Below are positions 1-54,110 of a stretch of DNA of 54,110 nucleotides, piece after piece. The stretch is from a virus (Duplodnaviria > Caudoviricetes). The notes under the pieces are model-generated. The model was not told the origin of the DNA, did not search any database, and was given only the letters and a program-made list of their open reading frames with translations. A program made the translations under genes and the position numbers. The stretch covers positions 1 through 54,110 of IMG/VR virus record IMGVR_UViG_3300012924_000012; one strand, 5' to 3'. Positions within the stretch are counted from its first letter, which is position 1; each line of letters starts with the position of its first letter.

Positions 1-123
1 CGATGGCGAAATGAGCAAGGCTTTTAACCTCTGCGGCGAGCCGATCATCTTGCCGGGTAGTTCTTTTGCCGAGGAGACCGAATGAACCATTTGGAACTTG
101 TCCGCAAGCGTCAGGCCGAACCC
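1..123. repeat. Terminal overlap identical to 53988-54110 (circular contig)
   Basis: Exact 123-bp match; the ORF ending at 54072 and the ORF starting at 82 read across the join. Confidence 0.97.
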
Positions 124-684
124 GATTTTTTTACTGAAGCGCAACGACGGCAAAATGCTGTCTTCAAGAAGTTGAGGAAGACAACCATCAATAGGATGGC
201 CGTTGCCCTACAGGATGAACCGACCACTAAGGGTAAGTTCATCTGGCTCAAAAAAATCATGACGACTCTTGGCCAAGCAACCGAAGGCATAGTCCCCTGT
301 AAAGCGGGCTGTTCTGATTGCTGCAAGATGGCAACCAATATCACAAGCCTGGAAGCGGAAGAAATCTCTAAGGCCACGGGCATACCCGTTACGGTGCCTT
401 CGTCTACCTTGACCAACGAGGAATCCATAAAGGCTTTTCAAGGCATTCCTTGCCCATTTCTCAGAGAGTCGCAGTGCAGCATCTACCATGTCCGACCATT
501 CGCTTGCAGAGCGCATTACAGCATGGACAAAGACAACCTGCTATGCAAGATCGTACCCGGCGAGACTATCCGTTCGCCAACCGTGAACACTTCACAATTT
601 TCTTTGCTTCACGCTCTAGCACATGTTGCCGAGAATGAAATGCACTTGGCCGATATCCGTGAATTCTTTCCACCAAAGGACTAG
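82..684 (+). CDS. YkgJ/CxxCxxCC family cysteine-cluster (Fe-S/Zn) protein
   Basis: CKAGCSDCC, CPFL, CSIYHVRPFACR motifs. Confidence 0.85.
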   Translation: MNHLELVRKRQAEPDFFTEAQRRQNAVFKKLRKTTINRMAVALQDEPTTKGKFIWLKKIMTTLGQATEGIVPCKAGCSDCCKMATNITSLEAEEISKATGIPVTVPSSTLTNEESIKAFQGIPCPFLRESQCSIYHVRPFACRAHYSMDKDNLLCKIVPGETIRSPTVNTSQFSLLHALAHVAENEMHLADIREFFPPKD

Positions 685-686
685 AT

Positions 687-1163
687 ATGCAAACTTTTGA
701 ATACACCACTGTAGACAAATCCACCTGGGGCGCTGGCCCTTGGCAGACGGAACCGGACAAGATGCAATTTTCCGACCCGATTAACGGCCTTCCTTGCTTG
801 ATCGTACGTAATGGTATGGGTGCACTGTGCGGCTATGTCGGCGTGCCTACTTCACATCCCTTGTTTGGTAAAAACTATGGAAAGGCTGAAAACATATCGG
901 TCCATGGTGGCCTGACCTTCGCTGATGCATGCGATCCCGGTTCACCAGAAGACCATGGTATTTGCCACATACCCGGCCCTGGTGAATCCAATCAAGTCTG
1001 GTGGTTCGGCTTTGATTGTGCGCATCACAATGACTTAATACCGGCCTATCCTGCAATGACACCGGAATTTAAGAAGATGATGGCTACAAACACGTATCGA
1101 AATGTCGCCTATGTTAAGGCGCAAATCGCATCCCTAGCTCAACAACTTTCAGAGGTGAAATAG
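687..1163 (+). CDS. Conserved phage hypothetical protein
   Basis: CGYVG, VHGGLTF, GFDCAH motifs typical of a common phage family. Confidence 0.75.
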   Translation: MQTFEYTTVDKSTWGAGPWQTEPDKMQFSDPINGLPCLIVRNGMGALCGYVGVPTSHPLFGKNYGKAENISVHGGLTFADACDPGSPEDHGICHIPGPGESNQVWWFGFDCAHHNDLIPAYPAMTPEFKKMMATNTYRNVAYVKAQIASLAQQLSEVK

Positions 1164-1165
1164 CC

Positions 1166-1375
1166 ATGGCTGCAATACCTGAAGCAGAACTAAATCAATT
1201 GCTAGATGCAACAATGTCGACCCTTGAAGAAATATTCAAGGGCTACGGAATCCTTTTTGTTCTATTCGGTCAAGGCGACGGCGCGGCCCTCTGTAACTGC
1301 GAAGAGGATGTTCTCGTTGAAGTCGCTAAAGGCATCATTGCGAACCGTGAAAGGGTGGTACGTAAAAATGGATAA
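1166..1375 (+). CDS. Hypothetical protein (resembles 52622 and 53034 ORFs)
   Basis: RBS GAGGTG; packed in operon. Confidence 0.6.
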   Translation: MAAIPEAELNQLLDATMSTLEEIFKGYGILFVLFGQGDGAALCNCEEDVLVEVAKGIIANRERVVRKNG

Positions 1376-1586
1376 CCATACCGGGAAATACGATATTCCT
1401 TGCGAGTTTGCTGTAGCAATGACAGGTGGCGATTTAGTAGGATTGATCGTTCTAAACGGTAATCATGGAAGCGGTTTTTCTATCGCTACCAGAGACCCAG
1501 AATTGCTAAAAAAACTTCCAAATTTTCTTGAAACAATTGCAAAGGAAATCCGTGAAAAAACGAAAGAAAGCAATGAACTACATTAA
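1368..1586 (+). CDS. Hypothetical protein
   Basis: ATG at 1368 overlaps previous gene; GLIVLNGNHGSGFSI. Confidence 0.6.
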   Translation: MDNHTGKYDIPCEFAVAMTGGDLVGLIVLNGNHGSGFSIATRDPELLKKLPNFLETIAKEIREKTKESNELH

Positions 1587-1893
1587 CAATTACCCTACGC
1601 TTTACTTCGGATCACCGAAGTTTCGCAAACCGGATGAAGAACAAGTTCAAACGCCTGTCGGTGCAACCTGCGGCTGGTGCGATGAAGATGTCCAGCTGGG
1701 TGACATGGGGACCATCATTGGCAATCAGGTTTGTCACTATGAATGTCAGATGCGGTCTGTCGCGGGATCAGTCGGCCACCAGCTAGGCCGCTGCTCTTGC
1801 TTTGGTGGCACAGAGGAAGACCCGGAAGGAATGACCAACCGACAGGCCGCTATCGCTGCTGCGCGGCTTTGGGATGAGACACATAGCCATTAA
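1573..1893 (+). CDS. Cys/His-rich hypothetical protein
   Basis: CGWC, HYEC, HQLGRCSC. Confidence 0.65.
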   Translation: MNYINNYPTLYFGSPKFRKPDEEQVQTPVGATCGWCDEDVQLGDMGTIIGNQVCHYECQMRSVAGSVGHQLGRCSCFGGTEEDPEGMTNRQAAIAAARLWDETHSH

Positions 1894-2099
1894 CCTGGGA
1901 CTAGGCCACGGCGGACACCACCGCCGCCGCCTTTCCCTGTCAACTCCACCAGGATGCTTTGCGCTCGTAACTGCGATACGCTCTCTTCCAAAGCAGTGAT
2001 GCTCAACTTTAGCTGCTGCACATTCTTCGCCAAAATCACCATGGAATCGGCCAATTGCTTAACCATGCCTAAAAGTTGCTGTTCTTCTTCTTCCGACAT
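1890..2099 (-). CDS. Small coiled-coil protein ending GGGGGVRRGLVPG
   Basis: ATG at 2099 with AAGGA RBS; heptad pattern. Confidence 0.6.
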   Translation of the reverse strand: MSEEEEQQLLGMVKQLADSMVILAKNVQQLKLSITALEESVSQLRAQSILVELTGKGGGGGVRRGLVPG

Positions 2100-2210
2100 A
2101 CTTTTCCTTGAGTTCGTGTAGTTCACCAACAAGGAAGACGACTTGCACTTGATTAGGACCAGACAGCCGCCAAGCATCACATAATCCCTATAGTGCAAAT
2201 CTTCTTCCTT

Positions 2211-2355
2211 GTTGGTGCCGGTCTTTCCCGGCTGTCCACATCATCACCGTAGTAAAGCGTGAAGTCTGAAAGGGTGACGGCTGATGCAGCAGAAGTTATA
2301 TTCCCCAATTCTGCTAGGGTTAAAGGCTCATGCTAAAACGAGCAACGCTACCAAC
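2211..2355 (-). ncRNA. Candidate structured multi-stem ncRNA
   Basis: Intergenic; GUUGGU/ACCAAC closing stem with four internal hairpins, the last GCCGG-GAAAGA-CCGGC followed by ACCA. Confidence 0.55.
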
Positions 2356-2365
2356 CACAACAACT

Positions 2366-2710
2366 CTATTTTTTCTTTGGTTTTTCCTTGAAATCAACAG
2401 TCTCTACTGTCGTCATATCAAACTTTGATGCCTCTTGCTGACCTAGCAAATCCCGCAATTTCTCTTTCAACTGATCATCAGTGAAGCCGGTCAACTGCGT
2501 CTCGCCAGTATGATGAATTGCCGTCAAACTCGGCATGATCCGATCCAGCGCCATGCCTAAAAGTCTCGCCCCTGTGGGACTCATTTGACCGACTTTTTGC
2601 GCCTCAATCTCATGGATCAATCGCAAAACCAGTTTCGGACCTTGAATCTCTGCAAGCCATTCAGGGCTACCAGGAACTAAGCCCCGTGGGCGCGGTGTTG
2701 TTATATCCAT
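2366..2710 (-). CDS. Probable terminase small subunit
   Basis: Helical core, MSPTGARLLGMALDRIMPSL and C-terminal FTDDQLKEKL resemble podoviral TerS; late-strand position downstream of the Q-like gene. Confidence 0.5.
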   Translation of the reverse strand: MDITTPRPRGLVPGSPEWLAEIQGPKLVLRLIHEIEAQKVGQMSPTGARLLGMALDRIMPSLTAIHHTGETQLTGFTDDQLKEKLRDLLGQQEASKFDMTTVETVDFKEKPKKK

Positions 2711-2759
2711 TGCAAGTTCTCAAACTGAAAATTCTATGGTAGATGTCTTGTATCTCATA

Positions 2760-2972
2760 TTAATCAGTGGCTGTAAAGACATCTACAAGCTTTCGTTGCT
2801 CAGCCTTCCATTTTTCATCCCTCAAGCTTGAGTAGCGCCTTTCCCGTTCGCAAACGTTTGAACAACACGGCGCTGTCTGTCCTCTTCCTATTGCGTTGCG
2901 TACCTGATCGTTGCGAGCCTTGAATGATTTACCACAGATCGGACACTTACAGGGGATCACCTTTGCACTCAT
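2760..2972 (-). CDS. Small zinc-finger protein
   Basis: CPICGKSF and CCSNVC. Confidence 0.6.
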   Translation of the reverse strand: MSAKVIPCKCPICGKSFKARNDQVRNAIGRGQTAPCCSNVCERERRYSSLRDEKWKAEQRKLVDVFTATD

Positions 2973-3004
2973 GTAATTTTCTTTGCTGTTCTCAAACTTA
3001 GTGC

Positions 3005-3033
3005 TTGCACTATGACATAGGATGTCATACTAT
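3005..3033 (+). promoter_or_regulatory. Sigma70-type promoter with palindromic operator in the spacer
   Basis: TTGCAC-N17-TACTAT; TATGACAT-AGG-ATGTCATA at 3011-3029. Confidence 0.65.
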
Positions 3034-3073
3034 ACGGTCTTAGGCAGCGCAACGGGCGCGGCGAAATTGGAGA

Positions 3074-3307
3074 ATGAAAATGATGCAAGAAAAATTGGTT
3101 TGGCCTTCTCTTGAATCGAAAGGTACGATTTTCCCAAAATCTGGCGTTCGTGCAATTACGCTGAGTGGCGAAGAAATCCCTCTGGAATCTGAAGGCGATT
3201 TTATGAAGGCCGAGCGATGGAGCAATGGGACGATCTTTGCACTTATCAATGGTGTACAGCGCCGTATCCATCCTGAAACTATTGATTACGTTATTCAATC
3301 AGTCTAA
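3074..3307 (+). CDS. Hypothetical protein
   Basis: GGAG RBS; follows promoter. Confidence 0.6.
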   Translation: MKMMQEKLVWPSLESKGTIFPKSGVRAITLSGEEIPLESEGDFMKAERWSNGTIFALINGVQRRIHPETIDYVIQSV

Positions 3308-3347
3308 CAACTGCACCCGCTTCGGCGGGTAGGACTTGGAGAAAAAA

Positions 3348-3560
3348 ATGGAAGTAACAACTGTACAACTGGCACGTATCGAACGTGACTATTCAAAGAT
3401 AGCTGGCGAGCCGGTAGGCGTTGAACAGGTTAGCAATGCAATCTACGTTTTTGGCTCCGAAATCGCTACACTTCGCCTCTTCCGTAAGATGCCGTACGGG
3501 CGTCAGGATTACAGCAAAAACTTGGGTAAGTTCTTCTTTTGTGTCGAACTTACTTCCTAA
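3348..3560 (+). CDS. Hypothetical protein
   Basis: GGAG RBS before ATG 3348. Confidence 0.6.
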   Translation: MEVTTVQLARIERDYSKIAGEPVGVEQVSNAIYVFGSEIATLRLFRKMPYGRQDYSKNLGKFFFCVELTS

Positions 3561-3562
3561 AC

Positions 3563-3730
3563 ATGAGTCCAGAGCAAAAATGGCGCATCAGCCAAGCCAT
3601 CGTCCAGTGCGATGATTTTATCGACCAAGAGGAGCAGCGAGACCCGGAGTTACGCCCAGCCGCTGCTAAAGATCTTCTTGACTTTTACAGGCAACATAAA
3701 GTTAAATTGCAATCTATGTTAAATTCCTGA
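3563..3730 (+). CDS. Hypothetical protein
   Basis: ATG 2 nt after previous stop; hairpin follows. Confidence 0.55.
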   Translation: MSPEQKWRISQAIVQCDDFIDQEEQRDPELRPAAAKDLLDFYRQHKVKLQSMLNS

Positions 3731-3803
3731 TAATAAGCCGCTCATGAAGCGGTTTTGTCAGTGAAAGGACCGGAATCCACCGTCCATCTGAAAGGAAAAT
3801 ATC

Positions 3804-3983
3804 ATGCCATCACTTTTGAATCGTCTTATCGCCTTCTTGAATGCCCATAGCGTGGACATTATTACGACCACCGAAACCACTATTACGGTTTCTGGCATGT
3901 ACTGCCGTGATGGTGTTGCATTTTCCCAGCCTGATGTATTGCCTGCGAATCTGGAAGCCATTCGCAATTACCTGGGCTACTAA
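3804..3983 (+). CDS. Hypothetical protein (59 aa, not in ORF track)
   Basis: AAGGA RBS; MPSLLNRL...IRNYLGY. Confidence 0.55.
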   Translation: MPSLLNRLIAFLNAHSVDIITTTETTITVSGMYCRDGVAFSQPDVLPANLEAIRNYLGY

Positions 3984-3985
3984 TC

Positions 3986-4192
3986 TTGGACAAAATCCTA
4001 AATGTCATGTTCTGGCTGTCTATCGATGGTAAACCGCTGGCAAGCTTTCAGAACTTACCCGGTCCCGACCCTGATATGACACCTGCGCAAATGCGAAACC
4101 TTGCTGCGGCTCTTGTCAAGATAGCCGATGACTGTGAAGCAGTCCCGACCAAACACAAGCCAAGAAGGATTGTTCTAGGTTATGAATTGTAG
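3986..4192 (+). CDS. Hypothetical protein
   Basis: Contiguous with upstream ORF; terminator follows. Confidence 0.5.
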   Translation: MDKILNVMFWLSIDGKPLASFQNLPGPDPDMTPAQMRNLAAALVKIADDCEAVPTKHKPRRIVLGYEL

Positions 4193-4194
4193 TG

Positions 4195-4223
4195 AAAAGG
4201 CCCGGTAATCCGGGCTTTTTTCT
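4195..4223 (+). terminator. Intrinsic terminator
   Basis: GGCCCGG-TAAT-CCGGGCT followed by T tract. Confidence 0.8.
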
Positions 4224-4273
4224 TGTGTAAGGAATTTTTTACATAAAGCCATGTAAGTAAACCAATTTTACTA

Positions 4274-4315
4274 TTGACAATGCTTGGCATACTCATATAA
4301 TCACGATGCAAGATA
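4274..4315 (+). promoter_or_regulatory. Consensus sigma70 promoter with ATGCAAG operator
   Basis: TTGACA-N16-TATAAT; ATGCAAGATA at 4306-4315. Confidence 0.8.
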
Positions 4316-4339
4316 GCATTTGTTACAAGGGGAAATACA

Positions 4340-4570
4340 ATGGCTGATGCCATTCAACCAGAAGAAGTTGTAAAAGCGAAAACCTTGCAGGCCGTCGAGT
4401 TCTACTATGCAAATAAGCATCTAGGCGTATCGCCTTATGCTGCGGCATTAAAGTTTTCAATTAGCCCTTCTGCTGTCTATCGTAAAATCCGTAACCTGGA
4501 AGAGACGATTGAAGATCGTTGCCCTTGCTGCGGCCAACTTACCAGAAAAACCTTAAAACTGAAGGATTGA
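4340..4570 (+). CDS. Small HTH DNA-binding protein with C-terminal CPCCG
   Basis: SPYAAALKFSISPSAVYRKI HTH pattern. Confidence 0.7.
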   Translation: MADAIQPEEVVKAKTLQAVEFYYANKHLGVSPYAAALKFSISPSAVYRKIRNLEETIEDRCPCCGQLTRKTLKLKD

Positions 4571-4571
4571 A

Positions 4572-4946
4572 ATGAGCAAAATCGTATCCGTTGATGACAA
4601 GATGAAACAGGCATTGGATGATGCCGTGGCATTGATTTCGACTCTTGAAGGCCCGTACCTGAAACAGCTTACCGGTATTCTTAATCGTGAAATCGAAGCA
4701 CGCGATAAAAACCGCATTCAAGAAGTGCGCCTTCAAATTCAGCGCCTCGCCGCTGATGTTGGCATGAGCATTGAAGATTTGATGACGTTGCCCAAAGCGA
4801 GAGCCGCCCGTGCGCCGCTCGGCATGCGTTTCCAACATCCTACCGAACCAGATAAACAATGGTCAGGAATGGGTCGTAGACCAGAATGGGTCCGTGCGTG
4901 GATTGATAGCGGTCATAGCTTGGCAGAAGCATCTATTCCAACCTAA
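4572..4946 (+). CDS. hns: H-NS family nucleoid-associated protein
   Basis: N-terminal coiled coil; C-terminal QWSGMGRRPEW matches the H-NS WxGxGRxP motif. Confidence 0.85.
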   Translation: MSKIVSVDDKMKQALDDAVALISTLEGPYLKQLTGILNREIEARDKNRIQEVRLQIQRLAADVGMSIEDLMTLPKARAARAPLGMRFQHPTEPDKQWSGMGRRPEWVRAWIDSGHSLAEASIPT

Positions 4947-4957
4947 GAGACCATAAA

Positions 4958-5215
4958 ATGACTGACGAAGAAGAAATTAAGTTCAAGAGCGAAGTCAGCC
5001 AAGCAACGCAAGGCATTGTCTCGTTGTTGCTTGGAATGGGCTTAGGTCCGAACGAATCAGCTTATACACTTGGGGTAACAATGAGTGCATTGATTGAATT
5101 TCTTGATCAAAAGAATCCTGATAGTAATTCCGATGTACATAAGGATATGATGATGAAAATTTTCAATAAAGCATTGGCAACAGTCAAATCTAAAATTTTG
5201 ATTATTGAAAGCTAA
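4958..5215 (+). CDS. Hypothetical protein
   Basis: In operon with hns. Confidence 0.55.
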   Translation: MTDEEEIKFKSEVSQATQGIVSLLLGMGLGPNESAYTLGVTMSALIEFLDQKNPDSNSDVHKDMMMKIFNKALATVKSKILIIES

Positions 5216-5519
5216 TCAATCTTAAAACCCCGCTGCGACCGCCGCCAGTACACAAGCCGAAAGGTTCAAACCCATGAAGCTTTGGCCGGTTTGCAGCGTT
5301 ATCACCATCATCGGTTCCGTTTGATCAATGCCTCTGACATTTTCCTCAATGTAGGCAAGGATTTCGGTATCAGTCATTTTTTCATCCCCTTTTGTTCTGC
5401 CTTGATCAAATCGTGCCCAAGCAGCCGCCGAATCTCTTCATTGGTTGGCTTGTGTACCCGGTAAGTCACTACGGATACTTGCACTGGCTTGCGCTCTTTC
5501 TTGATCTCGGTATCCATAA

Positions 5520-5547
5520 CAAAAAAGCCAGCATTGCGGCTGGCTTT
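5520..5547 (-). terminator. Intrinsic terminator (tR'-like)
   Basis: AAAGCCAGC/GCTGGCTTT stem with T tract on minus strand, just after the promoter at 5575-5603. Confidence 0.75.
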
Positions 5548-5574
5548 GAGAATATTGGTTTCAATTTACCTGAA

Positions 5575-5603
5575 TGTATAGTCTTTTTTCCACGAAGTGT
5601 CTA
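5575..5603 (-). promoter_or_regulatory. Late promoter candidate (pR'-like)
   Basis: TAGACA-N17-TATACA at the 3' end of the Q-like gene. Confidence 0.6.
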
Positions 5604-6074
5604 CCCCGCTACGGATATTTTTTCATTCTTTTTTTCTTCCAATTTTCGCCACTGACGGAACACCATGTTATGGGCTTGCGTTAGCAAAACGTAGTACCTG
5701 GACCGGTGGACGCCGAGTAGCTTTGCATTCTCTGAACCTGTACGCTTCTTCTCTATGATCCTGCCGTTGACATCAGCGCGGCTCAGGTGATGCATAACGA
5801 ATGCTTGCCGGTGCTTAACGGGTAGTCCTACCACTAACTTTTCAAACTCTATCACCTGAAGCAAGTTGACCTTTGGAGGCTTGTAGAGCGTCACCTCAAG
5901 GTCGCCGCGCATGGGGAGGTAGAGGAACCCTAGCGGACAGCGAAACGATGGCGGCAGGTAGTCCCTGTTGCGGCCCCAGCGTATCCAGTCGCTTATCTCC
6001 GTGGACAGGATTTTTTCGATCTGCCTAATGCCCAAGTCTTCGGATTCCGTGAACATGGTCGTTACTCTTTGCAA
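5601..6074 (-). CDS. Antiterminator Q-like late regulator
   Basis: WIRWGR N-terminus and C-terminal sigma4-like HTH; last gene of replication operon, followed by promoter and terminator. Confidence 0.6.
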   Translation of the reverse strand: MQRVTTMFTESEDLGIRQIEKILSTEISDWIRWGRNRDYLPPSFRCPLGFLYLPMRGDLEVTLYKPPKVNLLQVIEFEKLVVGLPVKHRQAFVMHHLSRADVNGRIIEKKRTGSENAKLLGVHRSRYYVLLTQAHNMVFRQWRKLEEKKNEKISVAG

Positions 6075-6277
6075 TCACAAAGTTCTATCGTCATAGAACG
6101 TTCTTCTTTGTTAATCTCTGTATTCATTTGAATTGCACCACTTGAGAAAATTTTTAATGACTCTTTTAATTCATCCTCTGTGATAGTCGTTTTCTGAAGA
6201 TTTAGCCGATGCATTAGAACAAGGATAAGAACAGTTTTTGAACCTGTTTCTTGCTCTGTAGTCATATTCGCTCGCAT
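6062..6277 (-). CDS. Hypothetical protein
   Basis: GAGGGGG RBS. Confidence 0.5.
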   Translation of the reverse strand: MRANMTTEQETGSKTVLILVLMHRLNLQKTTITEDELKESLKIFSSGAIQMNTEINKEERSMTIELCDCKE

Positions 6278-6321
6278 ATTTCCCCCTCGATTGAACCCCG
6301 GCCTAGACCGGGGCATTGTGA

Positions 6322-7752
6322 TTAGCAAACGCGGCTATGGATCGCCTCAACCTGCTCTTTCGTGCCGTTCATCGCCTTTGCAAAGACAGCGGCCAAGGCA
6401 TCCGCGACATCTGAAGTTTCACGCGGTTTTTCAGCCGAACGATCTTTCAACAGTTTCAATTGTTTTGCCATCGAGTCAGCCGATGCGACAAGGGCAGCTT
6501 CAGAAAGCTTTGTGACTGGCAGGCCGGGTTCTTGCAGGTCGAGCTGCGCCAGCTTCGCACGCTTGACAACTTCGGAAATGACAGCGGGAATTTCACCCGC
6601 GAGTACGTTCCCGGCATCGGTCAAATCCGTATCGGCCTCGATTGCATCACCCCCATACAGTCGCAACAGTTTTTCGACAGCCTTTGCATCGGGCGGCAGC
6701 ACCTCGATCACAGCATCAAGGCGACCAGGGCGTAGCATGGCCGGATTGATTGCGTTAAGGTCATTGGTGGTCAGGACGACAATCACGTTTGTGGATTTCG
6801 TGTCGATACCATCGATGACGTTCAAAATATCGTCCATTTCGACCGAACGTTCGCCGGCCATGGCGCGGTCGATGTCTTCGCAGAACACAACGCACGCTGG
6901 CGACTGATTTTGTTTGGCAAAACCGATGGCATGGCTCAGTTCATCCGCACGCGGGATGTACACGTAAGTAATTCCGTTATCGACAGCGATCTTGCTGGCG
7001 ACTGTCGCCGCAAGGGTCTTACCGGTCCCGTACGTACCGCCCAGGAGTACACCGCGCTTGATCGGGATGTGATTTGCGATGCAGTCTTTCACGCGCTTAA
7101 TTGGTGTAAAAAGATTAATGCGGATTTGCGTTTGAACTGCTTCAGGATAGATCACCATGTTTTCGGAAATGGTCGACGTATCCATAAACTTAGGTTCTGG
7201 CATTTCCAGCTTATCGCCGTCATCGTCCAAGAAGCGCATCTTGATGGCTTGTCCCTTGTAGATCGAATTGACTTTCAGGTATGCGCGCACTTCCTCAAAA
7301 ATCTTCTTGATGGTCGCTTCATCCTTACGCTTGACCTTTGCAACGAGTTGGAACACGACGCGACCCTCTTTTTGGTCTGTGCTTGTCGAAAGCAAACCCG
7401 CCACACCAGGCAGAGTGAATGAACCCCACGGTACTTGTTTCGTTTTGTTAAAACCAATTTCGATAGAAATCAAGCTCGGTGGACGCGGGCCGAACATGCC
7501 GGGCGTTGCCGTCGCTGCGGACCAGCCAAATTTTTGCGTCAATACTTCATCGATAGCGTTTGCGCCGTCCCAGGGAAACACGTCGAATGTTTCCATCAAA
7601 TTGACTTCTTCTTCCAAGAACTTTTCCCGGCGTGTCAACAAGTCCTTCGCGTCACTGATGCTCATGCCCTCTGGCAGAATCATCTTTTCGCCGTGGTAAA
7701 CGATTTCCGCGACATGTGCTTTTTCGCCTACTTCTTGCAACGTTTTAGCCAT
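6322..7752 (-). CDS. AAA+ ATPase (classic AAA clade)
   Basis: Walker A GTYGTGKT, Walker B VVFCEDID, sensor TTN, SRH RPGRLD. Confidence 0.9.
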   Translation of the reverse strand: MAKTLQEVGEKAHVAEIVYHGEKMILPEGMSISDAKDLLTRREKFLEEEVNLMETFDVFPWDGANAIDEVLTQKFGWSAATATPGMFGPRPPSLISIEIGFNKTKQVPWGSFTLPGVAGLLSTSTDQKEGRVVFQLVAKVKRKDEATIKKIFEEVRAYLKVNSIYKGQAIKMRFLDDDGDKLEMPEPKFMDTSTISENMVIYPEAVQTQIRINLFTPIKRVKDCIANHIPIKRGVLLGGTYGTGKTLAATVASKIAVDNGITYVYIPRADELSHAIGFAKQNQSPACVVFCEDIDRAMAGERSVEMDDILNVIDGIDTKSTNVIVVLTTNDLNAINPAMLRPGRLDAVIEVLPPDAKAVEKLLRLYGGDAIEADTDLTDAGNVLAGEIPAVISEVVKRAKLAQLDLQEPGLPVTKLSEAALVASADSMAKQLKLLKDRSAEKPRETSDVADALAAVFAKAMNGTKEQVEAIHSRVC

Positions 7753-7803
7753 GATAACTACTTCCTTTTTAGGTTCCTGCCAGCATGATTGCTGATCAGG
7801 TTG

Positions 7804-8175
7804 CTACATGAGGCCCAAGTAACTTTTTACGGTCTTTATTGCTGCTTCAGAGTCAGTCATAACGACAACTAACCAATGCTCTTTTACCAATAAATCGATG
7901 TATGCCAACTGTTCCGGCCTGGGCGTCTCCCCTGGCCGTTTAAATTCAATTGCAAGGCCCGTAAAACCGTTTCTAGGGACCGGCAATATCATGTCGGGTA
8001 CACCCTTCCTAAGACCTTCCGCAATCATCATGGCGGCAGTCTTATAGCTGCGCTTCCCAGCGTTCGGTACAGCAAACATCAGCCGCAAGGTAGGGTTAGC
8101 TTTTTCGGCCAACTTTACCCATTGAAAAAATGCGGCTTGGATATCGTGCTCAAGTGGAACAAGGCGACGTATCAT
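7804..8175 (-). CDS. VRR-NUC domain nuclease / junction resolvase
   Basis: EHDIQ, AVPNAG, GVPDM, IEFK. Confidence 0.85.
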   Translation of the reverse strand: MIRRLVPLEHDIQAAFFQWVKLAEKANPTLRLMFAVPNAGKRSYKTAAMMIAEGLRKGVPDMILPVPRNGFTGLAIEFKRPGETPRPEQLAYIDLLVKEHWLVVVMTDSEAAIKTVKSYLGLM

Positions 8176-8470
8176 GCTCTACCGTAGCGGGTTCATCTTT
8201 CATTTTATGCAACAGGATACCTTGAGTGCGTGGAATACCCGCAAGAGTGCGCAATTCGTCCAGATTCCAGCCTGTGATGTCATGGGCATGGATCAGCAAC
8301 GAAGCGGTGATGACCGTTTGCTTGTTACGCATGCGACAGATGGCCGCTGCACCGATACCGAGCGCACGGGATAGCGAGGCATCGCTACGCAAATGGAACT
8401 TGTCCATGATGGCATCAAAGAGTTCGCCGGGTTTGTAATTTTCATTTTTTAGCAATTCAATCATAGTCAT
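8150..8470 (-). CDS. XRE-like HTH protein of an Oxalobacteraceae-type family
   Basis: LRSDASLSRALGI...ASLLIHAHDITGWNLDELR. Confidence 0.7.
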   Translation of the reverse strand: MTMIELLKNENYKPGELFDAIMDKFHLRSDASLSRALGIGAAAICRMRNKQTVITASLLIHAHDITGWNLDELRTLAGIPRTQGILLHKMKDEPATVEHDTSPCST

Positions 8471-9173
8471 CCTCCTTAGAAATTTTCAGCGCATCCCGCG
8501 CAAATTGGACTTGTATTAATGTTAATTTTTTATCACCTTCTTTTTGTTGCTGTAAAATCCTTCTAGCCCATTCTTTCCCATCAATGATTTTGGGCTTTAC
8601 TCCACTGACAAATTTCAATTCTTCAAGCATCTTGGTAGCCTGCTCCCTCGATAATTTGTCTTTCCCCGGCGCTGGTAGTGCGAACATGGGTGCCGGGATT
8701 TCATCCCATGAATTTTTAGCAAGTTCGGCGGCTAATGCGGATTCCCAACGCTGCCGGATTTGCGAATACGTCTGATTTTTGAGTTCAAACGCAGAAACGC
8801 GCACAGATGCCCAAAAAATCGCCGGATGACTCCATGTACCAACCTCCCCTTGTTCGCGGCTCCTAGACCCCTCCAGAGCCTCGTAATAGGCTGTTAGCGG
8901 GTTCACCTCTGGCCTACATCCCTTCAAAAACTCAGGTTGGCTTGGTGGACGGTCAAAATTGTTCATTTTGGCAACGCCTCGTCGCCATTCCAACTCGGTC
9001 AAGCCGTACAACGCTTTTCCCCAATCGCGTTTTAGCTTGTCCGGGTCTACCACCGACCACTTATCGGCAAACTGCTTGCCCCACTTTGACAACATTTGGT
9101 CGAACAGCCATTCAACGAGCTTTTGCGGTAAAGCATTCTTTGGCCATGGTTCAGATGTCGATAACGTCATCAT
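8457..9173 (-). CDS. Replication protein (P-like helicase-loader position)
   Basis: WGKQFADKW, PPSQPEFLKGCRP, WSHPAIFWA; directly after initiator. Confidence 0.6.
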   Translation of the reverse strand: MMTLSTSEPWPKNALPQKLVEWLFDQMLSKWGKQFADKWSVVDPDKLKRDWGKALYGLTELEWRRGVAKMNNFDRPPSQPEFLKGCRPEVNPLTAYYEALEGSRSREQGEVGTWSHPAIFWASVRVSAFELKNQTYSQIRQRWESALAAELAKNSWDEIPAPMFALPAPGKDKLSREQATKMLEELKFVSGVKPKIIDGKEWARRILQQQKEGDKKLTLIQVQFARDALKISKEDDYD

Positions 9174-9957
9174 CGCCTCCCCTGCCTGTCAACCTGTTCA
9201 CGAAGTCCTGGCTTCCGTTGCGCTTTGCCGTCCAGTCGTTCATGAAATGCTTGTCCGGCCCTAAAAACGTTGCTGCTTGCTTGATGTATTGCGGTTCAAC
9301 ATTCATTGTTTCGCAATATCTTCGATATCGATCTGCTCCCCTAAGCATGTCTTCAATCGCAACATCAGTATTTAGCCTTGCATCCCAAGCCTTTTGTGCC
9401 TGGGTCTTGTTCGCCCCTGGCCTTTTGGGGTACAGGTTCCAGAATTTTTCAAAATCGGCGTCAGCCGTAATTTTTCGGGTTGGCGCTTTTTCAGTAATCA
9501 GGAATCTGGAATCAGGAATCAGTAAATCAGGAATCAATGAATCAGAGCGTTTTACCACCGGTATTTCACCGTGTTCTAACGGTGTTTTAACCGTTAAAAT
9601 TTTATCACCCTTACGAATCAAGGACTTATCAGAGCATGCCGGTAAAATGCTTGCTTTTTCGGTATGGTGTGGCTTCTGATGTTTCAAAAAATTAATTACT
9701 TGGATCAGTTCAAAATCTTGTTCTTTATACCTTTTTATAAAACCCATTCGTTGTAATTCATATAACATTATATCAACTTCGTTGTCATTCCTATAAGGAA
9801 ATGTCTCAACTTTTATACGAAGTGGCCTATCTTCTAACCGTCCTTCACGGTCTGCAAGGCACCAAAGAGACATAAATAAGATCGTCAAAAGCGGGTCTGC
9901 CTCCCCAAGAATTTCATTCATGAAAAGGCTTGGTTTGATATTCCTAGCGCGTGGCAT
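9151..9957 (-). CDS. Phage replication initiator (O-like)
   Basis: MPRARNIKP, LADREGRLEDRP N-domain; FEKFWNLYPK...ATFL C-domain; internal iterons. Confidence 0.8.
   Translation of the reverse strand: MPRARNIKPSLFMNEILGEADPLLTILFMSLWCLADREGRLEDRPLRIKVETFPYRNDNEVDIMLYELQRMGFIKRYKEQDFELIQVINFLKHQKPHHTEKASILPACSDKSLIRKGDKILTVKTPLEHGEIPVVKRSDSLIPDLLIPDSRFLITEKAPTRKITADADFEKFWNLYPKRPGANKTQAQKAWDARLNTDVAIEDMLRGADRYRRYCETMNVEPQYIKQAATFLGPDKHFMNDWTAKRNGSQDFVNRLTGRGGDDDVIDI
9555..9610. repeat. Probable replication origin iterons
   Basis: CCACCGG, TCACCGT, TAACGGT, TAACCGT at 9555, 9566, 9577, 9588 (11-bp period) next to an AT-rich tract inside the initiator gene. Confidence 0.6.
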
Positions 9958-10278
9958 TTATTTCAATCTTTCTTTATCAACAACTAAATACCCTTGCTCA
10001 ATCAGTGCGATCAATGTTAAGGCGATGTGTTCATACTCGAATGCATAACGCTCTAGCTTGGTCATGTGCGAACCCTGATCAAGTTCGGCATGACAGCCTG
10101 GCATCCCGAAATCCGCATGACACAGCGCCATGATGGCGGCATCACTACCCTTTAAACCTCTTCCTTTGCCAAAACGCAATTGATTGCTATGGGCGGCCTG
10201 AGTCCTGCCAGCTATTTCGCAGTGAACACAATTCAAGCGGCGAACAGCAGCAAGTAATAAATCATTTCGATAAATCAT
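9958..10278 (-). CDS. DUF968/DUF1364-like zinc-binding HNH-type protein
   Basis: CVHC, QAAHSN, GKGRGLKG, LC...CH. Confidence 0.7.
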   Translation of the reverse strand: MIYRNDLLLAAVRRLNCVHCEIAGRTQAAHSNQLRFGKGRGLKGSDAAIMALCHADFGMPGCHAELDQGSHMTKLERYAFEYEHIALTLIALIEQGYLVVDKERLK

Positions 10279-10290
10279 TGATAGACGGCT

Positions 10291-10470
10291 TTACGCCGCT
10301 TTGGGCATTCTCAAATAGCAACGATCACAGATCAAAGGATCGTATTTGAATTGACCGGTTGAGCGCCGAGACTTGCACGGGCCTTTACAGGTGCGCTGAG
10401 AGAAATTCAACGGTTTGACCACTTGGCTACGAAAATTAGCCTGTTGCGTTGGATTAAGAGATATTTTCAT
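10291..10470 (-). CDS. Small Cys-rich protein (59 aa, not in ORF track)
   Basis: CKGPC...CDRC. Confidence 0.5.
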   Translation of the reverse strand: MKISLNPTQQANFRSQVVKPLNFSQRTCKGPCKSRRSTGQFKYDPLICDRCYLRMPKAA

Positions 10471-10505
10471 GACTCAACCTTATTGGCCACAGCGTTTTCT
10501 CCAAA

Positions 10506-10769
10506 CTAAATTATTGTTCTGGTACTCCGATTTTGTAAAACAATTACTACGCAATTAGTAGTCGTAAGGCGCTCGCCAAAATGCGCCGGATTCAGTTCAT
10601 AGCGGTCGATCTGACCTGCGAAATTTTTCTCTATGGCGAGACAGTGCTTAGGGAGGATATTCCCATTTTTTATTTGCTTACCCAGTGCTTGAGGCGAAAT
10701 ACCTAAAACCCTTGCGAGCGCGCTTTGTGATCCTGCAATTTTTATTGCTTTGTCGATTCCGTTTTGCAT
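10506..10769 (-). CDS. cro: Cro/YdaS-like HTH repressor
   Basis: IDKAIKIAGSQSALARVLGISPQAL...RYELNP; first gene of replication operon. Confidence 0.8.
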   Translation of the reverse strand: MQNGIDKAIKIAGSQSALARVLGISPQALGKQIKNGNILPKHCLAIEKNFAGQIDRYELNPAHFGERLTTTNCVVIVLQNRSTRTII

Positions 10770-10779
10770 AGAAAATATA

Positions 10780-11070
10780 CTAAACTTCAAATTTAAAAAC
10801 TTCAAGGTAAAGTTGAGAAAATTTTATCTTCACAAAGATTATGTTGAAAATTCACAATCATGTTGTATAAATGATGAATACCTAGATTGACTTAGGCTTA
10901 CTTCATTCTACTTATGCAAGCATTTACCGTTTCCTTCCATCCTTGAAACGATACCAATTTTCTTTTCAACTTTATCTTGAAAACTAGAATTTTCAAGTTT
11001 ATATTTACCTTTCCCAATTGCGTATTCGATCATTTTTAAAACGTGATTAAGAGTTCAAAACGGAAAGGAA
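10780..11070. promoter_or_regulatory. Divergent early control region with operators
   Basis: AT-rich; TTCAAGGTAAAGTTGA (10801) and inverted near-copy TCAACTTTATCTTGAA (about 10966); ATGCAAGCAT at 10914. Confidence 0.6.
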
Positions 11071-11076
11071 AATAGC

Positions 11077-11244
11077 TTGAAAATCAATCCTCCAAATCCT
11101 GTTTATCATATTCTTAGCCCTGATTGGGTTTATGTAAACTCTGCGAATACTGATATTCGGGTAACGTTTAACCGTCAACGTCAGAAAATCGCATCGGCTA
11201 CACAATCCACTACGAACAAAATTAAGGAGCTTCGGGCCAAATGA
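11077..11244 (+). CDS. Small conserved phage protein (55 aa, not in ORF track)
   Basis: AAGGA RBS, TTG start, ILSPDWVYVNSANTDIRVTF; ATGA-coupled to recT. Confidence 0.55.
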   Translation: MKINPPNPVYHILSPDWVYVNSANTDIRVTFNRQRQKIASATQSTTNKIKELRAK

Positions 11245-12008
11245 ATGACCTTGTTACGAGCAGCAATCTATATCCAACTTCCTTAAAAGAAATGCTGGAA
11301 TTTTCAAAGGAAATTGCTCAATCAACAATGATTCCAAAAGACTACATTGGCAACCCTGGAAACGTACTTGTAGCTATGCAATGGGGGATGGAAATTGGTT
11401 TGAAACCTTTACAAGGGTTGCAAAGTATTGCCGTCATCAATGGCCGACCTACGATATGGGGTGATGCTGCCCTAGCGCTGGTTCGTGCATCACCAGTATG
11501 CGAATACGTGGAAGAAGGCGATAGCGACGCTACACATGGCGTATGCAGGGTTAAACGCCGTGGTGAAGCTGAACACACCCAAATCTTCACAGTCGATGAC
11601 GCAAAGAAGGCTGGCCTTTGGGGCAAGGCTGGTCCCTGGACGAATTATCCGCCCCGCATGTTAGTGATGCGCGCCCGGTCCTGGGCATTGCGTGACAAAT
11701 TTACGGATGTTCTGCGCGGTCTTTCCATCGCAGAAGAGATACGTGACATTGAGCCGATTGACATCACACCACGCCCACAACGGGAAAACGCGGTCGCTAT
11801 CGCTACACAAGCAAATTCGGTTGACGATACGGAAGAACGTTTGCATCTGATTGCCGATCTTGACGCCGTGGCCGATAACGGTACTGCGATCCTGCGGGAG
11901 ACCTGGGAAAGTTTGACACCAGAACAGCGAAAATTACATGGTGGCCTTTCGGAAAGTACAAAAGAGCGTGCGGCTAAAGCCGATGCTTTTATGAAAGTCG
12001 ATAGTTAA
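11241..12008 (+). CDS. recT: RecT/Bet-like single-strand annealing protein
   Basis: GMEIGLKPLQGLQSIAVINGRP, WTNYPPRML, RDKFTDVLRG; next to exonuclease. Confidence 0.8.
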   Translation: MNDLVTSSNLYPTSLKEMLEFSKEIAQSTMIPKDYIGNPGNVLVAMQWGMEIGLKPLQGLQSIAVINGRPTIWGDAALALVRASPVCEYVEEGDSDATHGVCRVKRRGEAEHTQIFTVDDAKKAGLWGKAGPWTNYPPRMLVMRARSWALRDKFTDVLRGLSIAEEIRDIEPIDITPRPQRENAVAIATQANSVDDTEERLHLIADLDAVADNGTAILRETWESLTPEQRKLHGGLSESTKERAAKADAFMKVDS

Positions 12009-12010
12009 TC

Positions 12011-12646
12011 ATGGCTGAACAAGGCACCGATGAATGGCATCTTGATCGGAGCGGATGCGCTACCGCATCGGGCTTTGCTGACATCATTGCAGTTAGTAAA
12101 AAAGACGGTTCCCCTCTCAAGGCGCGTAATGATTATTTATGGAGGTTGGCAACAGAACGGGTTTATGGAAGTCCAACAGAATCTATCAATGCCAAATCTA
12201 TGGAATGGGGAAAAGACTTAGAACCGTTCGCACGCCGGGCATATGAAATTGAAAAAGGGGCAATCGTTGACGAAACAGGTTTCATTCCACATCCGACTAT
12301 TGAGTTTTGCGGCGGGTCGCCAGATGGTCTAGTAGGGATCGATGGAGGGATAGAAATCAAGTGTCCGAAAGATAGACGGATACATATGCAAACATGGCGT
12401 TATGGGATGCCTGTTGAACATATAGCGCAGGTGCAGGGAAATATCTGGATCAACGGATTGAAGTGGATAGATTTTATTTCTTATGATCCACGGGCACCTG
12501 AACAATTCAGATTATACGTTCAACGTATCCACCGTGACGATAAATACATCCTAGCCCTTGAAAGTCATGTTATAGAATTCTTGGGACAAGTTAAAAACCT
12601 TGTGGAGCAAATCAATGAAAACCAAAATAGAAATTTACAAAAATGA
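12011..12646 (+). CDS. YqaJ / lambda-exonuclease family
   Basis: QGTDEW, TAS, WGKDLEP, GSPDGL, IEIKCP, QVQG. Confidence 0.92.
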   Translation: MAEQGTDEWHLDRSGCATASGFADIIAVSKKDGSPLKARNDYLWRLATERVYGSPTESINAKSMEWGKDLEPFARRAYEIEKGAIVDETGFIPHPTIEFCGGSPDGLVGIDGGIEIKCPKDRRIHMQTWRYGMPVEHIAQVQGNIWINGLKWIDFISYDPRAPEQFRLYVQRIHRDDKYILALESHVIEFLGQVKNLVEQINENQNRNLQK

Positions 12647-12902
12647 TATCGAGCCGCTTGTTGATATCATCAATGAAGTATGTTCTAAAAATAATTTACC
12701 TATGCTGATTGCTATCTGCCTTGAACGGAAAGACTTAGGACAGGGAAATATGGAAATGTTGATTGCCGGTTCTAGCTTTCTAACTGAATCTGTCAAACCT
12801 CCTCAACCGATGCTTGCCGCTGCATCGATCCTTGGCATCCCTGGCTTTGAGAATATTCTTATTCCAAACTATGAGATTGTTGAAAATGTTGCGGTGCATT
12901 GA
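12615..12902 (+). CDS. Hypothetical protein
   Basis: GGAG RBS; overlaps exonuclease 3' end. Confidence 0.6.
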   Translation: MKTKIEIYKNDIEPLVDIINEVCSKNNLPMLIAICLERKDLGQGNMEMLIAGSSFLTESVKPPQPMLAAASILGIPGFENILIPNYEIVENVAVH

Positions 12903-13234
12903 TGGTCATTTCTGATGAACAGGTACAAGAGGCATTTGATAGGCTGCGCTTCGGTGGTAAGAAAGCAGCCGAAGCAAAGGCAAATCGTATCTATATGACA
13001 GAGTATCGTAAGGTAATGAAGTCTGAAGGTATGAGAAAGTATATAAACCTGCCTTTAGCAGCACAGGAAAGGGAAGCATATTCAAGCCATGAATATAAAC
13101 AACATCTTCTGGCCTTGAAGGCAGCGATTGAAGAAGATGAATTAATGACATGGCAGATGGTAAGAGCTAGAGCAGTCATAGAAGCATGGAGAACGGCATC
13201 GGCGAATCAACGTGGGGAATCCAAAATTGGGTAA
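12899..13234 (+). CDS. Conserved helical phage protein in recombination cluster
   Basis: AQEREAY...IEAWRTASANQR. Confidence 0.65.
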   Translation: MMVISDEQVQEAFDRLRFGGKKAAEAKANRIYMTEYRKVMKSEGMRKYINLPLAAQEREAYSSHEYKQHLLALKAAIEEDELMTWQMVRARAVIEAWRTASANQRGESKIG

Positions 13235-13237
13235 AAA

Positions 13238-13462
13238 ATGAAGACCGAATTTATGTTACTAGCAATTTATGAAAAGCCTATTTTGAACTTTCAAGAGACA
13301 TGTAAGGCAATGGGTATATCGACTCAAAGCGGCTATAACATGCGAGCGCAAAATATTTTTCCTATCCCACTCATGGAAGGACCATTAAGAGCCAGTGTGC
13401 AAGACATCGCAACCTACATTGATCAACAACGGGAACAAGCTAAAAAAAGGGAGAAAGAATGA
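13238..13462 (+). CDS. PrtN/AlpA-like winged-helix protein (candidate excisionase)
   Basis: MKTEFMLLAIYE, FPIP, DIATYIDQQR. Confidence 0.7.
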   Translation: MKTEFMLLAIYEKPILNFQETCKAMGISTQSGYNMRAQNIFPIPLMEGPLRASVQDIATYIDQQREQAKKREKE

Positions 13463-13713
13463 ACATTATCAAGGACTCATGGGAAGAGTTTGTAAAATCC
13501 GGTATGCCAAAAAATTCGTCAACTACATACATTGACGATATGCGCTGTGCATTTTATGCAGGGGCCGCAAATCTGTTTGCAACGCTCTTTGTGCGCGTAG
13601 AAGACCCGACAGTCACTAATGAGCAAGGAGCGGATTTTCTAGCAGGGATACAACAAGAGATTTCCGACTATCTTCTTGGTATCCTAGACGGCCATGGAAA
13701 GCCAAATATTTAG
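13459..13713 (+). CDS. Hypothetical protein
   Basis: MRCAFYAGA motif; GGGAG RBS. Confidence 0.65.
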   Translation: MNIIKDSWEEFVKSGMPKNSSTTYIDDMRCAFYAGAANLFATLFVRVEDPTVTNEQGADFLAGIQQEISDYLLGILDGHGKPNI

Positions 13714-13772
13714 GCAGAATAATCGTCTGAACCCTTCACCGTAAAATTTCCTTGTTAATGCTGAATTTATCA

Positions 13773-13820
13773 TTGACAAGGACTTTCTTTTTTAGTAATT
13801 TATCGATGCAAGTATGCATC
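13773..13820 (+). promoter_or_regulatory. Promoter with ATGCAAG operator
   Basis: TTGACA-N17-TAATTT; ATGCAAGTAT at 13806. Confidence 0.65.
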
Positions 13821-13847
13821 TCTTAGGTATGACCCTGTTACAGCCAT

Positions 13848-15464
13848 ATGGAGACCTTCATGTTAGATCATAAAATACAACATATGAACAAATTTTCTTC
13901 TACCAATTGGCAGGCTTCAGAGTGGGACGCGATAGCAGCAGAACTCAATAAACGATACCCGCTGAAACAATTTAACCTTTTTTCCTATGATGGATTTACG
14001 TTAGATGAATTTGAAGAGGCAATGGAGACCGTAATTTTACAAGGACGGCATAAGTCCTTTAACTCATTTTCCGATGTTCGCAGGCCACTTTTTGAAGCGT
14101 TTCAGCGCCTATACAAACCGTCCGCATCAGTCAAATCTATCAAGGTAGTAGAAGGCACTGTACATGCTGATGGTAAGATCGTTTGGAGTCCTGAAGAATG
14201 GGAAGTAGTAACCTTAGAATTTCATCGCCAGTATCCTAACGTTTTCAATGAACGATGCGTAAATATTCGTCTTAATCAGATTAGAGGGGCAGTCGAAATT
14301 CTCCCTGTACATCGTAGGCGTTATTTCAGTCAAATCGAGATTTTCAGACGTATGGTATTGCTGACCTGGGATGCACTTCCAGACGATATCAAGAAGGCTT
14401 GGAAACTTGAGCGATCCGTGGTTGAGTTTCCTAGCGGCCCTATCGTTGAACCACCTTCCAAGAAGTCAGATGAAACAAGCTCTATGGCTATGGCTATGCA
14501 TGGCGCTTTCAAACAACCGACAGAGAATAAACAGAAGAAAAGAAAAGTTTACTGGAAGCCTGAAGAATGGATTGCTGTAGCTAGAGAAATGCACCGTCAA
14601 AATCCGCATGCAAATTTCATAGAATCGCATTTCTTTACTATCGATCTTCCAGCTATTCGTGCTGCACAACGTGAAGTTCTCCCCCTTGAGCGCCGTAAGC
14701 TCTTAGCCGGTAGTGCTGATTTACGTGAACCATTAGTAGAAGCCTTTAAGATTTTGAAATTAGAAATTTTGACAGAGAAATTTTCGGATTCTCAAATACC
14801 TGTTTCCGTACCTCCTGCTATGCCTGTTCCGGCCCCTGATAAAGTCATTGAGTCCATACCATTGCCCACAGCAATGTTACCCGCTGTCTCGGAGCCTGCA
14901 AGCGTCAATTTTATGGCTCGGTTCGCAGAAGCTGCTAAACCACTTATCAGCCTGGTAGCAGAGGGTCTAGCATCTGAACTGATGCGCCTGATGATGCCAG
15001 AATTTACTAAGTTGGTTGCAAGTGTTGCAAACCAACCGGCAAAGCCATCAGAACAGCCTGTAGCACCTCCTACGCATGAACCTATGGCACAGCCCAACCA
15101 TGTGTTTTCAATGCCTTCAGCGCCCGTAGAAGCGGCTCCTGTAGTACGTCAACCAATCATCAAACCGCCAGAAGTTCCCAGGAAGCCGAAAATCGTTGTT
15201 CTTGGCCCACTCGGTAAGCAAAAGGAGGAAATCGAACGGGCATTTCCTGACTATCGCTTTGCCTTCATAGAACATGGTCATGGCGTCAAAGAGGCTGGCG
15301 AAAGTTGCGTGCTGTTCATCGCTGTAGTAACGCATACAAATTCGTCCATGAAGCAATCGATAAAATCTCATGTTCCAAGCGAAAAAGTAAGGTATGTGAA
15401 CGGTGGAACATCCGCCGTAAAACGTCAGATTTCCGCCTGGATAGCATCGATAGCTCAATCATGA
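13848..15464 (+). CDS. Multi-domain protein: three W-x3-EW repeats, Pro-rich linker, DUF2325-like C-terminus
   Basis: WQASEW, WSPEEW, WKPEEW repeats; KIVVLG...VNGGTSAVK. Confidence 0.7.
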   Translation: METFMLDHKIQHMNKFSSTNWQASEWDAIAAELNKRYPLKQFNLFSYDGFTLDEFEEAMETVILQGRHKSFNSFSDVRRPLFEAFQRLYKPSASVKSIKVVEGTVHADGKIVWSPEEWEVVTLEFHRQYPNVFNERCVNIRLNQIRGAVEILPVHRRRYFSQIEIFRRMVLLTWDALPDDIKKAWKLERSVVEFPSGPIVEPPSKKSDETSSMAMAMHGAFKQPTENKQKKRKVYWKPEEWIAVAREMHRQNPHANFIESHFFTIDLPAIRAAQREVLPLERRKLLAGSADLREPLVEAFKILKLEILTEKFSDSQIPVSVPPAMPVPAPDKVIESIPLPTAMLPAVSEPASVNFMARFAEAAKPLISLVAEGLASELMRLMMPEFTKLVASVANQPAKPSEQPVAPPTHEPMAQPNHVFSMPSAPVEAAPVVRQPIIKPPEVPRKPKIVVLGPLGKQKEEIERAFPDYRFAFIEHGHGVKEAGESCVLFIAVVTHTNSSMKQSIKSHVPSEKVRYVNGGTSAVKRQISAWIASIAQS

Positions 15465-15643
15465 TCAAAGGTAGGGTATTGATCGAAATTTCGGTATTTT
15501 TAGGTTTAGGATTTTTAATGAATATTTGGTTCTATTTTTTTGATTGTGGACCATGGATCAACCTAGCTTTAAGCTTCGCCTGGGGCGCGTTTGTAATGCC
15601 TGATCTTTTCGTCGGAATCATGAGTTGGATAGATAGGAGATGA
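15461..15643 (+). CDS. Small two-TM membrane protein
   Basis: ATGA overlap; two hydrophobic segments. Confidence 0.5.
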   Translation: MIKGRVLIEISVFLGLGFLMNIWFYFFDCGPWINLALSFAWGAFVMPDLFVGIMSWIDRR

Positions 15644-15644
15644 C

Positions 15645-15827
15645 ATGCATATATCAGAACAAAAGAAGGATAATTTCTATGAAATTATTCTTAAATCTGT
15701 TTACGTTTTAGTCGAACTAGACCCACCTATTAATACGCCTGAATTCTTGTTGTTGGAAGGGTTGAGTAAAGTAATGGAAGAGTACGAAAAATCTGTCTTT
15801 AAAATTGGAGAAAAATACAATGGATAA
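15645..15827 (+). CDS. Small protein resembling the HigA antitoxin N-terminal domain
   Basis: DPPINTPEFLLLEGLSKVMEEYEK; no HTH. Confidence 0.55.
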   Translation: MHISEQKKDNFYEIILKSVYVLVELDPPINTPEFLLLEGLSKVMEEYEKSVFKIGEKYNG

Positions 15828-16104
15828 AAAAAGTATCGAGGAAATTTGTAAAGAATGTTCATGCCTTGATCTAAAGTTTTTCTCAAACGGTGGTGATGCA
15901 GCAATCATGCCTTTAATGTTCACACATGCAATTGTTTCTGGATTTACGCCATGGGGATATAAAGACCGCTGGTGTTATGGGTCTTATGAAGAGGCAAGAG
16001 CAGCCTTAGATGCTTGGGACGGTGTTGGAGAACCTGATGGATGGCATAGGCATCCAGCGACCGGGAGACGTAGGAAAAATGGAAAGGAAGAGGTCTACTT
16101 ATGA
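15820..16104 (+). CDS. Conserved phage hypothetical protein
   Basis: GYKDRWCY, WDGVGEPDGWHRHP. Confidence 0.7.
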   Translation: MDKKSIEEICKECSCLDLKFFSNGGDAAIMPLMFTHAIVSGFTPWGYKDRWCYGSYEEARAALDAWDGVGEPDGWHRHPATGRRRKNGKEEVYL

Positions 16105-16637
16105 ATGATGAAAAAAAACAAAAATTCCCGTTTGAGAATGTTTATCGACATTTCGCTGATGAAATTTTAAAGGATGGCTTAGGAAAGGAAGGCTTAGAAC
16201 CATTCATGGCTATTGTGAAGACAGATTGGAATGCTATAGAAGATATACAATTCATACCAAATATTTTAACAAATAAATTTTTTTCATCATCGCTAGGGAA
16301 AGATTTTCTCGGTGATCTTATAAGGAAAGTTATCAAGGAGATTGGAACTAATCCGTTCTGCCTTGTAATAGTTAGTGAAGCCTATTTTAAGGAAATGAAG
16401 AAGCCGTCTGAAGAGGCGATAAAACACCTTGAAAAAGCAAGCTTACAATATGACGTAGAAGCAAAAGAATGCATCATGATTTCAATCTATGGTCCTGGTG
16501 AACAACGTATGGGTATCCTGAAGATTGGTTCTGATCGGTCGCTTACTGATGATGGTCTACTCCCGCTAGGAGATATTACCGGTCGCATGACAAATAATCC
16601 AGATTCTATAAGTGAAATGATGAAGAAGGGACATTGA
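16101..16637 (+). CDS. Hypothetical protein (paralog of 16639-17172)
   Basis: FFSSSLGKD, FCLVIVSEAY. Confidence 0.7.
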   Translation: MNDEKKQKFPFENVYRHFADEILKDGLGKEGLEPFMAIVKTDWNAIEDIQFIPNILTNKFFSSSLGKDFLGDLIRKVIKEIGTNPFCLVIVSEAYFKEMKKPSEEAIKHLEKASLQYDVEAKECIMISIYGPGEQRMGILKIGSDRSLTDDGLLPLGDITGRMTNNPDSISEMMKKGH

Positions 16638-16638
16638 T

Positions 16639-17172
16639 ATGGAATTCTCTTTTCAAGCTGTTTATGACCTTTTTTCTGATAAATTAGTTGGGAATAAAAT
16701 ACCTTCTATACCATATGGTCCTCTCTTGATACGAATCTTTTTTGATGACAATAAAACACCAAGATTCTTAGAGCTAAATCCTGAATTGGTTTTACCTTTC
16801 TTTCTTTCTCAAGGTGGAAAGGATCGTTTGAGAGATTTCATAGATGAATCTCTAAAACGTGACACAGAAAATTGCCTTGAGCATGAAGGATTGGATTTTT
16901 GTATTGTCCTGATAAATGAAGGCCACATCAAGGAATTCCCGGATGACTTCAAGAACATAGAGAGTATGAAATCTATGGGTCTGATTCATGATCCTGAAGC
17001 AAAAAATGTCATCATCATTGCTATCCATCACTCAAGTGGGAAACGAGTTGGGTTCTTGTACATCGACAAGGATAGGCATGTAACGTACGGCCCGCTAAGA
17101 CCGCCAGAAGACGCTTTGCTTGATACCCATCTCAGTGCTGACCAGAGGGGCGAAAATGACCGAATCCACTAA
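16639..17172 (+). CDS. Hypothetical protein (paralog of 16101-16637)
   Basis: FFLSQGGKD, FCIVLINEGH. Confidence 0.7.
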   Translation: MEFSFQAVYDLFSDKLVGNKIPSIPYGPLLIRIFFDDNKTPRFLELNPELVLPFFLSQGGKDRLRDFIDESLKRDTENCLEHEGLDFCIVLINEGHIKEFPDDFKNIESMKSMGLIHDPEAKNVIIIAIHHSSGKRVGFLYIDKDRHVTYGPLRPPEDALLDTHLSADQRGENDRIH

Positions 17173-17398
17173 GCCACAAGCAAGAGCGACGTTTGAGTCT
17201 GATCTTATGCAGGCAATGCTATGCCTGGGCATCGTAAGCGGCTCTCTGACGCGGCCAGAGCTACTAGCAGAGGTTAGCGTAGTGACGCGGCGCAATCCGC
17301 TTACACGCGCCCGCATAGAGCTTTTGCGCGACCAACTTACCTCGATTCTTGACACTTGCGACGCATCGCTGCTGCCTGTCGTATCACCTCCAGCCTAG
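17156..17398 (+). CDS. Hypothetical protein
   Basis: GAGGGG RBS. Confidence 0.5.
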   Translation: MTESTKPQARATFESDLMQAMLCLGIVSGSLTRPELLAEVSVVTRRNPLTRARIELLRDQLTSILDTCDASLLPVVSPPA

Positions 17399-17413
17399 AC
17401 TCTTCTTGCACCT

Positions 17414-17639
17414 TGCTACGTAGCACTGCTACAATAGTGCTACGGAAACGCAAAAAAGCCAGTAAACAAGCCATAACTGTGACAACCCTTCATTTTACTT
17501 TACTTCTTTTCCGGGTTGTTGTAACTTATTGAAATTGATGATTTTCCCTATAAAATCAATAGCTTATTGCGGTTTCAAAATTACCTATGATTACCTCGTT
17601 TTACCCACTTTTCACAGAAAAGTGCTACGAGATTGCTAC
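17414..17639. other. attP-like region
   Basis: TGCTAC arm-type repeats at 17414, 17427, 17438 and 17623, 17634; IHF-consensus AATCAATAGCTTA; directly upstream of integrase; core not identifiable. Confidence 0.65.
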
Positions 17640-17665
17640 AAGACCGGAAAAAAGGAGCAAGAAAA

Positions 17666-18775
17666 ATGGCATCAATTATCCAGACTGGCAACAAATGGCG
17701 CGCTCAAGTTCGCCGCGCTGGTCAACCTGTACAGACTAAGACTCATGACACGGAAAAAGAGGCTAAAAAGTGGGCTGCTGCGATTGAAGTCGAGATTGAC
17801 TCAGGAAAGCGGGTAGGCATCCATGGCAAGACGGGCGTCACACTTGCACAGGCGATTGACCGCTATCTTGATGAACACAAGAGCAGTGGGCGAACGGCTG
17901 GGGATATCCTTAGATACCTTAGAGATGGTATGGGTAAAATTTACCTAGAAAAAATGACTGATCAAGACATCGTAAACTACATCAATTCTAAGGGTTTCAG
18001 TGCTGCCTCTGGAGCCTTACATTTTGCATTTTTGCGTACAGTTTTGAAGATGGCAAAAGTCGGTTGGAACTATCATGTTCCTGATATTTTAGACTCCGCA
18101 AGGGATCGATTAAAAATTCTCAAGCTGATCGGAAAATCTACTGAACGAGATCGCAGACCAACAGAAGATGAGTTAGAGAGACTCATCAATTTTAATGGTT
18201 ATCCATCTACTATGCCAATGGGTGACATCATTCGTTTTGCTGTTTCCAGCACGATGCGACAAGCAGAAATTACTAGAATTAAACACTCGACTTTTAATGA
18301 AGTTGAACAAACAATCGTCATTACTGATCGAAAACATCCCACTAAAAAAATGGGAAATAATAAGATAGTTCCTTTACTTCAAGAGTCCATTGATATCATA
18401 AAAAGACAAAACAAAAAAGAAGGAAATGATAATGTTTTTCCATTCCCTCCAACCTATATTGGTAATTTATTTTGTACTGCTTGCAATGCATTAGGAATTG
18501 TCGATTTACATTTTCATGATCTACGCCATGAAGGGGCAAGCCGATTGTTTGAAATGGGTTATAAAATAGAAGAAGTTGCTATGTTTACTGGTCATGAAGA
18601 TTGGTCTATGTTGAAACGATATACACATCTCAAGGCTAAGGACATCCGCAGATTGAAGGCTGTAAAGACAGAACCGGCAAAGTCTGAACCGGCTGAAATG
18701 GACGCTGAAACCATGAAGCAATTCAAACAGTTTCAAGCGATGATGGCAATGATGAAGCAGAATGAAACTGCCTAA
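17666..18775 (+). CDS. int: Tyrosine integrase (Rci-like branch)
   Basis: WRAQVRR N-terminus; MRQAEI; FHDLRHEG; GHEDWSMLKRY. Confidence 0.95.
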   Translation: MASIIQTGNKWRAQVRRAGQPVQTKTHDTEKEAKKWAAAIEVEIDSGKRVGIHGKTGVTLAQAIDRYLDEHKSSGRTAGDILRYLRDGMGKIYLEKMTDQDIVNYINSKGFSAASGALHFAFLRTVLKMAKVGWNYHVPDILDSARDRLKILKLIGKSTERDRRPTEDELERLINFNGYPSTMPMGDIIRFAVSSTMRQAEITRIKHSTFNEVEQTIVITDRKHPTKKMGNNKIVPLLQESIDIIKRQNKKEGNDNVFPFPPTYIGNLFCTACNALGIVDLHFHDLRHEGASRLFEMGYKIEEVAMFTGHEDWSMLKRYTHLKAKDIRRLKAVKTEPAKSEPAEMDAETMKQFKQFQAMMAMMKQNETA

Positions 18776-19001
18776 CAAGGAGGATGGAATGAGGAAGATA
18801 AGGCAACGTATTTATATTGATTACTGGATTCTTTTGTTCAGTTTTGTATTTAATATAGGCTGTATTTTTATGAACATAAATTTTCCATCTCCCTATTTTC
18901 CAGACGTACTTTTGTTTATAAATTCTATCTCTCTAACATTTAACTTGTATAGTTTTTGGACGATTATTCGCCGGAAGTTACAGGCCCGTAAAATCCGTTG
19001 A
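18762..19001 (+). CDS. Small membrane protein
   Basis: Two hydrophobic segments; AT-rich. Confidence 0.45.
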   Translation: MKLPNKEDGMRKIRQRIYIDYWILLFSFVFNIGCIFMNINFPSPYFPDVLLFINSISLTFNLYSFWTIIRRKLQARKIR

Positions 19002-19497
19002 GACGAATCCAAGCTTGACAGGATCGGGCTACTTCTGTAACTCGGTCGGCTTCGGCGGCGAGTTCAAGAAGATCGTTTGAAGTCTGTTCAGGAAGTGCGA
19101 TTGTTCCGGTAGTGTAATCATTATGTCCACTGTTGCTTGTGGCTTCGGTAGTGGTTCCAGCGGAACCACTACAGATTGAACGGGACACGCGCAAGCCGCC
19201 AGCAGCACGTATAGCGGTAACGTCATTAACATACTTCTGTTGAAGTGCATTTAAAGCCCTTTCATGGTCATCTGAGACCTTCCTAGCGTCTGCATCCTGC
19301 CGCGCTTTCAAATCCACAATGATTTTCTCATGGTCCGCTGTAAGCTTTTCCTGAGCCATCAATAAGTGGACTTTAGAGGCATCCCAAGCGGCCTGTACGC
19401 TGTTTTCTCCAACATGATGACCATAGAAGAATACAGCCAACAATAACGCCGTTATAGCCCCAATTTTAGCTAATAGAAGGTAGGCAGAAGGTATCAC
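18964..19497 (-). CDS. i-spanin (Rz-like)
   Basis: N-terminal TM, coiled coil, EADRVTEVARSCQAWI. Confidence 0.8.
   Translation of the reverse strand: MIPSAYLLLAKIGAITALLLAVFFYGHHVGENSVQAAWDASKVHLLMAQEKLTADHEKIIVDLKARQDADARKVSDDHERALNALQQKYVNDVTAIRAAGGLRVSRSICSGSAGTTTEATSNSGHNDYTTGTIALPEQTSNDLLELAAEADRVTEVARSCQAWIRLNGFYGPVTSGE
19029..19250 (-). CDS. o-spanin (Rz1-like lipoprotein) nested in Rz
   Basis: Lipobox LLAAC, Pro-rich, fully embedded in an alternate frame. Confidence 0.7.
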   Translation of the reverse strand: MHFNRSMLMTLPLYVLLAACACPVQSVVVPLEPLPKPQATVDIMITLPEQSHFLNRLQTIFLNSPPKPTELQK

Positions 19498-19721
19498 TTG
19501 TTCTCCAGTCCCTTGTCGGTCTTGAAGCGTAGAAGTATGTTTGCAATCAACACTATCAGGCCGATCTTTTTGTATAAACTATCGGGTACATATTGCGAAA
19601 TTTCGCCGAGGGATGAATGGAATAAATCAAGCAATCCTATGATGGAAAGTAAAATACCATTGAACCAAATCACCGTACTTTTATAGGATTTTTTAAGTTT
19701 ATTAAACATGATTTTCCTCAC
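19494..19721 (-). CDS. Holin-like two-TM protein
   Basis: Two TMs, basic termini, inside lysis cassette. Confidence 0.6.
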   Translation of the reverse strand: MRKIMFNKLKKSYKSTVIWFNGILLSIIGLLDLFHSSLGEISQYVPDSLYKKIGLIVLIANILLRFKTDKGLENK

Positions 19722-20142
19722 TTAGAAAAAGTAATTTTTCAGCAGCGCGACGGTGAACCAAACCATCTACAATCATCCCATTATCTCTATTCCATTTAGA
19801 AAATTCGTTTGCTGCTCCAAGATAGTTTCCAGAGTTAAGAATCCTAAGCAATGTAGACCGTCTTAGGCTCCAATAACCAAGGTTAAAGGTGAACGAGACA
19901 AGTGCATCAAACTGGTTTTGAGTAAGGGAAACTTTGACCAATTTATTGACATCATCTTGTGCAGATTGGATATCACTTAGTAGCCATTCATCGGCCTGAT
20001 CTTGAGTACATTCCATGTACCTTTTAATGCCATTTGTATGCCCATAACCAATAGTCCAGACTCCACCACTATCGAGATAAGAAACTAGCTTACATCCTTC
20101 AAATTCCTTGGTAAGTTCTAACCCATTTTTTGAAATAATCAC
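19702..20142 (-). CDS. Endolysin, GH24 lysozyme
   Basis: EFEG...YLDSGGVWTIGYGHT; QFDALVSFTFNLG; GLVHRRAAE. Confidence 0.95.
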   Translation of the reverse strand: MIISKNGLELTKEFEGCKLVSYLDSGGVWTIGYGHTNGIKRYMECTQDQADEWLLSDIQSAQDDVNKLVKVSLTQNQFDALVSFTFNLGYWSLRRSTLLRILNSGNYLGAANEFSKWNRDNGMIVDGLVHRRAAEKLLFLSEENHV

Positions 20143-20423
20143 TTGATTTTCCCTTTCTCAATGGAATCTATTCTTAGATTTATAATCTCCTCATTCCTAC
20201 GTATATCATACCCATCTTTAATTAGCCTATCTAGCTTTGCATCGCGCTCAATGTTATAGCGTTCTGTCTTATCTGACTGTATTACAAGTTGGTCTAATTT
20301 GTTACCTTGAGATGCAACATTCCATAAGACTGAACCTAGTAAAAAAAGTACGGTTGCCGCACTTGAAATGAGCCATGTTAAAGGAATTTTGTTATCAAAA
20401 GAAATTCTTCGACGATCATCCAT
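20139..20423 (-). CDS. One-TM coiled-coil protein (holin/antiholin candidate)
   Basis: TM plus coiled coil just upstream of endolysin. Confidence 0.55.
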   Translation of the reverse strand: MDDRRRISFDNKIPLTWLISSAATVLFLLGSVLWNVASQGNKLDQLVIQSDKTERYNIERDAKLDRLIKDGYDIRRNEEIINLRIDSIEKGKIK

Positions 20424-20486
20424 GATTAGCCAAATATGTAGTTAATAATGATATTTTACTGATCTATCTAAGTTTGTTTTATCCTC

Positions 20487-21413
20487 TTACCACCAGTAGA
20501 TACGGCATATCCCATTTCCACCATTCCCACCTAATGCCGTCGCTGTAGCACCAGCACCAGCACCACCGCCGCCACCGCCCGGAAAGCCTCCATTACCACC
20601 CGCGTTACCCGTTCCCGATGTACTTCCCCCACCACCATTCCCACCGCTACCAGATAGATTGATGTTCGGCGCATCGATACCATTAGCACCAGCACCAGCC
20701 CCGCCAGAGCCTGTAGCAGCAATAATAACTACTCCACTAACGCCACCACTACCACCATTATTTGTTGCTGCGGCATCACCACCGTTACCACCGCCACCGG
20801 GACCAAATAAAGACCCTCCACCTCCTGCACCTGCACCATTTGCACATTGAGCGCCAGCACCGCCGCCATACTCTGCTGAACCGTTTGTTCCCCCAGGAGA
20901 CATACCACCGGAACTTGGAGAACCACCAAAACTCATACCAAAGCTAACCGATCCTGTAGTTGTAGCAGCCGGAAATCCACCCAATCCAGAAGTCGCACCA
21001 GTAGCCCCAACAGTACCAGCAGAACCAGCACCGCCTCCACCGCCTCCCGTACCACTAGCAACACCTTTAGCACCACCACCCCCGCCAAATGCAGATACAA
21101 ATGAACCAAATGAAGTCGTCCCACCGGTAGCGCCTGCTGTTAAACTCCCTGCCCCTCCTGTACCTATGGTTACTGTTACAGGCGCAGTAATTAAAGATGC
21201 CGGAATGAGTTTGAAAACCCTTGCACCACCACCGCCTCCCGCACCTCCGTTAATTGAAACAGTCGCACCACCACCACCACCACCGCCTCCCGTAAGGTCT
21301 ACAAGATACATAGTTGCACCTGCTTGCGGTTGGAATGTTCCACCTGTCGTAAACGATAGAGAATTAAATCCATTTGATAAAACTATCGGAAATCCATATA
21401 AACCGAAGTTCAT
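20487..21413 (-). CDS. Glycine-rich tail fibre/tip protein
   Basis: GGGGG runs, VTVTIGTGG, terminal GNGICRIYWW. Confidence 0.8.
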   Translation of the reverse strand: MNFGLYGFPIVLSNGFNSLSFTTGGTFQPQAGATMYLVDLTGGGGGGGGATVSINGGAGGGGGARVFKLIPASLITAPVTVTIGTGGAGSLTAGATGGTTSFGSFVSAFGGGGGAKGVASGTGGGGGGAGSAGTVGATGATSGLGGFPAATTTGSVSFGMSFGGSPSSGGMSPGGTNGSAEYGGGAGAQCANGAGAGGGGSLFGPGGGGNGGDAAATNNGGSGGVSGVVIIAATGSGGAGAGANGIDAPNINLSGSGGNGGGGSTSGTGNAGGNGGFPGGGGGGAGAGATATALGGNGGNGICRIYWW

Positions 21414-22075
21414 GAGAAATCTCCACAATTAGTAGAATCGATATAATAAGTTTCTGCATTATTTGTACTTGCTCTTAGGCTATGCCCTGCATCTAAAATG
21501 AGTGGCATATAACCAGTATCAGCAGCATTTGCAGTTGAAATAGTAGTTGAATAAACCGCTACTGATGTACTAGGCGTGATAGCAGGAACTAGAATTTCCC
21601 GCCATAATTGAGTGACTGGAATTGCAGGCGTAGTAGAATATGATCCGATAGTTGACGCTGTTAAAACAGTCGGCGTACTAGCCATAATATAAGTAAAAGT
21701 AGATGCACCAGTTACTATTACAGCTACGCCACTAACGTTATAATTAAATGGAAAACATCCTTGCATCGTCACTAAATCGCCTGTCGTCATACCATGTGCA
21801 ATAGAGGTCGTAACCGTTGCCGTAGTGCCTACTCCGGTAACTGAGGTAATTGCAGCCCCTACTCTACCTTGCGTAATGAATAGTCGTACTACATTAACAG
21901 TAGTCGTACCTCCAGCAATAATTTGAATTCGATCAAAGCGCCTTCCATTACCCGGAGTTCCGGGAGCAGTAGCAACAATTCCTAATGTGCCGGTTCCGTC
22001 GCGTGCGGTATTAGCTACTGAAATTGTTACTAAGGGAGTGCGTGGGATATTTACATATTGCGCTTGGGCTGTCAT
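21410..22075 (-). CDS. Tail fibre-associated structural protein
   Basis: Thr/Val-rich beta structure; ANTARDGTGT; TATVTTSIAHG. Confidence 0.7.
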   Translation of the reverse strand: MTAQAQYVNIPRTPLVTISVANTARDGTGTLGIVATAPGTPGNGRRFDRIQIIAGGTTTVNVVRLFITQGRVGAAITSVTGVGTTATVTTSIAHGMTTGDLVTMQGCFPFNYNVSGVAVIVTGASTFTYIMASTPTVLTASTIGSYSTTPAIPVTQLWREILVPAITPSTSVAVYSTTISTANAADTGYMPLILDAGHSLRASTNNAETYYIDSTNCGDFS

Positions 22076-22594
22076 TTAAATTATTCCTTGTTGAAATAGG
22101 AGAAAATCAGGTGCGCCAGATTGTCCACCAGAACCACCATTAGCTAATGGAAGTTGACCGATTACGTTAATAGCTAGATTAATAAATGTCCAAAATGCAT
22201 TAGTCCCATCTGTAGAAACAAACTTCCCAGCATTCCCGGTTTGATCTGGTAACGCTGTATCAAATGCAATGTTATTTACAAATTCTGTAGTAGCTAACTG
22301 CGTCGTATTCGTTCCAGTCGGTTGTGTAATACCTGTGGTAGTTGAATCAATAGTTGATCCGACAATGCTTCCACCTGAAAATATAGAACCCATTATCGTT
22401 GCACCAGTAATAGTCAATCCCGGTGCAATAGAAATGAGTGCAGTTAAAGAGGTAATATCACTGTTGACGCCATTCTTTGCTGCATTTGCATTTACATTAG
22501 ATGCAATAGCATTTAAATCTGTCATTACTTGCCCAGCATCTGCGACGGTTCCATTAAGTAATTGGATCGGTAAAGGAACTGTTATGATCGACAT
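22076..22594 (-). CDS. Tail fibre proximal protein
   Basis: NGTVADAGQVM; TNTTQLATTEFV; QLPLANGG. Confidence 0.7.
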   Translation of the reverse strand: MSIITVPLPIQLLNGTVADAGQVMTDLNAIASNVNANAAKNGVNSDITSLTALISIAPGLTITGATIMGSIFSGGSIVGSTIDSTTTGITQPTGTNTTQLATTEFVNNIAFDTALPDQTGNAGKFVSTDGTNAFWTFINLAINVIGQLPLANGGSGGQSGAPDFLLFQQGII

Positions 22595-22608
22595 TTTTTA
22601 TTTCTCCC

Positions 22609-22634
22609 CAAAAAAAAACCGCCCGAAGGCGGTC
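22609..22634 (-). terminator. Intrinsic terminator
   Basis: ACCGCC-TTCG-GGCGGT plus T tract. Confidence 0.8.
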
Positions 22635-22654
22635 TTGCTGGTTATCTATTTAAA

Positions 22655-23959
22655 TCAATATGAAATTGTCTTGCAATATCCCAATTTTTGAAGTTCTGGA
22701 AGTTCTTTCTTCAGCCGGTCGCCAATATCAATCCGGTATCCTGGACTATTTGGGATATCAATTTCTTTGATGACTTCATAGGCTTTTTTAGACGATCCTG
22801 ATACCGTATTGGCTATTCCTGTAGCGACTAGAAGATAGTTACCAGCAGAGACCCATGTAGGAAGATCGATTAGCTTGCTTCCTATAATATGTGAACAAGT
22901 TCCAGCCATGATTTCCGCAGGATGTATATGTTCGTTATGATCGCAGTAGATCGGGATACCGCAATTTTCATCCCTTGGCTTGACGTTAAAAGGGAAGTCC
23001 CCCATTGTTACCACTACTCCTGTACAGATTCCTTTTTTTGTCTCTAAGGTATCGTATCCGTCCAATAAATCAGCCATCCATTCGGCAGGGTCGCTATCAT
23101 GTAGGGAAGTGATAATTTGCTTGTGTGGCCAGCCAAATCTTGCCGTTACTTCTAAAGGCCAAGCAGCATCTTTATCAACAATCGCCGCAGCATCCATATA
23201 GCCGGTATATCCGATGCTATGCAAATAGTCTGATAACGGTAAAAGGATTTCTCTAGCAAGCTTTTCAGCTTTTGTATAGTAAATTACCGTTCCTTGCTCC
23301 CCTGTATTGCATGATAGGTTTCCTGTCAAAAATTTCTTATGTTCAAAATTGATATTGAAATTCTCAGAAAATCCATGCTTACCAAACCACCCACCGACAG
23401 CGACCTCTATACCTGGCTTAAACTCTTGGAGAATGAAAGGCTGCTGCAATTTTCCTTTTTTCTTCCAGCGCCTTAGCATTTCTCGCATGTCACCCGCATC
23501 CTTTGATACGTAAGATAAGGCTTTGTCAGCATCGCCACTTGGCTTTGAGACATATCGTTTATTGGCATTCTTTTCAACAAATTTGATAGCATCATCATAG
23601 GAATGAAACGTTTTATACTCCATGATAGGGACACCGGCTTGCTTCCACACATCCTGTCCAATGCTTCGGTTTAGCTCCATTTCAGCACCCGCTACGTTCG
23701 GGCCGAAGATTGGATAGCCTAGCTTCCTATATGGTTCTAGTGCGACCATGTAACGGGTATTGTCTGATGTAAGGATGAGGTCGCTCGCCCCCATCCACTT
23801 CTGCCATTCGTTGACTTTTTCCACTAAACCATCACCGATTGGTAGGCGTTCACCATTTTTACCGGGAGCAATAAACCATCTCACTGTATGACCCGCAGCG
23901 ATACAGCGTAAGGCGAAATCGAGGAAATTACCGCCTACGTCTATGAGTAGTATTCTCAT
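22655..23959 (-). CDS. Divergent PurD/GARS-like ATP-grasp ligase
   Basis: PIFGP, YVSKPSG, ILQEFKPGIEV, EHKK...NTGEQG, LEVTARFGWP. Confidence 0.8.
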   Translation of the reverse strand: MRILLIDVGGNFLDFALRCIAAGHTVRWFIAPGKNGERLPIGDGLVEKVNEWQKWMGASDLILTSDNTRYMVALEPYRKLGYPIFGPNVAGAEMELNRSIGQDVWKQAGVPIMEYKTFHSYDDAIKFVEKNANKRYVSKPSGDADKALSYVSKDAGDMREMLRRWKKKGKLQQPFILQEFKPGIEVAVGGWFGKHGFSENFNINFEHKKFLTGNLSCNTGEQGTVIYYTKAEKLAREILLPLSDYLHSIGYTGYMDAAAIVDKDAAWPLEVTARFGWPHKQIITSLHDSDPAEWMADLLDGYDTLETKKGICTGVVVTMGDFPFNVKPRDENCGIPIYCDHNEHIHPAEIMAGTCSHIIGSKLIDLPTWVSAGNYLLVATGIANTVSGSSKKAYEVIKEIDIPNSPGYRIDIGDRLKKELPELQKLGYCKTISY

Positions 23960-25605
23960 TGTTTATTATCCTGTGGCGGTTTAGGAATTCCCAGGTAAGC
24001 GTACGGATCGGTTACCGCTCCCGCTGGAAGCGTATAGCCTAATCCTGGCTTGTAAGTTGGTGGTTTGAGGTTTGCATTTTGATACCAGTCCGAAAGCAGA
24101 ATAGGTTTTACCAAAGGCCGCGCAACGGTACTTGCTACACCTAGCGCACCATGTCCTAATCCGGCTAGCATAGCGGCTTTTCCTACGTCAAGATTTGATA
24201 TTTTTTCACTCGCTGTTGCTGGAAGGGTATCAACATCGCGTAGCTGTTTCGGGAAGGCAGTATAGGATTCAGCGACGTTTTTAAGCCCTCCTGTAAGCGT
24301 TCCTTGCTTCTGCCATAGCTTGGCTAAGGATCGAGCCGAGACGTTGCCTGTAGCATCGTTTAAGGCTCCCTCGACGGCGTACGTTTGGGCTATCGTCTTC
24401 CGCGCACTGGCTAGATTGGTTGCAAGTTTAGACTGAAAATTATTGACTCCTAGCGGTGCTTTCATGGCTAGGTTTTCATCAATCAGATTGTCAATCGCCT
24501 TGGCTGCATTTAGCTGTGCCTCGCCTAAAGCTTGCTGATTTGGCTTATCAAAAGCTTTCAGGTTTGCGTTGCCATCGTATCGCAATTTTTTCTGCATCTG
24601 GATGGCTGCATCAGACGAAAACTGGGGTTTTGACAGCGTTTTAGTCAGTTTTTCAATCTCTGCATCCTTGAAATATTCAGGAAATTCCGACCTTGCCTTG
24701 TCGAATTTACTATTAGGATTTGACAATGCATCTTTGAAAGCTTTGGTCGTCTGAAGTTGTGGAACGGCTGTTTTTACAGCTTCGTAGGCATCCCCTGCCT
24801 TATCCCGAATGTCATTCAGTGACGACTTGCTAATCGCTTCATCGGCTGGCAAACCAAGCTCAGTTTTAATCTGAGAATTCGTAACACGTTGGTTCTTGTA
24901 GGACGATCCATAATCAAGTTTTGTGCTACCCACTTCCCCTTGGAAGAAGCTACTCAACGGACCCGTGTTGCGTGCTACCGAAGGAGGAAAAACATAGCCT
25001 TGACCGCGAGCCTGTGCGAGCGCGGCATCAGCGGGAGCATTCTGTAATTTCTGTTTCGCTAGGCTTGCTTCCTCCCCCGTAAGACGCGCTACTGCCCTTC
25101 CTTTAAGCCCAGGCGCTATGAAGCCCGGAGCTTGATTGATAACCTCTCTAAGCGCATCTGCACCCATGGAACGAGCCGTATTGCTACGATCACCTGCGGC
25201 AATGTTCGCGGCCACATCGGCTACCTTTCCTATACCTTTTCCAGCTAAGGCCAGCGGGTTGTACTCAGCCGCCATCTTTCCGGCTTCTGTACGTGGCTGA
25301 TAGGTCAAGGCATTTTGTACGTAGTTCTTGAACCCTTGCGGGTCTCCACCACCGGGCGTTGGTGAAATCATTTCTTTGCCCACGGCAGCAAGCCCCGCGA
25401 CATCGGAAAGAGGTTTAGCAATGGTTCCTGATGCAAGATTGCCGATTGCTTCCAGCGGACCTAAGACGTTTGCAGCCTTAGACAAGAATGACGATTTTTC
25501 TACCTCTTTAGGCGTGGCAGGGCTTGCTAGGCTCCCGAAATCGTAACTTTTAGCAGCAGGCTTTTTTACTGGTGAAGCCAAGTCACCGAAATCATAATCT
25601 GCCAT
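23956..25605 (-). CDS. DNA ejection / internal virion protein
   Basis: Ala-rich helical protein; third of three ejection-like genes. Confidence 0.65.
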   Translation of the reverse strand: MADYDFGDLASPVKKPAAKSYDFGSLASPATPKEVEKSSFLSKAANVLGPLEAIGNLASGTIAKPLSDVAGLAAVGKEMISPTPGGGDPQGFKNYVQNALTYQPRTEAGKMAAEYNPLALAGKGIGKVADVAANIAAGDRSNTARSMGADALREVINQAPGFIAPGLKGRAVARLTGEEASLAKQKLQNAPADAALAQARGQGYVFPPSVARNTGPLSSFFQGEVGSTKLDYGSSYKNQRVTNSQIKTELGLPADEAISKSSLNDIRDKAGDAYEAVKTAVPQLQTTKAFKDALSNPNSKFDKARSEFPEYFKDAEIEKLTKTLSKPQFSSDAAIQMQKKLRYDGNANLKAFDKPNQQALGEAQLNAAKAIDNLIDENLAMKAPLGVNNFQSKLATNLASARKTIAQTYAVEGALNDATGNVSARSLAKLWQKQGTLTGGLKNVAESYTAFPKQLRDVDTLPATASEKISNLDVGKAAMLAGLGHGALGVASTVARPLVKPILLSDWYQNANLKPPTYKPGLGYTLPAGAVTDPYAYLGIPKPPQDNKQ

Positions 25606-27317
25606 TAGTTCACCGTATGGGGATTGCCGGATGGATCAGTAAATGTATCGCCTTTTTTTACTTTTCCTGCTGCGATAGCTGCTTTAAGTTCTGCTTGGTT
25701 TGAAAATACCAATGCACCCGGCTGTGCTGTCTGCCCTCCTACCTGTGCCGTATCGCGTGGGCGACCAATAGCGAGATTTCGCAATTCTTGTGCTGTTTGT
25801 CCGGGAGCCTGTTTAGCTGCATCAATTTCTTTCATAATTACATCAACACCAGCTTTATATTGTCCTTTACTAAAATTGGTTTCCAATATTTCTCGTGCAT
25901 GATCTTTATCACTGACAGTTGGTGTTCCAGATGGACTAACTGCACGAGCATATGCGTTAATCAATGAATTATTATATGAGCCAAATGCTACTACATCAGG
26001 ATTGCCTATCCTCTTTTCTCCAGATATCAGTATCTTATTCAGGTCAGGAAATTGAGTACGATCTACTTTTTCAGATGCATCAAGAGCATTCTGTGCAAAT
26101 GTTTTAGCTTCATTACCAGCCATACCGATATTCGCTGTTTTAGTGGCTAATGTTTTTTCTCCCGATATCAATCCCGCAAATTCAGCGGTTGTTGCAGCAA
26201 GTTGAGCACCGGTTATTCCTTGCTCTTTTGCTTTTCGTGTAACAGCAGAACGAATTGAGGCTATAGCCTTTGGATCGCGTCCAAGACCTGTTAAAACACT
26301 TTTATCGCCTGCTAATACCTGATCAGCGATCAAATCATAGTCATCTTTATTTAATATTCCACCAGCAGCAATTTTATTTTTTAATGTCGATGACCTTGTA
26401 TTAGCATTCTGTTGCGCGATATTCCCCATCATTACACCTAGCATCTGGCGAGTTTGATTTGCAGCCGCTGCGGCAGATTGTCGTTCAGAAACAGACAATT
26501 TACGGTCTTCAGAAGCTTTATCTGCCTCGCGTGCTTTTTCTTGTAATGCTTGTACTTTATTCTGTTGATCCATCTGCGTTTTTAAACTAGCTGCTTCTTG
26601 CCGTGCATCATTATTCAAATATGGCGTCAACTTATCTAATATTTGCATCGCTGTCGTAGGGTCGCTAATACCCTGATCCTTGATGAATTTTGCGGCATCT
26701 TGGATACTCATCTGTCCGGGCGGTTGTGCGTTCGCCTGTTGCGGTGGTGGCGGGATACCTTGTTGCTGTTGCGGTGGCATTTGTGGCCGTACCGTTTGGT
26801 AAGGCGGTATCTGTCCCTGTGGCGGCATCGAGGGGCGTTGCATGCCCTGTTGTGGCATCCCTTGCGGCATTTGCTGCTGTGGCCCTCCTGGCGGCATACC
26901 CTGCGGCGGACCTTGAGGTGGCATTCCTTGAGGTGGACCGCCTTGTTGTGCGCCTTGTGGCGGCAGCTGTGATGGTGGACCGATAGAACGTTGTACAGGT
27001 GGATATTGTTGTGTTTGTTGTGGCTGCATCATCCGTACAGATGGTTGCCCAGGCGCGGGCGTTTGGCCGGTTGGCGGTGGCGCACCGATCCCTTGCACTC
27101 CCTGTCCGAACTGAGCTAGATAATCCAATGTTGATTTATCAACTTGAGACTGGCGTTGTCGTTGTTGCTTGGCTTGATCGGATAAATCCTGAATCTGAGC
27201 CAAATTCGCTTTATCAGCTTCAATTTTTAACTTAGCAGCTTCCCGTTGATCGAGATATGTTTGATAATTTTGTTGGCCTTGAAAAGCAGCACCTAAATTC
27301 CCAAGAAAATTTGCCAT
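25605..27317 (-). CDS. DNA ejection protein with Q/P-rich region
   Basis: PPQG repeats; helical C-terminus; position. Confidence 0.65.
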   Translation of the reverse strand: MANFLGNLGAAFQGQQNYQTYLDQREAAKLKIEADKANLAQIQDLSDQAKQQRQRQSQVDKSTLDYLAQFGQGVQGIGAPPPTGQTPAPGQPSVRMMQPQQTQQYPPVQRSIGPPSQLPPQGAQQGGPPQGMPPQGPPQGMPPGGPQQQMPQGMPQQGMQRPSMPPQGQIPPYQTVRPQMPPQQQQGIPPPPQQANAQPPGQMSIQDAAKFIKDQGISDPTTAMQILDKLTPYLNNDARQEAASLKTQMDQQNKVQALQEKAREADKASEDRKLSVSERQSAAAAANQTRQMLGVMMGNIAQQNANTRSSTLKNKIAAGGILNKDDYDLIADQVLAGDKSVLTGLGRDPKAIASIRSAVTRKAKEQGITGAQLAATTAEFAGLISGEKTLATKTANIGMAGNEAKTFAQNALDASEKVDRTQFPDLNKILISGEKRIGNPDVVAFGSYNNSLINAYARAVSPSGTPTVSDKDHAREILETNFSKGQYKAGVDVIMKEIDAAKQAPGQTAQELRNLAIGRPRDTAQVGGQTAQPGALVFSNQAELKAAIAAGKVKKGDTFTDPSGNPHTVN

Positions 27318-27327
27318 TTTTTATTCC

Positions 27328-28704
27328 TTAACTACTGGTGAATCCGCTAAAAACATCGCTTGTACCTAGATTGGTAGACAAATTACTAGGAGACATATAA
27401 GTTGAATTCATTGGAGCATTCCATCCAGAATTCCCGAAAACATTCCCCCAATTTGTATTTGAAAATGCCCCGGTAAGTGGCCCAGTAATTTGACTAATTG
27501 CCTGATTTTGCGCCGCTTGGTTTTGCATATTCTGGCCATATCCTTGACTTTGCGCGCCTTGTCCATAATTCATATAAGACAGATCATTTGACTGAAGTTG
27601 ATTTAATCCAGATAAATATTGCTGAGTATTCCCCTGATAATTTTGCAATGCTTGATTTTGTGCGCCATATATCTGCTGACTTGTATTAAATGGAACTTGC
27701 CCAGCATTGTAAACAGATTGTGCCGCCTGATTTCCAAGACTAGAAGCATTTTGTTGTGCAGCACCGATATTTTGAGTATTAACAGAATTACTTTGGTTCA
27801 TCGCATTCAAATAATTTGTATATTGGTTTTGCGCCGCATTGGTCAAATCGATATTTTGTGTATTTTGACCAGATTGCAACCCTGCTACTGCTCCAGTATA
27901 ACTATTCCCTAATCCTTGAGCCGAACCATATGCACCTTGGGCCGCAGAGAGTCCCTGTGTTTGCCGAGCCAATTCCTGATTCTGCCAATTCAAGTTGAAA
28001 TTCTGGTTATTAGATGCTTCTACTGCTGCGCCATATGGACTAGATTGGATTCCCCGCGCATATTCGCCTGCCCTCGATTGGTCTGTTACTTGTTGTAAGG
28101 TTTGGTTATATAGTGCATTTTGCGGGTCCATTGCCGTGTTTAATACCTGATTACCAGCCCCATATAAATTACTTTGAGAATTAGCCACATTAGGCATTTG
28201 TGCATTCTGATAATTCAGTAGATTTTGATATGTCTGATTTGATGCATTTGCTTGGTTATATAGACCAGCTACTGAATTTTGTACATTTCCCAATCCAGAT
28301 TGAAATAATTGATTTGCTTGAGCAGCATTCGCATTCTGTTGATTTGCGTAATTATAATCACTCATCGATGCGCCTTGCTGCTGCTGCGAATTTAAATCAT
28401 AAACATTTTGTGCCCAACCTGAATTAATTGCAGCAGTTTGATATGCGGGATTATTGAATTGAGAATTAAGTAATTGTTGATTGTATGGTGATACTTGACC
28501 TTGCGTTTGATTAATCTGATTCTGATATTGATTAATATTTTGATTAAAATTCGCATCCATACCGGCTTGATTAGTTGGAATATATACGGGCGGCGCACTT
28601 CCTCCTGTTGTTCCACCACCCCCGCCACCACCCCCGCCACCGCCAGATAAGGCACTTCCAGCCACTGCGCTTGCAACTCCTCCTGCTACCGCTGCCCAAG
28701 GCAT
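27328..28704 (-). CDS. Q/N-rich ejection (pilot-like) protein
   Basis: MPWAAVAGG hydrophobic N-terminus, Gly run, N/Q/Y/G/A-rich body. Confidence 0.65.
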   Translation of the reverse strand: MPWAAVAGGVASAVAGSALSGGGGGGGGGGGTTGGSAPPVYIPTNQAGMDANFNQNINQYQNQINQTQGQVSPYNQQLLNSQFNNPAYQTAAINSGWAQNVYDLNSQQQQGASMSDYNYANQQNANAAQANQLFQSGLGNVQNSVAGLYNQANASNQTYQNLLNYQNAQMPNVANSQSNLYGAGNQVLNTAMDPQNALYNQTLQQVTDQSRAGEYARGIQSSPYGAAVEASNNQNFNLNWQNQELARQTQGLSAAQGAYGSAQGLGNSYTGAVAGLQSGQNTQNIDLTNAAQNQYTNYLNAMNQSNSVNTQNIGAAQQNASSLGNQAAQSVYNAGQVPFNTSQQIYGAQNQALQNYQGNTQQYLSGLNQLQSNDLSYMNYGQGAQSQGYGQNMQNQAAQNQAISQITGPLTGAFSNTNWGNVFGNSGWNAPMNSTYMSPSNLSTNLGTSDVFSGFTSS

Positions 28705-28719
28705 AATTATTTCTCCAAT

Positions 28720-28745
28720 AAAAAAAGCCGCTCTAAAGCGGCTCA
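28720..28745 (-). terminator. Intrinsic terminator
   Basis: GAGCCGCT-TTAG-AGCGGCT plus T tract. Confidence 0.75.
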
Positions 28746-28767
28746 GTAACTGTTTATGCGGATTTAT

Positions 28768-29118
28768 TTAAAACTTGAGGTCGTGTAAATCATGAACATC
28801 GACTATCCCGGACCTAGAAATATTATGGATGCACAAAATCGTAGTGTTAGCGGTCGTTGTCATGAACGTATGCTGACAATGTTTCTTGATGAAAATCGCA
28901 CATGGAGCTTTAAAATGTCCTAAATATTCTTCATCACACCAAGCATGTAATTCACCTAAAGCGATAAATGTCGTATGGTCATATTCATGGCTATGTTGTG
29001 GAACTACAGTTCCAGCATTTTTAAATATTCCTGATTTAACGAAAACGTCATCAGCAAGATAGAATTCTTCTGTTTCTGGCTGTTCGCATTTCGTCAATTC
29101 AATATCGCTTAATTTCAT
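28768..29118 (-). CDS. Cupin-domain protein
   Basis: PQHSHEYDHTT...HCQHTF...CIH. Confidence 0.8.
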   Translation of the reverse strand: MKLSDIELTKCEQPETEEFYLADDVFVKSGIFKNAGTVVPQHSHEYDHTTFIALGELHAWCDEEYLGHFKAPCAIFIKKHCQHTFMTTTANTTILCIHNISRSGIVDVHDLHDLKF

Positions 29119-29675
29119 TCTACCCTCATACAAATAATTAAAGTTATACGATCATCATTTCCATTATTTATAACTTCATGTTCAACATTATTATTGAAGT
29201 ACCAGCATTCTCCAGAATTCATAACGACAACTTCATCTTCGCACCGATTAAAGCATTTTTGATTACTTTGGATTGGAATGTATAGTTTGCAGTTAAAAAA
29301 ATTAGCATGCCAATTATTATCTATATGCGGCTCTATACGCCCACCAGGAGGAATCTTTGTTATAAGTATTCCACCAAGATGTACAGCGGACATTTTTGTC
29401 ATTAGACCTAAAGCGATATTCCTTATCATTGGTAACTGATTGATAGATGGATACCATATTGGATAATGTAAATTATGAAAATCAGAATAGTCACCGGTTC
29501 TCTTATTCTCTTTATCATCGTTATATCTTACCCAAATGTCAGACATCGCCAGATGTGGAGAATTATCCTGATCTTTTCTAAGTGTTTTTTGATTCCAAAG
29601 ATATTCATTTCTTTTTAGAATAAAATTCAATGGATCGACATTTATACCTTCGCAAATCTTCAAGAAATTACGCAT
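29115..29675 (-). CDS. Aspartyl/asparaginyl beta-hydroxylase-like 2OG-Fe(II) dioxygenase
   Basis: PGGRIEPHID, WYFNNNVEHEVIN, RITLII. Confidence 0.85.
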   Translation of the reverse strand: MRNFLKICEGINVDPLNFILKRNEYLWNQKTLRKDQDNSPHLAMSDIWVRYNDDKENKRTGDYSDFHNLHYPIWYPSINQLPMIRNIALGLMTKMSAVHLGGILITKIPPGGRIEPHIDNNWHANFFNCKLYIPIQSNQKCFNRCEDEVVVMNSGECWYFNNNVEHEVINNGNDDRITLIICMRVE

Positions 29676-31284
29676 TGGTATATCCAAGAGTTTGAAGTCT
29701 AAAAAATGCTGCTTTGATGGAGACGTTTAATGCCGATGTAACCCTAACTGCAAAAACCATCTTCTTAAAAACTACTGGATTGATCCAAGGTATAGTAAAA
29801 ACTTGTCCATTGATGACAGCAGATCGCCATGTGAACTGACCCCATTTAACAGAACCCCATAACGGGTTTATTTCATCCAATTTTATAGTAGCAGGAGATA
29901 GATTGTTATTTTGATCATCATACATAGAAATATAATAAACAATTCCTATTCCAGCACCTCTTAACTCTATCGTTGATTCAATGACACAACTCATTGTCAT
30001 TGGTGCGCCTTCTATAGCTGTCGATACTAATTCTGATAGGATATCCACACCATTATCTTGATATACCGCCGATGGATGATTAGATACATTACTTTGAAAT
30101 AAAATACCAGGCATTGAATTCGATGCGATAAAGAACGTCTGAAGAACTCCAACAGCACAGTGATAATCAAATGTATGTGGACCATTCCATCGTTGATATA
30201 TGAAGTCATACCAATAATCTTGATTAGTAAAACTGCTATCCCAAGAAGTAATATTTCCGTCTAGGCATACTCGATAGATACCATTGGAATAAGCGCCAAC
30301 CGTTCTTGATTGATTAGTAGCAGTTGAAAATGGCTCAACAATATCAGGGGTAACGCCTTGTCTAACTTGTAGATAAGTTACACCTCCTCCTAGATTGATC
30401 ATTCTAGGACCATCATTGGCAATAAATAACACACCCATTGGCGTACTTTGGATCGTTCTAGGAGCAACACATCCGACATTTGCTACTATTTTGGACAGCG
30501 ATAATGGATTATTTGTTAGTGCGATATCACCAAAGATTTGCCATATTGAAGCCTGTTTAAATACCAGTAATGATTGTAAAACCCCACCGGTTGTTTGATT
30601 CATCGGTAAGCCTACTGCACCCGTAGTAGTGCTTTGATCTCCAATGGTTAATGCACCGGCAAAGTTTGTATTGCTAATTGATAACAGCAATTCATCTGTA
30701 AAGACGACTGTATTGCCCAAACCAAAATAGAACCTTCCAAAAAATTGTGCTACCCATTGCGGTTTAGTTGGCAGTGCATTGACAGTCGTATTACCTGCAT
30801 TCCATACTGGCGCTGCTGGATTCGTTACATCAAACCATCCAAAGAAATTAGTCAAATTAAATCCCGGATGCGTAACTACAATATAGATTCCGCTTGCATC
30901 CATCGTTGGAGGAACCCAATCACCAGTCGTCGCTTGTGTAACAGGAACATTTGTAGGGGTAACGTTACTTACCGTAATAAATGCATTGGCTACGGTATCA
31001 TATACAAATGGCTCATCAAATCCTGGATTTCTATTTGTCGCAATCATTCCATAAATTATAGTTCCTACAGAAAACATAACTGAAATAACACCAGGATTTA
31101 AAAATGACAAGAATGTATTAACTTGTAAAACACCGGCTCTAGGAATTACTTCACCACGATTTTCTCTATCAAATACAAGATTTGATAGTACCTGACATGC
31201 CCCTGGGAATGATGCCGATTGATCTACTGCGTCTGTAAGGCCAACCGGAATAAACTGTACAGGTGTAGAATTACGGATAGGCAT
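29668..31284 (-). CDS. Tail hub / packaged DNA stabilisation protein (P22 gp10-like)
   Basis: Beta-rich; VGCVAPRTI propeller motif; follows head-tail adaptor. Confidence 0.7.
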   Translation of the reverse strand: MPIRNSTPVQFIPVGLTDAVDQSASFPGACQVLSNLVFDRENRGEVIPRAGVLQVNTFLSFLNPGVISVMFSVGTIIYGMIATNRNPGFDEPFVYDTVANAFITVSNVTPTNVPVTQATTGDWVPPTMDASGIYIVVTHPGFNLTNFFGWFDVTNPAAPVWNAGNTTVNALPTKPQWVAQFFGRFYFGLGNTVVFTDELLLSISNTNFAGALTIGDQSTTTGAVGLPMNQTTGGVLQSLLVFKQASIWQIFGDIALTNNPLSLSKIVANVGCVAPRTIQSTPMGVLFIANDGPRMINLGGGVTYLQVRQGVTPDIVEPFSTATNQSRTVGAYSNGIYRVCLDGNITSWDSSFTNQDYWYDFIYQRWNGPHTFDYHCAVGVLQTFFIASNSMPGILFQSNVSNHPSAVYQDNGVDILSELVSTAIEGAPMTMSCVIESTIELRGAGIGIVYYISMYDDQNNNLSPATIKLDEINPLWGSVKWGQFTWRSAVINGQVFTIPWINPVVFKKMVFAVRVTSALNVSIKAAFFRLQTLGYTNA

Positions 31285-31961
31285 TACCATCCACCTTGTA
31301 ATTTAGTTGGTCTGACTCGCCTCGCAGTCCGAAAAGTTCTTTCATCTTTTTCGACTACAATTGCATAATTTTCTTTGTCATTAGACATTTGAATTAATCG
31401 CCGGAATTTATCATCATTCTGGCGAAACATCATTTCCACTCGCGTATCATCAGAAATACTCATTAGATTTTCTGCGACCATGTTTATCAACAATGATTGA
31501 TCTTGAAACCAAGGTATAACTTGAGAATTTTCAGGATCATCAATCTCAACAAGATTATCCATGTAACGGATATTAAGAGTAAAAGCTAATGATGGAGGTG
31601 GATATAATAATAGTGTCGGTGGAGTTGTTCCGATATCTGTCGAATAGTAATATGGGTAATCAGTCAAACCAGGGTTAGTATTTAGTTGATCATAGTTTTT
31701 TAGTGCAAGCTGTACTAACCAAAATACTGATCCATTGATATTATAAAATGCTTCCCGCATCCTCAGATAATTAACTGGAAGTGCATAAGAAGCTTGCCCA
31801 GTTACGACGTTGATCGTCGTTGTCCTACGAATGATATCCATATCCTGATCGAGAGCCAATTGAATCAAACGTGCATTCAAGAATTGGCCTGCTTGAGTCG
31901 TCATGCCTGGGACTTTTGCAATCTGAACAGCCAAATTAATTATTTGGGATGCGGTTAACAT
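31284..31961 (-). CDS. Head-tail adaptor
   Basis: TASQIINLA; GQASYALP; LYPPP. Confidence 0.7.
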   Translation of the reverse strand: MLTASQIINLAVQIAKVPGMTTQAGQFLNARLIQLALDQDMDIIRRTTTINVVTGQASYALPVNYLRMREAFYNINGSVFWLVQLALKNYDQLNTNPGLTDYPYYYSTDIGTTPPTLLLYPPPSLAFTLNIRYMDNLVEIDDPENSQVIPWFQDQSLLINMVAENLMSISDDTRVEMMFRQNDDKFRRLIQMSNDKENYAIVVEKDERTFRTARRVRPTKLQGGW

Positions 31962-32344
31962 TACGCTGCCTCTTTTTCCATCGCCTGAAGAATTTCTTCA
32001 CCTTTTTGTACGTCTTCAGTCAATTTCTCGATCTGTTTATGACACGTCTCTTGCTGTGCTTTTTCAGCGTTATTCAACTTACGCCCTTGCTCCTGGAAGG
32101 CCAGTTCTTCATAACGTTTTTTAGTCCGTTCCAGTGCGTCTTTTTGGTCCATTAGCGCCCCTTTGATAGCGGGAAGTTTCATTCGCTTCAGTTCCTGTTT
32201 TTCCATAGCGTTAAAAATACGATCCAATTCCGCTTCGACAGATTTTGCTTCAGCATCGGATGGCAAGTTACCGCTGACGGTAAGCGCCATACGTTCACCA
32301 ATCTGGATCGATGCTTGAAAAAGATAGCCTGGTTTATCACTCAT
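31961..32344 (-). CDS. Hypothetical coiled-coil protein
   Basis: Within structural operon. Confidence 0.6.
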   Translation of the reverse strand: MSDKPGYLFQASIQIGERMALTVSGNLPSDAEAKSVEAELDRIFNAMEKQELKRMKLPAIKGALMDQKDALERTKKRYEELAFQEQGRKLNNAEKAQQETCHKQIEKLTEDVQKGEEILQAMEKEAA

Positions 32345-32347
32345 TTT

Positions 32348-32719
32348 TTAAACTCCTGTGCCAATAAATGCCCGACGTTGCGAGCGACCTTTGTTTTCCG
32401 ATTCATGCAACGAAGATTCATGTGCCCAGCATCGACGTTCACACTCTTCCAATGTCCATTTAACATCATTAGAGACATTATAGGTTTGACCGTGATAATA
32501 CATTTTTCCGGCCAGATGAATGCCCCGGCCTGCGGCTGGTGGAAGATTCAAAGTAATACTTGTTGCAGCGCGTTGTTCTGCATCAATCCGTTTTTTTTCA
32601 GTAAGTTCCCGGACATCACGCTCCGCTCGCAATTGTTCAAGTTCTTCGCGTTCTGCATCCCTTAGCATTCCATATTGTTCTTCAGTCAATGCTTGTTCTT
32701 CTTCAATTTTCGTTTTCAT
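32348..32719 (-). CDS. Hypothetical protein downstream of capsid
   Basis: GAGG RBS; YYHGQTYNV. Confidence 0.6.
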   Translation of the reverse strand: MKTKIEEEQALTEEQYGMLRDAEREELEQLRAERDVRELTEKKRIDAEQRAATSITLNLPPAAGRGIHLAGKMYYHGQTYNVSNDVKWTLEECERRCWAHESSLHESENKGRSQRRAFIGTGV

Positions 32720-32728
32720 TTTTTCCTC

Positions 32729-32757
32729 AAAAAAAAGGGGAATCCGAAGACTCCCCA
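32729..32757 (-). terminator. Intrinsic terminator after capsid gene
   Basis: GGGGAGTC-TTCG-GATTCCCC plus T tract. Confidence 0.8.
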
Positions 32758-32762
32758 TTTGA

Positions 32763-34154
32763 TTAGCTCAATGCGCCATTGGTGATGACATTGGCATAAT
32801 TCGATCCAGATTCAAACCGCATAAAGAAAGCTTGGTTCAAAATCATCGTACCGTAGAAAATCTTCCACGTAATCACACGCAATTGGTTATGCGGATCGGA
32901 TTTATCCGCTTTGTTCAGGTACTCAAATTGCGCACTGTCAAGCGTCACTTGACCGTATGCACCTTTGCCGATGAAGAAGGACGGATAGACAGTCACACCC
33001 GTAGCTGGTGCAGCAGGAGCCACCAGGGAAGGCGTGGCGCTGTTTTGCAATGAAGACACCGTAGGACCAGGACCGGTCAGCAAAACTGTCTGAGAGCCTG
33101 CCATTTGCGTCGCATAGCCAGCAAACGCACCGACCGTCGGACCAGCAGCCGACAGAGCCAAGGTGAACGGCGTAGAGCCGCCAGCAGCCGACAGGTAGGC
33201 ATTGAAGGTGTAACCGGCCACGGTTGGCGCTGGCAATACCACCGACATACCTTGTCCCGCAGTCATTGCGATGTTGCCGCTCGACTGATGGACGATCCGT
33301 TCGTATCCAAAGATAGGATCGGTCTCGGTAATGAACAGTTGATAGTTGGCAGTAGTGAAGGTGCCGACACCCGAAGAAGTACCGGTAATCAACGCTGCAC
33401 CCAAATACCAAGGCGTCATGTTGGTGGACGTGAAGCGAACACCACCCCAAACGCCGACCTCCATGTTGTAAAGCACATCGATATCGCTATACGACCATGC
33501 ATTAGTCATCGTTGTGTTAGAGCGCAAGTCCTGCTCGACTAGCGGATGGATGACAGCAACATAGTGCGGTTTGTTCTTGCCACCGCCGCGCACGATGTCC
33601 AGTTCTTCTTTCTGGTCCTCAAAATCGGGAGCGCCATACTTCGGTGCGCCTACCGTATTCAACGAACCAACCGCCTTATTGATTTCAGTCACGCCGAGAA
33701 CGTCCGTAGACAGCAACGATGCACGGGTCGTTTTGAAGTTGGCATACCCGATATTCGTGCCGGACATCAAGGCATTTTGGGTATTACGTTCCAGCGTTTC
33801 TGACAGTTGCAAAGCGGTCAAACGCATTGCTTCCTTAAACAGATTATGCTCAATGGTTAGCATATCCACGTCAGTGATATAGATCGAATCGCCCCATTGT
33901 TGAGCCGTTGCAACCTGTTGGCTGATCGGCATGATTTCACCAACCGAAGGCACGCCCTCAGCAAGTGGCGCACCTGGCAGATTGACACGCGAATAACGAG
34001 TTGCCGTATAGCTAGTACCACGATTTTTCGGCAGCGTCAGCGGGATACCGAATTGGAATGCAACGAGTTGACGTTGTGCCAAAGGCAGTGTTTTTTTCTG
34101 GATGTAATTACTGATATCCGCGCTAAATGACGCTGATTTATTTACGTTTGCCAT
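32763..34154 (-). CDS. Major capsid protein (N4-gp56-like)
   Basis: LPKNRG, LAEGVP, QQWG, YVAVIHP, EVGVWGGVRF, DKSDPHNQ...WK. Confidence 0.9.
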   Translation of the reverse strand: MANVNKSASFSADISNYIQKKTLPLAQRQLVAFQFGIPLTLPKNRGTSYTATRYSRVNLPGAPLAEGVPSVGEIMPISQQVATAQQWGDSIYITDVDMLTIEHNLFKEAMRLTALQLSETLERNTQNALMSGTNIGYANFKTTRASLLSTDVLGVTEINKAVGSLNTVGAPKYGAPDFEDQKEELDIVRGGGKNKPHYVAVIHPLVEQDLRSNTTMTNAWSYSDIDVLYNMEVGVWGGVRFTSTNMTPWYLGAALITGTSSGVGTFTTANYQLFITETDPIFGYERIVHQSSGNIAMTAGQGMSVVLPAPTVAGYTFNAYLSAAGGSTPFTLALSAAGPTVGAFAGYATQMAGSQTVLLTGPGPTVSSLQNSATPSLVAPAAPATGVTVYPSFFIGKGAYGQVTLDSAQFEYLNKADKSDPHNQLRVITWKIFYGTMILNQAFFMRFESGSNYANVITNGALS

Positions 34155-34169
34155 TTTTAAACTCCAAAT

Positions 34170-34193
34170 AAAAAACCGCCCGGGTTAGGCGGT
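34170..34193 (-). terminator. Terminator-like hairpin between scaffold and capsid genes
   Basis: ACCGCC/GGCGGT stem plus T tract. Confidence 0.65.
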
Positions 34194-34927
34194 CATAGGA
34201 TAATGTCTCTGAGCCGATCATATTCATTCGTCTCGGTCTTTGTTGTTACCACATTCGATTTATTAGCAAGAGGTTTTCCTTTTGCGGCTGTAACGCGCTC
34301 GGCTGCTTCGCGTTTGACAGCCGGTGCCTGTTTCATTTTGCTACGGGCATCCATACCCATTAGGCGAATCAATACATCGTCTCGTTTAGGGTTAAAACCA
34401 TTTTTCCGTGCATCGGCTAAGGTTTGTTCAACCCTATCGATATAAGCCGCTTCTGCTGGGTTTTTAGATACCTGCATTAAGAAATTGGAACGATCTTGCA
34501 TATCCAAATTCTGAAACTGAACTTGCCGGATAGTCTGATCTGCTTGACGTTGCCATTTTTCAAGGTCGGTAAGGTTTTCCTCTTCCTGTGGCCGCTGCGG
34601 CTGTACTCGCTGCTGACGCTCCATTTCCAATTGCCGTTCTAGGAGTTCGGCACGCTGTTCAGCCAATTTCTTTTCATTGGCAAGTGCTTGGATACGCTGT
34701 TGACCACGGGTTAAAGGTTTTGGCTCATCATCATCTGTTTCCACCTTGCTTTGTTTAGGTGGAATTTCTTCTTCACCTTCTTCTTCTGAGTTGACTCCTT
34801 CAGATTCAGTTCCTGTTGATTCATCAACATTCTCTTCCTCTGCATTTTGGCCGTAGCCATCATCATCATCAGTTGAAGTATTCAAACCTTGATTTAATGC
34901 TTCTACATCTACAGTATTCTCAGCCAT
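34193..34927 (-). CDS. Scaffolding protein
   Basis: Acidic N-terminus, QQRIQALANE coiled coil, upstream of capsid gene. Confidence 0.75.
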   Translation of the reverse strand: MAENTVDVEALNQGLNTSTDDDDGYGQNAEEENVDESTGTESEGVNSEEEGEEEIPPKQSKVETDDDEPKPLTRGQQRIQALANEKKLAEQRAELLERQLEMERQQRVQPQRPQEEENLTDLEKWQRQADQTIRQVQFQNLDMQDRSNFLMQVSKNPAEAAYIDRVEQTLADARKNGFNPKRDDVLIRLMGMDARSKMKQAPAVKREAAERVTAAKGKPLANKSNVVTTKTETNEYDRLRDIIL

Positions 34928-34940
34928 TTTTTCCTCTTGA

Positions 34941-35017
34941 GTGAATTAACGATCACAATTCCGAATGTCCATAACGTGAACAGGTCGAATATGGCAAATA
35001 ACGTTTTGCCGGGCGAA
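34941..35017 (-). promoter_or_regulatory. Three tandem UUCG-stem-CGUUA hairpins in scaffold leader
   Basis: Identical loop with different stems; G-U pair only on minus strand. Confidence 0.6.
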
Positions 35018-35058
35018 AAAAAAGAGCCTTTCGGCTCATCATTATGCTATTGGACTAC

Positions 35059-35523
35059 TTAATTATTTGAACCTTTGATTACAGTAAAATTAATCAATGG
35101 AGAAAGCGTATCAGCCGTTGCAGTATTAAGATTAGCAATGCGAATTACAAACGTTCCATTCGTTACTGCTGAGACAGTGAAAATAGATGTACTAGCAGTT
35201 GAACCGCCGGCCAAATTAAGCAATATAGTATCTGTTGCAGCAACAAGACTATTATTAACAGTAAAGCTTACCGAAGTAGATGCCGCAAGCGATGTTGCCT
35301 GACCAGTGATTTGGCCGGTAAGTTTATTTAATGTTACCGCAGTAGTCCGGTCAGTAAGTTGACTGACTGCACCGCCAGCACCTTGACCAGTCACATAACC
35401 GATACCAGTACCGGTTACACCATTAAGTTGTTGAACAACGTTATAGAGATCAAGCATTGTTTGGGTAACATCTGCGAGCCGACTAGGTGCATTTTGATAA
35501 GTATTAGGTAAAGTGACTGGCAT
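35059..35523 (-). CDS. Virion decoration/fibre protein (TLP..YQN family)
   Basis: Shared N-terminal module; RTTAVTLNKLTGQIT. Confidence 0.7.
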   Translation of the reverse strand: MPVTLPNTYQNAPSRLADVTQTMLDLYNVVQQLNGVTGTGIGYVTGQGAGGAVSQLTDRTTAVTLNKLTGQITGQATSLAASTSVSFTVNNSLVAATDTILLNLAGGSTASTSIFTVSAVTNGTFVIRIANLNTATADTLSPLINFTVIKGSNN

Positions 35524-35540
35524 TTTAATTTCCTTAGTTA

Positions 35541-36428
35541 TTACATCAAAATTTCTTGACCAAATCGATATGAGAATGCTGGCGTTCCAGTATTATTTAC
35601 GGTCCGCAATCTAACATAATATCCAGTTGGTACGAATCCAGAGACAACGAATGTTTGCGCCAATACAGAATTTAGAGCTGCCGCAAGAGTAACCGTTTGG
35701 GAATTTTCACCGACTGAAAGAGTTTGAACATTCGTAGTGAAACCTGAATCACTTGCGATTTCTAGTATTACGTCACCATCTTGATTACTTCCAATGGAAA
35801 CCGTAGTAGTTATCTGTACGCTGTAGATCATAAGCGCCGGACGGCTTGCGCTTACCTGGAAAACACTGTTTAAGGAACGGGATGCGGATGACTGGCTAGG
35901 CGTTGCGGCTGGCGTTCCTGCTGTTCCTTGCGGCCCCGTAGCTCCAGTTGCTCCCGTAGCACCGGCAGCGCCCGTTGCCCCGGTAGCGCCATCTGCTCCT
36001 GCCGTACCTTGTGGACCTGTTGCCCCGGTTGAACCAGTTGCCCCTGTCGGACCTGCTATCCCCTGCGGCCCGATATCACCCTGGATACCTTGGCTTCCTG
36101 TCGCACCGGTTGTACCTTGCGGACCTGTGCTACCCGTTGGACCTTGTGCGCCGGTTGCACCAGTCGGCCCTTGTGGTCCTGTCGGACCTGAAACACCGGT
36201 GATATTCAGGACTCCAGCATCAATACTAATTCCAGTTCCAAGCGTTGCATATCCGGGCAATAGATTTACAGAGTCATAAATCATTACGCCCATGGTCGAA
36301 GGATGCGTTGGCTGTCTTGTATTGTTACCAGTATCAGTAGAATTCCGTTGTGAAAATAAAATGTCATTGGGACCAGCAAAACAGATACTGCTGATAGACA
36401 ATAAAAATACAATAGTTAGGTTTTTCAT
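35541..36428 (-). CDS. Collagen-like protein with signal-peptide-like N-terminus
   Basis: About 32 consecutive G-X-Y triplets; [18 protein letters not shown]. Confidence 0.8.
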
Positions 36429-36835
36429 TGTACAAATATCCAAGTATTTGCAGCTACTTTTTGAAATGCAAAACAATCATTTGCATTTATGGTCGTAATC
36501 ATATTTAGAAATATAGCATTTGCTAATGTAAGCGTAGTAATATTTTGTGTAGTCGCTAGAATGCGCATTTGCCCGAGTATGCTATTAGCATCACTCGGAA
36601 AATTAACTGTTAGAGTTGCAAGTGTCCCAGCAGGCGTTAAAAATAATGTCCCATCTGCCGAATTATCTGTCATCTGAATAGTTTGCCCAGTTAATGCAAC
36701 TACAGTTTGGACAACTCTAGGCAAAATTCCTGAATTTATTTGTTGTACTACAGTATAAAGATCGAGCATTTGTTGCGTAACATCTGCTGTCCTAATAGCT
36801 GCATTTTGATATGCGGCTGGCAATGTAATAGACAT
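36425..36835 (-). CDS. Virion decoration/fibre protein (TLP..YQN family)
   Basis: Shared N-terminus; [15 protein letters not shown]. Confidence 0.7.
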
Positions 36836-36846
36836 GTTTACCTCAT

Positions 36847-37425
36847 TTATGAGCTAGAACCTGCAATCGTTATCCTCTTTGCCGGAACCATTAAAGCGCC
36901 ATCAGGCAGAGACGTTAGAGTAGTGGTATTAAATGTTGCAGTTCCATTACTTGCCCACATATAGAACTTTATTTGCTGTCCCGCGACAAAATTGGCATTT
37001 ACTGAAAATATAAGTTGACCCTGAATATTGACATTTATATTTTGCTGCCTACCAGATAATGTTACTGCTGAAAATCCAGAGCCAGTATTTATTTCTGCGC
37101 CATAAAAAACTGTAGTTAAAACAGAATTAAAACAATTTACAGCTAAAATAATGGAATAAATACCAGGGGTTATGATAGTAACTATACCTGTACCTGTATC
37201 ATATCCCATATTTACATTAGAATTAACGGTTGGGAATACTATAACCGTCGGTGTGGATGGAATTAGTTGTGAAGCCGTTGAATCATATACGTCCAGAAAA
37301 GAAATAATATCGGGAGATAAACCAGCATTAATTTGCGTTACAACACTAGCCAAATCAGTCATATCCTGAGTTAAATCGGCCTGCCGCTGGGTAGGATTTT
37401 GGTATCTACTTGGAAGAGTAATCAT
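36847..37425 (-). CDS. Virion decoration/fibre protein (TLP..YQN family, C1q/BclA-like C-domain)
   Basis: Shared N-terminus; YDTGTGIVTIITPGIY. Confidence 0.65.
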   Translation of the reverse strand: MITLPSRYQNPTQRQADLTQDMTDLASVVTQINAGLSPDIISFLDVYDSTASQLIPSTPTVIVFPTVNSNVNMGYDTGTGIVTIITPGIYSIILAVNCFNSVLTTVFYGAEINTGSGFSAVTLSGRQQNINVNIQGQLIFSVNANFVAGQQIKFYMWASNGTATFNTTTLTSLPDGALMVPAKRITIAGSSS

Positions 37426-37433
37426 TTTTCCAC

Positions 37434-37742
37434 CTATGGACGATTGTAAAAAATAGTACAGCTTACCGTTCCAGTAATTACGACATTGCACCCAGTTTTA
37501 TATTTAGCTGGAAGAGAATAAAAAGTTGATGCAACCGGAATAAAAGTATCAATTATCTTTGTTGATGTCCCTGCGGCTGGATCGTCATATACCGTAATGG
37601 TCGGAGTTGCAGAAGCAGCAGAAACAAAAATTCCTCTGATAAATCCATTAGATGCTGTTGCACTTCCAACAGTAGCGACGTTAACCGTCGCACTTGTCTG
37701 TGCATAGTCATAGCAGTCCGTAATAATTTGGTTTGTTGACAT
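37434..37742 (-). CDS. Small structural protein
   Basis: TITVYDDPAAG; beta-rich. Confidence 0.6.
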   Translation of the reverse strand: MSTNQIITDCYDYAQTSATVNVATVGSATASNGFIRGIFVSAASATPTITVYDDPAAGTSTKIIDTFIPVASTFYSLPAKYKTGCNVVITGTVSCTIFYNRP

Positions 37743-37751
37743 AGTTTTCCT

Positions 37752-39809
37752 TTATCCTGGCGCTTGTGCCTGGGCGTCTTGCATCTGTTGTGGATTCACT
37801 GCACCTGGCGGTTGCTGGCCTGCCTTTGGTGGAGCCGGTACAGCCCCAGGGCGCGGTGTTCCTGCTACTCCTGGGGGGTTACTACCTCCTAAGCCTCCCG
37901 GCGTGCCTGGGTAGCCCTGTGGTGCGGCCTGTTGCTGCTTTTTCTGGATCGCTTGGATATGTTCTTGGATATGCTGGCGGAATTTCCCGTTTAGGTCGCC
38001 AGTTACTTGCGCGCCTTGTTGGTGTTCTTTGATATGTTCAACATCGTCATCAAGTGGGGAGACAATCGCAGGAATATTATTGACCATGAATTCATTTTCA
38101 ATCGAGGCCGGTACAGAAATTTTAGTACGTTCATCGATCAAGACGTTTTGTGCCATAGTCGGACCTAAAACAGCTTCATTTAGGAAATCAATCATCGGAC
38201 CAAGATCAAGTTTTCGACCATTTAGAACCTGCGGCGGCATACCACGTAAAACATTCATCCAAGAGATCATTTGTTGATTGTTCTGCGCACCCATCGCTTT
38301 ATCTGCACCTAACCATTTGAACCAATACCGATGTCCAACCTGTTGCGGTGGAATTTTTTCAATAGAACTCTGTACGCCATGCTCGCCATCAATCATGACG
38401 GCTAGTTCTTCATCACGGAATTGTAAATCTAGGTCATAAAACCATTCCATGATTCGATTCATAATTCCAAATTCAAAACGCTTAACTACATCTCCAATCG
38501 TTGCCATTGCTTCTTGGCTTTGTGCGCCAATTGCTTGTGCATTTTTCTTTCCTGACGGTGGACGACCAAGCATTATTTCATTTACATCCATCGATTCCAT
38601 GATCTGAGCTTTGATCGCGCCCTTAATCGTCAAAGCATGTTGATAAAGTGGCGGGAATTCCACTACCTTAGTGTCATTTGGATTGGTAGACCAGACAGCA
38701 GCCATTGCCATAACCATAGACGAATATTGTGGATTCTTTAATGGGTCTGTCATCACGATTGGCATAAGAGAATACATTGCCGAATCCATTCCCATATTAG
38801 TAATATCGTTTAATTCATATTGCAATGGTGCGACATTCTTAACTTTAGAGCGCCCCCAAAATGAACCAGCAACTTTATCTACTGGCTCAGAAATCATCGG
38901 GATTTTTTGGTTCCAATAAGGATTAGCAATGATTCCTAGTACATTATCCGGTCCACCAAGATATATAATTGCTGGCTTCTTTTCACCATCAAGTTTTAAC
39001 TTGGCAAATACCATATAAATCAAGCCAAATTTTTGACCTGATTTCAATTTAATCCCGGCCTCTGCTGTCCTAGCTTTTTCAGCCCAAATTACTTTTTCAT
39101 CTCCTGCATCTTTCGTCAAAAGCTTGACTTGGCTCTTGAGAAATATTCCTTCCTCGACCATATCGTCAATTGCATCGGTTGTTAGCCGCATTGCGACTGC
39201 GACGATTTCGGCATCTTGAATATCTGAGACAGTTGCTGGAAAGACCCATAAATCTTGAGCCGGAATAACTGTTAATTCTGGTCCTTCATCAATGATTGTT
39301 TCAGTCTCTACATCGGGATAATCCTCTGTCGTACCGTCAAGCGTCTTCTGAACTTTTCGCGTGATTTTCCGTTCTTTACGCTTCCATCCGGGCATAACGG
39401 ACCATTGCCCCTCGATATCACCGTTTAGAAATAAAGTAGATGCTACAGCCCGGAGGTTCGTATCTTTGATATACCGTTGCAAGATAGATAGCGTTGCTAT
39501 TGGCATGTCACCCTGTTCTGAAACTACCTCAAGGTTATTCCCAACATTGGGAAAGCACATCCCAGTAAAGCGTTTTCTACGCGCTTCTAATGCATCATGT
39601 ACGATAGGCTCAAATATTTCTGAATCACCGTCATATTGCTGATTATCGCCAAGCTCGCAGTTATAGATATCCCAGCATTCTTCTATTGAATCATTTTGAT
39701 CTTTCTTTTCCTCACGAAATCCGGTAATTATTTGATCGTAAAGCCTTGCGCATTTCTCTTGCAATTGCTTATTCGATGCATAATTTTTGATTTTTTCTTC
39801 AGCCATCAT
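37752..39809 (-). CDS. Portal protein
   Basis: 685 aa after terminase; SFWGRS...PLQYELN; DDDVEHIKEH; Q/P tail. Confidence 0.85.
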   Translation of the reverse strand: MMAEEKIKNYASNKQLQEKCARLYDQIITGFREEKKDQNDSIEECWDIYNCELGDNQQYDGDSEIFEPIVHDALEARRKRFTGMCFPNVGNNLEVVSEQGDMPIATLSILQRYIKDTNLRAVASTLFLNGDIEGQWSVMPGWKRKERKITRKVQKTLDGTTEDYPDVETETIIDEGPELTVIPAQDLWVFPATVSDIQDAEIVAVAMRLTTDAIDDMVEEGIFLKSQVKLLTKDAGDEKVIWAEKARTAEAGIKLKSGQKFGLIYMVFAKLKLDGEKKPAIIYLGGPDNVLGIIANPYWNQKIPMISEPVDKVAGSFWGRSKVKNVAPLQYELNDITNMGMDSAMYSLMPIVMTDPLKNPQYSSMVMAMAAVWSTNPNDTKVVEFPPLYQHALTIKGAIKAQIMESMDVNEIMLGRPPSGKKNAQAIGAQSQEAMATIGDVVKRFEFGIMNRIMEWFYDLDLQFRDEELAVMIDGEHGVQSSIEKIPPQQVGHRYWFKWLGADKAMGAQNNQQMISWMNVLRGMPPQVLNGRKLDLGPMIDFLNEAVLGPTMAQNVLIDERTKISVPASIENEFMVNNIPAIVSPLDDDVEHIKEHQQGAQVTGDLNGKFRQHIQEHIQAIQKKQQQAAPQGYPGTPGGLGGSNPPGVAGTPRPGAVPAPPKAGQQPPGAVNPQQMQDAQAQAPG

Positions 39810-39997
39810 TTTTTCCGGGAGGTCGTTGTCGGTTTTTTCTCAACTATTTTTTGCATTTCTTTGATTTTCTTTTCCGCCTCACGTTTAGCCGCAGCCATGC
39901 GAGTACGATCTGCTTCAATTTCTTTGGCACGGGAAAGCGTATGCATATCCTCTATCGCTCGCCACTTTGCCTCATCAAATGATTTACTCGTTGCCAT
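39806..39997 (-). CDS. Small conserved basic protein
   Basis: KWRAIEDMHTLSRAKEIEADRTRM. Confidence 0.6.
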   Translation of the reverse strand: MATSKSFDEAKWRAIEDMHTLSRAKEIEADRTRMAAAKREAEKKIKEMQKIVEKKPTTTSRKK

Positions 39998-40736
39998 ATC
40001 GTCTTCCCGGTCTTGAGGTTCTATACGAAATACCACCTTGCGTTGTCGTGTAATGTCCTGATTTTTCATTTGAATATGAAAGCATTGGTATTGCTCTAAC
40101 GATATATCTCATGCAATCAAGAGCATGATCGTTTTTCTTAACAATTGCGCCGTTTGTATCCCTGCGATAGAAAGGAAGTTCTTTTAAGAGATTGCTTAGA
40201 GTATTGAATATTTTCAATCTTCCAGATGTCATACGTTGATAAACATCATATATCCCAGCCTCCCTAGCATTATCTGCCAATGCTAGTTTTAGACCTTCAT
40301 TTCTGTATAACTGAATCAACTTTTCGCCGTCAATTTGTGATTTACCCTGAGACGCTGGATCAATAAATCCTGTCATTTCTCCGCGAGCTTTGATTGCTGA
40401 AGCATGGACGGCAGGCTCTGCCATTCCTTGATAATGTTCGGAATAGAGATAAAGTACATCAGATTCACGGTCTAATGCAGCCCATACAGCAGCCGTCTTA
40501 TTCCAACCAACGTCTAGGGCATAACCTTTAGGCCAATATTTCGGCAGTTCAAACGGTTCAACTATTAATTCTTGTATGTCAATTGGATATACCTTTCCTG
40601 AACCGATGGAAGGAATACCTTTTGCCCTGGCTTCACGTTCATGAACAGGAATTGATTCCCAAAGTTCCTTTTTAGTCGCTTCGTCAAGGTGTAAAACCTG
40701 ATCCCAATTGCAAGTTATATAGAATTTACCTAACAC
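39984..40736 (-). CDS. terL: Terminase large subunit, C-terminal part (ATPase lid plus nuclease)
   Basis: ITCNWDQVLHL, ARAKGIP, ALDVGW, IDPAS, NDHALDCMRY; in frame with 40749-41447. Confidence 0.9.
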   Translation of the reverse strand: MLGKFYITCNWDQVLHLDEATKKELWESIPVHEREARAKGIPSIGSGKVYPIDIQELIVEPFELPKYWPKGYALDVGWNKTAAVWAALDRESDVLYLYSEHYQGMAEPAVHASAIKARGEMTGFIDPASQGKSQIDGEKLIQLYRNEGLKLALADNAREAGIYDVYQRMTSGRLKIFNTLSNLLKELPFYRRDTNGAIVKKNDHALDCMRYIVRAIPMLSYSNEKSGHYTTTQGGISYRTSRPGRRYGNE

Positions 40737-40748
40737 AATGGTCTCGCA

Positions 40749-41447
40749 TCATTTTTTAGGTTCACCGCAAGTACCATGTTCCATAAACGACTGTGTCACC
40801 TCTGTCATGCCGAGCATTGGTGTAAAAGTTAGGATCACTAGGCCGTTTGTCGTCATGGTCCTGATGAGACCTTCAGAATAGATCGGCATAGGTGGCTCCT
40901 CATCTAACCATACGCCCTGTTGCTCTGTACCTTGCCAAGCCTCGCGGCCCTGGTCATAGGACTTTAATTGCACAACTGAACGACCACCAGAAAGATGCTT
41001 TACATAAATATTCTCAACAGCATCTGGAACACCACGTTTATTAGAGGTATCTATCAATAAATTACCCGGAATTAGACCTGTACCAAAATCGCCAATTTTC
41101 CCAAGCAATTTAAATTGAATGATGTCCCGAACGGTGGTTGCGGTATCGCCTCCAATCCACCAGGATACCGGCTTGTCAAACCGCCTTCCTATCCACCAAT
41201 CTGGATAACGCCCCGTTAAATGAAGGACCGTTTCGTAACCGCCAATGGATTCTGTCTTGCCAGTCCTGTTACCTGCGAGAACGAGCCGTTCCCGATAGTG
41301 TTTTCCAGCTTCAAAGAAAGCCATATGAACCGGATACCCGGCCCGGTTCTCAGGAGTGACGTAGAAGGTATCGATCTTGTTACGCTGCTTACGCCGCTCT
41401 AGCTCCCGAATAATGGTTTCGGTGGCATAGCGGTCTTCAGGACTCAT
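40749..41447 (-). CDS. terL: Terminase large subunit, N-terminal ATPase part (P22 gp2-like)
   Basis: Walker A AGNRTGKT, Walker B VWLDEEPP, coupling motif LTFTP; ends at TGA 40751-40749. Confidence 0.9.
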   Translation of the reverse strand: MSPEDRYATETIIRELERRKQRNKIDTFYVTPENRAGYPVHMAFFEAGKHYRERLVLAGNRTGKTESIGGYETVLHLTGRYPDWWIGRRFDKPVSWWIGGDTATTVRDIIQFKLLGKIGDFGTGLIPGNLLIDTSNKRGVPDAVENIYVKHLSGGRSVVQLKSYDQGREAWQGTEQQGVWLDEEPPMPIYSEGLIRTMTTNGLVILTFTPMLGMTEVTQSFMEHGTCGEPKK

Positions 41448-41896
41448 GCAATGACGCCTGAACCAACCGCAAAGGCACCTTGGATAGTGACAGCCGGTGT
41501 AGTTACGTTCGTTACGGTGCCGACGAAGACCCGCATAGCTGCGATTGGAACCGTAGTAGTCCCGGATAGCGTTACGCCAGTCCCTGCGGCTAACGTCACT
41601 GCGCCCGAGCTTGTATTGACGTTTACATACATAAACATGAACGTCATCCCTAGAAAGACGCCTGGACCAATCGCATTGATGATGTTCGTAGCTGTATCTG
41701 TAGTTGAAGTTACCGCTGCCGTTGCGCCTGAACGAACATAGATACCTGCATCCATTTGCTGGCCGGTCAAAGTGTCAGTTACACCAGCAGATGCTAAAGA
41801 AGCAATAGCCGGGTTGCCGGACTGAAACAATGCAACAACATCGCCGAAGGCTGGGATTGCGCCTTGATTACCAGGGATACCATGAGAGAAAGCCAT
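41444..41896 (-). CDS. Capsid decoration-like protein
   Basis: GGAG RBS; TTDTATNIINAI; VTLAAGTGVTL. Confidence 0.6.
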   Translation of the reverse strand: MAFSHGIPGNQGAIPAFGDVVALFQSGNPAIASLASAGVTDTLTGQQMDAGIYVRSGATAAVTSTTDTATNIINAIGPGVFLGMTFMFMYVNVNTSSGAVTLAAGTGVTLSGTTTVPIAAMRVFVGTVTNVTTPAVTIQGAFAVGSGVIA

Positions 41897-42007
41897 TTTG
41901 AATACTCCAAAAAAAAAGCCGCTCAAGGCGACTTGTACATCATTCGTAATTGCGTTTTCACAATTTCTATGCTACCTTGATAGCTCTCAACTTACTTGGA
42001 GTTACCT

Positions 42008-42295
42008 ATGAAACTGCTACTTTGTTTGTTTTTGCTTGGTTCCGTAACTGGATGTGCTGGCATCGCTGCCGAGCTTGATAGAGAAAGACAATGGAGGGAT
42101 GATCATCCTGAACAAGTCGCGCAGCAGATGCAGTACCAACAGCAATTGCGGCTACAACAAGCACAAGCAAATCAACAAGCTTTACAACAATATAGGCAAA
42201 ACAATCCAGTCAAACAAATAGACCAACAGTGCGCTCAACAATGTACACAGAGCGGATATCAATTTGGTCTGTGTCAAAGTAAATGTTCCTATTGA
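42008..42295 (+). CDS. Lipoprotein moron (Q-rich, Cys4 C-terminus)
   Basis: MKLLLCLFLLGSVTGC lipobox; opposite strand to late genes. Confidence 0.7.
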   Translation: MKLLLCLFLLGSVTGCAGIAAELDRERQWRDDHPEQVAQQMQYQQQLRLQQAQANQQALQQYRQNNPVKQIDQQCAQQCTQSGYQFGLCQSKCSY

Positions 42296-42465
42296 GATGC
42301 CCTGTATCTAACTCTACGGTTCCATGCAGCAATGACTAAAGCCGGGTCTTTATCTGGCTTTTTCATTTGTAGACCACAATCCAAACACCGGACCTGTATA
42401 GCTTCGGGCGTTATCTCTACTTCAGGCAAAGACCCGCAACAGGGACATGTCAAAAGTTCCATCAT
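42289..42465 (-). CDS. Lar-like restriction-alleviation zinc-ribbon protein (not in ORF track)
   Basis: MELLTCPCCGS...VRCLDCG...IAAWNRR. Confidence 0.6.
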   Translation of the reverse strand: MMELLTCPCCGSLPEVEITPEAIQVRCLDCGLQMKKPDKDPALVIAAWNRRVRYRASQ

Positions 42466-42617
42466 TTTTTAACAACGGAATTTGCTTGACGGATTGCTGA
42501 ACCCTCTGATGCACCACTTTTTAGAGCCGAGTTGGCTACATGGCTCCACTGGCGCTGTTTTTTTGGCGTAGCAGCCTGTTTAGTGTGCTTCTTAGCGTCT
42601 TTTTTCTGGTATGGCAT
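42462..42617 (-). CDS. Small basic ChaB-like protein (not in ORF track)
   Basis: TPKKQRQWSHVANSAL...AIRQANSVVKK. Confidence 0.5.
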   Translation of the reverse strand: MPYQKKDAKKHTKQAATPKKQRQWSHVANSALKSGASEGSAIRQANSVVKK

Positions 42618-42619
42618 CG

Positions 42620-42820
42620 TCAAATTTTCCTTGTACGAATCGGCTTAGGTTTCCGCATCGACTCCATAGGGCGTTTTGCAATGTCTGTCGGCATCTTTGC
42701 CATAGATGGTTTCTTACCTTTAGGTGGCATGGCAGGGACGGACTGAGACATTGGCATCTTCGTCTTTTTCATGTTTGATCCTATATGTTGTATGAAATAG
42801 CCTTGAGAATTTTGTTGCAT
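42620..42820 (-). CDS. Small K/M/P-rich basic protein (true start probably at MKKTK)
   Basis: Composition; head of late cluster. Confidence 0.5.
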   Translation of the reverse strand: MQQNSQGYFIQHIGSNMKKTKMPMSQSVPAMPPKGKKPSMAKMPTDIAKRPMESMRKPKPIRTRKI

Positions 42821-42872
42821 TTTCTCAAGGCTATGTTAGAGTGGCATTTCTAAACCACAAGAGGGGAACAAA

Positions 42873-43313
42873 TTGTCACTATCTAATGCGATGAAGCAAC
42901 TAAATATGAGCCTTGAAAAAGCTCAGACTGACCTTGCAAAAGCAGAACAAGCAGTAAAATCTAACCGTATTCAAGTAGCAAAAATACAAGCCGCTATGGA
43001 ATCAATCAACAGTATTGACCCTTCTGTTTTAGGTGAACTCGGACAATTTTCTGACTCAGCGGACGTGAAGCCACGTTCACGCAGTACCGGCTTAGTACCT
43101 GATACCAGGGCAGAATTCTGGCTTGGTTTGATCACTGATCAGCATCAGAAGACCGCTGAACTCTTGAAGAAAGCGACTGAAAAATTAGAAGTTACCGAAG
43201 AAAAAGGCATCGCTTTGATCAAGCAGCGATTGACGTTCTACCTCAAGAAATACACGGATGAGGGGAAGATTCATTCTCAAGGGAAGCAACAAAATCGGAC
43301 ATACTTTCTTTAA
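42873..43313 (+). CDS. Coiled-coil plus winged-helix-like protein
   Basis: GAGGGG RBS; terminator at about 43333-43358. Confidence 0.6.
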   Translation: MSLSNAMKQLNMSLEKAQTDLAKAEQAVKSNRIQVAKIQAAMESINSIDPSVLGELGQFSDSADVKPRSRSTGLVPDTRAEFWLGLITDQHQKTAELLKKATEKLEVTEEKGIALIKQRLTFYLKKYTDEGKIHSQGKQQNRTYFL

Positions 43314-43476
43314 CCGATGCATTACCATCAATGGCCGGGGTCTCCCCGGCTTTTTTTATGGCTGCATAGTTTTCCCAACGCTTTTTGACAGCCAATATAG
43401 CGATCTCTTGCCTGCGCTCTGGCGTCAATGCTGCGGCTCTTGCGAACCCGCCTATCTGTTTATCTGCTCTTTTCAT
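43243..43476 (-). CDS. Small basic protein with GGxARA..LTPERRxEIA motif
   Basis: Recurrent mobile-element motif; own promoter at 43501-43530. Confidence 0.6.
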   Translation of the reverse strand: MKRADKQIGGFARAAALTPERRQEIAILAVKKRWENYAAIKKAGETPAIDGNASVKESMSDFVASLENESSPHPCIS

Positions 43477-43604
43477 AATATCCTTTGCTAAGTCATGCAA
43501 TGTATAAGCCATGCTTGCATAGATCGTCAAGAACTCTAAGCATAAAAAAAGGGACCGTATGGTCCCTTGAGTTACTTTGATTTACTTAATACATTCAGTT
43601 TGAA

Positions 43605-43976
43605 TCACGCATTATCTGCATCAAGCGTGTACTTGAAATAAGCGTCATATGCAGCTACTAGAGCAATGTAGTTTTTTTCTGTATGGAAGCGGCCTTTTGA
43701 CTTGATCAAGCATGCTATGGCGATGACAAGATCGGCAGAAAGCAATTCGCCTTCTTCAAACTTATACTTCCATTTTTCTTTCTTTTGTACTTGCCGGGAA
43801 ATCTCAGCTTCAGCAAGTTTTAGGTCTGCTTGAACCTGGAACCATGCTTCCCGCGCGCCGAGGTAAGCTGGGTTATCACGATCATATTTTTGACGATGCG
43901 CAACACTATAAAACCAATCATCAAATAACTTTACTTCTTCACTATGGTCTGTCTCGGTTTGAGATAAAGGGATCAT
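43605..43976 (-). CDS. Hypothetical protein
   Basis: RBS; KSKGRFHTEKNY; terminator at about 43544-43568. Confidence 0.55.
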   Translation of the reverse strand: MIPLSQTETDHSEEVKLFDDWFYSVAHRQKYDRDNPAYLGAREAWFQVQADLKLAEAEISRQVQKKEKWKYKFEEGELLSADLVIAIACLIKSKGRFHTEKNYIALVAAYDAYFKYTLDADNA

Positions 43977-44121
43977 TTATTTTTACCCTCTTTGATAACA
44001 TAGTCTTGAACAGCCTTTTCAATCAGGCTATTAAACGATAGCCCGTTGATGAGTGCTTTACATGCAAGCCGACAGATCACCGACCAGGGAAGCCGGATTT
44101 GTACATCTTGATAGCGGTCCA

Positions 44122-44403
44122 TCATAGTTCACCCGGAAAGAATCGTTTCTTCAAATCGGCAGCAATGTTTCGTAAGATACGATCCCTAGCCTGTTCTGCG
44201 GCATCCGGGCAACGCTGATTCCAAATACGTCCAATCGCCTCTTGACCCGCTTCCTTGATCTTATCTTGTTCGGGGACGGTTTCAGACAAGTCAAATTCGC
44301 CTTTACAACCTTTGCAGATGATGATGTGGCAAAGCGATCCATCACTATGCTGATGGAAATCTACTTCGCTGCCGCAGTGCGCGCATGGCAAAAGCTCAAT
44401 CAT
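44122..44403 (-). CDS. Lar-like zinc-ribbon protein
   Basis: ELLPCAHCGS...CKGC...WNQR. Confidence 0.65.
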   Translation of the reverse strand: MIELLPCAHCGSEVDFHQHSDGSLCHIIICKGCKGEFDLSETVPEQDKIKEAGQEAIGRIWNQRCPDAAEQARDRILRNIAADLKKRFFPGEL

Positions 44404-44707
44404 CGAGGCTCCCGAAGTCTGAGTCAGGAACGATTACTACATCCCCCAAAATCTGCCATTGCACACCAGGCCGACAGACGCCATGGTAAAGAAACGTTGC
44501 GGCATAGTTCACTGGCAAATTTTTCAGATGTCCGATATCGTCAAGAGCCATAACCATACCATTATGTAATCGGACACTATCAAGAGTATCGGCATTGATT
44601 AATGCATGGATTTCAGAAATAGTTTGAGGCACTTCTAGCAACTCGACCGAACCATCCGCCCGGATTATACGGCGTAAAGTCTCTGAAGGATTAATATTAC
44701 TCATCAT
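44396..44707 (-). CDS. DUF3846-like protein
   Basis: DDIGHLKNLPVNYAAT...ILGDVVIV. Confidence 0.7.
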   Translation of the reverse strand: MMSNINPSETLRRIIRADGSVELLEVPQTISEIHALINADTLDSVRLHNGMVMALDDIGHLKNLPVNYAATFLYHGVCRPGVQWQILGDVVIVPDSDFGSLDD

Positions 44708-44948
44708 CGGCCTTTATCCATGCTGTCTTACCGATGAATTCCATCTGTTCCCAGGTTGCCCGAAAATAAGCTTGACCACCCATTTTTTCTCGGGTACTGA
44801 TCATCTGAATATAACCTTGAGCGCCCCAGGGTTTCAGTTCTGTAACTGTCATAAAACAGCCCCGGAAGAAACATTCTTTCAAGGTCGGATCGATTTGAAC
44901 CACATCGCCAACTTCTAATTCTTTCTTAATCATTCCCAATTCTTTCAT
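44697..44948 (-). CDS. SH3/KOW-like hypothetical protein
   Basis: VGDVVQIDP; KPWGAQGY. Confidence 0.65.
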   Translation of the reverse strand: MKELGMIKKELEVGDVVQIDPTLKECFFRGCFMTVTELKPWGAQGYIQMISTREKMGGQAYFRATWEQMEFIGKTAWIKADDE

Positions 44949-45177
44949 TGCGCGTGCCGAGCGGAACCTCTACTAAACCATAACGATGGATAGCCGATAG
45001 CAATTCATCTTCGGGATACAGAAAAGCCCACATAGTCCCATAGTGATTTGTCATGATTTGATGCGCAGCTTGATAGCTCAAGGCACGTACCTTTACATAA
45101 CATTGTGCCAGCGACTGGCTAAAGCCGAAGGTCGCATAGAACGTTTTCAACTCTTCTTCGTCTTCGTCTAATGACAT
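44926..45177 (-). CDS. Conserved phage hypothetical protein
   Basis: TFYATFG...YGTMWAFLY; AGGAGG RBS. Confidence 0.65.
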   Translation of the reverse strand: MSLDEDEEELKTFYATFGFSQSLAQCYVKVRALSYQAAHQIMTNHYGTMWAFLYPEDELLSAIHRYGLVEVPLGTRNERIGND

Positions 45178-45467
45178 TTACTTGCCTCCTTATAAGTATA
45201 ATGCATGTATAACCTCATGCAAGCATAGTGTCAAGTAAACTCAGGGGGAATTTTAAACCACTAGGTCTTTATGTTTCGCTTCATCAATGTACGCAAGATG
45301 AAAGCCCAAACTTTGGTAAGTTCTTCCGTATCCATATCACTGATCAAACCAATGATTACTGCCCGTCGCTCTTGTTCCACGGTTTTACTAGCTGGCTTCC
45401 ATGTCAATGGAATGTCGCTGTATTCCGTACTTACATAAGGATAAGCGGTGAATTTTTCCATAAATTC

Positions 45468-45686
45468 TTAATATTGATCTGCGCAACGTTTCAGAACTGA
45501 ATTTGTGTATGCATCTGGATCAGATTTCAATACCTTAGTGTGTGACAAGACAGAATGATTTTTCTTCATCTTTTTCCGCTTCTCAATCTGAGTATGGCAA
45601 TTTTCACAGAGCGGCTTACCGCTTTGTTTCTTCGGTCCATCGACGGTAGCCGTCGGTCTCAAGCAAGAGGAACACGTAATTTTCAT
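45468..45686 (-). CDS. Small zinc-finger protein
   Basis: CSSC...CENC. Confidence 0.5.
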   Translation of the reverse strand: MKITCSSCLRPTATVDGPKKQSGKPLCENCHTQIEKRKKMKKNHSVLSHTKVLKSDPDAYTNSVLKRCADQY

Positions 45687-45729
45687 AACCGTTCTTTAAC
45701 CGTTAAATAACCGTGAACTAACCGTTATA
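45686..45729. repeat. Four TAACCGT direct repeats, 11-bp period
   Basis: Starts at 45686, 45697, 45708, 45719. Confidence 0.85.
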
Positions 45730-45882
45730 TGAAACATAGTACTATACCAATACATGCGAAGACCAGGAATAGGACGTAGCAATATATTGCTGCATTCCAA
45801 GCCCATGAGTGTGCATTCAAAGGATCAAAAAGAGGTATGACCAGAGCGACAAGGAACAAGATAATAGCGATAGAAAATAATA

Positions 45883-46239
45883 TCATTTCAAGCCTACAAG
45901 TAACGATGGCGGGCGCGGCAACTCGACATCAATCGGACGCCAGAGGTGAAGACAGTAGGGATGATTATTTACGTATTCCGATTGCGGCGGATGGTATTGC
46001 ACTACGCAATCTTCCTCGCCCCAAAATAATAGCTTGATCATCTGCATTTCTTCCCAGGTTGGGCAACGCCTATTGGTCGAAATACTGACGTGTTCCCAAC
46101 CAGCACCATCTGCGGCAATCGCTAAGAATTCGGGACCGCCTAGACTGAAATGGAATACTCCATTATTGCCGTCTGCGGCTATTGTGGCGAATTTTCCATG
46201 GTTCAAGCGGTATTGCTCTGGTACTTTAAATGCCATCAT
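45883..46239 (-). CDS. Conserved phage protein
   Basis: WEHVSIS...PTWEEM...YVNNHPYCLHLW. Confidence 0.8.
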   Translation of the reverse strand: MMAFKVPEQYRLNHGKFATIAADGNNGVFHFSLGGPEFLAIAADGAGWEHVSISTNRRCPTWEEMQMIKLLFWGEEDCVVQYHPPQSEYVNNHPYCLHLWRPIDVELPRPPSLLVGLK

Positions 46240-46339
46240 TCCCCCTATAATTTGGAGAATGTATATCTACTTGCATGGATGTTGTCAAGAATTTCATAAA
46301 AATTACTCTAGTACGTATCAACGCAACTTTTCCGACTTC

Positions 46340-46503
46340 ATCTCTGGCGTCATCACATGCTGGGCGGACGCTAACCCGCCTAACCGGCTGATCCTCTAGG
46401 CTCCCGTGATCCTATTCTACGGATGCCTAGCGATGCTCCCACCGGCCCCATGGTTGGCTCCACGGGCGTTTCTGCTCTCAACGCCGCAGCCATGGACGAC
46501 AGA
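46340..46503 (-). ncRNA. Candidate cloverleaf-like ncRNA
   Basis: UCUGUCGUC/GACGCCAGA closing stem with three arms; promoter at 46508-46536 directly upstream. Confidence 0.55.
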
Positions 46504-46588
46504 TGCATGTATAAATTGTCTTGATTTTTTTGTCAACTGTTTACTTTGCTACTTGCATGGGATACCCTGCCGGAAAAGGGAGGGATAC

Positions 46589-46903
46589 ATGGGGAATCAA
46601 AACATTGCTAATATGGAAGATCGAGCCATTAAAGCCGAAGAGGAAGTTTTAAACTTATACCGTAAGCTTGCTGCGGTAAAGCTTGATAGTTCTAACGTAT
46701 GGAGTCGTTATGAATCTATAAATATATCTCGCGGAATAACAGAGTACAAGCTTCTCAGGGCTAATGAAGAACTTCATTTATTGCGTAATCTGCATAATGC
46801 GGTGCTTCAACAAGTCGCTATGTATGAAGGTACTAGCGATGAATTTAACATGATGGAATCAGAAATAGTTCTGGCACTCAAGGAGTTGAAGGATTTCAAA
46901 TGA
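46589..46903 (+). CDS. Hypothetical coiled-coil protein
   Basis: GGAGG RBS before ATG 46589. Confidence 0.55.
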   Translation: MGNQNIANMEDRAIKAEEEVLNLYRKLAAVKLDSSNVWSRYESINISRGITEYKLLRANEELHLLRNLHNAVLQQVAMYEGTSDEFNMMESEIVLALKELKDFK

Positions 46904-47257
46904 TTACTGAAGAACCGACCGAAACACCATTGAGTATCTGGAAAAAAATCATTTCTCTAGGTGGACCATGGGTTGTTTATTCTAGTCAAGAACCATCGCT
47001 TGTATTTACTAATCCTCAAGAATTTTTTGACCTACTACTTTCACTTGCAAAGGATACAAAATTAATGAATTGAAACAACGCGCTGAAGAAGTTACTGATA
47101 AGCAGCAGGCCGTCGCGTTGACGGATGAGCAGATTCTGAAAATGTTTGCACAAGCTGTTGGCAATGTAAATGAAGATGAAAAATATGTTGAAGTTTACCC
47201 GGATGAAGTAATCGAATTTTCCCGCGCACTCCTCGCCGCAGCTCAAGGCGGTGCCCA

Positions 47258-48217
47258 ATGAGCCGCGCTGATCTGGATGCTGAGCGGGCGAAATTCGTGT
47301 CTGCTATGCAAGAACGTTTTGGTGATGATGAAAACTTTGAGTGCAACGAAGATGAGTCCTTCAAAATCGATTCCTGGCGTGATGCATTCATAGGCTGGCA
47401 AGCCGCCCTCGCCTCACAAGTCCCTAAGCCCGGCGATGAACCGCCAGTCTGGAAAGCCCTACAAGCCCTTGCGAATCCTTATACCGCTAAAGATGGCGAC
47501 AAATCGTATGTCTCTGCGCATGCCTGGGATCAAGCGATTATCATAGCCATGCGGATAGTGTTGACTACACCGGCAATGCAGCCAGCGCCAAGAGTCCCGA
47601 CTGACGAAATGTGCATTGCAGCCCGAGAAAAATTCGGCATAGGCGCTAATTATGCACAACATGTCTACGAGCATATGGCGGCGCAAGCACCGGCAGTACG
47701 CCCGGTCGCACTTCTGGATGATCAGATTCTTTCATTTGCCGAAATGCATCTCTCACTCGTTTTTGAGCCACAAGAAGTAATCCAGTTCGCCCGCGACATT
47801 GAATCGCATACGCCAGCTATAGGTTCTGCTCCATCACTGCAAGAGGATGCTGAGGATGTGCTACCAAAATATGAAGCTGACTTTCGTAAGAAAATTACCG
47901 ACCTGGTGATGCGGCATATTGACCGCATGAACGATATTTGTGAGCAAGACACCGCCGAAAAAATAATCGGTAGCTTCGAGATACAGTTTCGGCCAATATT
48001 TGATGCCTACATGGAGATAAAATTCCCCTATCGCACCGGCATTTACGCAGCCAGGAAGGCATGCGATTGCCAAACCTGCCGCCCTATAACCCTGGAAGAT
48101 AACCGTATGGTTCTATGTTCCATCTGCGGCAATAAGCGTTGTCCGCATGCGAACGATCATCGTAACGCCTGTACGAACAGCAACGAACCTGGGCAGAAAG
48201 GTAGTGCTTATGAGTAA
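47258..48217 (+). CDS. Mosaic accessory protein with C-terminal zinc finger
   Basis: WQAALA; PTDEM; CSICGNKRCPHANDH. Confidence 0.7.
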   Translation: MSRADLDAERAKFVSAMQERFGDDENFECNEDESFKIDSWRDAFIGWQAALASQVPKPGDEPPVWKALQALANPYTAKDGDKSYVSAHAWDQAIIIAMRIVLTTPAMQPAPRVPTDEMCIAAREKFGIGANYAQHVYEHMAAQAPAVRPVALLDDQILSFAEMHLSLVFEPQEVIQFARDIESHTPAIGSAPSLQEDAEDVLPKYEADFRKKITDLVMRHIDRMNDICEQDTAEKIIGSFEIQFRPIFDAYMEIKFPYRTGIYAARKACDCQTCRPITLEDNRMVLCSICGNKRCPHANDHRNACTNSNEPGQKGSAYE

Positions 48218-48440
48218 TGATTTATTCATTTGGACAGCATACGACCATCCTAGCGATTTTCCAGATTATTATGTTGCTAGGAAATTCAGCGTTAATAATA
48301 ATGGTCCAACTGACGAATTTTGTCTTGCGAATACCTTTGATGAATTATACGAGCGCGTACAAGAACGTTCGCCGTATTATCTTGATTTCATTTGTCGCTC
48401 GCCAGAAGACAACCCAGTGATCATGGGAACATGGATTTGA
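48210..48440 (+). CDS. Conserved phage hypothetical protein
   Basis: YDHPSDFPDYYVARKF...DNPVIMGTW. Confidence 0.65.
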   Translation: MSNDLFIWTAYDHPSDFPDYYVARKFSVNNNGPTDEFCLANTFDELYERVQERSPYYLDFICRSPEDNPVIMGTWI

Positions 48441-48736
48441 AACAGAAAGGCAGTTCTTATGAGTGATCAATCTATCGAATCAATATGCGTAACAATCGCA
48501 GTTATTGCATTATTCGTTTTTATTGGTTTTATTTTTTGGGTAGCGAATAAGTACAAAGATTAGGGACTACATATGCAATCGAGAAACAAACGCGAAGGGC
48601 TTTACTGTGGTACGTTCTATGCGAATGGTCGCAGGCCCGGTATTAAAAAGAAGTCCTATAGAAAACCTTATATGAAAGGCATGTTTATAACGCTTAAAGA
48701 ATATGGAAAACTCCAGAAAAGGAATAAATACAAAGA

Positions 48737-49171
48737 CTAAGAACCAACTACAGTCCCATCTTTCCACCTGAATTCTGCGACTGGGTAATGCTTTTCGCAA
48801 TGCGCGCAATACGTCCCGCCGTAGAATTTAGGTTGCCGTGCATAAGTCTCGGCGATGGCTTTACCCATGGTCGTAGTCATACCGCAACCATGATTACTCA
48901 TCCCCGCCTTCGTTACATACCGACCAACTAAAGGCAACATGCTTTCGGGATACTGCTCAAATTTCACGTAACCGAAGGTGGCATATCTCGATTGCTCCTC
49001 TTCGGTTAAGTCCCTTAAAGGATACTTGGGACTGTCACCAACGTGTACATAAGTGTCCCTATAGGGTCTTACAAAGTCGCCAGCACGTTCTTCTAGGACT
49101 AGGTATGCTTCCTGTTGACCTTCAGGGACCGGCTCTAGGCCCGGATGGTTTCTGTCTGTAGTAATTGTCAT
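48737..49171 (-). CDS. Conserved phage zinc-binding protein
   Basis: FVRPYRDTYVH; AETYARQPKFYGGTYCAHC. Confidence 0.75.
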   Translation of the reverse strand: MTITTDRNHPGLEPVPEGQQEAYLVLEERAGDFVRPYRDTYVHVGDSPKYPLRDLTEEEQSRYATFGYVKFEQYPESMLPLVGRYVTKAGMSNHGCGMTTTMGKAIAETYARQPKFYGGTYCAHCEKHYPVAEFRWKDGTVVGS

Positions 49172-49179
49172 TGTTAAAT

Positions 49180-50073
49180 TTAATCCCCACAAAAACACTC
49201 AATGCCTTCATCCTGGCCATCAAACATGTCTACCTGGGCAATCGCGTAATCATGCATCTGTTGGTAGGAAGGACGGTCCGAGCGGAACCTAGCGCCACTA
49301 GGCTTTGAAGACAAACCCATCGACTCCTGTTTCGCCCACCATATCGCCCGCGAAGGCTTCTGTTTAATCAAACCAAGAATCCGATTCGCACCTTTTAAAA
49401 AGCAAAGATCACAATTCCCGGCAGGCGTTGTGCCATCAACGTTTTCCAACTCAAGATCAAACGGCTGATTGCGCCAGAAATCCCCAACCATCGTCCTAGT
49501 AACACCCGATTCCGCTAACGGAATAATCAACGTTTCCTTGGTAGTCTCCGGGGAAGGCCGAGCGCGTATCTTTGCAATCCTTCGTGGCTCATCAGCCCTG
49601 ATCCCGACCATCTGGTCCCAACCATCTTCCTTCCACCCCAAAGACTTCAAATGCTTATGCATCGCCCGTATCTTCAGTTCCACAGTACAAAACCGTGTCA
49701 CCGGATTAGGCAAGTATTGCCGCTTCCTGATGATCGCTTCCAACGGTTCACCATGTCGGCTTGCCGTCTCAAAGTTCACCACCGCATAACCCTTCTCATC
49801 ATCCCTGTATTCAACCCACACAATCGGTACACCCCACCTTGTCTCTATTTCATGGACAAAGCGCAATGTCTCCTCCATCTCCTTACCAGTGTTCGCAAAA
49901 CACACCACAACACCTTCAGGAAGCCCACTATTCGCCTCTAGGACTCGCCACAACATATAGGCCGATGTCCGACCACCAGAAACACTTAAACAAGTCTGTG
50001 AATCGATCTTAAAAGGATCACGCATAAAGTCACCAAGGTATAACGTAGCATTGCCAATTATCATAGGCTCCAT
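49180..50073 (-). CDS. PAPS-reductase-like (PP-loop) protein
   Basis: SVSGGRTS, FANTGKE, RFCTVELK, GIRADE, GNCDLCFLK, terminal CFCGD; start at 50073 or 50025. Confidence 0.85.
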   Translation of the reverse strand: MEPMIIGNATLYLGDFMRDPFKIDSQTCLSVSGGRTSAYMLWRVLEANSGLPEGVVVCFANTGKEMEETLRFVHEIETRWGVPIVWVEYRDDEKGYAVVNFETASRHGEPLEAIIRKRQYLPNPVTRFCTVELKIRAMHKHLKSLGWKEDGWDQMVGIRADEPRRIAKIRARPSPETTKETLIIPLAESGVTRTMVGDFWRNQPFDLELENVDGTTPAGNCDLCFLKGANRILGLIKQKPSRAIWWAKQESMGLSSKPSGARFRSDRPSYQQMHDYAIAQVDMFDGQDEGIECFCGD

Positions 50074-50117
50074 AACATCCCCTTTGAATGCATGTATATC
50101 TTGCATCACCGGGCGAG

Positions 50118-50876
50118 TCAATAGCTTTTGTAGGCTTCTATACGCTCTTGTGCAATCCTGAAATATTCTGTATCTAGCTCAAAACCGATGAAGTTACGAC
50201 CAGTATTCAGGCATGCCACACCAGTGGTTCCACTGCCCATGCAGTTATCCAGTACCGTATCGCCCTCGTTCGTGTAGGTACGGATCAGGTACTCCATCAG
50301 GGCAACTGGCTTTTGGGTTGGGTGCAACCCTGCTTCCTTTTTATTGTCACCCGGTATCTGGATTATTGTGCACGGATTATGGCGGCCATCATTCACTGTC
50401 ATCCTGTCATCTTTTTCATAACCGTATTCGGTATGCTTTCCGTGCCCATTTGTATTCGTTGACCGGTACGGCTTTCCAGCTCTGTATTGCTTGTTGTAGG
50501 TTGGCAGAGATCGGTAGAAAACACATACATCCTCGTGGCGCTTCATCGGCATACGGTTGGCGTTTAGCGATCCGGTGTATTTGTTCACCTTGTCCCACAC
50601 CCAGTTGTAGCGAAAGTCTTTGAAATTTGATGCGATAAGGGCGCTGGTGAACGGCTGCGATGCCGTCAGTACAATGGCTGCGTTTCTTTTCGCTATACGC
50701 CGGTACTGCACCCAAAGCGGGTCGAATGGAATCACCGAATCCCACGCGCACGCCGTAATCCCATACGGCATATCGCACAGAATCATGTCAACACTCGCGT
50801 CAGGAATACCTTTCATTAACTCAAGACAATCACCGCAACGTAAATCTAATTGTATTTTATCGTTGCTAAAAATCAT
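50118..50876 (-). CDS. N6/N4 DNA methyltransferase, beta class
   Basis: DMPY motif IV; HPTQKP; DNCMGSGTT motif I. Confidence 0.92.
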   Translation of the reverse strand: MIFSNDKIQLDLRCGDCLELMKGIPDASVDMILCDMPYGITACAWDSVIPFDPLWVQYRRIAKRNAAIVLTASQPFTSALIASNFKDFRYNWVWDKVNKYTGSLNANRMPMKRHEDVCVFYRSLPTYNKQYRAGKPYRSTNTNGHGKHTEYGYEKDDRMTVNDGRHNPCTIIQIPGDNKKEAGLHPTQKPVALMEYLIRTYTNEGDTVLDNCMGSGTTGVACLNTGRNFIGFELDTEYFRIAQERIEAYKSY

Positions 50877-51622
50877 AAACGTTTAGCCAATCCCGCTGGA
50901 AATTTTAGAACCACTTTATCAAGGACTAAGGTCAAGGATTGTGGGAAAGACCTTTAGCAGGCCAGGTATCAGAAACCAGCTATGATCTTATGAAGCATTG
51001 CCGATTTGCGATACCAGATCATGTCTTGTTAATTCGTTGTGGGAAGGCAAGGACGTTTAGCGGATCCGGTAAAAGGAAGGGGGTATTCCCATTGGCACGG
51101 GGGACGGGTTCCCCGAGTTTGTTTTCCTGGATTTTCTGACAACAAACTTGCTTCCAATGCAACAGAATCGGATTTCTCCGCAGGCGCACCATTGCTGTCT
51201 TCATAACAACTGCATACCGGCCTGCCGCATATGCCGCAATCCATGATCGCCCTTTCCTGGAGCCTCTATTTTGTTGCCATTGAATATCGGGCTATAGGGG
51301 GAGTCCCTACCAATACAATCATGTATTGTACCCAAACCCGCATGTAGACTCACTCTCAAGCAATTCCGTAGCAATACCGTAGCAAAATGCTCGATATCGG
51401 CTTACTTGGCTCTACTCGGCGGAAAGCCTGCTTTTCCGATTCTGGCGGTCTAAACCCGAATATTTTGAGCCTTTTTTGTTATATTGATATCGTATATTGA
51501 TAATATGTATTTACCGGTTTATACTTGGGTTTTGAGGCACGTTTTACCATGGCGTGAAGGCGATTGACGCCCACATTTGCCTACTGCCTGATCCATCATC
51601 CTAATCGAGGAAAGTCCTTCCA

Positions 51623-52246
51623 ATGTCAATCTGGTCATACGTTCAAACAGTCATCTTCATAGGCGTCTGGTACGCTGTAGCTCGTCGTTCTAAGAAGAAG
51701 GGCGGCGGGATATTGGGTCGACACCTAGCTGGTATAGGTGCGGGCTGGGGGGTCTTGCTCGTCTTTGGCGCTTTGCTTGCTATTTACGCTTCTGCTAGAG
51801 ACGCTTATGCAAAGCCTAGTGTATCTACAGTACAGACAACCCCAACCCCGTTTACCGCTATACGGGGAGATAAGACTAAGGAGCCTGAGCGCGATGTTGC
51901 CGCCGATCTTCTTGTGTCCTACTACTCTGAAGACGATGACGGCGAATACGGCTACCAGCCTGCCATCACTGACGAGGACAGGACGAAAGGTATCGTTGCC
52001 AAGACATTGATCATATTCCGCTACCTGGGCGAAAAGGATGGTACTTACTCCGTAGAGCAGCGCGGGATTACGACCTCTATCGTCTCTTCCTGTAAAGCGC
52101 CTTGCGCATTTATCAAAGACAGGTTTTACGCAAGCGGGATACTGCACCATACCGAAATGGTCAACAACGAACCTGGCTCTATCATTTGGGAAGTGATGAC
52201 CGACGCCCAGCGGGGCAACCTAACCGTCTACAAGAGGAAACCATGA
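51623..52246 (+). CDS. Membrane-anchored hypothetical protein
   Basis: Two N-terminal TMs and a soluble domain with CKAPC. Confidence 0.65.
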   Translation: MSIWSYVQTVIFIGVWYAVARRSKKKGGGILGRHLAGIGAGWGVLLVFGALLAIYASARDAYAKPSVSTVQTTPTPFTAIRGDKTKEPERDVAADLLVSYYSEDDDGEYGYQPAITDEDRTKGIVAKTLIIFRYLGEKDGTYSVEQRGITTSIVSSCKAPCAFIKDRFYASGILHHTEMVNNEPGSIIWEVMTDAQRGNLTVYKRKP

Positions 52247-52614
52247 CTGATGCTACGGAGCTAAAAGCCTTATACGACGCCATACCGGGCTTCCAGTGCC
52301 GACCCGGTTGTAGTGACTGCTGCGGGCCTGTTCCTTTTGCTCCGGTTGAATGGAAGCGCATTAAGCTGGCTAAGACTGGGATAGCCTGTGATAGTTGCCT
52401 GTACCTTGTGGACTCTAAGTGCAGCATCTATCGAGACCGACCGTTCCTTTGTCGTCTCTTTGGTGCGACTGAAGATGCAAAGATGGCTTGTCCACATGGG
52501 TGTGGGCCTGAACACCCTTTAAACCAAAGGCAAACCGATATCTTGATGTCGAGGTATCTGAAGCTAGTTGGCAATGGTACGGCGTATCTTACCGGGCCGA
52601 TTGATATCTCTTGA
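52243..52614 (+). CDS. Second YkgJ/CxxCxxCC protein
   Basis: CRPGCSDCCG; CSIYRDRPFLCRLFG; ATGA-coupled start. Confidence 0.85.
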   Translation: MTDATELKALYDAIPGFQCRPGCSDCCGPVPFAPVEWKRIKLAKTGIACDSCLYLVDSKCSIYRDRPFLCRLFGATEDAKMACPHGCGPEHPLNQRQTDILMSRYLKLVGNGTAYLTGPIDIS

Positions 52615-52621
52615 GGAAACC

Positions 52622-52852
52622 ATGACTGAACAAGAAGAACGAAGCATCGCAATCAACAAACTTTCAAAACTGATACAGGAAACACTAGACGGGTGCATGT
52701 TCACCCTTCACGTCATTGACAATAATGGGCATTATTTCGTGTCTAACGCAGTCACAGAGGCGGCTGTACAGGGCTTGCGTCAGGTCGTCAAAGACTATGA
52801 CAGCGGGATCATGCCTGAGACTACCTTTGGAGATACCCCTAAGTGCCACTGA
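52622..52852 (+). CDS. Hypothetical protein
   Basis: GAGG RBS; FTLHV...YFVSN. Confidence 0.6.
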   Translation: MTEQEERSIAINKLSKLIQETLDGCMFTLHVIDNNGHYFVSNAVTEAAVQGLRQVVKDYDSGIMPETTFGDTPKCH

Positions 52853-53037
52853 TGAACCTACAGGAACGTAAGCAATACGCCATCCTGCTACTTGAAGAGA
52901 TGATGCGAACTGAACAAGGTCTACAGGTTGCGTTGTTTGTCCTGGAGCGCGGCAAGGGTCTTGATCGGCTTCTAGCCTTGAAGGCTGAAGCGAAGTCTAT
53001 TGTCGCCGAGGCGACTCAACCAGCGGAGGATAAATGA
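52852..53037 (+). CDS. Hypothetical protein
   Basis: Coupled start. Confidence 0.5.
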   Translation: MNLQERKQYAILLLEEMMRTEQGLQVALFVLERGKGLDRLLALKAEAKSIVAEATQPAEDK

Positions 53038-53279
53038 GCGATCCAAAAAAGCCTGAATATGCCACTAACATGGCGAAACTGGCCTTCCTTGCACAAGAAA
53101 AACTTGAAGGTGCTGGCTTTGCCCTGGTGGTGTTTGACGGCGAACAATTATCGTTTGTCTCTAACCGTCCTACGACCGAATCCATGCACGCCATGCGGGC
53201 GCTGATACTGCACCATGAAGAAAATGGCATCCCTGAACAAACCCTTTTTGAGTCTGTGCATCAGGGGAAGACACATTGA
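53034..53279 (+). CDS. Hypothetical protein
   Basis: GGAGG RBS; GFALVVF...FVSN. Confidence 0.6.
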   Translation: MSDPKKPEYATNMAKLAFLAQEKLEGAGFALVVFDGEQLSFVSNRPTTESMHAMRALILHHEENGIPEQTLFESVHQGKTH

Positions 53280-53620
53280 TGAAATACCGGATTTTCCTTG
53301 TGCTTTTGACCTGCGCATCTATAGCACTTACGGTTGCTTTTCTGGTCAATCCTATCTATGGCTTGCCGTTGGTCTTGAATATCATTGGGATCATGATGGT
53401 ACTCGTCATTCTACTTGTGAAAGAATTTACTACGTACACAGTAGAGCGTCAAATACGCGACCGGTTACTAGAAAAAAGCTTGATCGTTGCTCACCTGGGA
53501 GTCTTGAAGGCGATACAGGCAATGTACAGCGCCAACGCACCGGAAGAAGAAATCCTTAGAGAACTCAAGGAAGCGCAGTCCTACATAAACCTATTGGTCG
53601 AAGACCTAGAGACAGAATGA
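53276..53620 (+). CDS. Two-TM membrane protein
   Basis: Two hydrophobic helices. Confidence 0.6.
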   Translation: MMKYRIFLVLLTCASIALTVAFLVNPIYGLPLVLNIIGIMMVLVILLVKEFTTYTVERQIRDRLLEKSLIVAHLGVLKAIQAMYSANAPEEEILRELKEAQSYINLLVEDLETE

Positions 53621-54072
53621 AAATCAAAACACACGTAATCCTTGGTGGCTCGCTAGATGGTCCCCTTGGAACCAAGCTTAAAGAGCAATACGGCACATCA
53701 CAAAAAGAAGTCTGCATCGCTCTTTACAAAGCCATCGTCGGCACGAAGGAAGTCTTCTGTTGTTGGGCCGGTGGCACGATCAATCGAGAGACCAATGAAC
53801 CTATGCTGACTCTTGTAGGTGCCGCAAGCGTTGAATCTCTTGCAGCACTCCCCGGGGAACCTTACGATTTAGTTATCCAAGAGGTCCGCAAGGGTAAGCG
53901 CCCTATACAGGACAAGATCATTGAATCAATCCTTGCTGCACCGGAAGGTGCGCGTATCTGCTTTGTTGGTGATCTTGCTGGCGAACTCGATGGCGAAATG
54001 AGCAAGGCTTTTAACCTCTGCGGCGAGCCGATCATCTTGCCGGGTAGTTCTTTTGCCGAGGAGACCGAATGA
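53617..54072 (+). CDS. Hypothetical protein
   Basis: ATGA-coupled at both ends. Confidence 0.65.
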   Translation: MKIKTHVILGGSLDGPLGTKLKEQYGTSQKEVCIALYKAIVGTKEVFCCWAGGTINRETNEPMLTLVGAASVESLAALPGEPYDLVIQEVRKGKRPIQDKIIESILAAPEGARICFVGDLAGELDGEMSKAFNLCGEPIILPGSSFAEETE

Positions 54073-54110
54073 ACCATTTGGAACTTGTCCGCAAGCGTCA
54101 GGCCGAACCC
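53988..54110. repeat. Terminal overlap identical to 1-123
   Basis: Exact match. Confidence 0.97.

Follow-up and report, generated by a model that had tools for sequence, protein, structure and literature searches.

No viral motor protein has been studied better than large terminase (TerL), which also serves as a standard marker gene for tailed phages. To our knowledge it has always been treated as one chain, and the solved and studied members of the P22 gp2/Sf6 gp2 type that we know of are single polypeptides. Where the stop codon of one cistron overlaps or adjoins the start codon of the next (ATGA, TAATG), the two are coupled by termination-reinitiation, and such translational coupling usually joins different proteins of one complex. 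A bacterial SECIS needs the bases that contact SelB to be exposed, namely a bulged U17 and G23/U24 in the loop. Genes-in-pieces reportedly arise from a homing endonuclease, the case given by Friedrich et al. in 2007 being nrdA/mobE of phage Aeh1. Passages of a further source describe nrdA of Aeromonas phage Aeh1 as split by the free-standing homing endonuclease gene mobE (PMC3045599). Other papers deal with inteins in TerL, in Salmonella phage Marshall (PMC3853055) and in Vibrio phages JA1/VchO139-I (PMC3670811), and with the split intein 'fractured gene' arrangement (PMC2677866). A stop-restart split TerL was described in no paper that we found in the literature searched; PMC3670811, PMC4837284, PMC10580990, PMC3853055 and PMC5418858 have inteins, or other split genes, as their topic.

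In the 54,110-nt stretch of tailed-phage DNA analysed here (the window), the large terminase is not a single polypeptide, as a TGA splits it into an N piece of 232 aa and a C piece of 250 aa (Table 1). The two ORFs had been read as sharing a frame, and this is borne out by their coordinates and by the translation of the junction, which runs in one frame as ...GTCGEPKK-TGA-CETIV(GTG)LGKFYITCNW... The GTG of the C piece sits 12 nt past the stop of the N piece with four sense codons between them, i.e. the stop and start lie as close together as in a coupled cistron pair. Within this spacer, 6 nt ahead of the GTG, is a weak Shine-Dalgarno-like triplet (GAG). The predicted duplex upstream of the C piece (-3.0 kcal/mol) equals the median of 89 unfiltered ORFs, some of them spurious.

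Table 1. Features of the divided TerL gene, in positions of the window
Feature	Position	Strand	Description or basis
TerL N piece ORF	40749..41447	-	232 aa + TGA stop
TerL C piece ORF	39984..40736	-	250 aa + TAA
In-frame TGA ending the N piece	40749..40751	-	junction sequence, ORF call
Spacer from stop to restart, 12 nt (TGC GAG ACC ATT)	40737..40748	-	sequence
GTG start codon of the C piece	40734..40736	-	ORF and aligned starts of related C pieces
Hairpin drawn in the sequence-only reading	40709..40748	-	foldable; function unsupported

Between them, the two pieces carry the Walker A and B motifs, the TFTP motif and the RNase H-like nuclease of a large terminase. In the N piece, Walker A (GKT, residues 63-65), Walker B (WLDEEP, 180-185) and TFTP (207-210), which are invariant or nearly so in our alignment (A1), are followed by a short tail (...EHGTCGEPKK). 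The final beta-strand of the ATPase core (241-246 of the read-through), the lid helices (256-276) and the nuclease domain belong to the C piece. Pfam matched the N piece to Terminase_6N (E 2.9e-09), the C piece to Terminase_6C (E 6.3e-10) and the read-through protein to both (Terminase_6N, E 6.1e-13, residues 56-290; Terminase_6C, E 1.8e-09). The N piece also matched phrog_31467 over its full length (E 1.7e-57), a PHROG family that carries the label 'unknown function'. With both Pfam domains above cut-off, the window's protein shares family and fold with TerL of the P22 gp2/Sf6 gp2 type. In agreement, the P22 gp2 nuclease structure was matched both by sequence (4dkw; E 2.8e-16) and, for the C piece, by fold (4dkw_A; TM 0.84 normalised to target), and the TerL structures of D6E, Sf6, T4 and P74-26 were all recovered as well.

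Whereas TerL of the P22/Sf6 type is one polypeptide, the window's chain is cut between the helix that follows TFTP and the last strand of the core, and its parts lie in separate cistrons. The sequence-only reading had placed this break inside the ATPase domain, and correctly so: the Terminase_6N match continues across it to residue 290, the P22 nuclease aligns from residue 281 onward only, and in the AlphaFold model the break falls between helix 216-224 and strand 241-246. The loop holding the break has a pLDDT below 50 at residues 230-238. Among the 56 loci with matches spanning the break, the site is gapped or variable and has no conserved Cys. We propose that this variable loop is on the surface and tolerates being cut.

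We compared the two pieces with their closest relatives as protein sequences. Nine clusters defined at 90% identity (P0002-P0010; 232-235 aa) are 82-86% identical to the N piece and end in a shared tail (G-x-x-G-x-P...), at most three residues from the window's stop. Likewise, six C-piece clusters (P0121-P0126; 250-252 aa, 68-92% identity) begin at the codon of the window's GTG and open with M-[LPQK]-G-K-[FY]-Y. These comparisons show that the window's clade has kept the split, and that its stop and start positions are unchanged. Three contig collections were scanned for DNA encoding the nine N-piece clusters, and none contained it. In the tree, the window, the nine clusters and the unsplit locus L002 form one clade (support 99/95), and the sister clade is unsplit. 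The nearest loci with DNA, L002 and L163, are both unsplit and both 76% identical. L002 lacks about 33 nt of this loop, and it is inside that lineage-specific stretch that the window's stop falls. Since a relative this close is unsplit and lacks these nucleotides, the split state is evolutionarily labile.

The same loop is the site of division well beyond this clade. TerL is split there in 28 of 80 related IMG/VR loci, about one third, and in 17 of these the halves are adjacent but always in different frames. Six of the adjacent junctions are ATGA/TTGA/GTGA and six are TAATG/TGATG, while the others have an 8-nt overlap (three), a 23-nt overlap (one) or a 1-nt gap (one), so that 16 of the 17 overlap by 1-23 nt. 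Junctions of the ATGA/TAATG type seen in coupled cistrons are therefore found in 12 of the 17; in the window, 12 nt separate stop and start. In the other 11 split loci, 100-1520 nt lie between the halves, often with extra genes; because these inserts hold ORFs, the halves must be translated separately there. An exhaustive HMMER search gave a similar picture: by a BLAST-based count of the best 150 representatives, i.e. the nearest representative clusters, 65 end in the loop and 65 are full length. The position of the cut varies little, with 114 N pieces among the 120 matches listed ending 11-38 residues past the T[FY]TP motif (the window's ends 22 past TFTP). C pieces, again among 120 matches listed, start 9 (51 matches), 10 (8) or 14 (20) residues before a conserved W, and the window's starts 10 before it. 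Well-supported branches force at least five changes of split state, and parsimony ten.

We consider it very probable that the window's TerL is encoded by two adjacent cistrons acting as a two-chain enzyme, with the C piece made from the GTG at 40736. Ribosomes would make the N piece, which extends from the ATP-binding core to TFTP and the next helix, and stop at the UGA. The C piece would then be begun at the GTG (40736-40734), most likely through re-initiation by the terminating ribosome, which would yield the two pieces in roughly equal amounts; weak independent initiation at the same codon is also possible. The two chains would assemble non-covalently, the first strand of the C piece completing the sheet of the N piece, and we infer that the predicted two-chain terminase is enzymatically active. 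Coupling of this kind, putative here, would differ from the usual case in linking two halves of one enzyme domain. The sequence-only reading had offered, as one of its options, a split terminase produced by hairpin-gated translational coupling; the comparative evidence favours the split and the coupling, but we found no support for gating by the hairpin. The stop would mark a natural division of TerL into two separately made pieces, an arrangement common to very many related phages.

Leaky or programmed readthrough of the UGA by a near-cognate tRNA, in which full-length TerL would be functional or co-functional in an amount set by the host's translation state, is an unlikely alternative to two cistrons. 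Because the window's ORFs are in the same frame, with just four sense codons from stop to GTG, some readthrough product is physically possible, and the near relative L002 has a functional TerL that is unsplit. However, two such ORFs would share a frame by chance one time in three. All 17 relatives with adjacent halves are out of frame, so readthrough cannot be the general mechanism, and with DNA or genes between the halves in a further 11, the family evidently works without it. Also against readthrough, the six close C-piece clusters keep the start codon at the same position, no residue is conserved at the site, and the hairpin after the stop is not significant (see below). Readthrough of a leaky kind is possible but unnecessary. 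The window's subclade may keep its halves in frame, split by the UGA and four codons, and a small, host-dependent share of readthrough may add single-chain TerL, such that packaging is tuned by the proportion of one form to the other. The two-chain terminase may also represent a distinct kind of packaging-motor architecture that has yet to be described. We give little credence to the two taken jointly, i.e. an in-frame subclade with ratio-tuned readthrough together with a distinct two-chain architecture.

The in-frame TGA at 40749-40751 is genuine and not an assembly error. Run X3, from an independent freshwater sample, yielded a 413-nt contig over 40510-40922 that is near-identical to the window; none of its three differences lies within 40709-40760, and the stop, where a sense codon might have been found, is again TGA in an unchanged junction. 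Run X1, possibly the source of the window, likewise shows TGA at the junction. In run X4, one contig ends at 40734 and another resumes at 40748, leaving the spacer unbridged in that run. Strain variants occur at 21 positions in runs X3-X5, 14 of them in the N half and 7 in the C half. They are synonymous at 11 and 6 of these, respectively (17 in total), which shows that each half is intact and evolving under purifying selection. A recent nonsense mutation, in a defective phage or a decaying gene, is very hard to reconcile with these data. It would fit the unsplit state of L002, the nearest locus with DNA, and the position of the stop within about 33 lineage-specific nucleotides. Against it stand the identical junction in an independent sample, the split common to nine clusters with their tails and the restart codon conserved, the predominance of synonymous variants even past the stop, and a genome that is a complete record with terminal repeats. 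The option of an error or nonsense mutation, raised when the stop was first read, is refuted by the X3 junction, the nine clusters and the synonymous variants.

Immediately after the stop, the sequence-only reading had drawn a SECIS-like hairpin, and it suggested that selenocysteine insertion or programmed readthrough makes a packaging switch of the UGA. The site does have in common with the bacterial SECIS (fdhF type) an in-frame UGA followed by a drawable stem-loop, and, with the U of UGA as position 1, U17 and A21-G22-G23-U24 are present as claimed. The geometry is wrong, however: the fold as drawn (-6.8 kcal/mol) bulges U19, not U17, and in the MFE fold U20 is bulged and both U17 and G23 are paired, so the bases that would contact SelB are not exposed directly after the UGA. 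Nor does the hairpin stand out from chance, as its MFE of -8.1 kcal/mol compares with a mean of -5.33 (sd 2.16) for shuffled sequences (z -1.28), 21 of 200 of which folded at least as well. The drawn form was not retained in a context of 111 nt (z 0.09), and an Rfam search of 40500-41000 at E<=10 returned nothing except two chance snoRNA matches.

The place of the UGA in the protein is equally unlike that of a selenoprotein. The loop in which it falls is disordered and variable, most relatives have a gap there, and aligned TerL proteins have no conserved Cys or Trp at the site; nor is the UGA aligned to a Cys or Sec of homologues at a functional site. Among the relatives, the split is conserved in other frames. 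A tRNA search of the window found none of any kind, including tRNA-Sec or a suppressor tRNA, and TGA is a frequent ordinary stop. The TerL site therefore departs from the fdhF-type SECIS in geometry, significance, nature of the site and conservation, and insertion of selenocysteine through the hairpin and host SelB is extremely unlikely. We found no sign of selenocysteine or of a recoding switch at the TerL stop and reject the idea; the outcome for it is deflationary, the evidence being absent. A sequencing or assembly error, or a genetic code with TGA as sense, has nothing in its favour except that an in-frame stop exists and can be dismissed with near certainty, since TGA appears in both X1 and X3, terminates 43 of the 105 greedy ORFs in the window and, read as sense, adds no coherent long ORFs. 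A code in which TGA is an amino acid is ruled out by its use as a common terminator here, where a recoded genome would avoid it as a stop and have it often inside genes; the coding density of the window is 96% under table 11.

With regard to origin, the closest parallel is nrdA/mobE of Aeh1. There, as in the window, an essential phage enzyme is encoded in two ORFs, the conserved gene is cut where the sequence of relatives is unbroken, and neither piece has been lost. The arrangements differ in that only 12 nt, and no endonuclease gene, lie between the window's TerL pieces. A gene of mobile-element type does lie between the TerL pieces of one relative, L058, whose insert holds a T5orf172/MUG113 gene; this was the only endonuclease-like insert among the 11 insert-bearing loci, in a scan of six insert ORFs from four loci. 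By analogy, the TerL split may have originated through insertion of an endonuclease gene. The cut may have been made and healed repeatedly, and additional genes may use it as a place to insert.

Intervening elements are known to target TerL, and in this the split resembles the terminases interrupted by inteins or introns. Those elements restore one polypeptide, whereas nothing splices at the window's split. An intron at the junction was rejected, as the 12-nt spacer is too short (likewise in the 17 relatives with adjacent halves) and Rfam shows no intron; in the 11 insert-bearing loci, Rfam at gathering score found no intron and no family. A split intein was also rejected, because the ends of the pieces are too short for intein halves and neither half in the window has a Hint domain. 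Inteins (LAGLIDADG/Hint) do occur upstream of the split in some other N pieces (P0247, P0298 and P0342).

If the two chains work as proposed, the packaging motor withstands a cut that separates its nucleotide-binding core from the part that comprises lid and nuclease. Two-piece TerL cut at this one ATPase loop would then serve as a natural experiment on which to judge models of how force is generated and of the switch between ATPase and nuclease. It would also mean that annotation and marker-based pipelines mis-size or miss split TerL genes, and that fission, fusion and gene insertion recur at the cut. Among deposited phages, blastn in 'distant' mode found no nucleotide relative of the window, and a protein-level search found 441 records, every one below 60% identity. 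One GenBank record (MW202785.1) has two CDS named 'large terminase protein'. Split TerL is also present in prophages of isolates, namely Sphingomonas melonis, where the junction is ATGA, Azospirillum cavernae, Azospirillum agricola and Roseomonas acroporae.

The virus record, complete at 54,110 bp, has a terminal repeat of 123 bp, and its large terminase (TerL) gene is best read as two cistrons that encode two chains. As the sequence-only reading had noted, both TerL ORFs share one frame, with the junction ...GTCGEPKK-TGA-CETI-(GTG)LGKFYITCNW... and 12 nt between the TGA and the GTG. Pfam placed Terminase_6N in the N piece and Terminase_6C in the C piece. When the stop was written as X, Terminase_6N covered residues 56-290 of the read-through product, so the break falls inside the ATPase domain, where that reading had correctly put it; alignment to the solved P22 gp2 nuclease domain begins only at residue 281. 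In an AlphaFold model (alignment of 21 sequences; mean pLDDT 83), the break sits in a loop (230-238, pLDDT below 50) between helix 216-224 and strand 241-246, and the modelled fold matches solved structures of large terminases (D6E, Sf6, T4 and P74-26) as well as the P22 nuclease domain. The N piece contains Walker A, Walker B and the TFTP motif, while the modelled C piece holds the last ATPase-sheet strand, the lid helices and the nuclease domain. Over its whole length the N piece matched phrog_31467 ('unknown function'; E 1.7e-57), and far more weakly the general TerL family phrog_2 (E 2.3e-12); judged by sequence, phrog_31467 seems to consist of TerL N pieces. A weak GAG before the GTG is on par with the crude ORF average of the genome. 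The ORF directly upstream gave only a weak match, to the head scaffolding family phrog_673 (E 7.4e-06), and no small terminase was recognisable adjoining TerL in the window.

Locations of TerL features in the window and in related loci
Feature	Location	Strand	Description
TerL N piece ORF	40749..41447	minus	232 codons, ends TGA
phrog_31467 match	40752-41447	minus	whole N piece
TerL C piece ORF	39984..40736	minus	250 codons, GTG start
ORF upstream of TerL-N	41444-41926	minus	ATGA overlap with TerL-N
Portal ORF	37752-39809		downstream of TerL
X3 contig	40510-40922		413 nt, independent sample
Insert ORF between TerL halves	L058:3690-4113	+	141 aa, T5orf172 and MUG113 domains
Insert ORFs between TerL halves	L069:1490-2994	+	three same-strand ORFs (305, 108, 73 aa), gap ~1520 nt
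Extra stretch at TerL junction	L004:1127-1245		~118 nt more than L051
TerL N part with unrelated tail	L173:74-1586		Acidobacteria assembly

Contigs from four public sequencing runs were compared with the TerL gene. The contig from X1, possibly the source sample, was identical to it, and that from X3, an independent freshwater sample from another year, had three differences, none within 40709-40760. The TGA junction is therefore present in an independent sample, which excludes the sequencing error that had been considered earlier. In X4 one contig runs to 40734 and another begins at 40748, leaving the spacer (40735-40747) unbridged, which strain polymorphism there could explain. A changed genetic code was ruled out, since TGA terminates 43 of the 105 non-overlapping ORFs and the standard code gives a coding density of 96%; no tRNA genes occur in the window. 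Across X3-X5, 17 of 21 variant positions were synonymous (11/14 in the N half and 6/7 in the C half), demonstrating that the part downstream of the stop is under purifying selection.

The split is shared by the closest relatives. An N-piece search limited to proteins of 127-406 aa returned 2563 clusters at E<=1e-10, and the best nine of these (P0002-P0010; 82-86% identity, 232-235 aa) share the window's tail and end no more than three residues from its stop. The nearest six of 815 C-piece clusters (250-252 aa) start M-[LPQK]-G-K-[FY]-Y at the window's GTG codon. In the N-part tree, the window, the nine clusters and one unsplit viral-contig locus (L002) form a single supported clade (99/95), internally unresolved, whose sister clade, L003 plus P0011, has no split. 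Matching end and start positions within a supported clade indicate, at the level of sequence, that the split is a stable state of this clade, and a private nonsense mutation, also proposed earlier, is not consistent with a cut shared by the nine clusters. The nearest unsplit relatives among species genomes are in a Pseudomonadota MAG (L163, 76% identity) and Glaciimonas immobilis DSM 23240 (L164, 62%), a hint that the clade's host is proteobacterial, possibly betaproteobacterial.

A scan of viral contigs yielded 80 TerL loci. Neither of the two closest, L002 (76% identity) and L003 (62%), is split, and both are missing ~33 nt of the window's loop; 28 of the 80 are cut in exactly this loop. In 17 of the 28 the halves are adjacent, through ATGA, TTGA or GTGA (6), TAATG or TGATG (6), an 8-nt overlap (3), a 23-nt overlap (1) or a 1-nt gap (1), and in all 17 they are out of frame with each other. 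The other 11 carry 100 to 1520 nt between the halves, mostly with same-strand ORFs. Whether out of frame or parted by genes, these halves must be translated separately. The recurrence of the cut in the window's clade and in these 28 loci supports the split terminase that was one of the readings first offered. Separately, in L036 (query residues 168-181) and in L137 a frame change or stop lies outside the common loop, perhaps through sequencing error or decay of these copies.

Among the matches listed, 114 of 120 N pieces end 11-38 residues past the T[FY]TP motif, a distribution far too sharp for contig truncation, and C pieces start 9 residues before a conserved Trp in 51 of the 120 listed, 14 before it in 20 and, as in the window, 10 before it in 8. 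Searching 1.84 billion representatives exhaustively with HMMER returned 1782 hits at E<=1e-10; among the best 150, 65 terminate in the loop (39 of them plain N pieces, the other 26 carrying a long upstream insert), 65 are full length, 17 intermediate and 3 other. LAGLIDADG or Hint intein domains were found in 3 of 5 long N pieces tested. In these three, loop-ending P0247, P0298 and P0342 (590-890 aa), LAGLIDADG, Hint or intein-splicing domains lie upstream, sequence evidence that intein and split coexist in one gene. In a tree of 81 N parts, the split is confined to the 55-row clade holding the window (29/55), with at least five state changes forced by well-supported branches and 10 by parsimony. 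Among 80 metagenome loci (25 of them copies of viral-scan loci), 8 were split in the loop, 66 unsplit and 4 incomplete; the remaining two cover the site but contain stops, L083 duplicating split L004 and L137 having its stop elsewhere. The species-genome scan found 7 of 20 loci split, including prophages of Sphingomonas melonis AS2.3 (ATGA junction), Azospirillum cavernae, Azospirillum agricola and Roseomonas acroporae.

We propose that ribosomes terminate at the UGA to release the N piece and would then restart at the GTG; re-initiation over distances like 12 nt is established. The chains would assemble by strand complementation, with the C piece completing the ATPase core of the N piece and adding the lid and nuclease. 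UGA readthrough could also yield some single-chain TerL, conceivable in the window because the frames agree, but no observation calls for it, and the wider family, with its out-of-frame halves or intervening genes, cannot use it. Selenocysteine insertion, which the sequence-only reading had drawn from the hairpin after the UGA, fails on several counts. The 56 loci spanning the site have a variable loop there, often shorter than the window's, with no conserved Cys or Trp. SECIS elements require a bulged U17 and loop G23/U24, but the hairpin as drawn (-6.8 kcal/mol) bulges U19, and the minimum free energy fold pairs U17 and G23. Starting at the UGA, 43 nt fold with -8.1 kcal/mol; dinucleotide shuffles average -5.33 (sd 2.16), and the difference is not significant (z -1.28; equal or better in 21/200 shuffles). 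The fold is lost within 111 nt of context, and the region has no Rfam match. The hairpin is at present evidence for nothing, although, as it includes the GUG, it may have a role in translational coupling. A dead gene is contradicted by the conserved split and by selection on both halves.

As for the origin of a two-cistron terminase, an endonuclease-like gene between the halves of one relative and extra DNA in ten others suggest, by analogy, that mobile DNA inserted at the loop and was later lost. Six insert ORFs from four loci were scanned for families. The one in L058 scored above cut-off for T5orf172 (24.0 bits) and MUG113 (23.6 bits), identifying it by sequence as a nuclease-related, mobile-element-type gene seated in the cut; the other five, including those of L069, had no Pfam family. 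No Rfam introns were found in the 11 insert-bearing viral loci. A precedent is reported for nrdA/mobE of Aeromonas phage Aeh1 (PMC3045599).

Earlier papers describe intein-interrupted terminase genes (PMC3853055, PMC3670811) and a split phage DNA polymerase gene with small ORFs between its parts (PMC10580990). The literature searched contained no account of TerL being split by a stop and restart within its ATPase domain. Such pairs sit uncommented in public records, as two adjacent CDS annotated 'large terminase protein' (GenBank MW202785.1) and as phrog_31467, and we file split TerL under genes-in-pieces, as a putative translationally coupled pair.

Several loci differ in detail. In L059, L068 and L057 the TerL halves are separated by one or two small ORFs, that of L057 (41 aa) resembling a membrane peptide. 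Alignment of L004 with L051, a close relative whose junction is TTGA, puts the extra nucleotides of L004 exactly at the junction, and a 138-nt stretch around it forms a single long hairpin (-43.4 kcal/mol, a value without a shuffle baseline); the extra stretch may be a small mobile element. In L173, the TerL N part extends past the loop and through the strand after it (query residue 246); from there, perhaps through a fusion, an insert or mis-assembly, the ORF runs on for 266 unrelated residues.
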